Shown: in pieces, positions 1 through 42,272 of the stretch
Layout of the letters: the number at the start of each line of letters is the position of its first letter
Position numbering within the stretch: the first letter of the stretch is position 1
IMG/VR virus record: IMGVR_UViG_2529292726_000021
From: a virus
Lineage: Duplodnaviria; Heunggongvirae; Uroviricota; Caudoviricetes
DNA: 42,272 bases
Strand: one strand, 5' to 3'
Notes under the pieces: model-generated
The model's database searches: none
What the model was told of the DNA's origin: nothing
The model's input: only the letters and a program-made list of their open reading frames with translations
Program-made: the position numbers and the translations under genes

Positions 1-1149
1 AAAGATATCGTTTACTTCCACAGCCTGTTCTGGCCTGCCATGCTGGAAGGCAGCAACTTCCGCAAGCCGACCAACCTGTTTGTTCATGGCTATGTGACGG
101 TGAACGGCGCGAAGATGTCCAAGTCTCGCGGCACCTTTATTAAAGCCAGCACCTGGCTGAATCATTTTGACGCCGACAGCCTGCGTTACTACTACACTGC
201 GAAACTCTCTTCGCGCATTGATGATATCGATCTCAATCTGGAAGATTTCGTTCAGCGTGTGAATGCCGATATCGTTAACAAAGTGGTTAACCTGGCCTCC
301 CGTAATGCAGGCTTTATCAACAAGCGTTTTGACGGCGTGCTGGCAAGCGAACTGGCTGACCCGCAACTGTACAAAACCTTTACTGATGCCGCTGAAGTGA
401 TTGGCGAAGCATGGGAAAGCCGCGAATTTGGCAAAGCTATCCGTGAAATCATGGCACTGGCTGACCTGGCTAACCGCTATGTTGATGAACAGGCTCCGTG
501 GGTGGTGGCGAAGCAGGAAGGACGCGATGCCGATCTGCAGGCGATTTGCTCTATGGGCATTAACCTGTTCCGCGTGCTGATGACGTACCTGAAACCGGTA
601 CTGCCGAAACTGACTGAACGTGCAGAAGCATTCCTGAATACAGAACTGACCTGGGATGGTATCCAGCAACCGCTGCTGGGCCATAAAGTGAATCCGTTCA
701 AGGCACTGTATAACCGTATCGATATGAAACAGGTGGAAGCACTGGTGGAAGCATCCAAAGAAGAAGTGAAAGCCACAGCTGCACCGGTAACTGGCCCACT
801 GGCTGACGACCCGATTCAGGAAACCATCACCTTTGACGACTTCGCCAAAGTTGACCTGCGTGTGGCGCTGATTGAAAACGCGGAGTTTGTCGAAGGTTCT
901 GACAAACTGCTGCGCCTGACGCTGGATCTCGGTGGTGAAAAACGTAATGTCTTCTCAGGCATTCGTTCCGCTTATCCAGATCCACAGGCACTGATTGGTC
1001 GTCACACCATTATGGTGGCTAACCTGGCACCGCGTAAAATGCGCTTCGGTATCTCCGAAGGCATGGTGATGGCTGCTGGCCCTGGCGGAAAAGATATCTT
1101 CCTGTTAAGCCCGGATGCTGGTGCTAAACCAGGCCACCAGGTTAAGTAA
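1..1149 (+). CDS. metG: methionyl-tRNA synthetase, C-terminal part (5' end outside window)
   Basis: Frame open from position 1 to TAA at 1147-1149; translation (KMSKSRGTF ... AKPGHQVK) recognised as enterobacterial MetG C-terminal region. Confidence 0.95.
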
Positions 1150-1167
1150 TTAAACAACCTCTCTTCG

Positions 1168-1198
1168 CAATGCCCGGCAACACGCCGGGCATTTTCAT
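1168..1198 (+). terminator. rho-independent terminator of metG
   Basis: GC hairpin AATGCCCGGC-aacac-GCCGGGCATT followed by TTTTCAT, 20 nt after the metG stop. Confidence 0.7.
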
Positions 1199-1233
1199 AT
1201 AGACACAATCCCTCCTGATTTACACAAGCCCTA

Positions 1234-1302
1234 AAACAATTTGTTTTCTACCTTTTGTTGATTGAGATAATAAGCCACATAAGAAAACAACTTGTTTTGG
1301 AG
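1234..1302 (+). promoter_or_regulatory. early promoter/leader module, copy 1
   Basis: Palindrome AAAACAAtTTGTTTTCTACC (1234-1253), -10-like GATAAT (1266-1271), palindrome AAGAAAACAAcTTGTTTTGG (1281-1298), then GGAG and ATG at 1311. Confidence 0.5.
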
Positions 1303-1310
1303 TAGTTGAA

Positions 1311-1610
1311 ATGTTGAACATTACCCAAGCCTACCAGGTGGCATTGATCAGTTCATCTCATACATCAGAGGAAGATGCTCGCCGATTCATGATCGCAAGC
1401 AATGAGCTGGATTGGGTTTCACAAATTGATGGCGGTTGTATTGTTCACGCCGGGTTACAGGATGATGTCTGGAAAGACGACTTGCGTCGATATGGTATAT
1501 CCGAAGGCGCGATTGCTAACATTCAGAAAGTACTTGATGTAGGCTTTGACTCTGTACATTTTGATTGTGGAGCACCAGTCGTTGAAGGGCTTGAGTGCTG
1601 GAACTGGTAA
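1311..1610 (+). CDS. hypothetical small early protein (99 aa)
   Basis: ATG start 9 nt after GGAG; preceded by the conserved module; no recognisable motif. Confidence 0.6.
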   Translation: MLNITQAYQVALISSSHTSEEDARRFMIASNELDWVSQIDGGCIVHAGLQDDVWKDDLRRYGISEGAIANIQKVLDVGFDSVHFDCGAPVVEGLECWNW

Positions 1611-1655
1611 CAGATATTAAAGCATTGGTAGTTTGTTTTTAGGATTATCAAAGAA

Positions 1656-2390
1656 ATGAAAAAGTTGAAAAGTTTAGAAATCCCTGGGACTGGTTATAAA
1701 TTCTTTATGGACAACGCGGAGTGTGCGCCTAACGCGTTGGAAAAAATACAAAGTCTTATCAACAGCCTTACTGAAGAAGCGAAAGAACTGAAGAGCGAGG
1801 CGACAAAGGACAATACAGCTAAAATCCAATGCTTAAATCTCGTTTCTTATTGTTTATATCAAGTGTCCAAAACACTGATTAAAGGCAATATCTATTACGA
1901 CGATGAAGACACCTCGACACCTGAAGAAAAAGATAGCGATGAAGAACTCTATGAAGATATCTCTACCAGTGCGGGTCACGCTGCCTTCGATGCTATGGGT
2001 GAATCGTCAGGCATCAGATCGTTTGTTGAACAGAACAATTCGACAATAATGATTGAGTACTGTGAACAAACAAGCTCCAAGGCCATACATGTTCTTCACG
2101 ATGTTGCTGCAGGGGTTCGCTGTGAGGCTGAAGCGGTCAGAAAGGATGTATTTGGTGCAGACAGTAATACCGTGAAAGCGTTCATCAACAGTGCTCTGCT
2201 AAATTCTTACTCAACCCTTATCGTCAATGCGGCACTATGCGCAAATTCAGGTGAAGAACACATTGTCATAACTGAAACCAAACATGAGCATCAACAGTCA
2301 CCAACCATAGAAGAGGTAACTGCATTGGCTATCAAACAGGCGAGTGAAATTAGTGATGAAATTCTCTCTCTGCTAAACAAAACTATGTAA
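1656..2390 (+). CDS. hypothetical acidic protein (244 aa)
   Basis: ATG with AAAGAA upstream; D/E-rich stretches such as YYDDEDTSTPEEKDSDEELYEDIS; no catalytic motif recognised. Confidence 0.6.
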   Translation: MKKLKSLEIPGTGYKFFMDNAECAPNALEKIQSLINSLTEEAKELKSEATKDNTAKIQCLNLVSYCLYQVSKTLIKGNIYYDDEDTSTPEEKDSDEELYEDISTSAGHAAFDAMGESSGIRSFVEQNNSTIMIEYCEQTSSKAIHVLHDVAAGVRCEAEAVRKDVFGADSNTVKAFINSALLNSYSTLIVNAALCANSGEEHIVITETKHEHQQSPTIEEVTALAIKQASEISDEILSLLNKTM

Positions 2391-2559
2391 AACATTGATA
2401 ATGGCGGTCACAATTTGATTCTTTTCTATAAGAATCCGTTGATCGCCACTACTCCCCTTCCATACCTGCAATCACATCCTTAAATATCAATAGGTTATAG
2501 TTATTTATACCAATAAGAAAACAACTGAATAACAGATCAACGAAACGTCAACGCTTTCA

Positions 2560-3340
2560 CCCGATTTGGTCTAAAAAATTGACGTTTTCACACATCACTT
2601 CTTATACCCGTAATTCTACGCAGCAGATAGCGCCACAGCGTCCAATTTTCACCACAGACGACCCAACACACTACCAACAAAAACACACGCTCAAAATCGC
2701 TCCCGTTGCGTTACATAACCATATAAACAACTTATTTTCAGGCATAACAAAACAACTAAATAACACACATGCCATTCCCAAAAACAACCAACCTCTTTAT
2801 GGCAGGCTACCGAAAAGACCCACCTCTTCTCCCCAGGCTACCGGACAACCAACCTAACTTTCACAGGCAATCCGAAAACATTCATACGCGCGATACCCAC
2901 GACACGCCATTCCCCAAACAGCGAAGAAACACCAGAATCACTGAAACCCCAACGAAGCCTGTAACCGCAAGGATTCTCTCAATCCCAAAAGACACGAAAC
3001 ATAACAATCACGGGAAACGCCATTACCCAATACACGAATAACTACAAAAGCCTTTCACACACTCCAGACAAACAACTCAAACACAATAACGAAAGGAATC
3101 GCCCACCTGCCATTACTCCATACACGGAGAAGAACAATCACCAAAACGACGAGAACACCCCATAGAAGAACCACCGCAAAACGAACGAAACCACATACAC
3201 CGACAGAGAAAACAACACACCCAATTCACCAACAGAAATAGTCGCCGTATAGAACGTTCTGGAAGGAGTGAGCATTAACGCCTATAGAGAGGTTGAGACA
3301 GATAAAACACAACATGTATAGCGAAGAAGCCAGGTATGTA
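2560..3340 (+). other. A+C-rich, G/T-poor strand-asymmetric tract; candidate non-coding transcript or protein-binding region
   Basis: Sampled 60-nt lines are about 80% A+C on the plus strand; degenerate repeats GCCATT(C/A)CCCAA at about 2772, 2908, 3020, 3110; half copy of the early motif (AAGAAAACAAC, 2515-2525) just upstream. Confidence 0.35.
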
Positions 3341-3353
3341 TAAGTGGGGAGGG

Positions 3354-3378
3354 AAGGAGGGGTGTCGCCTCCTTTTTC
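3354..3378 (+). terminator. candidate terminator hairpin at end of the A+C tract
   Basis: AAGGAGG-ggtgtcg-CCTCCTT followed by a T run; preceded by G-run GGGGAGGGAAGGAGGGG. Confidence 0.4.
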
Positions 3379-3440
3379 GTATTTATTCAACTCCTGATTT
3401 TATCCCCCCGTAACACCCCTACGGTCAGCCTTCGGTCCAT

Positions 3441-3580
3441 ACAGGGAAAAGGTTGCATCCCGCTACAGAAACGGCTGGGTTGCCTTCGGGGAACGGCTGG
3501 AGGTTTTCAGGGAAACGGTCGAGTTGCCTGTGTGGATTTCGGGAAAAGGCTCGATGCCGGTTCAGGAACGGTGGCGTACC
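3441..3580. repeat. iteron-like direct repeat array 1 (six ~21-23 bp imperfect units)
   Basis: Units GGGAAAAGGTTG, AGAAACGGCTGG, GGGGAACGGCTGG, GGGAAACGGTCG, GGGAAAAGGCTCG, GGAACGGTGGCG spaced about two helical turns apart. Confidence 0.6.
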
Positions 3581-3888
3581 GGTATAGCGAGAGGGAGAGT
3601 TGCGGCTACCCACCTGTAATGTGCGGGAAGAAGAGAGGCGCTCACGTGCAGGCGGACTTGCTTACCGCTGGATTCCCTCTGAATGCCAGCTACAGCGTAA
3701 TTGTGCCAGACAGCCAACGGGTCACAATCGATTTCAGTAGGTTTTCGGGGAGAGGATTATTCTGCCCCCCAGCCACTTTCGGCCACTAAATCAGAATAAT
3801 GTAAAAAGTGTACTCGGTACTGAACCTGAAAACTCACTGCCAAAACCACATTCACCGGAATAAAATCCTTTTTCGCCTGTGTGTTATT

Positions 3889-3927
3889 GCGATAATAACA
3901 CCATCAAGAAAACATGTTGTTTAAGGA
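3889..3927 (+). promoter_or_regulatory. early promoter/leader module, copy
   Basis: GCGATAATAACACCATC followed by AAGAAAACAtgTTGTTTAAGGA; ATG at 3935. Confidence 0.5.
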
Positions 3928-3934
3928 TTGCTTT

Positions 3935-4264
3935 ATGTTTGCAAATATCGACATCAACCAAATCAAGAAAATGACTCAAAAAGAGTTTGACCAGTTTTAT
4001 GAGCTGGAAGGTTGGTCTTCCACTCTGATTAATTCAAGATGGGTGCTGGAACTGATGACTCGTGATGACGCACCTGCTTTGATGATCAGCGACCTGGGTG
4101 AAGATGCTGACTTTATGGATATGAGCGAATTTTGTGTGGACACATACAACCGCAGCCAGAAGTACTACTTCACATGCGATAGCGAAAATGACGTGATTTC
4201 TAAGGTCTATCTTCACCTCGTCCAGCATTGGGACGTTCAGGACTTCCTTGAGATGTTCGCGTAA
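3935..4264 (+). CDS. hypothetical small acidic protein (109 aa)
   Basis: Start moved from track ATG 3914 (inside the motif) to ATG 3935, which has AAGGA 8 nt upstream. Confidence 0.55.
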   Translation: MFANIDINQIKKMTQKEFDQFYELEGWSSTLINSRWVLELMTRDDAPALMISDLGEDADFMDMSEFCVDTYNRSQKYYFTCDSENDVISKVYLHLVQHWDVQDFLEMFA

Positions 4265-4273
4265 ACTCAACCA

Positions 4274-4300
4274 AAGCCAGCATTGCTGGCTTAATTTCTC
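4274..4300 (+). terminator. candidate terminator
   Basis: AAGCCAGCA-tt-GCTGGCTT hairpin followed by AATTTCTCT. Confidence 0.45.
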
Positions 4301-4373
4301 TATAGCCGCAGGGAAGAACCTGCATATAGCTCATGCACCTGATCAATATGCTTTGTAGCCGTTTTCTTACTGG

Positions 4374-4412
4374 TATTATTTACGCCATTGAGAAAACAAG
4401 TTGTTTACGGAG
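4374..4412 (+). promoter_or_regulatory. early promoter/leader module, copy
   Basis: GAGAAAACAAGTTGTTTACGGAG immediately before ATG 4418. Confidence 0.5.
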
Positions 4413-4417
4413 TTGTG

Positions 4418-4729
4418 ATGAAAAAATCATTGGTTCTTGGTCTGGACAAAGACCAGAAGAGAAAAGAGAAGCCTGCGCTGGTTGCTCAATTAACTTTGCT
4501 GGACATCGTTGCCAATGGAACCTCTATTCGTCTGTTCCGTGAAACAGCGGTGTCTTTCGATAAAAACACCTTTACTCGTTATGTAATGAATGTTCGTCGC
4601 CAGCGTGGAAAAGGCTGGGTGGCATTTCAAAGAATGTGGCCGGAACATCAGCTCGAACTGGCTTTGATGGAAGTTAACCGCGTGGCCCAGCAAGAGATTC
4701 AGAGAGCATCAGTGATGGCAATAGCCTGA
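4418..4729 (+). CDS. hypothetical small basic protein (103 aa)
   Basis: Track ORF starts at a TTG inside the motif (4388); ATG at 4418 with ACGGAG upstream preferred. Confidence 0.55.
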   Translation: MKKSLVLGLDKDQKRKEKPALVAQLTLLDIVANGTSIRLFRETAVSFDKNTFTRYVMNVRRQRGKGWVAFQRMWPEHQLELALMEVNRVAQQEIQRASVMAIA

Positions 4730-4765
4730 TAATGTGCAAGTGGTAATTAGTCGACCGTACGACAG

Positions 4766-4792
4766 CCCCGCCATCCTTACGGGGTTTTTTTG
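4766..4792 (+). terminator. rho-independent terminator
   Basis: CCCCG-ccatcctta-CGGGG followed by TTTTTTT. Confidence 0.75.
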
Positions 4793-4855
4793 TATTGTAA
4801 GTACATACTTACGATCATAGAATATAAAAATAACCAATACACTACGGAGAGTGAA

Positions 4856-5251
4856 ATGACCGTTAAACGCGAAAAACTGACAGTTGATGTTTACTATGCC
4901 TCTGAAACCGCCGAAGGTAAGAATGTGGCAAAAATCACCGTTGTTACGTACAACACCGAAACTGGTGCCGAAGTACAGGCCAGTACGATCGTGCGTAAAT
5001 GTGATGCCTCCGGCGGCGAGTACGCGACTCAATACCAGTCCATTCTCGATGCAACTGACCCGCTGCTGCTGAAAATCGAGAACTACTTCCGCCAGGTTGA
5101 TGAAGAGGTGTTTGAAACCATGATGAATATGGTTAATTCCGTATTCACCTCCAGCCTGAACACCAGCACCACCTGGATTGGTCAGTACGGCCTGCGCATT
5201 ACCTCTGGCATTCCTGCTGACACCTTAATCCCTGAAAGCGTATTCGCTTAA
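4856..5251 (+). CDS. hypothetical protein (131 aa)
   Basis: ATG 4856 with ACGGAGAG upstream; track ORF start 4790 lies in the terminator region and is unlikely. Confidence 0.6.
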   Translation: MTVKREKLTVDVYYASETAEGKNVAKITVVTYNTETGAEVQASTIVRKCDASGGEYATQYQSILDATDPLLLKIENYFRQVDEEVFETMMNMVNSVFTSSLNTSTTWIGQYGLRITSGIPADTLIPESVFA

Positions 5252-5260
5252 TCCTCTTTA

Positions 5261-5288
5261 AATGGCGCGTAAACCGCGCCATTTTCTT
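5261..5288 (+). terminator. rho-independent terminator
   Basis: AATGGCGCG-taaa-CCGCGCCATT followed by TTTCTT. Confidence 0.75.
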
Positions 5289-5296
5289 ATACCCGA

Positions 5297-5359
5297 TAAC
5301 AATTTGTTTTCTACCTTATCTACACTGCGATAATTACAACAACAAGAAAACAAGAGGAA
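5297..5359 (+). promoter_or_regulatory. early promoter/leader module, copy
   Basis: ATAACAAtTTGTTTTCTACC (5297-5315), GATAAT (5329-5334), AAGAAAACAAGAGG (5345-5358); ATG 5365. Confidence 0.5.
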
Positions 5360-5364
5360 AGCAG

Positions 5365-5559
5365 ATGAAAACTATTACTCAAGTACAGCAAATCTGGGCG
5401 CAGCTAGCAAATGAGCCTGTGGATAACAATCAGCAGCTTGAGCGTGCATTTCACCATTTTGAAGCCGGTGACAGCATCATTGACGTGTGGGTGTGGATCG
5501 ACGGGCTGTGTCCAGATATCACCGTTGCACAGTTGCAGGAGATGGGGCACGATGACTGA
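5365..5559 (+). CDS. hypothetical small protein (64 aa)
   Basis: ATG with AGAGGAAAG upstream. Confidence 0.5.
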   Translation: MKTITQVQQIWAQLANEPVDNNQQLERAFHHFEAGDSIIDVWVWIDGLCPDITVAQLQEMGHDD

Positions 5560-5637
5560 TCTCACCATTACCCCAAAAGCACAAAATGTATTCCTTGAAT
5601 CATGGCTGGATTTGCCGCATTAAGTGAGAGTATTACG

Positions 5638-5901
5638 ATGGCAAAATTGACCAGAGCGCAGGAGCATGACCTGCGACGCGCAATTTATGATCTTGAAAGG
5701 GGGATCGCGTATCTGCGACACCCAAAAACTGCGGTTTGCTATCGCCACGATTACCCTGCAACTACCACATCGGCATATTCATCGCACGACGGGAAGACAT
5801 CACTTTCCCCTGTTTGCATCGACTACGGCTCGAATATCGTCGGTCTTTATCATGCGCTAGAAACGTTGAAAGAGTTCGTTGCAGCACATCGAAAGCAATG
5901 A
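5638..5901 (+). CDS. hypothetical small protein (87 aa)
   Basis: Internal ATG 5638 preceded by GTGAGAG preferred over track start 5602, which lacks an SD; start uncertain. Confidence 0.45.
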   Translation: MAKLTRAQEHDLRRAIYDLERGIAYLRHPKTAVCYRHDYPATTTSAYSSHDGKTSLSPVCIDYGSNIVGLYHALETLKEFVAAHRKQ

Positions 5902-6030
5902 TATATAGGCTGCCAATGCTGGTGGCCTTAAATGACCATCCTGTTCCACGCAGGCTAAAAACACCAACCTCTTACCTCTAGGCAACCGACAAACCCACCT
6001 GTTCCCGTCCGGCTACCGCAACTTTCCACT

Positions 6031-6090
6031 TTGACGCCTTATTCGTACAACGATAATTAACACCAACAAGAAAACAATTTGTTATTTACG
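6031..6090 (+). promoter_or_regulatory. early promoter/leader module, copy with sigma70-like -35
   Basis: TTGACG (6031-6036), 17 bp, TAATTA within CGATAATTAACACCAAC, then AAGAAAACAAtTTGTTATTTACG (6068-6090); ATG 6105. Confidence 0.55.
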
Positions 6091-6104
6091 ATAAGGAATT
6101 AATC

Positions 6105-6587
6105 ATGAATTTTATCGCTACTGTAAACGCACCCGCACATGGCAATATCGCTGTAACGTTCTCTGACATTGAAAAACGAGTACTTGGTGCATGGCGCGAC
6201 AATGAGACGGTAGAACTGTCAGCACAAGAAAAATGCAATATTGCACGCGACATCATTGGCAATCGTCGTTACTCGCGGGTATTTGAGAAAGCGTATGTGG
6301 TAAATTCTGGATTCGGAACGTTCGTCTTTCCGGTGCGCTCCGGGCGATTCTGCCAGTCCAAGCTGATTGAGTTCGCTACGCAGATTTCTTTCTGGATTAA
6401 AACTCAATCGTCGTTCAAATTTTCCGACGATGAAGCAGTATCGCAGGGGATGCGGATCGCCAACAATGCGATTAAATGCAAAAACATTACGTATACCGCT
6501 GGCGTTGATACATGGAAACTGTTTTGCGCTAACTTTATGCTGAATGTATACGCAAGCAACCGCATCCACATCCTTGATGGCGTGTAA
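6105..6587 (+). CDS. hypothetical protein (160 aa)
   Basis: ATG with AAGGAA 7 nt upstream; no motif recognised. Confidence 0.6.
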   Translation: MNFIATVNAPAHGNIAVTFSDIEKRVLGAWRDNETVELSAQEKCNIARDIIGNRRYSRVFEKAYVVNSGFGTFVFPVRSGRFCQSKLIEFATQISFWIKTQSSFKFSDDEAVSQGMRIANNAIKCKNITYTAGVDTWKLFCANFMLNVYASNRIHILDGV

Positions 6588-6596
6588 CTGAGAAGA

Positions 6597-6618
6597 GGGC
6601 CAGAAACGGCCCTTTATC
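6597..6618 (+). terminator. candidate terminator
   Basis: GGGCC-agaaac-GGCCC followed by TTTATCT. Confidence 0.45.
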
Positions 6619-6636
6619 TATAGCCACCAGCTGCCG

Positions 6637-6761
6637 CAGGGAAATTTTCAGAAGCGGCGAGGAACGTATTCATGAGCCGACGGGGGAACGGCCAGGATTT
6701 TTTCGGGAAACGGCTGCATTCGCCTTTGTGTAGAAAAAACATCGGGAAGCTGGTGGAATCC
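6637..6761. repeat. iteron-like direct repeat array 2
   Basis: GGGGGAACGGCCAGG, GGGAAACGGCTGCATTCGCC, GGGAAGCTGGTGGAATCC share the GGRAAMGGYTG core of array 1. Confidence 0.55.
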
Positions 6762-6842
6762 AACCAGCGGTTGTCGGACAGGTGAGCGAGGAAAATTATG
6801 ATGACTTTCGTCGCCTGAGACATCCAGATTTCTTTCGTAGCG

Positions 6843-6897
6843 TAATCACATATGTGATTAAGTGGTGTGATTATGTGAAAAATCACGCGCACATAAT
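6843..6897. promoter_or_regulatory. cluster of palindromic operator-like sites
   Basis: Perfect 18-bp palindrome TAATCACATATGTGATTA (6843-6860) followed by further TGTGATTA / CACATAAT half-sites. Confidence 0.45.
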
Positions 6898-7134
6898 ACG
6901 CGAGCGGATACGGAGCAAAACAAAATGCCGATCCGCGCCGACAAATAAACGCGGATCATAAAGCAAGACTAAAAGCCAATAATTAACCATACTCTATAGC
7001 GCAATATAACGCGTTTTAAGCGCGTTAATGTGTTAAGTAATGGGTATATACTGGTAAGGATATAAAAGCTCGTCTGTGGCGTTATTTTGGCGCTTATTTT
7101 TATGTTGTTGGAGTGAGTTAAAGACAATAAAAAA

Positions 7135-7214
7135 GCGCCACTATTGGCGCGTTATGGTGGAAGTATTGGAAACGAAAAAAGCGCCCATAGTGGGCGCTAT
7201 TGTTTTTATTTTTC
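7135..7214. terminator. tandem hairpins; bidirectional terminator
   Basis: GCGCCA-ctat-TGGCGC (7135-7150) and GCGCCCA-tag-TGGGCGC (7181-7197) flanked by A runs on one side and T runs on the other. Confidence 0.65.
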
Positions 7215-7433
7215 TAAGTGAATATTAAAGCCAGCGTTTAAAAATTCTTGAAGCATTAAAGTAACATCAGCTTCATTGATTCCTGCGCGCGCTCTATGTT
7301 CTACGTCATTGATGTTTATTTTAAACGTTGTTTCATCAACCACTTCAGAACTTAGAGCATATCCAGCTAAACCAGCAATATCATAAACAAGAGTATGATT
7401 ATTGATATTTACGCCAGAGATGAAAATAACCAT
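7206..7433 (-). CDS. hypothetical protein C (75 aa), AT-rich cassette
   Basis: ATG with AAGGAA 8 nt upstream on minus strand; ends just before the bidirectional terminator. Confidence 0.55.
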   Translation of the reverse strand: MVIFISGVNINNHTLVYDIAGLAGYALSSEVVDETTFKININDVEHRARAGINEADVTLMLQEFLNAGFNIHLEK

Positions 7434-7454
7434 GATTAAGTTCCTTAAAAAAAA

Positions 7455-7658
7455 TTAAATAGAATTTTGAAGTTTTCCGATTAATGCGCTTAAACGTAAG
7501 TATTCACGTTTACGCTTGCAATCTCGCTTGCTGTTAAGCAAATCAGAAAACGTAAAATTTAATTGGTCGCGTTGCGCGATTAAATCATTGATTAATTCTA
7601 GTTTATAAGCGCGATACTTTGCGCGATATTCCGCGCGGATCTTGTCATAGCTGACCAT
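7455..7658 (-). CDS. hypothetical basic protein B (67 aa), AT-rich cassette
   Basis: Start moved to ATG 7658 with AAGGAG 8 nt upstream; the track start at 7703 lies inside an intergenic hairpin. Confidence 0.5.
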   Translation of the reverse strand: MVSYDKIRAEYRAKYRAYKLELINDLIAQRDQLNFTFSDLLNSKRDCKRKREYLRLSALIGKLQNSI

Positions 7659-7706
7659 TTTTAAAGCTCCTTTAAAGCGCCCATAGTGGGCGCTTGATTC
7701 CATTAA

Positions 7707-8357
7707 TTACGCTTTGAAAGCATCAGCTAAATAATTGTAGAAATCATTTTTAATGAAGCGATATTGCTGAGTACCAGCTTTCGCGCTCCCAGCTCCTTTG
7801 ACTTTTTCAACAAGTCCAAGACGTTCGCAAAGATTGATCAACTGGTTGGCTTGAGTATAGCCAGCGTCCAATTTAATTTCACACGCTTTTTTAGCTTCAT
7901 TCATTAAATCGAAAACAGCGCCATTCGTGAACGTGTCGATCTCGTCGTTAATCATATCGATTAAAGCGAATACACGAGATCCAGACATATCAGCGACGGA
8001 ATAAACACATTTACCAGCTTTAATGGATTTAACCAGATAAACCAGTTTTTCCAGTGAATAACTATTAGTCATTGCATCACGGAAAAATACTTCTGGCGCT
8101 TGTTTACTTGCTTTAATCGCATAGTAGAAAACAGAGCATAATTTTTCGTCTTCTACTGCGTTTACGACGTTGTTGATGAAGTAAGCAAGTTTCGTGGTCG
8201 CAGCTTGCATGTTTGCTTTGTCTGCTTTTGTGTGCGTACCATTTTTATAATGTTCGTTATATGTTTGAGTTGCCAGATCTGCTTTTTCGCGCAGTTCATC
8301 GGATACAATGGAAGCAGCTTCAATGATGGATTTTTTAGAAATGATAATGTTAGTCAT
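7707..8357 (-). CDS. hypothetical protein A (216 aa), AT-rich cassette
   Basis: ATG with AAGGAA upstream; no recognisable catalytic motif; AT-rich codon usage. Confidence 0.6.
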   Translation of the reverse strand: MTNIIISKKSIIEAASIVSDELREKADLATQTYNEHYKNGTHTKADKANMQAATTKLAYFINNVVNAVEDEKLCSVFYYAIKASKQAPEVFFRDAMTNSYSLEKLVYLVKSIKAGKCVYSVADMSGSRVFALIDMINDEIDTFTNGAVFDLMNEAKKACEIKLDAGYTQANQLINLCERLGLVEKVKGAGSAKAGTQQYRFIKNDFYNYLADAFKA

Positions 8358-8655
8358 GATTTTATTCCTTAGTATAAATATTAAAATTTAACTCAAGAAA
8401 GAAAGTGTTTTGCACTCGTTCCTGATGCGTTCAATTATCGATACGCGAAAAAAGATTGCAAGTGTTTTTTTTAAGTTTTTTTGCAGGGGTGAAAGTCCTA
8501 GAAATAAAAGTTAGATCGTCGAAGGTGTTCCCTAAATAAATAATAAATTCCGGCTTTTGACCTTATATATTTATACGGGGGAGAATTGAATGAGTGTTAA
8601 ACGAATGGCATGTAAAATAATAACCGGACTTAGCCGATTATTACCCTTATAGAAA

Positions 8656-9174
8656 TTAAAACGGAAGGATTCGTTCAACCCAATCGAAGAAAATAAGTAT
8701 TTTTCTACCGTCTTCCAACTTAAGTGTGACTAGACAGGCGTCAACGCCATCTGACGTTCCCTCAATTTCGCGACCGTCTGCCATGTAGACCCTTATAGAT
8801 TTGCCGTTTTGGTAAGCCTGACGACATATCTTAAAAAAGTCACGACGTGATGGCTGATTAACCATCTGTTCATTGTTTAGCGTTAGTCGACCTGTGAATG
8901 AAGTGTCAACCTCTTCTATGCCCGACTCAATTGTGCTAATGCGCTCAAGAGGGAGCCTTATACGATTTGTGTTGCTAAGCGGATCTGGTGTGAGGTTCAG
9001 CTTATTTCTTGCGCTCAATAGCCCGTAGACATACATGCAAAACACTTGGCCGTCTTCGAGAGTGACTCTTACAGGAAATTTTGCACTCCGCCAGAAGAGC
9101 AAGGTGCGCTCAGCATGTTCGTAGTCTCGCGGCCAGACTTCAGCCGGTATGCCGTAGGTGATGTCTTTAACCAT
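8656..9174 (-). CDS. hypothetical protein (172 aa) with internal repeat
   Basis: ATG with AAGG upstream; two related segments (VRVTLEDGQVFCMYVY and VTLKLEDGRKILIFFDWV). Confidence 0.55.
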   Translation of the reverse strand: MVKDITYGIPAEVWPRDYEHAERTLLFWRSAKFPVRVTLEDGQVFCMYVYGLLSARNKLNLTPDPLSNTNRIRLPLERISTIESGIEEVDTSFTGRLTLNNEQMVNQPSRRDFFKICRQAYQNGKSIRVYMADGREIEGTSDGVDACLVTLKLEDGRKILIFFDWVERILPF

Positions 9175-9276
9175 AGTCTACCTTTTTAAGTCTTTTTTGG
9201 TCATTATATACATCTCTATGATGCGTAGACAGACTAACCGTACATTCCACCAAAAATTGATTATGGAATAAGTTTC

Positions 9277-10077
9277 ATGAAGAATGGGGTGAATAAAAAA
9301 TACTCATTAGCATTGTTAATAGCGGCTTTACTATTAACAGGTTGTGATTCTGATGAAGAGCGAGCCATAGATCTAGTTGAAAAGGATATTCGCTCTACAC
9401 TGCTAGATCCTGATGCTGGTCGGTTCACGAATATGCGAGCTATTCAGTTAGGTGAAAATAGCTATTCATATATGGTATGTGGAGAGGTGAATGGTAAAAA
9501 CGTCTTGAACGCCTATACAGGTGCGACCGCATTCAATGCACACATCTTTGATGTTCGTGAACGTAACCCGATTGTATTCGTTGCAATGGATAAAAGTACC
9601 AACTCGGCAAGAGAACGATTACGTTTTGAACGCCAAAATCTAGCATGTAAAGAAAATGGTGTGAAACTTTATCTGGAAAACGAATCTAAAATCAGGAAGG
9701 AAAAAGAGAAAATAGATGATTTAAAAAAAACTCCATTAGGTCAGGCTGTGTTTGATGCTGCAAGTGATTCGACATATGTGAGTAGAGAGTTGGGCGAATC
9801 GAGAGGTGTTAGTGAAGTGTATGCAAGAGAAAATGATAAATATGCTCTTGTTAGCGTCACCAATTATGACACTCCTGACTTTTACAAATTTAGGAAAAAA
9901 GACAACGGTGAACTAGAACCTGTTAGGGGACTGTCTTATACCGGCTATCCATTCGCGGTTACACTGTGCCATTCTGAACAAACAGATTATGACAAATGTA
10001 TAACAGAAGAAGAAATCAAGTTGCTTCGAGACGAAAAGAATAAGCTCGATGATTTTGTCGTGCCACCAGAAGAATAA
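9277..10077 (+). CDS. putative lipoprotein (266 aa)
   Basis: N-terminus MKNGVNKKYSLALLIAALLLTGC has a signal peptide and lipobox (LTGC) with Cys at residue 23; AT-rich. Confidence 0.65.
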   Translation: MKNGVNKKYSLALLIAALLLTGCDSDEERAIDLVEKDIRSTLLDPDAGRFTNMRAIQLGENSYSYMVCGEVNGKNVLNAYTGATAFNAHIFDVRERNPIVFVAMDKSTNSARERLRFERQNLACKENGVKLYLENESKIRKEKEKIDDLKKTPLGQAVFDAASDSTYVSRELGESRGVSEVYARENDKYALVSVTNYDTPDFYKFRKKDNGELEPVRGLSYTGYPFAVTLCHSEQTDYDKCITEEEIKLLRDEKNKLDDFVVPPEE

Positions 10078-10137
10078 CATATACAAAATATTTAATTGCT
10101 GTTAATATTTAATCGTTCAGACATAGGGAAAGTCCGA

Positions 10138-10171
10138 ACCCTCGACAAATCTTTCTGATATTGTCGAGGGT
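10138..10171. terminator. hairpin between convergent genes
   Basis: ACCCTCGACAA-atctttctgata-TTGTCGAGGGT between the lipoprotein stop (10077) and the minus-strand gene stop (10190). Confidence 0.5.
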
Positions 10172-10189
10172 ATGCTTCCAAGTGATGAG

Positions 10190-10543
10190 CTACTTATACC
10201 CTAATTCTTTACAGCTTTCTTCAAAAACCTCTTTAGGTAGGATATTTAGATCTACAATAGTGTTGCTGTTCTTGGTTAACACGTCATTGTAAGGAATTTG
10301 TACCCATCTGTAACCTGTATACCCACCATATGAGTTAGTCGCATTTAGTTTGAAACAATATGTATTGCTACCTTCAACGTGATCTGGGAATTTGTATTTA
10401 GCTGCATCCGGGGCCAGTAATTGTTTTTCTATAATATTTTTAATGTAATCTTGCTGAACGGGCGTTAAAGGTTTGGCTACTGTATTTCCTATATAGAATG
10501 CCAAGAGTGCCATAGAAAAAAATTGAATTTTTTTAGACTTCAT
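10190..10543 (-). CDS. putative secreted small protein (117 aa)
   Basis: From ATG 10543 the N-terminus MKSKKIQFFSMALLAFYIGNTVA is a typical signal peptide; the track start at 10564 is a TTG without SD. Confidence 0.55.
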   Translation of the reverse strand: MKSKKIQFFSMALLAFYIGNTVAKPLTPVQQDYIKNIIEKQLLAPDAAKYKFPDHVEGSNTYCFKLNATNSYGGYTGYRWVQIPYNDVLTKNSNTIVDLNILPKEVFEESCKELGYK

Positions 10544-10571
10544 CTTTTTAACCGTCTTTGACAATGAGAGT

Positions 10572-11147
10572 TTATGAGCGTTTGTTGAGCAGATCTACAA
10601 TCAGCTTTTGAGGTGTATTTTCCTCTTTTGTCTTAGGTAATCCATTCTGAGGTAGCGTCGATAGTCTGTTCTTATCTCCTCTAGGTAACTCAAGCCTTTT
10701 CTTGATCTGCACAATAAGTTCCCATAGACTGTCTTCGTTCTCAACCTTTATAGAGTAGCCTACGCCACAATATGAATCACTTTTTAAGCGATTGTGAATT
10801 TTGAACGTATTGAAGTTTGAGCTTAACTGAATATATCCTGGGGTAATACCATCTATACTTTCGATCACAGGAAGTATTTCTTTTATCTGGAAAGGGAAAA
10901 TGACCAATGAATAATCATCTCGTCTTTCCTCATTGTCTGGTGAAATTAAATAAATGTAGTAAGGGTTGTTTTTTGAATAAGATTCTCGTAATGCTGAACT
11001 CTTTCCGAAGTAGAAACCTTTAGCGTGAATTTTATCTTTCGTTTCTTTCCCCCGTTGTATCTGAATGTTATTTTCGCTAAGTGTCCCATTTGATACATAT
11101 GAAGCTTTATCCAATATCGTGTGAAGTTGTGTATTTGAAAGAGCCAT
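10572..11147 (-). CDS. hypothetical protein (191 aa)
   Basis: ATG with AAGGGA 8 nt upstream; no motif recognised. Confidence 0.6.
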   Translation of the reverse strand: MALSNTQLHTILDKASYVSNGTLSENNIQIQRGKETKDKIHAKGFYFGKSSALRESYSKNNPYYIYLISPDNEERRDDYSLVIFPFQIKEILPVIESIDGITPGYIQLSSNFNTFKIHNRLKSDSYCGVGYSIKVENEDSLWELIVQIKKRLELPRGDKNRLSTLPQNGLPKTKEENTPQKLIVDLLNKRS

Positions 11148-11291
11148 TAGCTATCCCTTCGACCAAACTCAGCGATGAAGCCTACAAATATCATTCAGCC
11201 AATCAAGAATTTTTTTCAGCCGGAGGTGTGCACTTCAAAAAATGTGATGAATGTCACATGCAGGTGCTCTCATACACCTGCATGTAGACTA

Positions 11292-11858
11292 TTAATCATT
11301 CAATAATCTATATTTTCTTTTGATTAAATCTTCACCTTTTTTGGTGAACACAAAACCAAATTGCGATTTTTTGTTCAGCCTAAGGACTCTGTTATCCAAC
11401 GCATCGGTTGATGGAATCAATGTTTGATCATCTATCCAATTTAGTAGCGTAAGAAAGTTCAGCAGCCTCAACGTTGTTGTGCGAAGCTCTTTCGATATAT
11501 TTTCAATGCTGGCAATTCGTCTTTCTTTTTTCTCAGGTAGTACAGATAATTGTTCTTGAGGTTTCGTGGATAGATAATCAATTTCGTTTGCAGCATCGAA
11601 TGATATGTGTGGCGTTATTTTGCTAAAAAAGCCTTTCGCTGACTCACTTGATAATAAACCAGACCTATTCATATCGTTTGTTATTCTGTACAGGAGTGGA
11701 CTGTGTTTCATTTCAGGATAACGTTGATAAAAGTTAAGCAATTCAAAAGCAGCATTAGCGCCAACAAGAAAATCAGAAGGATCGCTGACTTTCCAGAAAG
11801 AATGATTTTTCTTAGCGCCAGTGGTGTCAACAAATGATAATTCTTTTAACCAACTCAT
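11292..11858 (-). CDS. hypothetical protein (188 aa)
   Basis: Start moved to ATG 11858 (AAGGAG 7 nt upstream); SD and start lie inside a 10-bp-stem inverted repeat (11859-11890). Confidence 0.55.
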   Translation of the reverse strand: MSWLKELSFVDTTGAKKNHSFWKVSDPSDFLVGANAAFELLNFYQRYPEMKHSPLLYRITNDMNRSGLLSSESAKGFFSKITPHISFDAANEIDYLSTKPQEQLSVLPEKKERRIASIENISKELRTTTLRLLNFLTLLNWIDDQTLIPSTDALDNRVLRLNKKSQFGFVFTKKGEDLIKRKYRLLND

Positions 11859-11923
11859 GATGTGCTCCTTTCTAACAAGTGAGCACATCATAGAATTAGT
11901 AGATAGGGGGTAAATATAAAATG

Positions 11924-12202
11924 TTACGGCAACCTGCTCAGTATTTCCTCTAAATCTTTTTTTGTCATATTGGAGTTTTCATAGATGCGCATGATTTTCT
12001 CACGCGTCTTAGCGGAAACCCCAACGGCAGATGTGACTTTGTCAAATTCAGCCATAGTCATCGTCTCCAGAATGGCATTGATAACTTCAGCCTTAGACAT
12101 CTTGATTTTTTTCTCTTTGAGTTTTATTTGGAATTTTCCAAGTTTTTCATTGGCCTTATCAGACAATGCCACTTGGCAATAAGTTGTTTTCTTTTCGCTC
12201 AT
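11924..12202 (-). CDS. hypothetical small Lys-rich protein (92 aa), possibly DNA-binding
   Basis: ATG 2 nt after the helicase stop (translational coupling); 5' coding region contains AAGAAAACAACTTATTG, resembling the early motif. Confidence 0.5.
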   Translation of the reverse strand: MSEKKTTYCQVALSDKANEKLGKFQIKLKEKKIKMSKAEVINAILETMTMAEFDKVTSAVGVSAKTREKIMRIYENSNMTKKDLEEILSRLP

Positions 12203-12204
12203 AA

Positions 12205-13764
12205 CTAATCTCGTTTCAGAACTCCAAAATCGAATGCGCCATCAATAGGCAATACACCTTCCGCAAAGCCAGGTGTGGTGTCGATGATGTGTTTTCGCTC
12301 ATAAGAGTGAGACAACAGGTATTTGTTGCTAATGTCAATGAAATCAGTGATAAAACACACGTTTGCCTGATTCTTCTTGGCTCGTAAGCCACGACCGACA
12401 CGCTGCCTCATTTCAACTTCTGCTTTCCCACCACCAGCAAGAATGACCGCACCAACGCTTGGCACATCAACACCGACATCCAGAATAGTCGAGCCTATTA
12501 AAACATCTATTTCGCCAGACGCTAAACTGTTCAGCTTTGCTTGCCTTGTCGACTGGTTCGATTCCCCATAAATGAAGTCAACTCTAAGGCCGGACTCTTT
12601 CATCATTTCCATCAGGATTTGCCCGTGGCGTTTAAGACGAACCAGAGTCATACAATTGAGAGAATGTTGCTTATAGAGCAATGCTTCGCGAACAATGGCC
12701 TCATTACGTCCCAAATTATACACGATCCCCAACTGATAAGCCTTTTGGTAGGCGGTGCTCATACCAACTCTAAAATTGAGGTGTTTGTTGGCAAGTTCTG
12801 CCTTGATTCTGGCCTCGTCCGGCTTGTAGGCAACTTTATGATAAAGGAAGTATGGTTTTGCCAGAATGCCTCGATCAATCAGGTACTTTTCTGTGACTTT
12901 AATTTCAATTCGCCCGGCCACAGCCATCAGACGCATGTTGGCTTCTGTAGAATCCTTCATGAACGGCGTGGCCGTAAGCGCCAGACGATAGTCTGCGTTC
13001 ACACATAATCTGGCAATGTCATAGAAATTAGAACCTGAAGACTCATGCGCCTCTTCCAGAATAAGCAGAGACACACTTGAAAGGAAGCGTTTCACCAAGT
13101 CCCGACGTTTGAGGTGGTAGCTCTTCTTATCTGGAGTTGCATCGCGTGGTGGTTCTTCAAGGAAACTTGCCAGAGTTTGAACTGTAGCGACGTTGATATG
13201 TCGTGATACCTGGAACTCACCAGAGCCAATGACTCCAACCTTTTGGTCTTTTAACCACGGTTCGCCATTTTCGGCGCGGTAGTCGATGGATCTCTGGAAG
13301 TTTTCGGCCATCTGAAACATCAGAACAGAGCGAGTTGTTAAAAATAATGTCATTCGACCGATACGTGCAGCCGCTTTGCAGGCAACATTAGATTTCCCGC
13401 CACCAGTAGCGATCTGCGCAATCATCATTCCCTCTCGAACCAGTGTTTCCACAGTCTGATCCTGATACGCATAATCAGGATTGTATGGGAATGGGTTAAC
13501 CGCCGGATTTGGTTTACCAAGCGCCGGGGCTTTGTCTTTGCGGATATGAACACATTTGATGCCCGCCTTGTTCAAGTTCGCCGCTACAGGCTTGGCAAAG
13601 CCAGCAGGGAACGAGTTTTTACTCCAGTTGAACATTGTGCTTGTGCCCTTCCAGTCGCCAGTCTCGACTTCGTAGCTCAACATCTGTTGCACCAGTTGCT
13701 TTACCTTGTCATCTGCGCCAGAAATAAGCGCATTAACTGCGTTAGATACAATCCGAACAGTCAT
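12205..13764 (-). CDS. superfamily 2 DNA helicase (DEAH-type)
   Basis: Motif I ATGGGKS, motif II LEEAH, motif III TATP, motif VI RVGRGLR in order; AAGGAAAGAGG upstream of ATG. Confidence 0.75.
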   Translation of the reverse strand: MTVRIVSNAVNALISGADDKVKQLVQQMLSYEVETGDWKGTSTMFNWSKNSFPAGFAKPVAANLNKAGIKCVHIRKDKAPALGKPNPAVNPFPYNPDYAYQDQTVETLVREGMMIAQIATGGGKSNVACKAAARIGRMTLFLTTRSVLMFQMAENFQRSIDYRAENGEPWLKDQKVGVIGSGEFQVSRHINVATVQTLASFLEEPPRDATPDKKSYHLKRRDLVKRFLSSVSLLILEEAHESSGSNFYDIARLCVNADYRLALTATPFMKDSTEANMRLMAVAGRIEIKVTEKYLIDRGILAKPYFLYHKVAYKPDEARIKAELANKHLNFRVGMSTAYQKAYQLGIVYNLGRNEAIVREALLYKQHSLNCMTLVRLKRHGQILMEMMKESGLRVDFIYGESNQSTRQAKLNSLASGEIDVLIGSTILDVGVDVPSVGAVILAGGGKAEVEMRQRVGRGLRAKKNQANVCFITDFIDISNKYLLSHSYERKHIIDTTPGFAEGVLPIDGAFDFGVLKRD

Positions 13765-13846
13765 AAACCTCTTTCCTTAGTGCCTTTTGTATGTTATTTG
13801 GCTATTATAATAAGTAAGTGATTACTTAGTGGATTGTAGCAATAAA

Positions 13847-14527
13847 ATGGATGTAAAAATCACGATTTTGCAGGTTGATGTTGCCAACCTTCGCCCGAAT
13901 ACCTGGAACACCAATTCGGTTGGTGCGCAGAATTTTGAAAAACTGAAAGGTTCTATCGAAAAATTGGGCTTTTTTAAGCCAATTTTGGCTCGTGAACTTG
14001 AAGATGGATTTTTTGAAATCCTCGGCGGCGAACATCGCTGGCGTGCCGCTATTGAGCAAGGAATTTCAACGGTTCCAGTGCTTTCTGTGGGCAAAATTAG
14101 CGATGTCGTAGCTAAACAGATGTCACTGGTGGACAACGAGCGATACGGTGAAGACGACCAAATCGCATTGCAACGCTTCATTGAAGAAATTCAGTCAGAA
14201 CTTGACTATCAACTGTCTGAAATCGCCCCGTATGACGACGAAATCTCGATGGTTTTAGCAAAAGAGGCGGCAATCGACCTTGAAGCACTGGAGGCGTTGT
14301 CTCGTGGTAGTGATGAGCCTGTCGATACCGACAAACGAGAGAAAACCGAACGTGTCGGTGCGGAACATCAGACCATGCGCTTCAAAGTAACTTTCGATGC
14401 GTCAGATCGCGTTGCAGAAACCATAAAAAACATCATCAAAGAGCAGGCTATTAACACCGGTAATGAAATGGAGAACGCTGGTGAGGCTCTGGTGTGGCTG
14501 GTCGACTACTACAAGGAGCGTATGTAA
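13847..14527 (+). CDS. ParB-like N-terminal domain protein
   Basis: GGEHRWRAA resembles the ParB/sulfiredoxin GxxRxxA box; start ambiguous (GTG 13829 or ATG 13847). Confidence 0.55.
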   Translation: MDVKITILQVDVANLRPNTWNTNSVGAQNFEKLKGSIEKLGFFKPILARELEDGFFEILGGEHRWRAAIEQGISTVPVLSVGKISDVVAKQMSLVDNERYGEDDQIALQRFIEEIQSELDYQLSEIAPYDDEISMVLAKEAAIDLEALEALSRGSDEPVDTDKREKTERVGAEHQTMRFKVTFDASDRVAETIKNIIKEQAINTGNEMENAGEALVWLVDYYKERM

Positions 14528-15195
14528 TGACCAAAAAGTTTGAAATCGTATATCGCGACCCGGCAGATCTTATTCCCTATGAGATGAATGCCAAAAAGCA
14601 TGATGAACAGCAGATCAGAGATCTGGCCGCAGCCATTAAAAAGCGCGGATTTGACCAGCCAATTACGGTCGATAAGAACGACGTAATTATTACTGGCCAC
14701 GGCCTCCGTGAGGCTGCAATTTTTGCTGGACTTGAGCGCGTACCGGTTATTGTTCGTGATGATCTGAGTGATGACGAGGTACGTGCAAAGCGCCTTGAAG
14801 ATAACCGACTTGCCAGCATTGATTACGATGCAATTAAGCTACAGAAAGAGCTTGAGTCGCTTGTTCTGGACGATATCGAGGTTTTCGGCTTCGAAGAGCG
14901 TGAGTTGAATGTTCTCGTTGGCAGTATGACAGAAGAAATGGACACCGACTCGCTAGTTATCGATCTTGGCGAAGAAACTAAACGACAGAAGGATGAACAC
15001 ACCGAGATCAGTCGTGAAGTTGCAGCGGAAGAAGTACGTGTTGTCGACGTATTGGGCTTTAAAACGCTTCCTGCTGGCTCTGCCATTGTTGTTGGTGATT
15101 TGCTTGCCCACATGGAAGAAATGACGGGAGAAAGCGGGGTAGACGCATTTGTGGCATATGCGGAGAAGATCTCTTCCGGGGAGATGGCTGCATGA
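14527..15195 (+). CDS. second ParB-like domain protein
   Basis: TGHGLREAA box; ATG overlaps the preceding stop (TAATG); track start 14494 would overlap the upstream gene. Confidence 0.5.
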   Translation: MTKKFEIVYRDPADLIPYEMNAKKHDEQQIRDLAAAIKKRGFDQPITVDKNDVIITGHGLREAAIFAGLERVPVIVRDDLSDDEVRAKRLEDNRLASIDYDAIKLQKELESLVLDDIEVFGFEERELNVLVGSMTEEMDTDSLVIDLGEETKRQKDEHTEISREVAAEEVRVVDVLGFKTLPAGSAIVVGDLLAHMEEMTGESGVDAFVAYAEKISSGEMAA

Positions 15196-15857
15196 GCAAA
15201 TACATCATCAACGTATCGTTTCAGACACGCGTAAATAAAACCACGCGCACGTTGGAAATCGCTGAGTCGTTCGGGCTTGGCCTGGACGAAAAAGAGTGGA
15301 CGCTTTACGACAATCTGGAGCTGGAAGTGAAGCAGGGCGATGTGGTGTACATCACCGGCCAATCCGGTTCCGGCAAATCCGTTGTGCTGCGCGAGTTGCA
15401 ACGACAGATGAAGGATGAAGGGCTGTCTGTAGCCTCCATCGATGATTTTACCTTCGATAATGAGGTTAACGTCATCGATCAGTTGGGCAAAACGACCAGT
15501 GATGCGCTTGGGTTGTTATCTATGGCTGGTCTGAACGATGCATATCTGTTTGTTCGCAAGCCTTCTGAAATGTCAGACGGCCAGAAATATCGTCTCAAGA
15601 TTGCCAAACTGATTGAGTCAGGCGCTAAAGTATGGGCTGCTGACGAGTTCGGCGCTGTTCTAGACCGTGTAACCGCTCAGGTTGTGGCGTCTAACCTCCA
15701 GCGTGCCGCTCGAAAGGTTGGTGCGACGGTAATGGTGGCGACGACTCACGAAGACCTGAAGAACGCGCTGCGCCCGGATATGCAGATCACCAAGCACTAC
15801 AAAGAACGCGTGAAGGTGGAATATCACAATGGTAGTCATGATGAGGTCCATTCATGA
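15192..15857 (+). CDS. compact ABC-type ATPase (221 aa)
   Basis: Walker A GQSGSGKS, signature-like SDGQ, Walker B VWAADEFG, H-loop ATTHED; ATGA overlap with upstream gene. Confidence 0.65.
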   Translation: MSKYIINVSFQTRVNKTTRTLEIAESFGLGLDEKEWTLYDNLELEVKQGDVVYITGQSGSGKSVVLRELQRQMKDEGLSVASIDDFTFDNEVNVIDQLGKTTSDALGLLSMAGLNDAYLFVRKPSEMSDGQKYRLKIAKLIESGAKVWAADEFGAVLDRVTAQVVASNLQRAARKVGATVMVATTHEDLKNALRPDMQITKHYKERVKVEYHNGSHDEVHS

Positions 15858-16744
15858 CGGACATCATCATTAAACGCTACCGCCCTGAAGAGTTTCCGCG
15901 TCATCTGGACTTTCTGGAGCGAATGACTGTTACAAAGGGAACTGTAGAGGACTGGCACGCTCTTAAGTCGCTTCACTACAAAACAGACGGCAAACCTTTC
16001 GCGCCAACTTACTATCGCTGCGAACTTGATGACCGTCTGGTGGGCGTCGTGGTTATGGCTTACCCGAAACTACTGCTGGCACCTCGCCACCGCATGTTTC
16101 CTAAGTTGAAACCAACCACTAATACCACCGTGGCTAACCAGTACTGGGGTCGGTACGTGAATAACAACTTTGCGGTGATCAGTCGCTCAGTTGTGGATAC
16201 TCAGTATCGTGGCGTAGGCGTCTCTTATCGAATGATTAACCTGGTTAGCAGGATGCATGACCGGCCAATCATTGAGATCCAGTCCTCGATGAGCAAATAC
16301 AATCCCTTCGCCATGAAAGCAGGGTTTAAGTTCATCCGCCCTGAGCGACCGAAGAGCTATGAAAGTGCACTGCGTGTATTCCAGCGCCATTTTCGTTCCG
16401 ACCCGGGTGATAACGAGGCGATCGTCAAAGAGTTGTTCGCAATGAGCGAGTCTCGTCGTCGCCGTGCACTGCGTGATCTGGTGGCGGACTACCATAAGAA
16501 CAGTTCCCTGGCAAAAGCTGGGCGGAATCGTGGCACGACGATTCAGGACATTGCCGACAGTCTGGTGGACGAGGCCAGCATTGTGAAGTTGCTCAAGGAC
16601 ATTCACAACCTGAGCTTTACGTCTCCGTTGTATGGGGTGTATCGAAACCCTGACTTTGGTCGTCGACTGCCTGACACGCTGCCACTGCTGGCATTCGACA
16701 AACAACCTTTGGATAAACCGTTAGAAATTGCTTTACCGGCATAA
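15854..16744 (+). CDS. GNAT-like acetyltransferase-fold protein with C-terminal extension (296 aa)
   Basis: VVDTQYRGVGVSYRMINLV fits GNAT motif A (Q/R-x-x-G-x-G/A); ATGA overlap with the ATPase gene. Confidence 0.45.
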   Translation: MTDIIIKRYRPEEFPRHLDFLERMTVTKGTVEDWHALKSLHYKTDGKPFAPTYYRCELDDRLVGVVVMAYPKLLLAPRHRMFPKLKPTTNTTVANQYWGRYVNNNFAVISRSVVDTQYRGVGVSYRMINLVSRMHDRPIIEIQSSMSKYNPFAMKAGFKFIRPERPKSYESALRVFQRHFRSDPGDNEAIVKELFAMSESRRRRALRDLVADYHKNSSLAKAGRNRGTTIQDIADSLVDEASIVKLLKDIHNLSFTSPLYGVYRNPDFGRRLPDTLPLLAFDKQPLDKPLEIALPA

Positions 16745-16753
16745 GGATTTGCC

Positions 16754-17020
16754 ATGACGTTAACCGATAAACAAAAGGACATCATCAAAACGCTCAATCT
16801 CGGTTATGAGCGAGGTCATCTACTTGATCTGGACGAATTGCTTGAAGTTTTGCCGTACAAGACAACCAAGCAAAGTATCCAGTTCTCAATTCGCGCTCTG
16901 ATAAAAAAGGGGCTTGTGGAGAAAGGGCATACGCGCCAACGCAGTGACAATCGCTATCACCGCCGAACTCTTGGGTTAACCACTTTAGGTCGAGCCAAAG
17001 CGAAGTTACTGGTGATGTAA
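16754..17020 (+). CDS. small basic protein, possible winged-helix DNA-binding protein (88 aa)
   Basis: ATG with AAGGA upstream; basic C-terminus; fold assignment is a guess. Confidence 0.45.
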   Translation: MTLTDKQKDIIKTLNLGYERGHLLDLDELLEVLPYKTTKQSIQFSIRALIKKGLVEKGHTRQRSDNRYHRRTLGLTTLGRAKAKLLVM

Positions 17021-17022
17021 TC

Positions 17023-17121
17023 GGTCTGGGAGCTTATTTAAAGACCTGCTTCTGTATATATAAATAATAAGTAACTTATTAAATATATACGGAAGCAGGC
17101 TTAATAAGACATGCCCAGACC
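17023..17121. repeat. ~100-bp imperfect inverted repeat
   Basis: Outer arms GGTCTGGG / CCCAGACC; inner arms CCTGCTTCtGTATATAT / ATATACgGAAGCAGG around central AATAAGTAACTTATT. Confidence 0.6.
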
Positions 17122-17134
17122 TAATTAAACACCC

Positions 17135-17196
17135 CAGAAAACAAGTTGGTTAGCATACGCAGTAAACAAGTTGTTTTAGAGCGCATGGACGCGCTC
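17135..17196 (+). promoter_or_regulatory. tandem early-type motifs plus hairpin upstream of terminase genes
   Basis: CAGAAAACAAGTTGGTTAG (17135-17153), GTAAACAAGTTGTTTTAGAG (17162-17181), then GAGCGC-atggac-GCGCTC hairpin. Confidence 0.5.
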
Positions 17197-17216
17197 TGTG
17201 TGTTTTAGAGGGATCT

Positions 17217-17849
17217 ATGACGGTCGAAAAAGACGAGGTAAAAACTCGCCTGACACCAGCGGAGTGGGCCGAAGCTGAAGCCAAATGGACGTCAGGCGAA
17301 TATACACTCTCAAAGCTGGAGGAAGAGTACGGCATTCGTCGTGAAACACTCTCCAGACATTTCAAAAAGCGAGGATTAGAGAAAGGCGCGGACTCTGTTG
17401 GGAAGATGGTTCGTGAGTCTCTTAAATCTGACGCAGAGCTTCGCGCTAAAGCCCGTGCGGAAAAGATAGAAGAACGTCGTACACGTTATGACGGCTGGGC
17501 GTATGCGTTGGGGCAGATGGTGATGGTCGAAGTCACTACGGCCAAACGTGAGGGTAAGTCTTTAGGGGCGATTGAGGATTCTCTCAAGAGCTTACAGAGA
17601 GCCAGTAATACCCTTGCAAAATGCTTTGAAGTTTCGTCCAAAGCATTGGGCATGGATCATGCGGAAAATGACGAGGAAGAAATTCCGAACCTGGTATTTG
17701 GTGAGCTTACGCCTTCCCAGGTGGCGAAATTACGTCAGGAAGACGACGAGCCTGAAATCATCGATGACGAATTGCTTGAGACGTTGGAAGAAGAAGCTCT
17801 AAGCGAATTTGATGCGACAGATGATGGAAGTGAAGGGGAGGACGAATAA
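17217..17849 (+). CDS. terminase small subunit (putative)
   Basis: N-terminal HTH-like segment (TLSKLEEEYGIRRETLSRHFKKRG), acidic C-terminal tail, stop overlaps start of the large subunit. Confidence 0.6.
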   Translation: MTVEKDEVKTRLTPAEWAEAEAKWTSGEYTLSKLEEEYGIRRETLSRHFKKRGLEKGADSVGKMVRESLKSDAELRAKARAEKIEERRTRYDGWAYALGQMVMVEVTTAKREGKSLGAIEDSLKSLQRASNTLAKCFEVSSKALGMDHAENDEEEIPNLVFGELTPSQVAKLRQEDDEPEIIDDELLETLEEEALSEFDATDDGSEGEDE

Positions 17850-19105
17850 TGGCAATCCCGTCCTCGCTCAGTCTTGTGCAACTGCATTCTGGACAGATGA
17901 AAGTCTTCCAGTCTCCGCATCGATTTAAAGTTGTTTGTGCTGGTCGACGCTGGGGAAAATCCCGGTTGTCGATCTCCACTATTATTCGTGCGGCGGCAAA
18001 GGAAAAAAAGCAAAGGGTCTGGTATGTCGCTCCTACTTACCAGATGGCTCGCCAGATTTTGTGGGACGATCTACAGGAAGTTCTGCCTCGTAAGTGGGTT
18101 AGGAAAAAGAACGACACCACGATGACAATCGTGTTGAAGAACGGTTCGGAGATCGCCCTCAAAGGTGCTGATAAGCCTGACACTCTGCGCGGCGTAGCGT
18201 TGCATTTTGTAGTGCTTGATGAATTTCAGGATATGAAGGCTGACACCTGGTACAAGGTGTTACGACCTACTCTTTCATCGACACGCGGCGGTGCACTGAT
18301 CATTGGTACGCCAAAAGGCTTCTCGGAATTTCACAAACTGTGGACTATAGGCCAGAACGTAGAGCTGCAAAGAAAGGGACAGTGGAAGAGCTGGCAGTTT
18401 GTAACTGCCGATTCTCCGTTTGTGCCTACGGCGGAAATTGAAGCTGCTAAGAACGATATGGACCCGAAATCGTTCGCTCAGGAGTACCTGGCGAGCTTTG
18501 AGAACATGTCCGGGCGCGTTTACTACCCGTTCGATCGTAACGTGCATGTAAAACCGCTTCAGTTCAACCCTCGGTTGCCTATATGGGTAGGGCAGGACTT
18601 CAACATTGACCCGATGTCTTCAGTAATTTTGCAACCTCAGCCAAATGGTGAGCTATGGGCAATTGATGAATTGGTGCTCTTTTCCTCTAACACGGCAGAA
18701 GTTTGTGATGAGCTTGAGAGACGCTTCTGGCGCTGGAAATCACAGATAACGGTATTTCCAGATCCGGCAGGTGCTTATCGCCAACATGCTCGCGGGGAGT
18801 CTGACGTCGACATATTCAAAGAGAAGGGATTCTTACGTGTCGATTATTCGAAAAAGCCCCCGCCAATTGCGGATCGTGTTAATGCTGTTAACCGAATGCT
18901 GATGACCGCATCTGGAGATATCCGGCTGTATATCGATCCGAAGTGCAAGCATTTGATTGATTCACTGGAAAAAGTCATCTACAAGCCTGGAACACGAGAT
19001 ATGGATAAGACAGGTGGCATTGAGCATAGTGCAGACGCATTGGGCTATCCAGTACATCGTAGGTATCCAGTCAAAAACCGTGTTATTCTTGGTGGCTCTC
19101 GATAG
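17849..19105 (+). CDS. terminase large subunit
   Basis: Walker A-like GRRWGKS, Walker B VVLDEF, size 418 aa, position before portal. Confidence 0.85.
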   Translation: MAIPSSLSLVQLHSGQMKVFQSPHRFKVVCAGRRWGKSRLSISTIIRAAAKEKKQRVWYVAPTYQMARQILWDDLQEVLPRKWVRKKNDTTMTIVLKNGSEIALKGADKPDTLRGVALHFVVLDEFQDMKADTWYKVLRPTLSSTRGGALIIGTPKGFSEFHKLWTIGQNVELQRKGQWKSWQFVTADSPFVPTAEIEAAKNDMDPKSFAQEYLASFENMSGRVYYPFDRNVHVKPLQFNPRLPIWVGQDFNIDPMSSVILQPQPNGELWAIDELVLFSSNTAEVCDELERRFWRWKSQITVFPDPAGAYRQHARGESDVDIFKEKGFLRVDYSKKPPPIADRVNAVNRMLMTASGDIRLYIDPKCKHLIDSLEKVIYKPGTRDMDKTGGIEHSADALGYPVHRRYPVKNRVILGGSR

Positions 19106-19131
19106 GTAAGTGATTATCTAAGGTTATTCAA

Positions 19132-20706
19132 ATGGAATTGAACGACAAACAAATTAAGGATCTGGTGGCGCGACGCCACCCGGAATACGAAAAGAAAAAA
19201 GAACATTGGGACTTCCTCGCCAGCACTTACGCTGGCGGGCGTGGTTGGTTTACAGACAATATCTTTCGTTACTTTAAAGAGGGAGATCAGGAGTTTAAGG
19301 AGCGAGTTGAACGTGCTTATCGCTTCAACCACACTCGTGAGGTGGTAAACCTCATCAACAAATATCTCTTTAAAGAAGACATTCATAGAAATATCGAAGA
19401 GGCACCAGAGCAGATCCGCAATTTCTGGAAACGTGCGACTCGCCAGAATGCCTCTATTGACTCATTTATGGCCGCTATTGATTTGCAGTCGTCTATTTAC
19501 GGTCGCATATGGGTTGTTGTCGATAGCACGATGAGTGGTGATGTTGAGTCAGTAGCTGACGAGAAAAAGAAAGATGCTCGCGCCTACGCCTACTGGATTT
19601 CACCTCAGCAAATGCTGGATGTGGCATGGGACGACGACGGGAATATGTTGTGGGCGTTAATTGTGGAAGTCGCTCGTGATGACGCAGATCCTTTTACTTC
19701 TACAGGTCAGGAATCCCAACGTTATCGTCTGTGGACACAAAACGAGTGGTATCTGTTCCGTGAGGAAGTGAAGAAGGGCGCTGGTGGAGCAGGTCGCCGT
19801 CAGGCAAAAGTTATTTTAGAGGATAGCGGTGAGCATAATCTCGGCGTAGTTCCTGTGTTTCCTGTTGATTGTATTGGAGAAAGTGAATCACCGTATTTCA
19901 GCCCATCGTTGATCGATGATATCGCTTATCTTGATCGTGCGGTTGCAAACTATCTGTCAAACCTTGATGCCATTATTCAGGATCAGACATTTAGCCAGTT
20001 GGCTATACCAGTACAGTCGCTTTTACCTGGTGATGAAAACCACACTAAAGTGCTTGAAATGGGCACAAAGCGAGTCTTCACCTACGATTCTGAAGGTGGA
20101 AACCAGCCGTTTTATCTGTCACCAGACCCGAAACAAGCTCAGATGATCATCACTACGATTAAGACGGTGATTAACGAAATCTACCATTCAGTTGGTGTAG
20201 CTGGTGAGCGAACGAAGCAGGACAACGCACAGGGAATCGATAATTCATCTGGTGCCGCAAAAATGTATGACTTCCAGCGTGTAAATAGCTTGCTTGTCAC
20301 AAAAGCAGAGCGTCTGGAAAGGGCTGAACGCCAAATCATGCTACTGGTTGCGAAATGGATGGGGGTAGATCTGGACGAAGACCACTCTTTAATTGCGTAT
20401 CCAGAAAGTTTCGATATTCGTGGCCTCACAGATGAATTTTCTGTTGCCGAGAAACTATCATTACTTCAGGCACCGGACTCTGTACGTCGTCACCAGATGG
20501 AAATGCTTATTGAGAAGATTTTCCCGAACATTACTGAGGCGATGAAAAAGGAATTTGATAAAGATCTCTTGAATTTTCCGCCAAAAAATGATCTAAATAC
20601 CCTTGAAAATAAGTCAGTACTTACCTATGATCGTGGTGTGGCCCAAGAAAGCGGGCAAGATCAACCCCGAGGGAATGGGGACTCATCTACTCAAGAGAAC
20701 GAGTGA
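19132..20706 (+). CDS. portal protein (putative)
   Basis: 524 aa, directly downstream of the terminase large subunit and upstream of scaffold and capsid. Confidence 0.65.
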   Translation: MELNDKQIKDLVARRHPEYEKKKEHWDFLASTYAGGRGWFTDNIFRYFKEGDQEFKERVERAYRFNHTREVVNLINKYLFKEDIHRNIEEAPEQIRNFWKRATRQNASIDSFMAAIDLQSSIYGRIWVVVDSTMSGDVESVADEKKKDARAYAYWISPQQMLDVAWDDDGNMLWALIVEVARDDADPFTSTGQESQRYRLWTQNEWYLFREEVKKGAGGAGRRQAKVILEDSGEHNLGVVPVFPVDCIGESESPYFSPSLIDDIAYLDRAVANYLSNLDAIIQDQTFSQLAIPVQSLLPGDENHTKVLEMGTKRVFTYDSEGGNQPFYLSPDPKQAQMIITTIKTVINEIYHSVGVAGERTKQDNAQGIDNSSGAAKMYDFQRVNSLLVTKAERLERAERQIMLLVAKWMGVDLDEDHSLIAYPESFDIRGLTDEFSVAEKLSLLQAPDSVRRHQMEMLIEKIFPNITEAMKKEFDKDLLNFPPKNDLNTLENKSVLTYDRGVAQESGQDQPRGNGDSSTQENE

Positions 20707-20727
20707 TAAGTAACAAAGGGAATTTTT

Positions 20728-21615
20728 ATGAAACTGTGGCAAATGCTTTTGGCCCGTCGTGGTCTGATGGATGTTGCTGAAGCGCATGAGCGTGGGGGCG
20801 CTGGCGGTGTAGCTGCTGATAATGAGCAGAGTACACAAGATCCTGACAAACAGGGTGAACAAAAAGAGCAGCCGAAGGGCGATGACGAATACGCTGGCAT
20901 GACTCAGGAAGAGTTACTGGCCGAACTTCGTAAAACCAAGAAAGCTGGTGCTGAACTGCTGAAGGAGAACATGAAGCGCAAAGAGAAAGAGCGCACATTG
21001 GCCGATCAGCTTGCTCAGTACGGTGATATCGACCCGGCGCGTGCTCGCCAGCTTTTAGAAGCTGAACAGGCCGCAGAAAACGCACGTCGTGAGGCGGAGC
21101 AAGCTGAACTGGAGCGTCGTGGTGAGTTCGATGCTGTTAAAAAACAGATGATCGAAGCACACCAGGCAGAGCTGGCACAGCGTGACGAACGTTATGCAGC
21201 ACTGGAAAGTGAAAACGCATCACTGAAATCTCAATTAGTCGAGATGACCGTGGGCGCTTCCTTCAGTAACTCTCTCTTCCTACGTGACAAAGTTCTGATG
21301 ACTCCGGCAAAAGCCCGCGTGATCTACGGTTCTCATTTTGAAGTGGGTGAAGACGGTAGCGTAGTGGGTTATGACAAACCGGCAGGTCATAAAGAACGAG
21401 CTGTTCTGGTTGACGGTGAAGGTAAGCCGTTGCCGTTTGAATCCGCGATTGAACGCATTGTGCGGGCAGATCCGGAAGCTGACGCATTGATGCGTAGCGA
21501 AGCCAAGCATGGTGTAGGCTCACATTCCAAATCGACCTACACAATATCCCAACCGAAGAACAAGTCGACTATGGATAAGTTGGCCTCCGGTCTGGGGAAA
21601 ATTGGACTTAAGTAA
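20728..21615 (+). CDS. scaffolding protein (putative)
   Basis: Charged, coiled-coil-prone central region (AELLKENMKRKEKERTLADQLAQ ...); position between portal and capsid. Confidence 0.5.
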   Translation: MKLWQMLLARRGLMDVAEAHERGGAGGVAADNEQSTQDPDKQGEQKEQPKGDDEYAGMTQEELLAELRKTKKAGAELLKENMKRKEKERTLADQLAQYGDIDPARARQLLEAEQAAENARREAEQAELERRGEFDAVKKQMIEAHQAELAQRDERYAALESENASLKSQLVEMTVGASFSNSLFLRDKVLMTPAKARVIYGSHFEVGEDGSVVGYDKPAGHKERAVLVDGEGKPLPFESAIERIVRADPEADALMRSEAKHGVGSHSKSTYTISQPKNKSTMDKLASGLGKIGLK

Positions 21616-21640
21616 CATCTAAATCAAAGGGAATTGATAG

Positions 21641-22516
21641 ATGCCATTACTGCGTGAAGAAGCTGAAAAGCTGTCTAACAACGAACTTGAACAGGGCGTG
21701 ATTGAAACCATCATCGATCGCGATGACCTGTTTGCCATCCTGCCTTTTATGAAAATTACTTCAAAGGCATATCTGTACAACCGTGAAAAAACGCTGAGTG
21801 AAGCTACCTTCATCGACGTTAACGACACCATCCCGGAAGGTGCAGCAACCTTCGAAGAATGCGTTGCGAAACTGCGTATTCTGGCTGGTGACGTAGACGT
21901 TGATAAATTCCTGGCAACCACTATGGCCGACACCAATAACCAGTTGGCTATTCAGGTTCGTCAGAAAGTTAAAGGTCTGGCTCGTGCGTTCCGTCGCAAT
22001 CTGATTTTGGGTGACTCCAGCACCAACAACAAAGCGTTTGACGGCATTCCACGCCTGATGCACGCAGATCAGAAGATCGATATCGCCGGTGCATCTATGA
22101 CTTTCTCCATGTTCGACGAACTGGTCGATGCGGTGAAAGATCTTGGTGCTGACTGCATCATGATGCGTTCAGAGCACCTGCGTGCTTACCGTGCGCTGCT
22201 GCGTACAGTAAACGTAGGTCCGTCTGAAATCATGATGGAGAACTTCGGTCGTCCGATGCTGTGCCATAACGGCGTTCCGTTTATCGTAAACGACTTCATT
22301 CCGACCGATGCTGGCAAAGCAAGCATCTACTGCCTGCATCTGTCAGAAGAGAACGGCGTTACTGGTCTGTATGGCGGCGACAACGCAGGTATCGTTGTTG
22401 AAAACATTGGTACTGTACAGAACAAAGACGCAGTACGTACCCGTGTGAAGTGGTACTGCTCTCTGGCGAATAAGCACGATAAGGCTATCGCTGCACTGAC
22501 CAATGTAAAAATTTAA
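21641..22516 (+). CDS. major capsid protein (putative)
   Basis: 291 aa, followed by a strong terminator; position in head module. Confidence 0.6.
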   Translation: MPLLREEAEKLSNNELEQGVIETIIDRDDLFAILPFMKITSKAYLYNREKTLSEATFIDVNDTIPEGAATFEECVAKLRILAGDVDVDKFLATTMADTNNQLAIQVRQKVKGLARAFRRNLILGDSSTNNKAFDGIPRLMHADQKIDIAGASMTFSMFDELVDAVKDLGADCIMMRSEHLRAYRALLRTVNVGPSEIMMENFGRPMLCHNGVPFIVNDFIPTDAGKASIYCLHLSEENGVTGLYGGDNAGIVVENIGTVQNKDAVRTRVKWYCSLANKHDKAIAALTNVKI

Positions 22517-22548
22517 TCAGTGTTGTAGATAAGTAATTATCTATGTTT

Positions 22549-22577
22549 AAGGGTGGGCTATACGCCCACCCTTTTTG
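22549..22577 (+). terminator. rho-independent terminator after capsid gene
   Basis: GGGTGGGC-tatac-GCCCACCC followed by TTTTT. Confidence 0.8.
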
Positions 22578-22589
22578 TAGGAGCAAGAA

Positions 22590-23510
22590 ATGCCAGAACA
22601 AAAGATGAAGATTACGGAAGAGGCATTTTCGGATTTTACGGGGCATATGTGCCGCGCCGGATTTACCAATTCTATCTCCGATGAACCTTTAACCGAGCGG
22701 CAACAAAGTCAGCTATCTGCTTGTTTGCAGGCGGTTCCCTTCTCCCAATCCGTAAACATAACTCCGGCTTCACCATCAGTTTTGGTTGGGAAAACTGTTC
22801 AACTTAGTGCAGGTATTAGTATGGGTAAGAGTGCCAGTTCATTTACCTGGAAGTCAGCCAATGATCAAATTGCAACCGTTAACGGCACTGGATTAGTAAC
22901 TGGCGTAGCCCCAGGCAAAGTGAAAATTACCGCAACTGATCAGGAAACCCAGCTTTCCGCGTCAGTGGAAGTCACCGTAAATCCGGTAGCCGTTAAATCC
23001 GTAACGGTAACGCCAGACTCAACCTCTGTTGAGAAAGGGAAATCAGTCAGTCTGAAAGCGAATGTTCAGCCGTCAAATGCGACGAATAAGGCAGTTACCT
23101 GGTCTTCCAAAAATGAAGACAAGGCAACGGTAGACCAGAGCGGGAACGTTACTGGTGTAGAAGTTGGCACTGCGACGATTGAGATCGTTTCCCAAGATGG
23201 CAGCAAAAAGGCAACTGCAACGGTGGAAGTAACTGCGCCTGTTGTGGCTGTTACCGGCGTCGAAATCGACCCAAATAGCACAACCGTTGAGGCAAACAAA
23301 ACTGTTCAGCTGACCGCAAATGTCGAGCCGGCAGGAGCCACAAATAAAACCGTTACTTGGGAATCCAAAAATACCGAGTTTGCAACGGTGGACAGCGAAA
23401 CCGGTGTTGTAACTGGTGTTGCGGCTGGTACTGCCACAATCGAGGTTACTACCCAAGATGGTAGCCACAAAGCGACAGCGACCGTAGAGGTCACTGCCGC
23501 ACAGGAATAA
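22590..23510 (+). CDS. Ig-like (Big_2-type) repeat protein, possible head decoration
   Basis: Three tandem ~80-aa repeats of the form VTVTP...V..G....L.A.V.P.NATNK.VTW.S.N...ATVD..G.VTGV..G.ATI. Confidence 0.6.
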   Translation: MPEQKMKITEEAFSDFTGHMCRAGFTNSISDEPLTERQQSQLSACLQAVPFSQSVNITPASPSVLVGKTVQLSAGISMGKSASSFTWKSANDQIATVNGTGLVTGVAPGKVKITATDQETQLSASVEVTVNPVAVKSVTVTPDSTSVEKGKSVSLKANVQPSNATNKAVTWSSKNEDKATVDQSGNVTGVEVGTATIEIVSQDGSKKATATVEVTAPVVAVTGVEIDPNSTTVEANKTVQLTANVEPAGATNKTVTWESKNTEFATVDSETGVVTGVAAGTATIEVTTQDGSHKATATVEVTAAQE

Positions 23511-23554
23511 CCGATATTGGGCGGCGAAAGCCGCCCAAGAGGAGAGAAAGCGTT

Positions 23555-23989
23555 ATGAAACCAGCAAAAATTGTTTTATTAGAACCGCAATTTTCCGGTT
23601 ATTCGGGAATGCTGTGTGGCGTTCAGTTCGAGAACGGGGTATCCGTAGCGGAGTTGCCTTTTATCGATCAGCAAAGGATTTGTGCCTCAATGCGAGCATC
23701 AACAGTCGAGGGCAAAAATGTTTCTCCGTCTGCCGCATACAGTGATCGTGGCGAGTTGACCGCAGACCTGATTACCGAGCCAGCAGCACCTGGCATTGTG
23801 CCAATGAAACGTGGGACACCAGATGAACCGGCCAAACAGATCCAGACTTTCACACGAGAAGAGTTGGAGTCAATTGCAGACAATGAAGGCATTGCCGGTC
23901 TACGTGTGATTGGTAATCAGGTTGGTGTCAAAGCGAAAGGAATTGTCGAGATGATTGAAGGCATCCTGAAAGCACAAGGCGGTGAGTAA
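23555..23989 (+). CDS. hypothetical head/neck protein (144 aa)
   Basis: ATG with GAGGAGAG upstream; position only. Confidence 0.45.
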   Translation: MKPAKIVLLEPQFSGYSGMLCGVQFENGVSVAELPFIDQQRICASMRASTVEGKNVSPSAAYSDRGELTADLITEPAAPGIVPMKRGTPDEPAKQIQTFTREELESIADNEGIAGLRVIGNQVGVKAKGIVEMIEGILKAQGGE

Positions 23990-24822
23990 TGGCGCAGATC
24001 GACTCGTATCGTAGCGGTGAAGCTGTTTCCCTTTCATTTGCCTTCAACGTGCTGGATATCGAATCTGCTACCTACACAGTAAAGGACAGCACCGGGGCTA
24101 TTCTCGTTGATGGCGAGCCGCTAGAAATTACCAGCGGTCAAATGTCGATTCCGGTTGTCGTGTCGGCTGAATATAACCAGCTCTCTGAGAAAGAGCGAGA
24201 TCTGCGGTACGTCATTGTGAAGGCTGTTGCATCGGGTCTGACGCATGAAGAGCGGCAAATGTATGTTCTGCTGAATAGTTTTGAACTGTCGATACCAGAA
24301 CAGTCGTTTGCAACTGTCGCTGATGCTCAAATGCAGGCGATCGATATGCTGAATGGGGACACTTTGCTGTCGGATGGTGAAGGCTTAATGCGCAAGCGTC
24401 TCATTGAGGCTACCAGACGAATTAAAACTTTACCGTTCTCAATCCGCAAAATTCTACGTATCGACTTTGACCGATACGATCGCCCTCAAAATATGCTGAA
24501 TGTGTATGACATTCCGTGGGGAGCAGATGGAGCGTACCGGCATGATTTAGTCGATTGGGAAAAGATGACGCAGGAGAAGTTTGAAGAGTTCCCTGACTAC
24601 TTCAAAGAAGCGTTGATGCTTGCCGTTGTCAACGAAGCGTGTGAGATCGCAAATGGCAATGATGTAGCCGCAGCACGAGAGGATGGCATTTTGTCAGAGT
24701 CCATCGGTGAAACAACCAACATGTACCGTACCGGTAAAGCTGCAAACGTGCATGTGGCTCGTAGTACCTGGCGCTTGCTGGTCAGTTACATCAACAACCG
24801 TATGATTGTTCGCCGTGCGTAA
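23989..24822 (+). CDS. hypothetical head/neck protein (277 aa)
   Basis: TAATG overlap with upstream gene; position only. Confidence 0.45.
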   Translation: MAQIDSYRSGEAVSLSFAFNVLDIESATYTVKDSTGAILVDGEPLEITSGQMSIPVVVSAEYNQLSEKERDLRYVIVKAVASGLTHEERQMYVLLNSFELSIPEQSFATVADAQMQAIDMLNGDTLLSDGEGLMRKRLIEATRRIKTLPFSIRKILRIDFDRYDRPQNMLNVYDIPWGADGAYRHDLVDWEKMTQEKFEEFPDYFKEALMLAVVNEACEIANGNDVAAAREDGILSESIGETTNMYRTGKAANVHVARSTWRLLVSYINNRMIVRRA

Positions 24823-24901
24823 CGCCAGTCGCATTATTTACTTTTGGTCGAAAGGGTTTTTGGCCAGTAATGAGAGCGACCGACAACAACAGGGAGAGAG
24901 C

Positions 24902-25246
24902 ATGAATATTTCATGGCAAACAGAAATTGCGATCTACCGCTTTGGCGCAAAGAACGTTTACGGTGAGGCGCAATTACAATTCGTCAGGAAGACGAATGTC
25001 GGCGTGGTTAAGTTCGAACAGAGTAATGAGAAATCGTCAGTTCGTGCTGATAGCTCTGGTAGTCGTGGTAAGGCGAGTCTGGAGCTGTTTGATGCTGTGT
25101 TAGTAGTCCCTTTAGAAGCGGCTGTACAACTTGATGATGTACTGATCCTTGAAGGTCAAAAATTAAAGGTGTCCAGTGTTCATCGCCGCTGGGGGCTACG
25201 AGGAAGACCTGGGCATCTTGAAGTAGGGGCGAATATATGGGTCTGA
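24902..25246 (+). CDS. head-tail connector candidate (114 aa)
   Basis: Start moved to ATG 24902 with GGGAGAGAG upstream; position only. Confidence 0.45.
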   Translation: MNISWQTEIAIYRFGAKNVYGEAQLQFVRKTNVGVVKFEQSNEKSSVRADSSGSRGKASLELFDAVLVVPLEAAVQLDDVLILEGQKLKVSSVHRRWGLRGRPGHLEVGANIWV

Positions 25247-25710
25247 AATACGATGCGCATCAGTTCAAACGTGCGGGGAATAGACTCAACAACAGCCAGA
25301 AAGCATTTAAGCGATATCTTATTCGGGACATGGAAAAGCTGGCGCGTTTGGTTGAGCGCCTCAGCCGTGCAATGGCCCCGCTGGAAACCGGATCTCTGGA
25401 GACAGCCATCTTTGCCAGGGTGATTAAAGAAGGTTATTCAGGGCTGCGCATTGAGCTTTCTGTGTCTGGAGCAAAACCACGTCAGGGGCATCCGGGCGTA
25501 GAAGTCGGTGACTATGCTAAGTACATGGAGCTGGGTAAATACCGACTCGGTTATCTTTCTCGAATGAAGAACGTGACAAACCCACCAATTGCCGGTGTTA
25601 AACCCCGTGTTGGGCCACACTTTCTGGAAAGAGCGGTGGAAATTAGCGAGAAGCAGTTCTCAGAAGCGATTCTTGAGGCTGCCAGAAAAGCCGGATTTAC
25701 GAGAGGTTAA
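25237..25710 (+). CDS. head-tail connector candidate (157 aa)
   Basis: Overlaps the end of the upstream gene; position only. Confidence 0.45.
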   Translation: MGLKYDAHQFKRAGNRLNNSQKAFKRYLIRDMEKLARLVERLSRAMAPLETGSLETAIFARVIKEGYSGLRIELSVSGAKPRQGHPGVEVGDYAKYMELGKYRLGYLSRMKNVTNPPIAGVKPRVGPHFLERAVEISEKQFSEAILEAARKAGFTRG

Positions 25711-25711
25711 T

Positions 25712-26095
25712 GTGTTTATTGAAGCGTTTGCAAGTTTGATGCAGAAGGCAAAGATTGGCACGGTCGGGACTGACATTTTCTGTCACTACTTGCCTGCCAA
25801 TGTGAAATCTGGCGTCCTGCTTATTAACCCAAATACCGGTATCAGCATCGATCATGAGCTACAGGGCTTTTACCACGAATCATTCACAATAATTGTGCGT
25901 GGTTCGTCAATTACTACGACGGTTGAGAAAGCCAATAAAATCATTGAGATGTTTCCAGTAGAGGAAACGGAATCTGGTGGTGTTTATTTTCGACTGGTAC
26001 GACCGATGGCGATGCCAATCATTTATCCCAAAAATGATGGGGCATTAATAGAAGCAGGCATTCCTATTGAATTTGCTGGCTATTTATTGAATTAA
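25712..26095 (+). CDS. tail completion candidate (~127 aa)
   Basis: GTG 25712 with GAGAGG upstream chosen because the track ORF start 25589 overlaps the previous gene; start uncertain. Confidence 0.4.
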   Translation: MFIEAFASLMQKAKIGTVGTDIFCHYLPANVKSGVLLINPNTGISIDHELQGFYHESFTIIVRGSSITTTVEKANKIIEMFPVEETESGGVYFRLVRPMAMPIIYPKNDGALIEAGIPIEFAGYLLN

Positions 26096-26169
26096 CTCAA
26101 TTGGTAAGTATATACTTACTATTAGCGCAATGAATGCGTAGAATTAACGGAAAAAGGAGTTTTCCATCA

Positions 26170-26916
26170 ATGTCTAATACCCATGTAAAAAACATCAAAC
26201 TTGGTGCCTGTAAGGTGTCGTTTGGTGGTGTGGATTTGGGTTACACCAAAGGTGGTGTTCAGGTTGAAATCGCAACCGAAACGCTGAAAGTGACCGTAGA
26301 CCAGCTGGGCCAGACCACGATCTCCGAGCTGATCCAGGGCCGCAACATCACCATTACTGCGCCGCTGGCTGAATCCGTGTTGAAAAACATGGTCGATCTG
26401 ATGCCAGGTTCCACGCTGAGTTCTGGCGAAGATACCGTAACCATCACGTCTGCGCAGGGAGTGAACCTGATCGACGTTGCGAAAGAGTTGGTGCTGACCC
26501 CGCAGGATGCGACGGATTATGTTCTGACCATCCCTAAAGCAGCAACCGCGGGTAACTTCACCATGACCTACCAGTCTGACGACGTTCGCGTGTTCTCAGT
26601 TGAGTTTTCCGCTTACCCGGACGACGCTGGCGTGTTGGGGAAAATGAGCCTCCCAAAGCCGGTTGAGAGCGTCACGCTGACCCCGTCTTCACCGACCGTA
26701 AAAGTGGGCACTAAAGTTCAATTGAGCGCAACCTTCACCCCGGCCGATGCAACCAATAAGACTGGCGTGTGGAGCTCTGATGCGACTGATAAAGCGACCG
26801 TAGATCAGAACGGACTGGTAACTGGTAAAGCTGTCGGTTCAGCCAATATCACCTTCACAACTAATGACGGTGCCAAGAAGGCGACCAAAGCCGTCTCTGT
26901 AACTGCCGCAAGCTAA
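26170..26916 (+). CDS. major tail protein with C-terminal Ig-like domain
   Basis: ATG 26170 with AAAAAGGAG upstream; C-terminal Big_2-like repeat; lies immediately before the G/GT chaperone pair. Confidence 0.65.
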   Translation: MSNTHVKNIKLGACKVSFGGVDLGYTKGGVQVEIATETLKVTVDQLGQTTISELIQGRNITITAPLAESVLKNMVDLMPGSTLSSGEDTVTITSAQGVNLIDVAKELVLTPQDATDYVLTIPKAATAGNFTMTYQSDDVRVFSVEFSAYPDDAGVLGKMSLPKPVESVTLTPSSPTVKVGTKVQLSATFTPADATNKTGVWSSDATDKATVDQNGLVTGKAVGSANITFTTNDGAKKATKAVSVTAAS

Positions 26917-26978
26917 ATTGTGATAACCCAAGAGGCCCATGGATGGGCCTCTGTATGAGTTTAAAAGGATTTTAACCA

Positions 26979-27296
26979 ATGACCAAATTACTCGATCTCG
27001 ATTCCATTCTGCCTCCGAAGAAAAGCATCAAATTTGGCGGTCAGGAATATCCCATCGTTGAAATGACGGTAGGTCTGTTCGTTTCCATCAAGCAGATGGA
27101 AGGCAAAGATCTCATGAACATGTCTCCTGTTGAGCAAGTGACAGCTTATGCAGATCTGGTTCGTAAGGTTATCCCTTCAGTACCTGACGAAGTTCTTGAA
27201 AAACTGACTGTTCCGCAACTCCAGCAGATCTTCACCTTCGCTATGGAAGTGATTGATGAAGAAAACGAAAAAGCGGCTGGCGAAGGGGCAAAGTAA
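26979..27296 (+). CDS. tail assembly chaperone (lambda G-like)
   Basis: 105 aa, acidic C-terminus, immediately upstream of the tape measure gene. Confidence 0.65.
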   Translation: MTKLLDLDSILPPKKSIKFGGQEYPIVEMTVGLFVSIKQMEGKDLMNMSPVEQVTAYADLVRKVIPSVPDEVLEKLTVPQLQQIFTFAMEVIDEENEKAAGEGAK

Positions 27297-27646
27297 TTTC
27301 CCGCGATGAATCCGGGACAAGGACCGTCTCAATAGATCTCGGATTCTATTTCAGTCGTGTAGTTGCTCACTACGCCGTGTCGCCATTAGAGCTACTGAAC
27401 GTTCCTCTCACGATGTTCTGGATGCTCAGTCGCAATATAGACCGTCTGCGTGCGGAAGAGGATGTCCGCAACTTACAAGTCGCTCGTGCGTCCCAGGCGG
27501 ATGGCGAGGCTGTGAAGGCGTTCATGGAGGGTTTGCAACTCAGGATTGGAAGACCAGTCGTAACAGATAAAGTCTACGATCCAAGCCAGGATAAGGCAGA
27601 CCCTGACGCCAAAGAGCAACTGATGCAAATATTTGGCAGAGGATGA
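26979..27646 (+). CDS. tail assembly chaperone GT-like fusion via programmed -1 frameshift (putative)
   Basis: The -1 frame is open from 27200 to the TGA at 27644-27646; candidate slip sites GAA-AAA-C (27198-27204) and GAA-AAA-G (27267-27273). Confidence 0.4.
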
Positions 27647-27653
27647 CAAGGGA

Positions 27654-30600
27654 ATGTCACAAAACGTAGAGTTTATCCTGTCGCTGGAAGACAAACAGTT
27701 TACAGCGTCAATCGATCGTGCGGGGAAACTGCTTACTCGATTTGGTGAGCAGGTAACAAAGCCTGCTCAAAAAATCCAAACCTTTGAACGCTCTTTGGGT
27801 TCGGTCGCCCGTATCATTGGCGTTCTGGAAAGCAAGCTCGATTCTACGGCAGATAAACTACAGGATGTAGCTGCCGGTTTTGAGCTTGCTTCAGATGCTA
27901 CGCGTAAAATGCGTGGCAACATCACCAGCCTCAATTCTGGTCTTAAAGCCCTGATTGAGCGCGTCGATACGACAACTTCTTCAGTAGATAAACTCACCGC
28001 GTCATTACGTAAAGTGCAATCAGAGCTAAATGATTTCTCTGATTGGGCGACCTATGCAAGCAAAAGCGCAAGCCGCTTTGGTACGGAGGTCAAAGAAGCC
28101 TCTGCGTCCGTGAGTGGCATGAATACGCGCCTTAATACCACGACGAAGCGACTCAGTAATTGGGGTGTCTCAACGAGTCAGGCTGCCGAGGGACTGAAAA
28201 AGGTTCGTGAGCAGATGGACGAAGTTATCGGACGTCAGCAACTGATTAGCAAGCCGGTACGCGTTCGTACATCTGGAGGTAGCGATGGTGGCAGCGGGCG
28301 GCGTAGCGGCTCTGGCCATAGCGGTAAAAGTAACGAAGGAGGTATGTTCTCTGGCCTTCGTGGCAACATTTTCCTGCTTGGCGAGATCGGAGATGCAGCC
28401 AGAACGGTTACTGACATCATGTTTGGGTGGCAGAAGCCTATTGTTGAAGCTGCGGCCGAAATGGAACGTATGCGGGTGATGCTTCGAGGGTTGAATAAGG
28501 AGAAGTCCAACCCGGGCCAGGCTGCCGCTGATGATATGAAGTACATCGTAGACATGGCTCAAAATGCGCCGTTCGCGATGCAGGCGTTAACAGACTCCTT
28601 CGTGAAGTTTCGTTCTGCTGGCTTAGATCCAACCGATGGTTCTCTGAAGGCGCTGGTGGACTCCGTTGCTCGTTTTGGTGGTGATAGTGAGCTGTTGAAA
28701 CGTGCGGCTGTGGCCGTTCAGCAGATGTCCGGTAAGGGCGTTGTGTCAATGGAAGAGCTACGTCAGCAATTAGGTGAAGCCGTTCCTAACGCGATGCAGG
28801 CAATGGCAGACGCCGCAGGCATCACTATGGGGGAACTGACTAAAGCCGTTGCCAGCGGTACGGTTGAGGCAAAACAGGCGTTGTCTCTGATGTTTGTTGG
28901 TCTGCGTGCGGAGAATGAGAACGCAGCGAAAGACATGATGCAAACCTACACAGGTGCGCTGGCGCAACTTCAGACGTCATTCACGTTATTTGCTGATCGG
29001 GTTGGTCAGGCCGGATATCTGGATTCTCTATCGAAGGGGATGAAAGAACTGGCTTCAATCATGAATAGCGCCGAAGGGATTTCGTTTGCCAATTCTTTAG
29101 GTTCGGGGTTAACAACGGCAATCGATGGGTTGCGTCAGCTTGCTCAATGGTTAGCAAAGAACCAAGAGCTGGTAATTAATCTCGGTAAGGTCGTGGCCGC
29201 GATGGTTGCGTTCAAACTGATGCGAGCAGGGATCATGGGGGTAGTTGGCGCTGGGAGCCAGATGGTTAGCACCTTTGCCACGATGGCGACCGCCATACAG
29301 ACTCCATTTAACCTCGGCGCTACAGCAGTAACTCGATTCAATCGTGCGGCACGTATGGGGCTGGCTCCGATCCCCTCTCTTATTTTCGCCATCCGTGGGG
29401 CGATTACGGGGCTTAAAGGCGCTTTTGCTGGATTAACGGCGTTCATTGCAGCAAACCCTATAGGGGCAGCATTTACAGTTGCCACAGTAGCTGTTGCTGG
29501 CCTAATCACGTACATGACCATGCTCCGCAGCGAAACTTCAAAGGTCGTTGACGAGATTAGGAAAATACCAGAGGCGATGACGGCGGCCAAACGTGCACAA
29601 ATGGCCGAGTACAAAGCGCGTCTTGAGCAACAAATCACGCAAAAGGAACAAGAGTTAAAATCTGGCGAAAAGGTGGTTTATGGGCCGGGTATGGCCGGAA
29701 CAACAGTAAAGATTAATCATGATGAACGTAAGCGAATAGAAAATGAGCTAAATGAACTTCGTAAGAAACGCGATGAAACCAATGAAACTATTGCCAGAGG
29801 GGATTTGGCTGTAGCCAAACGTCTGGCAAAAGAGACGGCAGAATCCCAGATAGAGAAAATACTCGAAGAGAATAGAGACTTTGCGGCAACGTTCGTGAAA
29901 GCTCGTCAGGAGGCTCTGGAGAAAATCCAGAAAATCAAGGATGACGGTTCACTTTCGGATGACGAAAAGAACAAGCTATTGGCACCGTTACGTGAAACGG
30001 TAAACAAAAGCTATCTGGAGCCTGCGCAAAAACTGGTTGATTCACTTTCTTCTCGTAAGAATGCGACCGAGAAGCAAATCGCGACTCTTAATGATCAGCT
30101 TGAAAAAGCGAAAAAGGAAGGAAATACCGAGCAGATTCAGAAACTGCAAGGAAGTATTCGTGGCTATCAGGAGCATTTGGAAGTCGTTGCTCAGGAACTG
30201 ACTCAGGCAGAGTTTAAGAGGGATAACGCGGCCAAAAGTGGTAATGGCTTAGTGTCAATCAATGGAGATGTTCTTGGGTTAGGTACAACTGATAAAGCTG
30301 CTCAGAAGGCGCTGGCGCAATATATGCGAAACCAGATGGATTCTGCGACTTATCAGCGTACTTTGCCTGACGGCACTCCGATGATGGACTTCGAAGGTAA
30401 GCCGATTATTGGGCCTAAACAACTCAAGACGCAGCTTAATTTGCAGAAAGCATCCAGTGCCAGCTCTCTGGAGAAAATGAGCGATGAAGAGCGTGCCGCA
30501 GCCATTGCTGCACTGACTAAAGCTCGTGAACAGGATGCAGCAGCTGCCGAGAAAGCAGCCCAACGATCAGCTAACGCCTCGCAGCGTGCGGCCAAGAAGG

Positions 30601-32228
30601 AACAGGCAGCGCAACAGAAACTGGCAGCCGGATATCAGAAGGCTCTGGATAAAGCCGATCAGCTTATGGGGCAAATGGGTGAAAGCTCTAAGGCTACGGT
30701 ATCGTTTGATCAGTCTCTTCGCGATACAACGAAATCGCTGACAGATTTGGCTAATGCGGTTCCTAACGAGTTCATCACTCAAGAGATGATCGACAAGGCG
30801 AAAAAACGTCTTGAAGACCTCAAAAATGCGACACCTGAATATCGCGAGATGTTTAATCGCCGCAATGTTGAGCAGATGATCTCCACTTGGGCACCGGAGG
30901 CGGATTCCATTATTAGTGCTGGCTATACGCCGTCTCGCGAAGAGAAAGTTGCTGATTTCGAAGACACCTACAACCGCAATCTCAAAGCGTTGATAGAACT
31001 TCGTGATAAGGCGTCTGATCCTAAAGTCGTGGCGCTTTATACAAAGAAAATCAATCAACTTATTGCTGCTGGCAATACCGCGCTTATTAAAGAGACGGGG
31101 ACCGCGACGCAGAAGTTGGCACTGGAATACGAAAACCTGGCAGAGCAGATCGAAAGCACCTGGACTGATTTGTTTAGTGGCTTAACTGATGTCCTGACTG
31201 ATTTCGTTATTAACGGGAAGATGAGCTTCTCCAGCCTATCTCAGTCCATTTTGAAAGATATCACCAATATGGTCGTGAAGTCGCAAATCACGCTGCCTCT
31301 AATGAACATGTTGGGGATGGGAACCACCGCAGCTGGTAGTTCACAGAGTGGCAATTTGCTCACTGGAGTTGCTTCTGCCGTTGCCAATCAAGGTGTACGA
31401 ATGGGCAACACTGTTAATGGCGACAAGTCGGTAGGAGAAGCCACGAAGGAGACGTCCAGTTCGGTAACTGGATTGGGGCAAACAACACAGCAGACCACCA
31501 GCGCAATTGGCACAGCAACAAATGCGATTGGTAGCTGGGTATCGGGGCTATTTGATAGCACCGAAGCCAAAGATGCTGAGACAAAAGCAGTGAAGGACTC
31601 CATCTTTTCGATGCAGAACCTCAGCTCTGTTACCGGCGCGCTGTCTGCCGCGTTTGCAATGCTTGGAGCTAATGCTTCCGGCTCTGGTAATAAGTGGTTG
31701 AGTTTTGGAGCAACGGTTGCATCTGGTCTTGTTTCAGCTTGGGCTGGCGGTGGATTCGATGGATTGATGTCCGGTTCTTCTGGCTCAACTTCCGGGTTCA
31801 ACAATCTGACCAGTTCTGCTGCCGATGGCACGAATGGTATTCCTGCAATTCCGAAGTTTGCAAATGGTGGCATATTCGGAAAAGACGGCGTGATCCCGCT
31901 CCGGGCATACCAGAAAGGCGGTATCGCCAACTCCCCTCAATTGGCGTTGTTTGGGGAAGGCGATATGAATGAGGCGTATGTTCCATTGCCTGATGGCCGA
32001 ACAATCCCTGTAACGCTCAGTACCGATGGTATGAGTGGAGGCGGAAATGTTCTTTCTCCTGTATCAATTGAGATCAACGTCCATAGTGACGGTAGCACGA
32101 CAGAATCCGGCGATACAGAAAGCATATGGAACAATGCCGCTCAACGGATGAAAGCAATCGCGCTTGAGACTATCGCTCAAGAGAAACGCCCTGGCGGATC
32201 ACTCAACCCAAACACTCAACGTAACTAA
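27654..32228 (+). CDS. tail tape measure protein
   Basis: About 1524 codons from ATG 27654 (AAGGGA upstream); coiled-coil-prone N-terminal half, hydrophobic Gly/Ala-rich central segment; follows G/GT. Confidence 0.85.
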   Translation: MSQNVEFILSLEDKQFTASIDRAGKLLTRFGEQVTKPAQKIQTFERSLGSVARIIGVLESKLDSTADKLQDVAAGFELASDATRKMRGNITSLNSGLKALIERVDTTTSSVDKLTASLRKVQSELNDFSDWATYASKSASRFGTEVKEASASVSGMNTRLNTTTKRLSNWGVSTSQAAEGLKKVREQMDEVIGRQQLISKPVRVRTSGGSDGGSGRRSGSGHSGKSNEGGMFSGLRGNIFLLGEIGDAARTVTDIMFGWQKPIVEAAAEMERMRVMLRGLNKEKSNPGQAAADDMKYIVDMAQNAPFAMQALTDSFVKFRSAGLDPTDGSLKALVDSVARFGGDSELLKRAAVAVQQMSGKGVVSMEELRQQLGEAVPNAMQAMADAAGITMGELTKAVASGTVEAKQALSLMFVGLRAENENAAKDMMQTYTGALAQLQTSFTLFADRVGQAGYLDSLSKGMKELASIMNSAEGISFANSLGSGLTTAIDGLRQLAQWLAKNQELVINLGKVVAAMVAFKLMRAGIMGVVGAGSQMVSTFATMATAIQTPFNLGATAVTRFNRAARMGLAPIPSLIFAIRGAITGLKGAFAGLTAFIAANPIGAAFTVATVAVAGLITYMTMLRSETSKVVDEIRKIPEAMTAAKRAQMAEYKARLEQQITQKEQELKSGEKVVYGPGMAGTTVKINHDERKRIENELNELRKKRDETNETIARGDLAVAKRLAKETAESQIEKILEENRDFAATFVKARQEALEKIQKIKDDGSLSDDEKNKLLAPLRETVNKSYLEPAQKLVDSLSSRKNATEKQIATLNDQLEKAKKEGNTEQIQKLQGSIRGYQEHLEVVAQELTQAEFKRDNAAKSGNGLVSINGDVLGLGTTDKAAQKALAQYMRNQMDSATYQRTLPDGTPMMDFEGKPIIGPKQLKTQLNLQKASSASSLEKMSDEERAAAIAALTKAREQDAAAAEKAAQRSANASQRAAKKEQAAQQKLAAGYQKALDKADQLMGQMGESSKATVSFDQSLRDTTKSLTDLANAVPNEFITQEMIDKAKKRLEDLKNATPEYREMFNRRNVEQMISTWAPEADSIISAGYTPSREEKVADFEDTYNRNLKALIELRDKASDPKVVALYTKKINQLIAAGNTALIKETGTATQKLALEYENLAEQIESTWTDLFSGLTDVLTDFVINGKMSFSSLSQSILKDITNMVVKSQITLPLMNMLGMGTTAAGSSQSGNLLTGVASAVANQGVRMGNTVNGDKSVGEATKETSSSVTGLGQTTQQTTSAIGTATNAIGSWVSGLFDSTEAKDAETKAVKDSIFSMQNLSSVTGALSAAFAMLGANASGSGNKWLSFGATVASGLVSAWAGGGFDGLMSGSSGSTSGFNNLTSSAADGTNGIPAIPKFANGGIFGKDGVIPLRAYQKGGIANSPQLALFGEGDMNEAYVPLPDGRTIPVTLSTDGMSGGGNVLSPVSIEINVHSDGSTTESGDTESIWNNAAQRMKAIALETIAQEKRPGGSLNPNTQRN

Positions 32229-32270
32229 CTATCGACTGCCCCGGTCGGGGCAGTCTCACAAGGATGTGAG

Positions 32271-32606
32271 ATGGAAAGACAAACGTTTAATTGGTATCCA
32301 GATTACGAATCTGAAAAGAGCGTAAAACCGAATGTAACGGTACTTAATTTTGGTGATGACTACGAGCAGCGACAGGCTCAAGGTCTTAATCGTATTAAAG
32401 AAGAATGGTCGTTAACCTTTACCAGATCATACAACGAAATTAATGCAATCGATGATTTCCTGACTGAGCGATCAGGTGTTGAATCGTTCTATTGGGTTAA
32501 TCCAAGAGGCAAGCAGATTGTAGTTGTATGTGACAGTCATACGGTCAAGCGATATCAGGGGTACTGTGTCTTAACTGCTACATTCAGACAAGTATTTGAG
32601 GCTTAA
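32271..32606 (+). CDS. minor tail protein, lambda gpM-like
   Basis: 111 aa; FGDDYEQR and ESFYWVNP segments recalled as matching lambda M; position after tape measure. Confidence 0.7.
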   Translation: MERQTFNWYPDYESEKSVKPNVTVLNFGDDYEQRQAQGLNRIKEEWSLTFTRSYNEINAIDDFLTERSGVESFYWVNPRGKQIVVVCDSHTVKRYQGYCVLTATFRQVFEA

Positions 32607-32688
32607 GCATCTGGATAAGTAAGTACTAATTTACTATCATTGTGGCGCTGACAGGATGTTAGCGCCTACTTATTTCAAGGATGAAACA

Positions 32689-33387
32689 ATGGGAATTAAA
32701 GCTGATATTCAGAGCTTATCTCCCTCTGCACTCATTGAGTTGTTCGTACTGGATATGTCGAACACAACTTCAGGGGGGAAGCTATTCTTCCACGCCGGAA
32801 CAAACGAACTGATGCAACCGGTCGTCTGGCAAGGAGTGACATACGAGCCGTGGCCAATCAAAGCATCAGGCTTTGACAAAACTGGCCAGGGAACGTTGCC
32901 ACGTCCAAAAATTCAGGTATCGAACTTTGCCGGAACCGTCTCTGCGGAAGTTCAGGCGAACGACGATCTTGTTGGCTGCCGCATTATTCGCAAGATGACG
33001 CTGGCTCGCTTCCTCGATGCCGTTAATTTTAAAGACGGTAATCCAACAGCAGATCCAAACCAACATTTCCCGGATGAAATGTGGTTTATCGAACAGAAAA
33101 CGCTCGAAACTCATCAGGTTGTCGAGTTTGAGTTGTCCAGTGTGTTCGATTTGATGGGGGTGCAACTGCCGTATCGTCAGATCATTAAAAACACCTGCCC
33201 GTGGAAATACCGAGGGCCAGAATGCGGCTATACCGGTCCATATTTCGACAAAAATAACCAGCAGACGTCTATGTCTGGTGCTGATTACTGCACAAAACGT
33301 TATGACGCCTGTAATGCGCGTCGGAATTATTTTGCCAACGGAGTGATCCATTTTGGCGGGTTTATTGGAGCTACGCGATATGGGTAA
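32689..33387 (+). CDS. minor tail protein, lambda gpL-like
   Basis: ARFLDAVNF, CPWKYRGPECGYTGP and FGGFIG segments match remembered lambda L; start moved to ATG 32689 (AAGGA upstream). Confidence 0.8.
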   Translation: MGIKADIQSLSPSALIELFVLDMSNTTSGGKLFFHAGTNELMQPVVWQGVTYEPWPIKASGFDKTGQGTLPRPKIQVSNFAGTVSAEVQANDDLVGCRIIRKMTLARFLDAVNFKDGNPTADPNQHFPDEMWFIEQKTLETHQVVEFELSSVFDLMGVQLPYRQIIKNTCPWKYRGPECGYTGPYFDKNNQQTSMSGADYCTKRYDACNARRNYFANGVIHFGGFIGATRYG

Positions 33388-34177
33388 TAAAGCAATCCCT
33401 GAGCTTGGCTCTGATGTTATGCAGCAAATCTATCTCTGCGCCATAAATCGCTACCCTAATGAAGCGTGTGGCTTTCTGGTGAGAACTAATGGCGACAAAT
33501 ATCGCTTTATGGAAGCGCGAAATGTTTCGGAGAACCCGCAGAACACTTTTGTAATGCACGTTGACGACATTATGGCGGCAGAGGATGCGGGTGATGTTAT
33601 CGCAATCTGGCATTCACATACTGATGAATCAGCAGAAGCATCTGATGCCGATCGTGCAGGCTGTGAAGCGACGGAAGTTCCGTGGATGATTCTGGCTATT
33701 CGCAAGAATGTTGAGGGAGATGCCCCTTTCCATTTTAGCGAGATGAATGTGATCACACCTGATGGTTTCGAAATGCCATACCTGGGTAGACCGTATGTAT
33801 TTGGCGTATTCGATTGCTGGATGTTGTGTCGGGACTATTTGAAGCGTGAGTTTAACGTCGAACTAAACCCGAACGCACACCTGCATATTCCATCGTGGTA
33901 CACCGGCGATAACGACATTCTCGATCAGAACTACCGTAACGAGGGATTGGTGCGTCTTGCGCCCGGAACAGAGCCTCAACGTGGGGACGTATTCTTTATC
34001 CAATACGGGAAAATGCCTGACCACTGCGCGGTTTATATCGGCGATGGAATGATTCTTCATCACCAGATCGACCGCCTAAGTTGTCGTGCTTATTACGGCG
34101 GAATGTATCAGAAACATACGACGCATCACTTGCGTCACAGAGACTTGCTCAAGGGAGATGAGACGTGTCTGAGTTAG
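33380..34177 (+). CDS. tail assembly protein, lambda gpK-like (JAMM/MPN plus NlpC/P60)
   Basis: Exact JAMM motif HSHTDESAEASDAD (H-x-H-x7-S-x2-D); downstream Cys and His consistent with NlpC/P60; ATG overlaps the end of the L-like gene. Confidence 0.8.
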   Translation: MGNKAIPELGSDVMQQIYLCAINRYPNEACGFLVRTNGDKYRFMEARNVSENPQNTFVMHVDDIMAAEDAGDVIAIWHSHTDESAEASDADRAGCEATEVPWMILAIRKNVEGDAPFHFSEMNVITPDGFEMPYLGRPYVFGVFDCWMLCRDYLKREFNVELNPNAHLHIPSWYTGDNDILDQNYRNEGLVRLAPGTEPQRGDVFFIQYGKMPDHCAVYIGDGMILHHQIDRLSCRAYYGGMYQKHTTHHLRHRDLLKGDETCLS

Positions 34178-34755
34178 TTCATGTGCAGCTTGGCGGCCCT
34201 ATGGCCAAACATTTTGGCCGCCACTGGCATCTAAAGGTGCGTAATACAAAACAGGCTCTGGATTTAATTGAGGCCAACAAGCCTGGGTTTAAAGCATGGA
34301 TGAAGCGCAATATCAAAACCTATGACAGATACCACATCCAGATCACCAATAAACAGGGCCACAAGTGGTCTGTGGACGAGAGTGAATATCAGATGATGGG
34401 GCAGTCTGACAATATTGCAAAAATCCGCATTACACCTGTTCCGCGAGGAAGCGGTGGATCTGCTTTTGGATGGTTTCAGACGGTTGTTGGAGCAGTATTA
34501 ATGGTTGCCTCGATATGGGTGCCCGCTCTTGCGCCTCTCGGTTTGTCACTGATGATGGGCGGTATAGCGCAAATCATATCTCCGCAAGCCACTAACGAAA
34601 GTGTGAGGCAGGCGGATAACTCGAACTCTTATTACTTTGATGGACCTCAAAACACAACAAACCAGGGGAACCCTGTACAGCTTATCTATGGCGAGGAAAT
34701 TTTAGTTGGCTCACAGGTCGTGAGTTCTTCTATCACCATCGACCAGCTTATGTAA
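34165..34755 (+). CDS. tail assembly protein, lambda gpI-like
   Basis: GTG start with GGGAG upstream; hydrophobic C-terminal half; position between K-like and J-like genes. Confidence 0.65.
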   Translation: MSELVHVQLGGPMAKHFGRHWHLKVRNTKQALDLIEANKPGFKAWMKRNIKTYDRYHIQITNKQGHKWSVDESEYQMMGQSDNIAKIRITPVPRGSGGSAFGWFQTVVGAVLMVASIWVPALAPLGLSLMMGGIAQIISPQATNESVRQADNSNSYYFDGPQNTTNQGNPVQLIYGEEILVGSQVVSSSITIDQLM

Positions 34756-34772
34756 TCAAGGATTTTTTGGAC

Positions 34773-37700
34773 ATGGAACAGTTCAAGAAGAAAAAATTAC
34801 CGCTTCTTATTGCCGGTGCTGGTGGCAAGAAAAGTAAAAGCTCCAGCCGTACCCCGGTTGAAGCTGATGATACTGTCAATTCTCGTGCTATGGCAGCCAT
34901 CCTCGACCTTCTTGGCGAGGGGGTTATCGGTGGCCTGGTAAATGGCGCAAAGTCGATCTTCATCGACGATTTACCGATCTTGAATGAAGATGGCTCTTCC
35001 AACTTCAGCGGTATTACATGGGATTTTCGTGACGGCTCACAAGACCAGACGCCAATGGCTGGTTTTGATTTTGTTGAAACGCCTAAGTCCGTAAATATTC
35101 AGCTTAAAAAAACACACGACGTTACGGTTTCAATCGATAACGATGAAGCTGATCGCGTTCGTGTCATCATGAAATTCCCCTCTTTACGTAGCGTTGATAA
35201 AAGCTCTGGCGATACAAATGGCACTACGGTGAAGTACAAATTCCAGATCGCCAACGCAGACGCAACATTTTCTGATGTAGTGGCAGAAGGTGAGAAAAGC
35301 GTTGATATCACGCTAACGGCAAAGAAAACCGGCGTGTATTACCGTAGCTATGAGCTGAAACTGCCTAAGCCTGGTCGTGCATACAAGGTTAGGGTGATTC
35401 GTCTTACAGATGATAATAGTAGCCAGTACCTCTACAACGACACATGGGTTGATTCCATCGGTGAGATTGTCGACACGCCAATGAACTACCCTAACTCTGC
35501 TCTTGTTGGCTTGAAGGTCAATTCAGAGCAGTTTGGTAGCACAATGCCTTCCCGTTCGTATTTGGTGCGCGGTATCAAAATCCGAGTACCGTCAAACTAC
35601 AACGAATACACCAATACTTATGTCGGCGTATGGGACGGTACTTTTAAGCTGTTGTCTTCTTCAAACCCTGCGTGGATTCTCTACGATTTGCTTACCAATA
35701 CTCGGTATGGTCTTGGGCAATTTGTGTCGGAATCCATGATTGACCTCGGCCAGCTCTACCAGATTGGTCGATATTGTGACGAAGAGGTCGATGATGGCTT
35801 TGGGGGTAAAGAGAAACGCTTTGCAATCAATACGCAGATCACCAGTCGACAAGACGCATACCGATTAATTCAGGATATTGCCGGTGCATTCCGCGGCATG
35901 GTGTTTTGGGCTGGTGGCATGGTTAACATCATGCAGGATAGCCCATCAGATCCGGTAATGATGTTTACCAACTCCAACGTCAAAGATGGACTGTTTACCT
36001 ATAAAGGTTCTGCGCGTAAAGATCGCCCATCCGTTGCGCTCGTAACCTACAACAACAAGGAGGACGGTTATAAGCAAAATATCGAGTACGTTGAAGATCA
36101 GGACGCAATGCGCCGTTATGGTGAGCGTAAAACAGAAGTCGTAGCATTTGGATGTACAAGCCGAGGCCAGGCTCACCGAGTTGGTTTGTGGCTTTTGTAT
36201 ACCGCCAGAATGGAGTCGGATGTAATTACATTTACTGCCGGCTTAGACGCCTCATTTCTGATGCCTGGTGAAACCGTTCTGATTCAGAACAAATATCGTG
36301 CAGGTAAACGTAACTCCGGTCGAATTGTGGAGTTTACCAAAAACAGCATCACTCTCGATGCGCCTGTGTCGTTAGCTAAAAGCGGCAGCTTTATTCGGAT
36401 ATTGAATCAGGAAGGCAAAATCGTTGAACGCGATGTTCTTGAAACTGGCGAAAACATAACAAAGGTTACGTTTTCAAAAGCCCTGTCGTCAGCGGAAACG
36501 CCTGTTTTGAACGGTGTCTGGACAATTACAGAACCAGATCTCGAACCTATGCGCGTTCGCATCGTTAACATCGCACAGGGGGAAACGCCGGGTAGCTTTG
36601 ACATCACCGCTGTTGAGAACAATCCGTCTAAATATGAGGCAATCGACAATGGTGCAACGCTGATCCCGCAGAATACGACGGTATTGGACCCAACTTACTC
36701 CAAGCCATCTAATCTGCAAATCACTGAAGGGACTTATCTCTCAAGCCCGGGCAACCTGTCAGTAAAACTGACTGCAACATGGGAAGGGAAATCTCCAGAG
36801 TATTGGATCAGTTGGCGACGTTCTGATGAAAACAATGTATCGAACTGGCAATCGGCGCGTGTAACCGAAGAGCAATACGAAATCGTTAATGTCGCGGAGA
36901 ATGGACGCTACGACTTCCAGCTGTATGCGGTTTCATTCAACGGTAAAAAAACAGAGATTATCAGTACTGTTTATCAGGTGTTGGGCACAATGACACCGCC
37001 TGATGCCCCAACGTCATTAACGGCCGTTGGAGACTATCGTAATGTGATACTGAATTGGGTTAATCCAGATTCGGTAGACCTTGATCACATTAATGTTTAC
37101 GCATCCCAGACCAACAATCTGGATACGGCGAAACTGATCGCAGAGTCTGCAAGCACCACCTTTACACATGCTGGTCTTGGGGATAGCGAAACGTGGTATT
37201 ACTGGGTTCGAGCATCGAACAAGCGAGGTATGTTAAGTCCTCCGAACTCAAACTTGGGTACAGAGGCGACAACTCGCGATGTACTGTCGTTCCTGACTGG
37301 CAAAATTACATCTTCCGAGCTTGGTCAGGCTCTGCTTGAGGACATCAACAGCAAAGTCTCTCAAGAAGCAGTTGACGAGTTAAATGAGCATATCAACCAG
37401 AGCGTCGAATCTTTAGAGGGGGCGGTAAACGACGTTAAGGAAGATATAGCTGAATTAGATAAGCAGTTCAGCGATAACCTCGCGGGTTTTGAAATAAAAT
37501 TCAACGAGCGTAGCGATGCTTTGGAGAACGCACAAACCGAGCTTAAAGGTGAGGTTTCGGCAACGATCGACAAGGTCAATGAAGCGTTTGAAAAAATTGA
37601 TGCTACTGATGCTGCAATTGTTGAAATCGAAAACACCGTATCTGAACACGATAAAGCTCTCGCTAATACAGTCGAGGCAATAAAGGCTGCAAGAGACGAA

Positions 37701-39497
37701 GCGGCGGCTCTTATTGCTAAGGAAAGCGAGGCTCGTGTTGAAGGTGATGCCGCAAACGCTAAACAACTGGAAGTGTTGCAGTCGACGGTAGAGGAAAGTT
37801 CCGCAGCCGTTGAAGAAATGAAAAAGACGGTTGCAGAGGTCGATCGTGCCAGTGCAGAACTGACTACGAACATTGAGGCGTTAGCTAAAACAAATATTGA
37901 CCTGGCTCTTCGTCAAGATGAAGACCAGCACAAGCAGATGGTCAATAACGCGAAGATCGCAACAACACAGAAAACCTTTGCTGATGATATGTCCGCAATG
38001 GCCACGAAGGTTGAGGAAATTCGCGTAGAAATTGGCGAAGACATTAAGGCCAGTATTCTGGAAGAGTCCACCGCTCGTGCCGATGGCGATGAAGCGTTGG
38101 CAAAGCGTGTCACTCAGCTGCAATCTAAGTTTGAAGGAGATATCAGCGCGGCGATTAGTACAGAGCAGGAGGCTCGTACATCTGCCGATGAAGCTCTGAC
38201 GACACAAATCACTCAGCTTGAGTCGAAAGTAAGCAACGATATCGTCGCAGCTATTAAGGAAGAGCAAGAAGCCCGAGCAACGGAAGATTCGGCTCTGGCA
38301 AGCCAGATCACCCAACTTCAGGCAAAGGTTGATGATGATATTTCTGCTGCAATACGTAGTGAGCAGGAGGCCCGAGCAAGCGGGGACTCTGCGTTAGCCA
38401 AACAAATAAACCAGCTTCAGTCAAAGGTTGACGGTGATATATCCGCTGCCATCACTCAGGAGCAGGAGGCCAGAGCAAGTGCTGACCAGGCGCTCTCACG
38501 AGAAATTAACAGCCTGCGAGCACAAACCGGAACTGATATTGCCGCAGCGGTTGCTGTAGAGACAAAAGCAAGGACTGATGCCGATAGTGCATTGTCTACC
38601 CAGATTACGTCTCTTACAGCAAAAGCTAATGATCTCAAGGCGTCTCTTGCCAGAGAAACAACGGCTCGTGCAGATGGTGATACCGCTTTAACAAAAGAGG
38701 TTTCAAGTTTAAAAGCACAGACAGCGAAAGATATTAGTGCGGCCGTTGCAGTTGAAACGCAGGCTCGAACTGATGCTGACTCGGCGTTGTCGTCTCAGAT
38801 CACCAAGCTGACCTCTCAATACAAAGAGGATATTAAAGCGGCTGTAGCAACCGAAACGAAAACGCGTACAGAGCAAGATGCTGCATTGGCGACTCAAATC
38901 ACAAACTTAGAGTCTCAAACGGCAGCCAACATTTCCGCGGCGGTCACAACTGAAACGAAAGCGAGAACGCAGGCAGATAATGCTCTGAGTGGGCGAATCG
39001 ATACTCTGAAAGCAGAGGTGAATGGAAATACCGCGACAATTCAACAGCAGGCAACAGCTATTGCTGATACCAACAAAAAAGTGTCAACCGCGTGGACGTT
39101 GAAAATGGAGACTTCAACGAGCGGAGGGCAGAAGTATGTTGCCGGTATTGCGCTTGGTATTGACACCACTGGGCTATCTCAGTTTTTGGTTCAGGCGGAC
39201 AGGTTTGGTTTGGTCAACTCTGTTAACGGGAAGATCACAACGCCATTTGTTATCGAAAACAGTATCGCCTATATGAATGGAGCGTATATCAAGGATGGCA
39301 CAATCACCAATGCAAAAGTAGGCGATCTGCAATCTACCAATTTTGTTAGCGGTAGATCTGGATGGCGATTCGGCAAAAATGGAACGCTTGAGATCAACGG
39401 TAATAGCGGCGGCAATGGGCGATTGGTTATAAATGGTCAGCGGATTGACGTTTATGACGATAACAACGTCTTACGAGTAAGAATTGGCCGTCTGTGA
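34773..39497 (+). CDS. central tail fibre / host specificity protein, lambda gpJ-like with coiled-coil repeat insertion
   Basis: N-terminal and central regions match remembered lambda J (e.g. FGCTSRGQAHRVGLWLL); C-terminus has the J-type segment KYVAGIALGIDTTGLSQFLV; about ten tandem 31-aa repeats in between. Confidence 0.85.
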   Translation: MEQFKKKKLPLLIAGAGGKKSKSSSRTPVEADDTVNSRAMAAILDLLGEGVIGGLVNGAKSIFIDDLPILNEDGSSNFSGITWDFRDGSQDQTPMAGFDFVETPKSVNIQLKKTHDVTVSIDNDEADRVRVIMKFPSLRSVDKSSGDTNGTTVKYKFQIANADATFSDVVAEGEKSVDITLTAKKTGVYYRSYELKLPKPGRAYKVRVIRLTDDNSSQYLYNDTWVDSIGEIVDTPMNYPNSALVGLKVNSEQFGSTMPSRSYLVRGIKIRVPSNYNEYTNTYVGVWDGTFKLLSSSNPAWILYDLLTNTRYGLGQFVSESMIDLGQLYQIGRYCDEEVDDGFGGKEKRFAINTQITSRQDAYRLIQDIAGAFRGMVFWAGGMVNIMQDSPSDPVMMFTNSNVKDGLFTYKGSARKDRPSVALVTYNNKEDGYKQNIEYVEDQDAMRRYGERKTEVVAFGCTSRGQAHRVGLWLLYTARMESDVITFTAGLDASFLMPGETVLIQNKYRAGKRNSGRIVEFTKNSITLDAPVSLAKSGSFIRILNQEGKIVERDVLETGENITKVTFSKALSSAETPVLNGVWTITEPDLEPMRVRIVNIAQGETPGSFDITAVENNPSKYEAIDNGATLIPQNTTVLDPTYSKPSNLQITEGTYLSSPGNLSVKLTATWEGKSPEYWISWRRSDENNVSNWQSARVTEEQYEIVNVAENGRYDFQLYAVSFNGKKTEIISTVYQVLGTMTPPDAPTSLTAVGDYRNVILNWVNPDSVDLDHINVYASQTNNLDTAKLIAESASTTFTHAGLGDSETWYYWVRASNKRGMLSPPNSNLGTEATTRDVLSFLTGKITSSELGQALLEDINSKVSQEAVDELNEHINQSVESLEGAVNDVKEDIAELDKQFSDNLAGFEIKFNERSDALENAQTELKGEVSATIDKVNEAFEKIDATDAAIVEIENTVSEHDKALANTVEAIKAARDEAAALIAKESEARVEGDAANAKQLEVLQSTVEESSAAVEEMKKTVAEVDRASAELTTNIEALAKTNIDLALRQDEDQHKQMVNNAKIATTQKTFADDMSAMATKVEEIRVEIGEDIKASILEESTARADGDEALAKRVTQLQSKFEGDISAAISTEQEARTSADEALTTQITQLESKVSNDIVAAIKEEQEARATEDSALASQITQLQAKVDDDISAAIRSEQEARASGDSALAKQINQLQSKVDGDISAAITQEQEARASADQALSREINSLRAQTGTDIAAAVAVETKARTDADSALSTQITSLTAKANDLKASLARETTARADGDTALTKEVSSLKAQTAKDISAAVAVETQARTDADSALSSQITKLTSQYKEDIKAAVATETKTRTEQDAALATQITNLESQTAANISAAVTTETKARTQADNALSGRIDTLKAEVNGNTATIQQQATAIADTNKKVSTAWTLKMETSTSGGQKYVAGIALGIDTTGLSQFLVQADRFGLVNSVNGKITTPFVIENSIAYMNGAYIKDGTITNAKVGDLQSTNFVSGRSGWRFGKNGTLEINGNSGGNGRLVINGQRIDVYDDNNVLRVRIGRL
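38067..39050 (+). repeat. tandem ~93-bp coding repeats inside the J-like gene
   Basis: Repeated peptide pattern AR(A/T)x(A/G)DxAL(A/S)xQI(T/N)QLQ(S/A)KVxxDI(S/A)AAIxxEQE, about ten copies. Confidence 0.7.
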
Positions 39498-39590
39498 TGG
39501 TGGAAAAAAAATTTTATATCGGTAAAAATAGGTAAGTATCTACTTAATGGCGGGCAAGGATAGCCCGCCAAATCAAGGAGCATATTCAAC

Positions 39591-41950
39591 ATGTGGTACA
39601 GGGAAGGTACTATCACATTTACACAGGGTAGCAATACTCTGGTTGGGGCAGGGACAGCCTGGAACGTAACAGCTAATGGTGTGTTGCCGGGGATGATCGT
39701 CATTGGCCCCGACAATAAGCTGTATGAGATCAAGCGCGTAACCAGTGATACGAACATTGTTCTCTCAGAACCTTATACCGGCGAAACTCAGTCTGAAGTT
39801 CCGTGCCGAATCATTACGACCTATGAAGGCGACTTAACACAGTTTAGCGCGCGCTTTACTGCGCTAATGTCGCGTATGTCGGCTGATTCCAAGTCCATAC
39901 GCAGTTGGTTGACTGCGCTGGATGAGGTGACAATCGAGCGTGAAGACGGTACAGAAGTGACCGTTAAGCCGCTAATGCAGATCGTCAACGAGCACAACGA
40001 AAACGTTGAGTGGTATAAAAATAACACTGACGCGATTGATGCTGCTGGCGACAAAGCTCGTGAGGCGGCGGCCAGTGCTGCCGCAGCAGCCAAAAGCGCC
40101 AATGCCGCTGGAGAAAAAGCCTCTCAAGCGTCTCAAAGTGCATCCGCTGCGGCATCCTCACAAAGTGCCGCAAGTGCGAGTGCAACTGCTGCGAAAAAAT
40201 CTGAAACGAATGCTGCAGCGTCACAAAAATCTGCAGCCACTTCTGCATCCACCGCGACCACGAAGGCGTCAGAAGCTGCCACCTCAGCCCGGGATGCGGC
40301 GGCCTCAAAAGAGGCAGCGAAATCATCAGAAACGAGCGCAGCCTCGAGCGCCAGTAATGCCGCTTCCTCGGCAACGGCGGCAGGAAATTCCGCGAAGGCG
40401 GCAAAAACGTCCGAGACGAACGCCAGGTCTTCTGAAACGGCAGCGGGACAGAGCGCCTCGGCTGCGGCAGGCTCAAAAACAGCGGCTGCGTCGTCTGCCA
40501 GTGCCGCGTCAACAAGTGCCGGGCAGGCCTCAGCCAGTGCCACCGCCGCCGGAAAATCGGCAGAAAGTGCCGCATCGTCTGCTTCAACTGCCACAACGAA
40601 GGCTGGCCAAGCCACTGAACAGGCCAGCGCAGCAGCGAGGTCTGCTTCCGCAGCGAAGACATCCGAAACGAACGCGAAAGCGTCGGAAACCCGTGCAGAA
40701 TCCTCAAAAACGGCAGCCGCATCGTCCGCCAGTTCGGCGGCGTCATCGGCATCATCGGCGTCTGCTTCAAAAGATGAGGCGACCAGACAGGCGTCAGCAG
40801 CGAAGGGCAGCGCCACGACGGCATCCACGAAAGCAACAGAGGCGGCAGGCAGTGCGACGGCAGCATCTCAGAGCAAAACTGCTGCTGAATCCGCTGCGAC
40901 CCGTGCGGAAGCTGCTGCTGATCGTGCTGAAGAGATTGCCGGTGCAGTTGCGATGGAAGACGCAAGCCTTACAACTAAAGGTGTTGTGAAACTTAGCAGT
41001 GCTGTCGACAGCACCAGTGAATCGCTGGCCGCAACGCCAAAAGCAGTTAAAGCAGCCAATGACAATGCGAATAGCAGGGTGCCATCTAACCGAAAAGTTA
41101 ACGGTAAAGCACTGACTGCGGATATCAAATTAACGCCGAAAGATATTGGTACTTTAAATTCAGTAACGATGTCTTTCTCTGGCGGGGCAGGGTGGTTCAA
41201 ACTGGCTACGGTTACCATGCCACAAGCGAGTTCCATCGTTTACATCGCATTGATTGGTGGCGCTGGTTACAACGTCGGCTCCCCACATCAGGCAGGCATT
41301 TCAGAACTGGTTCTACGAGCAGGCAATGGAAACCCCAAAGGGATTACAGGTGCTTTGTGGAAGCGTACAGCTGTCGGATTAACGAATTTCGCCTGGATCA
41401 ACACATCCGGCGATACATATGATATTTACGTTGAGATTGGCAATTATGCGACTCGTGTAAATATCCATTGGGATTGTACTGCAAATGCGACAGTTTCTAT
41501 TTATACATCGCCAACATATTCAGCGAGTAAGCCTTCCAGCGTTACCGATGGTGTTGTTTATACGATGTATAGCACACATCAGAAACCGACGCCGTTAGAT
41601 ATTGGAGCACTGCCAACAACCGGAGGAACAGTTTCAGGTCCGTTGTCTGTTACAGGTGGATTAACTGGTTCATTGAATGGTAATGCAAGTACAGCCACGA
41701 AATTGCAGACGGCAAGATCTATCGGTGGAGTTGTTTTCGACGGTTCTGCAAATATTAACCTTCCAGGTGTAAACACTACGGGTAATCAGAACACCACTGG
41801 TAATGCTGCAACTGCTACAAAACTTCAGACGGCAAGAACTATCGGCGGCGTGAGCTTTGATGGTACTGCGAATATTAATTTGCCAGGTGTTAATACGACT
41901 GGTAATCAGAACACAACGGGCAACGCGGCTACTGCTACGAAGTTGCAGAC
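39591..41950 (+). pseudogene. side tail fibre (Stf-like) gene truncated at the 3' end by IS2
   Basis: ATG with AAGGAG upstream; long Ala/Ser-rich repeat region with recurring KTSETNA units; TKLQTAR(S/T)IGGV...NTTGNQNTTGNAATA repeats; frame runs into the IS2 end at 41951. Confidence 0.75.
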
Positions 41951-42272
41951 TGGATTTGCCCCTATATTTCCAGACATCTGTTATCACTTAACCCATTACA
42001 AGCCCGCTGCCGCAGATATTCCCGTGGCGAGCGATAACCCAGCGCACTATGCGGATGCCATTCGTTATAATGCTCGAACGCCTCTGCAAGGTTCTTTGCT
42101 GCCGTTAACCCGTCTGGTTTGGGCATGATACTGATGTAGTCACGCTTTATCGTTTTCACGAAGCTCTCTGCTATTCCGTTACTCTCCGGACTCCGCACCG
42201 CCGTGTTCTTCGGTTCAAGTCCCAACATCCGGGCGAACTGGCGTGTTTCATTAGCCCGGTAGCATGAACCAT
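41951..42272 (-). mobile_element. IS2 (IS3 family), partial copy continuing beyond window
   Basis: Terminal sequence TGGATTTGCCCCTATATTTCCAGACATCTG matches remembered IS2 end; encodes the C-terminus of the IS2 orfB transposase. Confidence 0.85.
41962..42272 (-). CDS. insD: IS2 transposase orfB (InsD), C-terminal part
   Basis: Translation ...[35 protein letters not shown]...[31 protein letters not shown] matches remembered IS2 InsD C-terminus. Confidence 0.85.

Follow-up and report, generated by a model that had tools for sequence, protein, structure and literature searches.

A terminase-proximal palindrome recurs at three conserved positions in SSU5-type phage-plasmids

A 99-nt imperfect palindrome lies directly upstream of the terminase genes in the window, the 42,272-nt stretch of viral DNA analyzed here. 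It is more likely to be one copy, P1, of a "block-head" element that is peculiar to phage-plasmids of the SSU5 type, with a control or boundary role shared among the copies, than a packaging signal. Its conserved 55-nt core, which consists of CCTGCTTCYGTATATAT, approximately 21 nt of A/T, and ATATATACRGAAGCAGG, occurs three times per genome. The explanation that we favor, tentatively, is that lytic gene blocks are headed by a multicopy element that is recognized by a factor or acts as a boundary.

P1 spans 17023–17121, with its center at A17073 and its arms at 17023–17072 and 17074–17121. Folded as single-stranded DNA, this stretch forms 42 base pairs with a ΔG of −26.8 kcal/mol, as compared to −6.6 ± 2.1 kcal/mol for dinucleotide shuffles (z = −9.7), and none of 200 shuffles is as stable. 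This fold confirms the inverted repeat of ~100 bp that the initial annotation had reported here, and a slightly wider fold (17015–17130) agrees with it. A gapless repeat finder reports the inner 16-nt arms only, because the arms differ by small indels. A scan of the 42-kb window for inverted repeats found no counterpart to P1 of comparable length. The left outer arm, GGTCTGGG (17023–17030), is at least 90% conserved among P1 orthologues, and its inverted copy on the right, CCCAGACC (17114–17121), is 60–90% conserved. Inside these lie the left core arm, CCTGCTTCTGTATATAT (17045–17061), of which positions 1–14 are nearly invariant across P1, P2, and P3, and its partner, the right core arm ATATATACGGAAGCAGG (17083–17099). 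The core arms are separated by a 21-nt spacer of A/T only (17062–17082). On the gene strand, TATAAATA at 17059–17066 overlaps the edge of the left core arm and the spacer.

The window matches "Escherichia phage CMS-2020a" plasmids at 99% nucleotide identity (CP053388) and PhiR41_1 at 98%, whereas its Klebsiella relatives and Salmonella phage SSU5 are 75–77% identical to it. These matches place the window within an SSU5-type phage-plasmid of ~108 kb. The related plasmid records are circular. In PLSDB, ~800 plasmid records match the palindrome region, almost all of them SSU5-type plasmids, from Klebsiella (313), Escherichia (237), Enterobacter (92), Yersinia pestis (62), Salmonella (49), Citrobacter, and others. 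Among the SSU5-type relatives are pHCM2-type plasmids and carriers of resistance, for example pECOH89 (PMC3999498).

The block upstream of P1 encodes two ParB_N proteins, an ABC-type ATPase, and an ATPase/acetyltransferase-like protein, in keeping with the initial placement of the palindrome between a ParB/ATPase/GNAT block and terS. The last gene of this block is an 88-aa ORF (phrog_900; 16754–17020, + strand) with a weak hint of a LexA-type winged helix. Its stop codon (17018–17020) ends 2 nt ahead of the palindrome, and the synteny around it is kept in Xenorhabdus, Moellerella, Klebsiella-type, and metagenome loci. A 519-aa ORF near P1 is a DEAD-box helicase by Pfam. Downstream lies the ORF of a terS-like DNA-binding protein (phrog_867; 17217–17849, + strand). 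In its structure model (pLDDT 75), an HTH at the N terminus precedes a long helical hairpin, a layout compatible with small terminases. A Foldseek search of the PDB with this model gave no significant match to a solved structure, the putative TerS 2AO9 appearing only at E = 1.8; the TerS role is assigned from synteny and architecture. The stop of the terS-like ORF overlaps the start of the gene for the large terminase subunit, TerL (17849–19105, + strand), at 17849, and the portal gene comes after TerL. TerL contains the Pfam domains Terminase_6N and Terminase_3. Its nearest characterized relatives, at ~25% identity, are those of Jersey/Kagunavirus and T5-like phages, and its nearest solved structures are Thermus P74-26 TerL and T4 gp17. 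The TerL of Vibrio phage 1.228.O, the record of which is partial, is 41% identical to that of the window.

A few smaller plasmids matched the palindrome part of the query alone, in other gene contexts, and this observation prompted a scan of SSU5. In SSU5, core copies are found at the record ends (P1), at 33458–33513 (P2), and at 78304–78360 (P3). P1 lies ahead of terS and the late/packaging block, which runs from terS, terL, and portal onward. P2 lies ahead of SSU5_038 and the DnaB-like helicase and primase genes of the replication block, and P3 lies between a DNA methyltransferase gene and SSU5_089, at the head of a third block. When IMG/VR was scanned for exact matches to the right arm, more than 120 DNA stretches were recovered, within which there are 113 full palindromes. 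The flanks are terS/phrog_900 for 45 of these (P1), SSU5_038/DnaB for 29 (P2), and methyltransferase/SSU5_089 for 38 (P3); 112 of the 113 thus sit in three conserved gene contexts. Several near-full-length IMG/VR contigs carry P1, P2, and P3 together. The window itself contains P1 only. Contigs with the window's exact 99-nt palindrome also have P2 or P3, and the P2 core of these contigs agrees with the P1 core of the window at every position (55/55 nt). In SSU5, P1 and P2 likewise have lineage-specific spacer bases in common. Because P1 and P2 share even the spacer within a lineage, gene conversion probably contributes to the similarity of the copies, and it could keep them alike even if they had no factor in common.

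The distances to the flanking genes are nearly constant. From the end of the upstream gene to the palindrome center there are 53–55 nt at P1 and a minimum of 53 nt at P2 and P3, and from the center to the next start codon the medians are 144 nt (P1), 144 nt (P2), and 136 nt (P3). Downstream of each copy, CCCAGACC is followed after 7–8 nt by ACACC(Y)CCAGAA, which is degenerate in P2. The downstream motif of the window, ACACCCCAGAAAA (17129–17141, + strand), is common to P3 (ACACCTCCAGAA) and P2 (CCACTTCCAAAA) and is also similar to the start region of the early promoters in the window. At P2 and P3, CTCCAGNCGCT comes next, together with TATGAT or TAGAAT, −10-like hexamers that by eye lie ~100 nt downstream of the centers of these two copies. 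A scan for σ70 consensus promoters next to P1, P2, and P3 predicted none.

In place of the CTCCAGNCGCT stretch, P1 has two 13-bp operator-like palindromes, AAACAAGTTGGTT (17139–17151) and AAACAAGTTGTTT (17164–17176), and a GC hairpin. The tandem early-type motifs and the short GC hairpin before the terS ribosome-binding site, both described in the initial annotation, are thus present as claimed. The two 13-bp copies are able to pair with each other in the RNA fold. The 13-bp motif, AAACAAnTTGTTT, also occurs in six early-gene leaders of the window (1234, 1285, 3910, 4394, 5297, and 6072), where it is positioned between a −10 element (GATAAT, a good match) and the ribosome-binding site. Because the early promoters and the terS leader share this motif, it looks like a classical operator. 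The hairpin, TAGAGCGCATGGACGCGCTCTG followed by the T-run TGTGTTTTAG (17177–17210, + strand), is terminator-like and lies directly ahead of the terS ribosome-binding site. It is conserved among P1 orthologues, and in the Klebsiella michiganensis-type locus a different hairpin takes its place. A terminator scan of 16700–17300 gave the hairpin at 17177–17198 as its sole report. Among the roles first suggested for this region, late-operon control fits best, given the fixed distance to the late block, the operator-like motifs, and the terminator-like hairpin, whereas the emphasis on pac is unsupported as stated.

Conservation of the arms was examined at two evolutionary depths. In the E. coli/Salmonella/Klebsiella set, arm positions 1–14 hardly vary. 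Those few substitutions that do occur are one-sided and pair-breaking, and no double-sided changes are found. At arm position 9, the combinations T-G, C-G, T-A, and C-A all occur, at near-independent frequencies. Because the changes are one-sided and break pairs, it is the sequence, and not the pairing, that appears to be conserved in this lineage. The spacer varies from 18 to 23 nt. Of 49 copies, 40 have TATAAATA on the + strand and 6 have it on the − strand; the direction of the asymmetry is conserved. More distant lineages were reached via terS-like homologues of 48–60% identity. Gene order is kept in them, and a GC-clamped, A/T-cored inverted repeat of different sequence lies ahead of terS. 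In every lineage examined, P1 is directly upstream of terS-terL.

Moellerella pW1-b and Pectobacterium Drgb1 have palindromes at the same three positions, with spacers of 50–110 nt. Their arms are lineage-specific (CCTAGCTCCCATAGTAT; CCGCGCTCCCATAATAT or CCGTGC...), and both arms are changed relative to E. coli. Change between lineages thus hits both arms together, a pattern that a shared binding factor would give just as pairing would. Both plasmids also carry extra single, unpaired arms, which are intergenic, all gene-oriented, and ahead of tail and other genes, bringing the total to three to seven copies. These single arms argue against a pure hairpin function, which would not predict unpaired arms. 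In Moellerella, the P1 hairpin does not stand out from shuffles in stability (z = −0.8), whereas P2 and P3 are stable. Apparently "compensatory" differences between paralogues in Pectobacterium and Moellerella were set aside as not above chance (in Pectobacterium, two of three match, at one position). The conserved arms, the lineage change in both arms, the free spacer length, the single arms, and the unprotected pairing together favor recognition of the arms by a trans-acting factor over a thermodynamic hairpin.

These observations allow a mechanism to be proposed for the block-head element. The two inverted, GC-clamped 17-bp arms around the A/T-only spacer would be recognition sites for a DNA-binding factor encoded by the phage-plasmid. 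The element would separate each lytic block from the preceding one and help to decide whether the downstream promoter region fires. P1 would add two layers of its own, the two 13-bp operator-like palindromes and the terminator-like hairpin ahead of terS, such that several layers of control would govern transcription into the terS-terL-portal operon. What we infer here is that a protein binds, which factor it might be, and in which direction it would regulate. Candidate arm binders are the terS-like protein, the winged-helix-like phrog_900 ORF, and the two ParB_N proteins; Pfam and PHROG searches of the ORFs flanking P1, P2, and P3 gave no informative family.

As in a set of dispersed operators, the same motif is found at several operon heads, at three orthologous sites with constant spacing and as single arms. 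The C1 operators of the phage-plasmid P1 are dispersed 17-bp sites, monovalent or bivalent, that control ban, repL, lpa, and other genes. There, as here, a phage-plasmid carries an asymmetric motif of ~17 bp at the heads of lytic operons, including that of a DnaB-type helicase, sometimes as an inverted pair and sometimes singly. The two systems differ in that the inverted arms described here are 21–110 nt of A/T apart rather than adjacent or overlapping, lie at least ~100 nt ahead of the coding start, and have no linked repressor. The separate 13-bp palindrome looks more like a classical operator than the arms do. Another likeness is to the OB palindromes of RK2, recognized by KorB, and the SopB centromere sites of N15, which mark operon heads at dispersed points of a plasmid or phage-plasmid. 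A ParB-family protein binds those sites, with effects on transcription, and two ParB_N-domain genes lie just upstream of P1. However, the RK2 and N15 sites are short contiguous palindromes of 13–16 bp, and no observation ties the ParB-like proteins of the present system to the arms. In a bolder variant, to which we give little credence, a single factor, with one of the two orphan ParB-like proteins encoded beside P1 as a candidate, would bind the arms, silence or release all lytic blocks at once, and act as a genome-wide switch. The sites could then double as lytic origins, or P1 as the packaging entry. Recognition might be of an extruded cruciform or hairpin, which is considered possible because the spacer length is free.

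Rather than being read by a protein on DNA, the palindromes could be transcribed from the block upstream of each and act as RNA hairpins at operon boundaries, either as intrinsic and possibly bidirectional terminators or as RNase III-type processing sites, with arms kept alike by duplication and gene conversion. P1 starts 2 nt past a stop codon, a palindrome stands at the end of every upstream block, and the RNA fold of 17021–17216 is very stable (−75 kcal/mol, z = −8.9). The identical P1 and P2 cores in the window's lineage also suggest homogenization. Intrinsic terminators and T7-type RNase III sites are likewise stable hairpins that sit exactly between gene blocks on the transcribed strand. 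In an intrinsic terminator, a GC-rich stem is followed directly by a U-run. The right arms of P2 and P3 are followed by T-runs (GCAGGTCTTTT and GCAGGCTTTTT), which fits plain terminators, but the stem of P1 in the window has no U-run after it (GCAGGCUUAAUAAG; the palindrome is followed by CTTAATAAG), and the terminator scan finds only the separate hairpin at 17177. The substitution pattern also points away from an RNA structure, since arm sequence is conserved while pairing is unprotected: arm changes are one-sided and pair-breaking, and the combinations at position 9 are roughly independent. Moreover, partnerless single arms are conserved in Moellerella and Pectobacterium, and the Moellerella P1 hairpin has only shuffle-level stability. 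A search of Rfam returned no family match, only sub-threshold matches to miRNA precursors (18–26 bits against thresholds of 70–211 bits). On balance, an RNA hairpin function is rather unlikely.

The initial annotation had named a pac region first among its options. In a packaging reading, P1 would be the cos or pac site at which terminase begins or cuts, and P2 and P3, which lack the P1-specific flanks, would be nonfunctional or length-gated look-alikes. The invariable position of P1 directly upstream of terS-terL is as expected for a pac site, which is found in or next to the small terminase gene; the palindrome center is 144 nt upstream of the terS-like start. The order of features is also reminiscent of λ cos, in which the cosN nicking site with two-fold symmetry and the terminase-binding cosB repeats are followed by Nu1. 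In both cases, a symmetric site is followed by repeated motifs and by a small terminase gene ~140–190 nt downstream, and database records have been opened within the symmetric one of these sites. In GenBank, SSU5 and Cyrano are linear records with first bases at the window-equivalent positions 17082 and 17083, 9–10 nt to the right of the palindrome center and at the spacer-facing edge of the right core arm; they end with ...ACTTATTA(A). These record ends within P1 may be physical DNA ends, and they are the only link to packaging.

Several observations weigh against this assignment. A cos site is expected once per genome, but the 55-nt core is present three times in SSU5 and related contigs, and P2 and P3 are far from the packaging genes. 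A pac sequence should be specific to the packaging region, yet the core is common to P2 and P3, and the "cosB-like" repeats are the same 13-bp motif that occurs at early promoters. TerL, with its Terminase_6N and Terminase_3 domains, is not of the λ, HK97, or P2 type, and no cohesive ends are documented. None of its relatives (Jersey/Kagunavirus, T5-like, P74-26, and T4 gp17) is of the cos type; we take Jersey-like, T5-like, P74-26, and T4-type terminases to be headful or terminal-repeat packagers. When the SSU5 record is joined end to end, the junction is colinear with the circular relatives, with 0 bases missing or duplicated. The start of the SSU5 record may be an assembly break, because breaks within these palindromes are also seen in contigs of draft assemblies. 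With contig ends in IMG/VR standing in for virion ends, none falls at P1. Termini are not given in the Cyrano paper, and the Cyrano record is apparently oriented like that of SSU5; a search of the accessible literature found no report of SSU5 termini. The case for a pac region is weakened by these two further sites, by the non-cos TerL, and by the lack of an IMG/VR contig end at P1. The palindrome alone is probably not the packaging-specificity signal, and a cos or pac function for P1 is distinctly doubtful.

A role in replication was considered as well. In a lytic origin, an A/T-rich unwinding element would be flanked by inverted initiator-binding sites, in a layout resembling the three palindromic origins of HSV or the multiple promoter-linked origins of T4. 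An A/T-rich region flanked by repeated sites, as in classic origins, is indeed what is found (18–23 nt here, 50–110 nt elsewhere): a pure A/T spacer, free in length from 21 to ~110 nt, is clamped by conserved inverted sites. P2 lies directly ahead of the SSU5_038-DnaB-primase genes, and DnaA-box-like strings (TTTTACACC, GTTTCCACT, and TTAAACACC), judged by eye, follow each copy. HSV-1 oriS and oriL similarly have an A/T core between inverted recognition sites and are intergenic, hairpin-capable, and present in three copies. Against an origin, there are three to seven copies, including single arms ahead of tail and other genes in other lineages, and no initiator was identified. Cumulative GC skew runs monotonically along both the window and SSU5, with no turn at any copy in SSU5, although this measure tests weakly for origins in a phage. 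The constant spacing of ~140 nt to the start codon is more typical of a transcription module. We regard an origin function as quite unlikely.

That the palindrome is a selfish or neutral repeat of the REP or MITE kind, with no role for the phage-plasmid, is very improbable: it is a multicopy intergenic palindrome with identical copies within a genome, but its three positions are orthologous across lineages in which the terS proteins are merely 50–60% identical, its spacing to flanking genes is constant, and neither target-site duplications nor scattered new insertions are seen, with 112 of 113 copies in conserved contexts and the ~800 plasmid matches almost all SSU5-type.

Further candidates were considered and not retained. 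A protelomerase target (telRL of the N15 type) does not fit circular plasmids with three copies instead of one, and no protelomerase is annotated in SSU5 (1–100000 and 101800–103299), Moellerella pW1-b (1–100000), or Pectobacterium Drgb1 (1–100000). The presence of CTGTATAT in the arm recalls a LexA box, but ~39 nt separate it from the partner half-site, and CCGT is found instead in many copies. A σ54 or ECF-type promoter in the outer arms is, by eye, not conserved across copies. A promoter of the T7 or T4-late type (TATAAATA) in the arms is attractive for the Moellerella right arms (TATAAATACTATGGGAGC). It was not adopted because the single arms point the wrong way and because the annotation of the examined parts of SSU5, Moellerella pW1-b, and Pectobacterium Drgb1 lists neither a phage RNA polymerase nor a gp55-like gene.

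The block-head element thus resembles dispersed operators, palindromic origins, and cos layouts but lacks the tested defining features of a cos site, a terminator, and a mobile palindrome. A search of the accessible literature, including a full-text search for the arm sequences, found no description of it as a cis element, conserved at three positions and lineage-specific, of a clinically widespread phage-plasmid family. One consequence concerns annotation: a palindrome beside terminase genes should not be called pac or cos until the genome has been checked for further copies. SSU5-type phage-plasmids are common in Enterobacterales. To our knowledge, almost nothing is known about how they hold ~80 kb of lytic genes silent, how their lytic replication begins, or how their DNA is packaged. 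A cis element with three fixed positions offers a concrete target for mutagenesis, protein pull-down, and end-mapping.

In smaller plasmids, 51-96 kb in size (L005-L008), the match to a 401-nt query covering P1, the palindrome site before terS, is confined to the palindrome, and the adjacent terS DNA is unmatched. The gene context of the palindrome is that of P3, the site after the DNA methyltransferase gene, in L006 and L008, and that of P2, the site before the SSU5_038-DnaB-primase genes, in L007. The match in E. albertii p3RM15116 (62 kb) lies at L005 4001-4089, with a RelE/ParE toxin-antitoxin pair downstream of the palindrome, a context that was not observed in Salmonella phage SSU5. Moellerella pW1-b and Pectobacterium Drgb1 carry the arm motif GCCTAGCTCCCATAGTATTTA as single, non-palindromic intergenic copies, found in pieces of these two at L137 12539 and 38856, L138 14221, and L140 (Drgb1) 15266. 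All of these single arms are in gene orientation, with the next start codon ~100-150 nt downstream and a conserved ATGTAATA(T) ~80-100 nt downstream. In Drgb1, an Hfq-like gene (L140 48354-48575) is also annotated just 3' of the P2 palindrome, flanked by the SSU5_038 homologue and the gene for the DnaB-like helicase.

The + strand of the window is strongly A/C-rich and G/T-poor over ~650 nt (~2600-3240), with a GC skew of -0.45 and an AT skew of +0.54. This stretch contains neither a convincing ORF nor a tandem repeat; possible readings are a Rho-utilisation-like tract and a long RNA region that is left untranslated. A hairpin, GGAGGGGTGTCGCCTCC, with a T-run (~3349-3375) lies upstream of a degenerate direct-repeat array (~3440-3575), the unit of which is ~22 nt and has the form GGGAAA(A/C)GG(C/T)T(C/G)...; the array looks like iterons.

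The packaging genes are directly preceded by a block (13829-16744) in which two ParB_N-domain genes are followed by an ABC-type ATPase and then an ATPase/acetyltransferase-like gene. The synteny of this ParB_N/ATPase block is kept across all lineages examined. No ParA is adjacent to the ParB_N genes; a ParA-like partition protein is annotated in SSU5, elsewhere in that genome.

Closer to terS, the 10-mer TGTTTTAGAG is duplicated exactly, with one copy on each side of the GC hairpin (17172-17181 and 17201-17210), and the ribosome-binding site falls within the second copy. Insertion or duplication may have given rise to the hairpin. Two copies of a 13-bp palindromic motif, AAACAAnTTGTTT, precede terS (17139-17151 and 17164-17176). 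The motif also stands before several early-region genes, after a good -10 element (GATAAT) and ahead of the ribosome-binding site, with copies at 1234-1246, 1285-1297, 3910-3922, 4394-4406, 5297-5309, and 6072-6084. The motif has 15 matches versus 5 expected. It looks like the operator of a dimeric regulator, one that would be common to the early and late leaders.

Follow-up and report, generated by a model that had tools for sequence, protein, structure and literature searches.

A tandem array of ten 33-residue units in the predicted helical shaft of the J-like central tail fiber of an SSU5-like phage-plasmid

Here, we describe a tandem array of ten 33-residue units in the J-like central tail-fiber (tip attachment) protein encoded by a caudoviral sequence of 42,272 nucleotides (IMG/VR record IMGVR_UViG_2529292726_000021), referred to as the window. 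The element is an SSU5-like phage-plasmid, which is found in 228 of 5426 complete Escherichia coli genomes and is plasmid-borne in every case. The J-like gene lies on the plus strand at 34767..39497 and was assigned on the basis of the ORF list, Pfam, a match to phrog_31 (‘central tail fiber J’) over aa 2-1395 and relatives in the PDB. Counted from the TTG at 34767, the protein has 1576 aa; in its RefSeq relatives, the start is the ATG two codons downstream, i.e., at 34773 in the window, giving 1574 aa. Upstream of the gene lie Phage_tail_L and JAB plus NlpC/P60 (K-type) sequences and a 196-aa ORF that is annotated in relatives as tail assembly protein or protein I. Downstream of J, a side tail-fiber gene on the plus strand (39591..42128) was recognized from its ORF, PHROG tail-fiber families and a Mu/P2-type tail-fiber motif. 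The 3' end of this gene extends into an IS2 copy, and a TnpB fragment of IS2 on the minus strand (41962-42228) overlaps it. In the PDB, the N-terminus of the side-fiber protein gave only a hit at chance level (E = 0.086), and this hit is a distal tail protein.

The J-like protein shares the layout of lambda J, i.e., hub domains, FNIII domains, a helical segment and a beta-prism tip. The hub aligns to lambda gpJ, T1 gp33 and the F2-pyocin fiber (E 1e-127 to 1e-154), and with two of them, lambda gpJ and the F2-pyocin fiber, the alignment extends to ∼aa 860. Pfam identifies an FNIII-A_GpJ domain (aa 103-237; 1e-29), a Phage-tail_3 domain (aa 359-522; 2e-35) and a last fibronectin type III domain (fn3; aa 746-825, 37002..37241, plus strand), which is the point at which the fiber exits the tail-tip cone. 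The C-terminal beta domain (39048..39497, plus strand), containing Phage_Tail_Tip PF09327 at aa 1424-1558 and corresponding to the central straight fiber prism, was delineated by Pfam, AF2, Foldseek and HMMER. Beta strands start at aa 1413 in the AF2 models, and Foldseek searches with the AF2 model matched the tip domain only (lambda gpJ open-state fiber and SU10 tip fiber). The hub and FNIII-A domains, the L, K and I neighbors and the order FNIII, helix, beta-prism all identify the protein as a lambda-type J (TipJ, phrog_31). In itself, it is an ordinary tail-tip fiber protein that is annotated already; its structure is of a known kind, expanded and modular. The expansion amounts to 444 aa relative to lambda gpJ (1132 aa), in close agreement with the initial annotation, which had estimated ∼440 aa.

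The additional length resides in a long shaft that is predicted to be alpha-helical. Two AF2 monomer models, built from alignments of 94 and 47 sequences, give helix from aa 836 to 1408 with breaks only near 1065 and 1254 and with pLDDT values in the repeats mostly of 70-85, and Pro is absent from aa 845-1427 (583 residues). The proximal part of the shaft (aa 836-1098, 37272..38060, plus strand; AF2 helices 836-1064 and 1068 onward) is largely nonrepetitive and has heptad-like periodicity. It includes a low-confidence stretch with a helix break (aa 1060-1086, 37944..38024, plus strand; pLDDT <50, break at aa 1065-1067), the sequence of which is conserved in six loci that carry 1, 5, 9 or 10 units (L001, L002, L005, L008, L009 and L011). 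This stretch is a possible kink with a putative role as a hinge or in docking. Both models also predict a break further along, at ‘QTGTD’ in unit 5 (aa 1252-1256, 38520..38534, plus strand). Because the AF2 runs are of monomers, which cannot tell a coiled coil from a prism, the breaks and fold-backs are uninformative and may be fold-back artefacts of the chain, and we infer the coiled-coil state from helix prediction and homology.

The distal part of the shaft consists of ten tandem 33-aa (99-bp) units at aa 1099-1427 (38061..39047, plus strand), as supported by their register, column conservation, shuffles, the predicted helix and a shared motif. The array comprises 329 residues, is preceded by ∼260 aa of nonrepetitive helix and lies directly before the Phage_Tail_Tip domain. 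The units start at 38061, 38160, 38259, 38358, 38457, 38556, 38652, 38751, 38850 and 38949; unit 6 (start 38556) has 32 aa and the others have 33 aa. The initial annotation had placed about ten tandem repeats before the C-terminal domain, at 38067-39050, and it was right in number and position, with a start within 6 nt and an end within 3 nt of ours. Its period of 31 aa or 93 bp, by contrast, has to be replaced. At a lag of 33 aa, identity is 0.48 versus 0.099 ± 0.017 in 5000 shuffles (z = 22), and at a lag of 99 nt, it is 0.53 versus 0.257 in shuffles (z = 18), while identity at lags of 31 aa (0.13) and 93 nt (0.30) is close to background. Six residues (E2, R6, D10, A12, L13 and L20) are identical across all ten units, and the consensus of 94 diverse homologues retains the identical 33-residue pattern. 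The units fall into two subfamilies, units 1-4 and units 5-9, and units 5-6 and 7-8 resemble a two-unit duplication. A duplication of a five-unit block from 5 to 10 units was also considered and was rejected, as units k and k+5 share only 36-48% identity. An isolated degenerate copy of the unit, recognized as a unit-HMM domain hit, lies in the proximal shaft (aa 986-1010, 37722..37796, plus strand).

The units combine two periodicities. The hydrophobicity period is 3.65 residues in the repeats versus 3.56 in the proximal shaft. The repeats are thus not a canonical heptad coiled coil (3.5 residues) but hendecad-like, with 33 residues spread over nine turns of helix (3.67 residues each), a period that would make the rod nearly straight. 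A second, equally strong peak at 2.07 residues, indicative of beta-like alternation, is present in the repeats and weak upstream. In all ten units, the fold-switch motif SxSxxMxxLxS occurs in the forward direction at position 12 and reversed at position 30. There are 26 hits to the motif versus 5.4 ± 2.2, with a maximum of 13, in 2000 shuffles, a count that is not an independent discovery because the residue classes of the motif follow the published description. In the proximal shaft, hits recur every ∼32 aa (aa 949/981/1013 and 964/996). As in an F7-type shaft, the motifs alternate, with acidic M positions paired to Arg at ±4, and the segment is homologous to the pyocin coiled-coil region and followed by a prism ‘seed’.

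Comparison with known systems places the array in a family of related fibers. The fiber of F-type pyocins (PA0641/F7 and F2; PDB 25vf) has the same domain order of hub, FNIII, trimeric alpha-helical shaft and beta-prism tip, the helical state being predicted in our case. Residues 927-1193 of the F2-pyocin fiber align to aa 1276-1548, i.e., units 6-10 and the tip (E 8e-24), and F-type pyocins share the SxSxxMxxLxS motif and the Arg/acidic pairing with the units described here. The last F2-pyocin unit is nearly identical in sequence (unit-HMM match 1e-10) while the upstream pyocin units match weakly; therefore, homology is clear for the distal units only. In F-pyocins, the shaft has ∼163-180 residues and the last unit alone is well conserved, whereas the segment here has ten clear units plus ∼260 further helical residues, in total ∼570 residues of predicted helix. 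F-type pyocins also differ in having no capsid, and the fold switch has been demonstrated in a pyocin, whereas it is putative here. In lambda gpJ (PDB 8iyk, 8xcg, 8xci), residues 3-836 align to aa 22-861 (hub and FNIII; E 3e-127) and residues 840-971, where the HMMER alignment stops, align to the tip domain; homologues of L, K and I are neighbors in both cases. The ∼560 residues between the positions matching gpJ 836 (aa 861) and gpJ 840 (aa ∼1420) are absent from lambda. Conversely, lambda gpJ has a C-terminal Ig-like LamB-binding domain, whereas the window protein is without such a domain and ends ∼18 residues past the Pfam tip, and it scores 533 bits against NCBIfam lambda_TipJ, below the cut-off of 1950. 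T1 gp33 (PDB 9l9p; PMC11945409) has 33-residue tandem units as here, with near-identical copies exactly 33 residues apart, followed by a tip domain ending in ‘...RVQIGRL’; it aligns over units 6-10 and the tip (E 3e-31) but has fewer units, approximately three to four as compared with ten. Its C-terminal part (821-1172) is unresolved in the cryo-EM map and is described from an AF3 model only (PMC11945409). SSU5_020 of Salmonella phage SSU5 and other SSU5-like J proteins are the same protein in the same element family, with the proximal shaft and tip conserved; the SSU5 protein has 5 units and 1385 aa as opposed to 10 units in the window. In some SSU5-like members, the stalk is giant and of a wholly different kind (NZ_CP062854.1, 3662 aa).

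We consider it probable that a long helical shaft in a trimeric central fiber, the length of which is modular by whole units, has its distal two-thirds made up of the ten units. The repeats follow the last FNIII domain and precede the beta-prism tip, and this is the site of the trimeric helical shaft in lambda gpJ and the F-pyocin fiber (PMC11101478, PMC13455828, 10.64898/2026.02.24.707460). Together with the predicted helix, this position bears out, by inference, the suggestion of the initial annotation that the repeats extend the central fiber. Residues 907-1084 of the F-pyocin protein PA0641 were resolved as a trimeric coiled coil (10.64898/2026.02.24.707460; PMC13455828), and the AHS of lambda is a three-helix bundle that is rearranged upon LamB binding (PMC11101478). 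For the repeats themselves, the earlier term coiled coil reflects the helix predicted for the monomer and homology. Based on homology and geometry, three chains would pack as a parallel coiled coil with a rise of ∼4.9 nm per unit, giving an array of ∼49 nm and a whole shaft of ∼85 nm that would keep the receptor-binding tip distant from the tail cone.

A fold switch of this shaft is plausible rather than probable. In the F7 pyocin, a coiled coil of 163 residues converts to a beta-prism, mutations blocking the conversion abolish killing, and cryo-EM showed that the refolded segment stacks onto a preformed prism (PMC12874032). The shaft described here may likewise be metastable, with one forward and one reversed SxSxxMxxLxS motif per unit and with an acidic residue located four positions from an invariant Arg. 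Because each unit contains a forward and a reversed motif, it could refold into one beta-hairpin upon receptor binding and, with the F7 pyocin as a model, each refolded hairpin would stack on the preformed C-terminal prism. Such refolding would shorten the fiber by tens of nanometers, the tail tip would be drawn to the membrane and opened, and the number of units would then determine reach and stroke. The switch has been demonstrated experimentally only in a pyocin with a shaft of 163 residues (PMC12874032) as compared to 330-570 residues here. The main text of He et al. (PMC12874032) makes no mention of tandem repeats, hendecads, heptads or SSU5. That F-type pyocins have a related shaft capable of switching its fold was not foreseen in the initial annotation.

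It is rather unlikely that the units only form a stable coiled-coil rod that sets the reach of the tip, e.g., across O-antigen or capsule, and that bends aside without refolding as in lambda and T5. The predicted helix, the absence of Pro and the length differences by whole units across lineages whose hosts differ (Escherichia, Klebsiella, Kluyvera, Yersinia and Xenorhabdus) would all suit such a rod. Moreover, lambda and T5 do not show an extensive switch (He et al., PMC12874032), and the homologous C-terminus of T1 gp33 is described merely as a flexible 370-Å extension (PMC11945409). However, a stable rod leaves unexplained why every unit has small residues at positions (5, 7, 12, 14, 22 and 30 of the unit) that face the solvent in the helical form and are buried in a prism and why the repeats have a strong period-2 signal not shared by the ordinary coiled coil that precedes them, and the distal units are homologous to the segment that refolds in the F7 pyocin (PMC12874032).

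We regard it as improbable that the main role of the long shaft is to anchor the side tail fibers encoded downstream. In F-type pyocins, three side-fiber trimers bind the AHS kink (PMC13455828; 10.64898/2026.02.24.707460), and such a function would be in keeping with the side-fiber gene directly after J and with the two predicted helix breaks at aa 1060-1086 and 1252-1256. However, the side-fiber protein has no significant match to F-pyocin side-fiber chains in the PDB, a single site does not need ten units, and there are relatives with one unit. Docking of side fibers is compatible with a long helical shaft rather than exclusive of it.

More improbable still is that the repeats form a beta-prism even in the resting virion, as an elongated version of the lambda-type central straight fiber, and are never a coiled coil. 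For 30% of related fibers, the AF3 prediction is a beta-prism, not a coiled coil (He et al., PMC12874032) and, thus, the resting state here could already be beta; the period-2 hydrophobic signal and the strand-type motifs in every unit point in the same direction, and for the F7 pyocin, AF2-multimer with deep alignments gives nothing but the prism (PMC12874032). Against a resting prism, AF2 with either alignment predicts helix throughout, and three independent cryo-EM studies show a coiled coil in the homologous segments of F-pyocin particles before ejection.

Repeat-plus-tip query homologues (≤833 aa, many partial) were used for alignments and left out of the copy-number census, which was built on separately collected loci. 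Among 64 distinct relatives, the number of units lies between 1 and 13, the modes being 5 and 10, and the SSU5-like series includes counts of 1, 2, 4, 5, 6, 7, 8, 9, 10, 12 and 13. Nine units are present in NZ_CP081792.1 and phage PhiR41_1, and a single one in pSTEC388_1. Two exact in-register deletions of one unit are present in independent lineages, and some variants of the same species are exactly one unit apart. Thus, the segment is length-variable, as had been proposed, and neither an invariant copy number nor a globular region was found. Within the close E. coli clade, 164 of 167 records have ten units; the three records with nine units are similar ∼94.8-kb plasmids and probably represent one lineage. 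With this stability in close relatives, the array is not a hypervariable locus. The units pair 1:1 with their orthologues in a relative with an 82% DNA-identical J gene, which means that concerted evolution is absent. Judged by its DNA, the array is old: pairwise identity between units averages 51% and reaches at most 70%, the longest exact word common to units has 12 nt, and identity at third codon positions is 0.36. Tandem Repeats Finder run on the window reported nothing at 38061-39047, so that the repeat shows up only in the protein sequence or in lag statistics. By contrast, a relative in Xenorhabdus hominickii has a young and homogeneous 99-bp DNA repeat (7.7 copies, 89% matches). A contingency-type repeat would be expected to have near-identical DNA units and copy-number differences among near-identical genomes, which does not fit the array in the window. 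That frequent recombination or slippage of 99-bp units creates fiber-length heterogeneity in the population is, despite the one-unit deletions, the young Xenorhabdus array and the wide differences between lineages, extremely unlikely and largely refuted for this lineage by the diverged units with almost randomized third codon positions, the 1:1 orthology and the rarity of deviating E. coli records; the earlier idea of recombination-prone 93-bp repeats is likewise unsupported for the window.

Returning to the shaft as a modular and possibly fold-switching device, we tentatively suggest, as a speculation that may well not hold, that the 33-residue unit is a discrete helix-to-hairpin switch module. 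The number of modules (1 to 13) would set reach, stroke length and stored energy in a stepwise manner, and SSU5-like phage-plasmids would, by gain or loss of whole units, adapt a spring-loaded device for penetration to how thick the surface layers of their hosts are. [quoted passage not shown] For the homologous segment, SSU5-like phage-plasmids provide an allelic series that exists in nature, with clean units on otherwise similar proteins. This series enables tests of how fiber length, stroke and infectivity scale with unit number in real phages, beyond a bacteriocin, and the host-range machinery of SSU5-like phage-plasmids is also of practical interest.

We find that the J-like protein, the central tail-fibre protein encoded in the window, contains ten tandem units of 33 residues. 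This array is a real feature that the initial annotation had partly mis-measured, and represents a known kind of structure whose shaft is unusually long and modular. The J-like ORF (34767..39497, plus strand, 1576 aa) belongs to a tail-tip gene cluster of the lambda type and lies downstream of genes for a Phage_tail_L protein, a K-type protein (33353-34177) with JAB/MPN and NlpC/P60 peptidase domains as in lambda gpK homologues and, between the latter and the J-like ORF, a small tail-assembly protein. The domain pair of the K-like protein is ordinary and confirms a lambda-type tail-tip module. The J-like protein corresponds to 'central tail fiber J' in PHROGs and its gene is annotated as 'phage tail tip fiber protein'; the NCBIfam lambda J model gives 533 bits, far under its cut-off of 1950, and RefSeq relatives start at an ATG two codons downstream, giving 1574 aa. 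Pfam recognises FNIII-A_GpJ (aa 103-237), Phage-tail_3 (aa 359-522), fn3 (aa 746-825) and Phage_Tail_Tip (aa 1424-1558) and finds no domain in aa 830-1424.

Several lines of evidence define the period. First, autocorrelation of the protein is dominated by a single lag, 33 residues, whose harmonics appear at 66 and 99; lag 31 gives no signal. Second, amino-acid identity at lag 33 is 0.48 versus 0.10 +/- 0.017 in shuffles (z = 22), and nucleotide identity at lag 99 is 0.53 versus 0.26 (z = 18), whereas lags of 31 aa and 93 nt, the period originally proposed, give background values of 0.13 and 0.30. Third, with the motif AR...D.AL as anchor, ten units are found at aa 1099-1427 (nt 38061-39047), all of 33 aa except unit 6, which has 32. 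Thus, the earlier placement of about ten repeats at 38067-39050 was correct, as was the statement that the protein is about 440 aa longer than lambda gpJ (1132 aa). The unit consensus is TEQEARADADSALAKQITQLQSKVDGDISAAIA, in which E2, R6, D10, A12, L13 and L20 are invariant across the ten units and A5, I/V17, D27, I28, A30 and A31 nearly so. At the DNA level, the window units are old: their identity averages 51% and reaches 70% at most, the longest word that they share has 12 nt, identity at the first, second and third codon positions is 0.56, 0.66 and 0.36, and Tandem Repeats Finder (TRF) makes no call at the array.

Among solved structures, those nearest to the window protein are of the F2-pyocin tail fibre, T1 gp33 and lambda gpJ. 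In the HMMER alignment, lambda residue 836 aligns to aa 861 and the alignment resumes with lambda 840 at aa ~1420; thus, ~560 residues are inserted in the window protein at the site of lambda's shaft, a short three-helix bundle ('alpha-helical shaft') below the FNIII domains (PMC11101478). T1 gp33 has units with exact 33-residue spacing, the last unit of F2 pyocin matches an HMM of the window units at 1e-10, and the F-type pyocin counterpart of units 6-10 has been resolved as a coiled coil of three chains (PMC13455828; 10.64898/2026.02.24.707460). Two AlphaFold2 monomer models, from alignments of 94 and 47 homologues, predict helix over aa 836-1408, with no breaks other than those around aa 1065 and at aa 1252-1256, and strands from aa 1413 through the C-terminus, with pLDDT mostly 70-85 in the repeats. 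The beta part matches the lambda open-state central fibre and the SU10 tip fibre in Foldseek, and aa 845-1427 are free of proline. From homology and prediction, the repeats are inferred with high confidence to make up the distal portion of a helical shaft built from three chains. In the proximal shaft (aa 845-1098), hydrophobicity has a heptad-like peak at 3.56 residues; in the repeats, the peak lies at 3.65 residues (33 residues in 9 turns), which is hendecad-like and suggests a nearly straight bundle. An alpha-helix rises about 0.15 nm per residue; a unit would thus span ~4.9 nm, the array ~49 nm and the whole shaft ~85 nm.

The repeats have an equally strong second hydrophobicity peak at 2.07 residues, an alternation resembling that of strands, which the proximal part shows only weakly. 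In F7 pyocin, a coiled coil of 163 residues, about five window units, becomes a triangular beta-prism on cell contact, upon which the tip opens and the tape-measure protein is ejected; mutations that block refolding abolish killing (He et al., PMC12874032). The prism strands follow the motif SxSxxMxxLxS, alternating in orientation from strand to strand, and acidic residues at M positions pair with an Arg four residues off (PMC12874032). Motifs of this type occur 26 times in the array versus 5.4 +/- 2.2 in shuffles. Each of the ten units has one forward copy, A12-x-[A/T/S]14-xx-[I/V]17-xx-L20-x-[S/A]22, and one reversed copy, A30-x-[I/V]32-xx-E2-xx-A5-x-[A/T]7, and the invariant R6 has E2 on one side and D10 on the other, each four residues away. 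By analogy, we suggest with low to moderate confidence that the units may each convert to a single beta-hairpin, stacking onto the C-terminal prism; if so, unit number would set both the reach of the fibre and its stroke. The main alternative is that the repeats are a purely static spacer and do not refold. It is also possible that the shaft docks side fibres, which in F-type pyocins are carried by the homologous coiled-coil segment (PMC13455828; 10.64898/2026.02.24.707460), but the sequence gives no support for this role.

The proposal of a length-variable segment holds among relatives, which have 0 to 13 units; however, the array can be ruled out as a hypervariable DNA repeat in the window lineage, in which all but 3 of 167 E. 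coli records keep ten units (90-nt deletion-junction probe). These three, with nine, are similar ~94.8-kb plasmids. We sampled J genes from 11 annotated records, 6 genome loci and 77 IMG/VR loci and counted units, with the HMM built from the window's ten, in the terminal array of 64 distinct C-terminal sequences. Two sequences have no unit, five have 1, two have 2, one has 3, three have 4, 17 have 5, eight have 6, three have 7, one has 8, five have 9, 15 have 10, and one each has 12 and 13. Examples are pSTEC388_1 with 1 unit (J of 1229 aa), SSU5 and Kluyvera elements with 5, a Yersinia pestis contig (L016) with 6, PhiR41_1 and NZ_CP081792.1 with 9, one CMS-2020a record (CP054387.1) with 10, as in the window, and Xenorhabdus hominickii with 13. 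Exact one-unit deletions separate otherwise near-identical genes in two cases: in NZ_CP081792.1, units 4 and 5 are fused at a 3-nt GAC microhomology, and PhiR41_1 differs from CMS-2020a by a single 33-aa gap in another register. Despite such deletions in relatives, the array is stable in the window lineage, and the ten units of CMS-2020a pair one-to-one with those of the window, so homogenisation has not taken place. Unlike the old window array, that of X. hominickii DSM 17903 (contig L017, 8886-9647) points to recent amplification, as several of its units are nearly identical and TRF calls a 99-bp repeat (7.7 copies, 89% matches). In two SSU5-like relatives, a giant stalk replaces the whole shaft between the same hub and tip domains: J has 3662 aa in NZ_CP062854.1 (E. 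coli O9:H10 plasmid; L004, 481-11469) and >2868 aa in Klebsiella phage vB_KpnS_p4727 (L010), where the locus edge cuts the gene. In place of the 33-aa array, these stalks have many coiled-coil segments in alternation with non-helical domains, each roughly 150-200 aa long, among which Pfam recognises only an ILEI-like stretch. Separately, some 4-6-unit relatives (Yersinia pestis and IMG/VR loci L015, L016, L064, L067-L076, L078-L079) have 80-140 aa extra after the tip, with 231-289 aa after the array versus about 150; these residues suggest an added C-terminal receptor-binding module absent from the window protein.

By megablast, the window element is an SSU5-like phage-plasmid. Of 5426 complete E. 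coli genomes, 228 carry its J gene, on plasmids in every case (~100-120 kb among the matches listed). Phages Cyrano, CMS-2020a and PhiR41_1 also have the gene, and Klebsiella phages and Salmonella phage SSU5 have more distant copies. Downstream of J, an 845-aa side tail-fibre ORF (39591-42272 region) loses its tail-fibre character near the 3' end, where it runs into an IS2 end (C-terminal 88 aa of TnpB transposase, 41962-42228, minus strand); the gene therefore appears truncated by IS2 insertion, and the window ends within the IS2 copy. Within the side-fibre gene, immediately ahead of the junction, is a 120-bp tandem repeat (41690-41950; 2.2 copies, 76% matches) encoding repeated 'TATKLQTAR.IGGV.FDG.ANINLPGVNTTGNQNTTGNAA' segments. 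Some 300 aa of this ORF (aa ~150-450, window 40000-40900) are extremely Ala/Ser/Thr-rich and give rise to long spurious ORFs in the other reading frames and on the complementary strand, e.g., 39985-40965 (minus) and 40006-40989 (plus).

Earlier work (2024-2026) already covers the protein family, its helical shaft and the idea of a fold switch. A targeted full-text search within a limited literature search found no description of a shaft built of discrete 33-residue units or of a natural series of 1 to 13 units, and the words 'repeat', 'tandem' and 'SSU5' are absent from the main text of He et al. (PMC12874032). The main use of the unit series is as a natural test of the fold-switch model.

Follow-up and report, generated by a model that had tools for sequence, protein, structure and literature searches.

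Truncation of the tail-fibre gene of an SSU5/Cyrano-like phage-plasmid by a probable IS2 insertion

Phage-plasmids can degrade towards plasmids through gene inactivation (PMC10879196), and Cyrano, the pLF82 phage-plasmid of E. coli LF82, is inducible and yields virions (PMC9928086). In both Cyrano (CYRAN_21) and SSU5 (SSU5_021) the fibre gene is intact and lies directly after a J-like gene; in SSU5 the fibre is followed by a further gene of its own, annotated ‘tail fiber adhesin’. Phage lambda provides a second point of comparison, with its side fibre Stf next to the central fibre J and a separate Tfa chaperone (orf-194). In lambda PaPa the stf split is visible in the annotation as orf-401 and orf-314; it reportedly arose by frameshift, and the phage is said to remain viable. 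Here we describe a window of 42,272 nt (the whole stretch of DNA that was analysed) in which a fibre gene is also broken, but by an insertion sequence instead of a frameshift. We conclude that IS2 very probably inserted at codon 787 of an SSU5/Cyrano-like fibre gene of about 1383 codons, truncating the fibre.

The comparison with described systems begins with the element that carries the gene. Positions 1-41952 of the window align collinearly with circular plasmids of E. coli that are about 100-126 kb in size and 92-99% identical to this stretch; one of these, pECAZ162_2, is annotated with ParB-type partition genes, terminase, portal, major capsid, tape measure, tail-tip genes, J and the fibre. 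In addition, the fibre gene of the window shares its position directly after the J-like gene, and an identical start codon, with the fibre genes of SSU5 and Cyrano. Because of this collinearity with plasmids that carry ParB genes, and because the fibre start is shared with SSU5 and Cyrano, the element is an extrachromosomal SSU5/Cyrano-like phage-plasmid of about 110 kb and not an integrated lambdoid prophage. The initial annotation had called it a prophage, a label at odds with closest relatives that are circular plasmids with ParB-type partition genes. Scans of the entire window for tRNA genes and Rfam families returned nothing.

Directly 5′ of the fibre gene is an intact J homologue, a central tail fibre or host-specificity protein of 1576 aa encoded on the plus strand at 34767-39497. 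It matches phrog_31, ‘central tail fiber J’ (E = 0), and its counterpart in pECAZ162_2 bears the label ‘phage tail tip fiber protein’, that in Cyrano ‘tail host specificity protein J’. The fibre reading frame follows, with a Shine-Dalgarno-like AAGGAG at 39575-39580 (+), 10 nt 5′ of the ATG by direct reading. From that ATG an 845-aa open reading frame extends over 39591-42128 (+), entering the right end of IS2 at 41951. Its native part is the 5′ portion of the tail-fibre gene at 39591-41950 (+), codons 1-786 plus 2 nt, which encodes an N-terminal anchor region, an Ala/Ser-rich shaft (aa ~150-470), a globular segment (aa ~525-690) and then the first two copies and the start of the third copy of a repeat. 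The 786 retained residues have no Pfam match. An IS-free relative matches phrog_3299 from end to end (E = 0), and only residues 1-786 of that family member are left in the window; the gene also matches many ‘tail fiber protein’ PHROGs.

Examination of the N-terminal and shaft regions shows how this fibre relates to its described counterparts. Homology to Cyrano is 87% over 66% of the protein and to SSU5 60% over 49%, although the fibre genes of both of those phages, unlike that of the window, are intact. Resemblance to lambda Stf is local, extending over only the Ala/Ser-rich shaft and the collar that follows it, where aa 202-496 align with lambda 205-394 at 54-72% local identity. In contrast, the N-terminal ~150 aa and the lost distal part (about 595-596 aa) do not resemble lambda Stf, and a comparison of the distal part of an intact relative with lambda orf-314, the C-terminal part of Stf, found no similarity. 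The description of the gene as Stf-like therefore holds for the shaft and collar at aa 202-496 and fails for the N-terminal ~150 aa and the distal part, as well as for the neighbourhood, there being no Tfa gene downstream. The fibre is side-fibre-like by position, but its sequence is that of a mosaic and not of an Stf orthologue.

To the right of the native gene, positions 41951-42272 are identical, at 322 of 322 nucleotides, to the last 322 nt of IS2A of E. coli K-12, the end of which is annotated as that of a mobile element (NC_000913.3). The same first base, TGGATTTGCCCC, begins the element in two further IS2 copies with unrelated flanks, one on an IncF plasmid and one on a Klebsiella plasmid, and the canonical right-end sequence TGGATTTGCCCCTATATTTCC... 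is present, ending in CA-3′ on the donor strand. The segment corresponds to IS2 nt 1010-1331 in inverted orientation (minus strand), with the window ending inside the element. The right inverted repeat of IS2 is 41 nt long (PMC3299598), and by position it occupies 41951-41991. The 3′ part of the insD/orfB transposase gene lies on the minus strand at 41962-42272, opposite to the direction of fibre-gene transcription, with its stop codon at 41964-41962 when read on that strand (41962-41964 in window coordinates); likewise, the K-12 insD1 coding sequence stops 11 nt before the end of the IS. Minus-strand positions 41965-42228 encode 88 residues of the IS2 transposase C-terminus (Pfam rve_3, E = 1.5e-19), so that the integrase core of a DDE transposase (OrfB/InsD) is recognizable, with only its C-terminal part inside the window. 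Because this transposase C-terminus is encoded on the minus strand, IS2 and the fibre gene are in opposite orientations. Thousands of IS2 matches, annotated as ‘IS3-like element IS2 family transposase’, were obtained with the end of the window.

These boundaries account for the chimeric reading frame base by base. Codon 787 (ACT) spans the junction, and codons 788-845 are all IS2; 59 codons thus contain IS2 bases. The IS2-derived tail of the frame (41951-42128, +) consists of the last base of codon 787 and 58 junk codons antisense to insD, and translation of the frame places its stop codon, TGA, at 42126-42128 (+). The initial annotation had the frame reading from 39591 into an IS2 end at 41951 and had its last 59 codons derived from the IS. 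Both statements are borne out, the first by the 322/322 match to the K-12 IS2A end, the second by the straddling codon 787 together with codons 788-845. A boundary of IS2 elsewhere would have undermined that account, but the terminus falls exactly at 41951 in comparison with K-12 IS2A and with both further copies. Bases 41951-41952 (TG) are common to the IS2 end and the uninterrupted target, and homology to IS-free relatives extends to 41952.

What the gene looks like without IS2 is clear from its relatives. The nearest is p503046_111 (CP025888.1), from the ST-only CS6 ETEC isolate 503046 (PMC6446980), which differs from positions 1-41952 of the window by 7 substitutions and no gaps (99.983% identity) and has zero differences from 39591-41950. 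In this plasmid the intact fibre product is 1383 aa, and in pECAZ162_2, which is 99.3% identical over window positions 35000-41952, it is 1385 aa. Comparison with these intact homologues had been proposed as a check, and both read on in frame, IS-free relatives continuing for 596-598 codons past the junction. Beyond them, 137 complete E. coli genomes cover a 600-nt probe centred on the site at ≥80% without interruption. Because the relatives and these 137 genomes read through the site, the frame has no natural end here; because only 7 substitutions and no indels separate 41,952 nt of the window from an IS-free plasmid, the insertion is recent.

The fibre gene is repetitive where IS2 joins it. 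Tandem Repeats Finder assigns 41690-41950 a period of 120 nt and 2.2 copies (score 317), and translation of this stretch (+) yields 40-aa fibre repeats with the motif GNA[AS]TATKLQTAR...FDG.ANI that begin at aa 697, 737 and 777; IS2 divides the third copy after T787. The motif GNA[AS]TATKLQTAR is also found at aa 1031 and 1164 of the intact relative. The junction had been placed in a block of tandem C-terminal repeats. It does lie within the tandem block, in copy 3, but the repeats are not C-terminal, being located in the middle of the intact 1383-aa protein.

IS2 transposes in two steps, through a figure-of-eight and a minicircle, and has no strict target consensus (PMC3299598). By such a copy-out/paste-in route the 1331-bp element, a member of the IS3 family, would have entered codon 787. 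We checked IS2 copies for 5-bp duplications and found K-12 IS2A flanked by ATTAC and the copy in a related plasmid, p503025_100, flanked by ACCAG. The uninterrupted target here is GCAGAC followed directly by TGCGCG, and IS-free p503046_111 reads ...GCAGAC and then TGCGCGTACTATC...; we infer that CAGAC at 41946-41950 is the left copy of a 5-bp target-site duplication, the second copy of which would lie past the window. Simple insertion predicts that beyond 42272 there are 1009 more nucleotides of IS2 ending in ...GGGGGCCAGTCTA, then CAGAC, then TGCGCGTACTATCAATGG..., and with them a 3′ fragment of the fibre gene, ~1790 nt long, that should be present beyond IS2. We also considered whether IS2 aims at targets that resemble its own left end, given CAGACTG at this site and TAGACTGG in the element. 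This idea was rejected, as the flanks of four independent copies, the sample on which the rejection is based, share nothing, and extensions of similarity into the flanks of the top matches are those expected by chance.

The part of the fibre cut off by IS2 comprises 596 residues, the outer 43% of the protein. In the IS-free relative it includes the remainder of the repeat linker and a Gp34_trimer domain at aa 906-1006 (Pfam, E = 6e-31), and sequence matches to solved structures and phage tblastn show that its distal modules resemble the S fibres of P1/Mu and the gp34 fibre of T4; presumably these lost modules bind receptors. At the C-terminus is a putative Peptidase_S74 domain (PF13884, ‘chaperone of endosialidase’) recognized by a single Pfam match, at aa 1271-1327, with 27.2 bits against a cut-off of 22. 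An S-x-R-x-K motif, S1271-SRRYK1276 (SSRRYKKDIE...GLIAEEV), can be read there by eye in the IS-free relative and is a candidate for the Ser/Lys autoproteolysis motif of such domains; the C-terminal 250 aa of the intact relative matched no solved structure by sequence. We predict that fibre assembly depends on this domain acting as an intramolecular chaperone. SSU5 differs in having its separate adhesin gene after the fibre, where the closest relatives of the window have the putative S74 domain instead; lambda differs in its separate Tfa, which is absent from the IS-free relatives.

The genes 3′ of the fibre in the IS-free relative encode an outer-membrane-protein-like product (phrog_557), a membrane protein (phrog_425), Cor, holin, endolysin and Rz, and a Tfa-like assembly gene was not found downstream of the fibre in the closest IS-free relatives. 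This bears on the earlier proposal that the native distal region and a fibre assembly gene had both been displaced beyond the window. The native distal part is indeed cut off, with 596 residues missing, but the displaced assembly gene has no counterpart in the relatives. Because there is no Tfa gene and the putative S74 domain is inside the lost part, the displaced gene is replaced in our account by the loss of an intramolecular chaperone domain.

These features have consequences for the product of the interrupted gene. Translation of the fibre would enter IS2 through its right inverted repeat, continue for 58 codons and stop at 42126-42128. In S74-containing fibres and spikes, such as the endosialidases and the L-shaped fibre of T5, removal of the domain prevents trimer folding, and without the S74 chaperone the truncated 845-aa product would be expected to misfold and not to make a shorter fibre. 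Because the distal modules and the chaperone are both missing from the product, a functional fibre should not be made, and the sequence gives good grounds to infer loss of fibre function. The initial annotation likewise took the prophage to lack functional side fibres; of that statement, truncation and the identity of the element as IS2 are observed, loss of function itself is deduced, and only the word prophage has to be given up. Neither J nor any other virion gene in the window differs in length from its counterpart in the IS-free relative, and virions that adsorb through J alone may still form, as in lambda PaPa without Stf. To gauge polar effects on cor and the lysis genes, we scanned for promoters and terminators, and neither scan exceeded the shuffled expectation.

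An IS2 copy that can be followed across its full length is found in the orthologous fibre gene of p503025_100 (NZ_CP025894.1), which belongs to the same phage-plasmid family and shares 96% nucleotide identity with the gene studied here. In that plasmid a complete IS2 of 1331 bp, with a perfect ACCAG duplication, interrupts codon 924, and its in-silico excision restores a 1385-aa open reading frame. The insertion is an independent event: it is at codon 924 versus 787 in the window, IS2 is in the opposite orientation, and the site used in the window is intact. Near-identical records (NZ_CP025883.1, NZ_CP025868.1 and NZ_CP025870.1) bring the set to four plasmids of about 100.47 kb. The host strains of p503025_100 and of the closest IS-free relative are numbered within one series.

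Simple insertion has to be weighed against a larger IS2-mediated rearrangement (an adjacent deletion, an inversion between two copies of IS2, a composite transposon or a cointegrate with another replicon) that would have removed the 3′ part of the fibre gene or placed it far away. We consider this unlikely. In its favour, only one end of IS2 is visible in the window, E. coli genomes with any IS2 match have it at a median of 3 places, so that the element is multi-copy, some relatives are found within records of 126-240 kb, and p503025_100 is ~10 kb smaller than its relatives and has a J gene annotated as a pseudogene without its N-terminus. However, the only fully visible IS2 in an orthologue, that of p503025_100, is a simple insertion with a perfect duplication; the window is collinear and gapless over 41,952 nt with an IS-free relative; and IS2 transposition by default results in simple insertion.

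An assembly artefact, in which multi-copy IS2 was misjoined to the fibre gene at the end of a contig, is very unlikely. The window does break off within a multi-copy element, the join is in a repetitive stretch of the gene, and the allele was absent from the public collections that we searched: the exact left junction (41950/41951) from viral, genome and metagenome contigs, the predicted right junction, sought with a variable spacer, from metagenome and genome contigs, the 845-aa chimeric protein from an exact-sequence lookup, and any copy from the complete E. coli genomes and the PLSDB plasmids to which the junction region was compared by megablast. Against a misjoin, the break is to the base at the canonical IS2 terminus, and the fibre gene and IS2 share only 2 nt (TG) there, so that they have no repeat in common through which they could be misjoined. 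Collinear alignment identifies the fibre side of the join unambiguously as repeat copy 3, and finished plasmids carry independent IS insertions in the orthologous fibre gene.

That the fibre naturally ends here as a short-fibre variant, with IS2 incidental, is scarcely credible. Fibre genes are mosaic near the repeats, similarity to several homologues from phages and prophages is restricted to the N-terminal part up to ~aa 764, and chromosomal prophage matches end inside the repeat block. Those homologues, however, carry on into another distal module, and a stop at this point occurs in no relative. At 97.9-100% identity, the closest relatives go on for ~596 codons, and the 58 terminal codons of the window frame are antisense IS2.

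Recent insertion of IS2 into the fibre gene is thus a real event, and it is an ordinary kind of disruption. It fits the published view of phage-plasmids turning into plasmids, as one more IS that erodes virion genes (PMC10879196). For annotation, the 845-aa frame is best described as the disrupted tail-fibre pseudogene of an SSU5-like phage-plasmid, as opposed to a prophage Stf with a displaced tfa. The truncated J pseudogene of p503025_100 points to general decay of the virion module, as opposed to loss aimed at the fibre. That the gene is recurrently inactivated by IS elements because fibre loss is selected, and not merely tolerated, strikes us as decidedly unlikely; examples of such selection would be stepwise conversion to a plain plasmid, or escape from a cost of fibre expression or from a defence trigger that it presents. 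Through its conserved repeat linker the gene might also recombine with the fibre genes of prophages in the same host, and so be repaired or acquire a new specificity.

The case is mildly interesting for the recency of the event and for independent insertions at least twice more in orthologues. The distal half of this gene, which as a whole takes up 3.8% of the element's length, has received at least three independent IS insertions, with IS2 at codon 787 and at codon 924 and an IS66-family element at codon ~1014. The last of these, in p899037_3 (CP091407.1), differs from the insertion in the window in IS family, site and strain, the strain being from the UK. It is ~2.5 kb long and is located at nt ~3042 of the gene, where an 8-bp overlap is consistent with a target-site duplication.

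The fibre gene has been disrupted more than once. In the plasmid p503025_100 (NZ_CP025894.1), a whole IS2 of 1331 bp (5771-7101) lies within the orthologous fibre gene at codon 924, in the orientation opposite to that of the IS2 in the window and flanked by a perfect 5-bp duplication, ACCAG; in-silico excision of the element regains an ORF of 1385 aa. This is a second insertion event, independent of the one in the window, and the same insertion is present in NZ_CP025883.1, NZ_CP025868.1, and NZ_CP025870.1. In p899037_3 (CP091407.1), the orthologous gene carries an insertion of ~2.5 kb with an IS66-family tnpB (~3549-6090), placed at about fibre nucleotide 3042 (codon ~1014). The flanks of this insertion overlap by 8 bp, consistent with a target-site duplication, and with it the number of independent disruptions of this fibre gene comes to three.

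The fibre gene also contains a repeat block at which similarity to other fibre genes breaks off. For many fibre genes of chromosomal E. coli prophages, only ~187 nt of this segment are in common with the window (41652-41838, 99.5% identity), their similarity stopping within the block, and the fibre proteins of two phage matches (H72 and H76) are common to the window only as far as ~aa 764. Because these similarities all end at the repeat block, the conserved repeat looks like a recombination joint for the exchange of distal fibre modules. At the other end of the gene, the RefSeq/PGAP start in pECAZ162_2, an IS-free collinear E. coli plasmid, lies 384 nt (128 codons) 3′ of the ATG curated in phages SSU5 and Cyrano (4592 vs 4976). 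The upstream ATG corresponds to window position 39591 and has AAGGAG 5′ of it; since the pECAZ162_2 frame is open from this ATG onward, PGAP has probably placed the start too far into the gene.

Directly upstream, the homologue of the central tail fibre gene J (34767-39497, + strand; 1576 aa) encodes a long Ala/Glu/Gln-rich segment at ~aa 1000-1400 that consists of degenerate peptide repeats (...EQEARASADEALTTQITQLESKV..DISAAI...), which Tandem Repeats Finder did not detect in the DNA at a score threshold of 80. In p503025_100, the J gene carries a pseudogene annotation, with its N-terminal part missing.

Compared with p503046_111, the nearest IS-free relative, the window has only seven differences in 41,952 nt (at 87, 2215, 3768, 14705, 18858, 19715, and 31934). 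Five of the seven have C in the window where the p503046_111 record has A, a one-sided pattern that could stem from errors of sequencing or consensus calling in one of the two assemblies instead of true divergence. Against pECAZ162_2, megablast found no collinear match for 1610-2393 or for 8653-11954, the latter (~3.3 kb) being the largest unmatched stretch, while the flanks are 92-98% identical; both have the look of cargo regions that vary within the phage-plasmid backbone. The window itself opens (1-1149, + strand) within a plasmid-borne methionine–tRNA ligase gene (metG), identified by its collinearity with pECAZ162_2, whose annotation places apbC and metG beside the phage genes; as cargo on a phage-plasmid, an aminoacyl-tRNA synthetase gene is notable.
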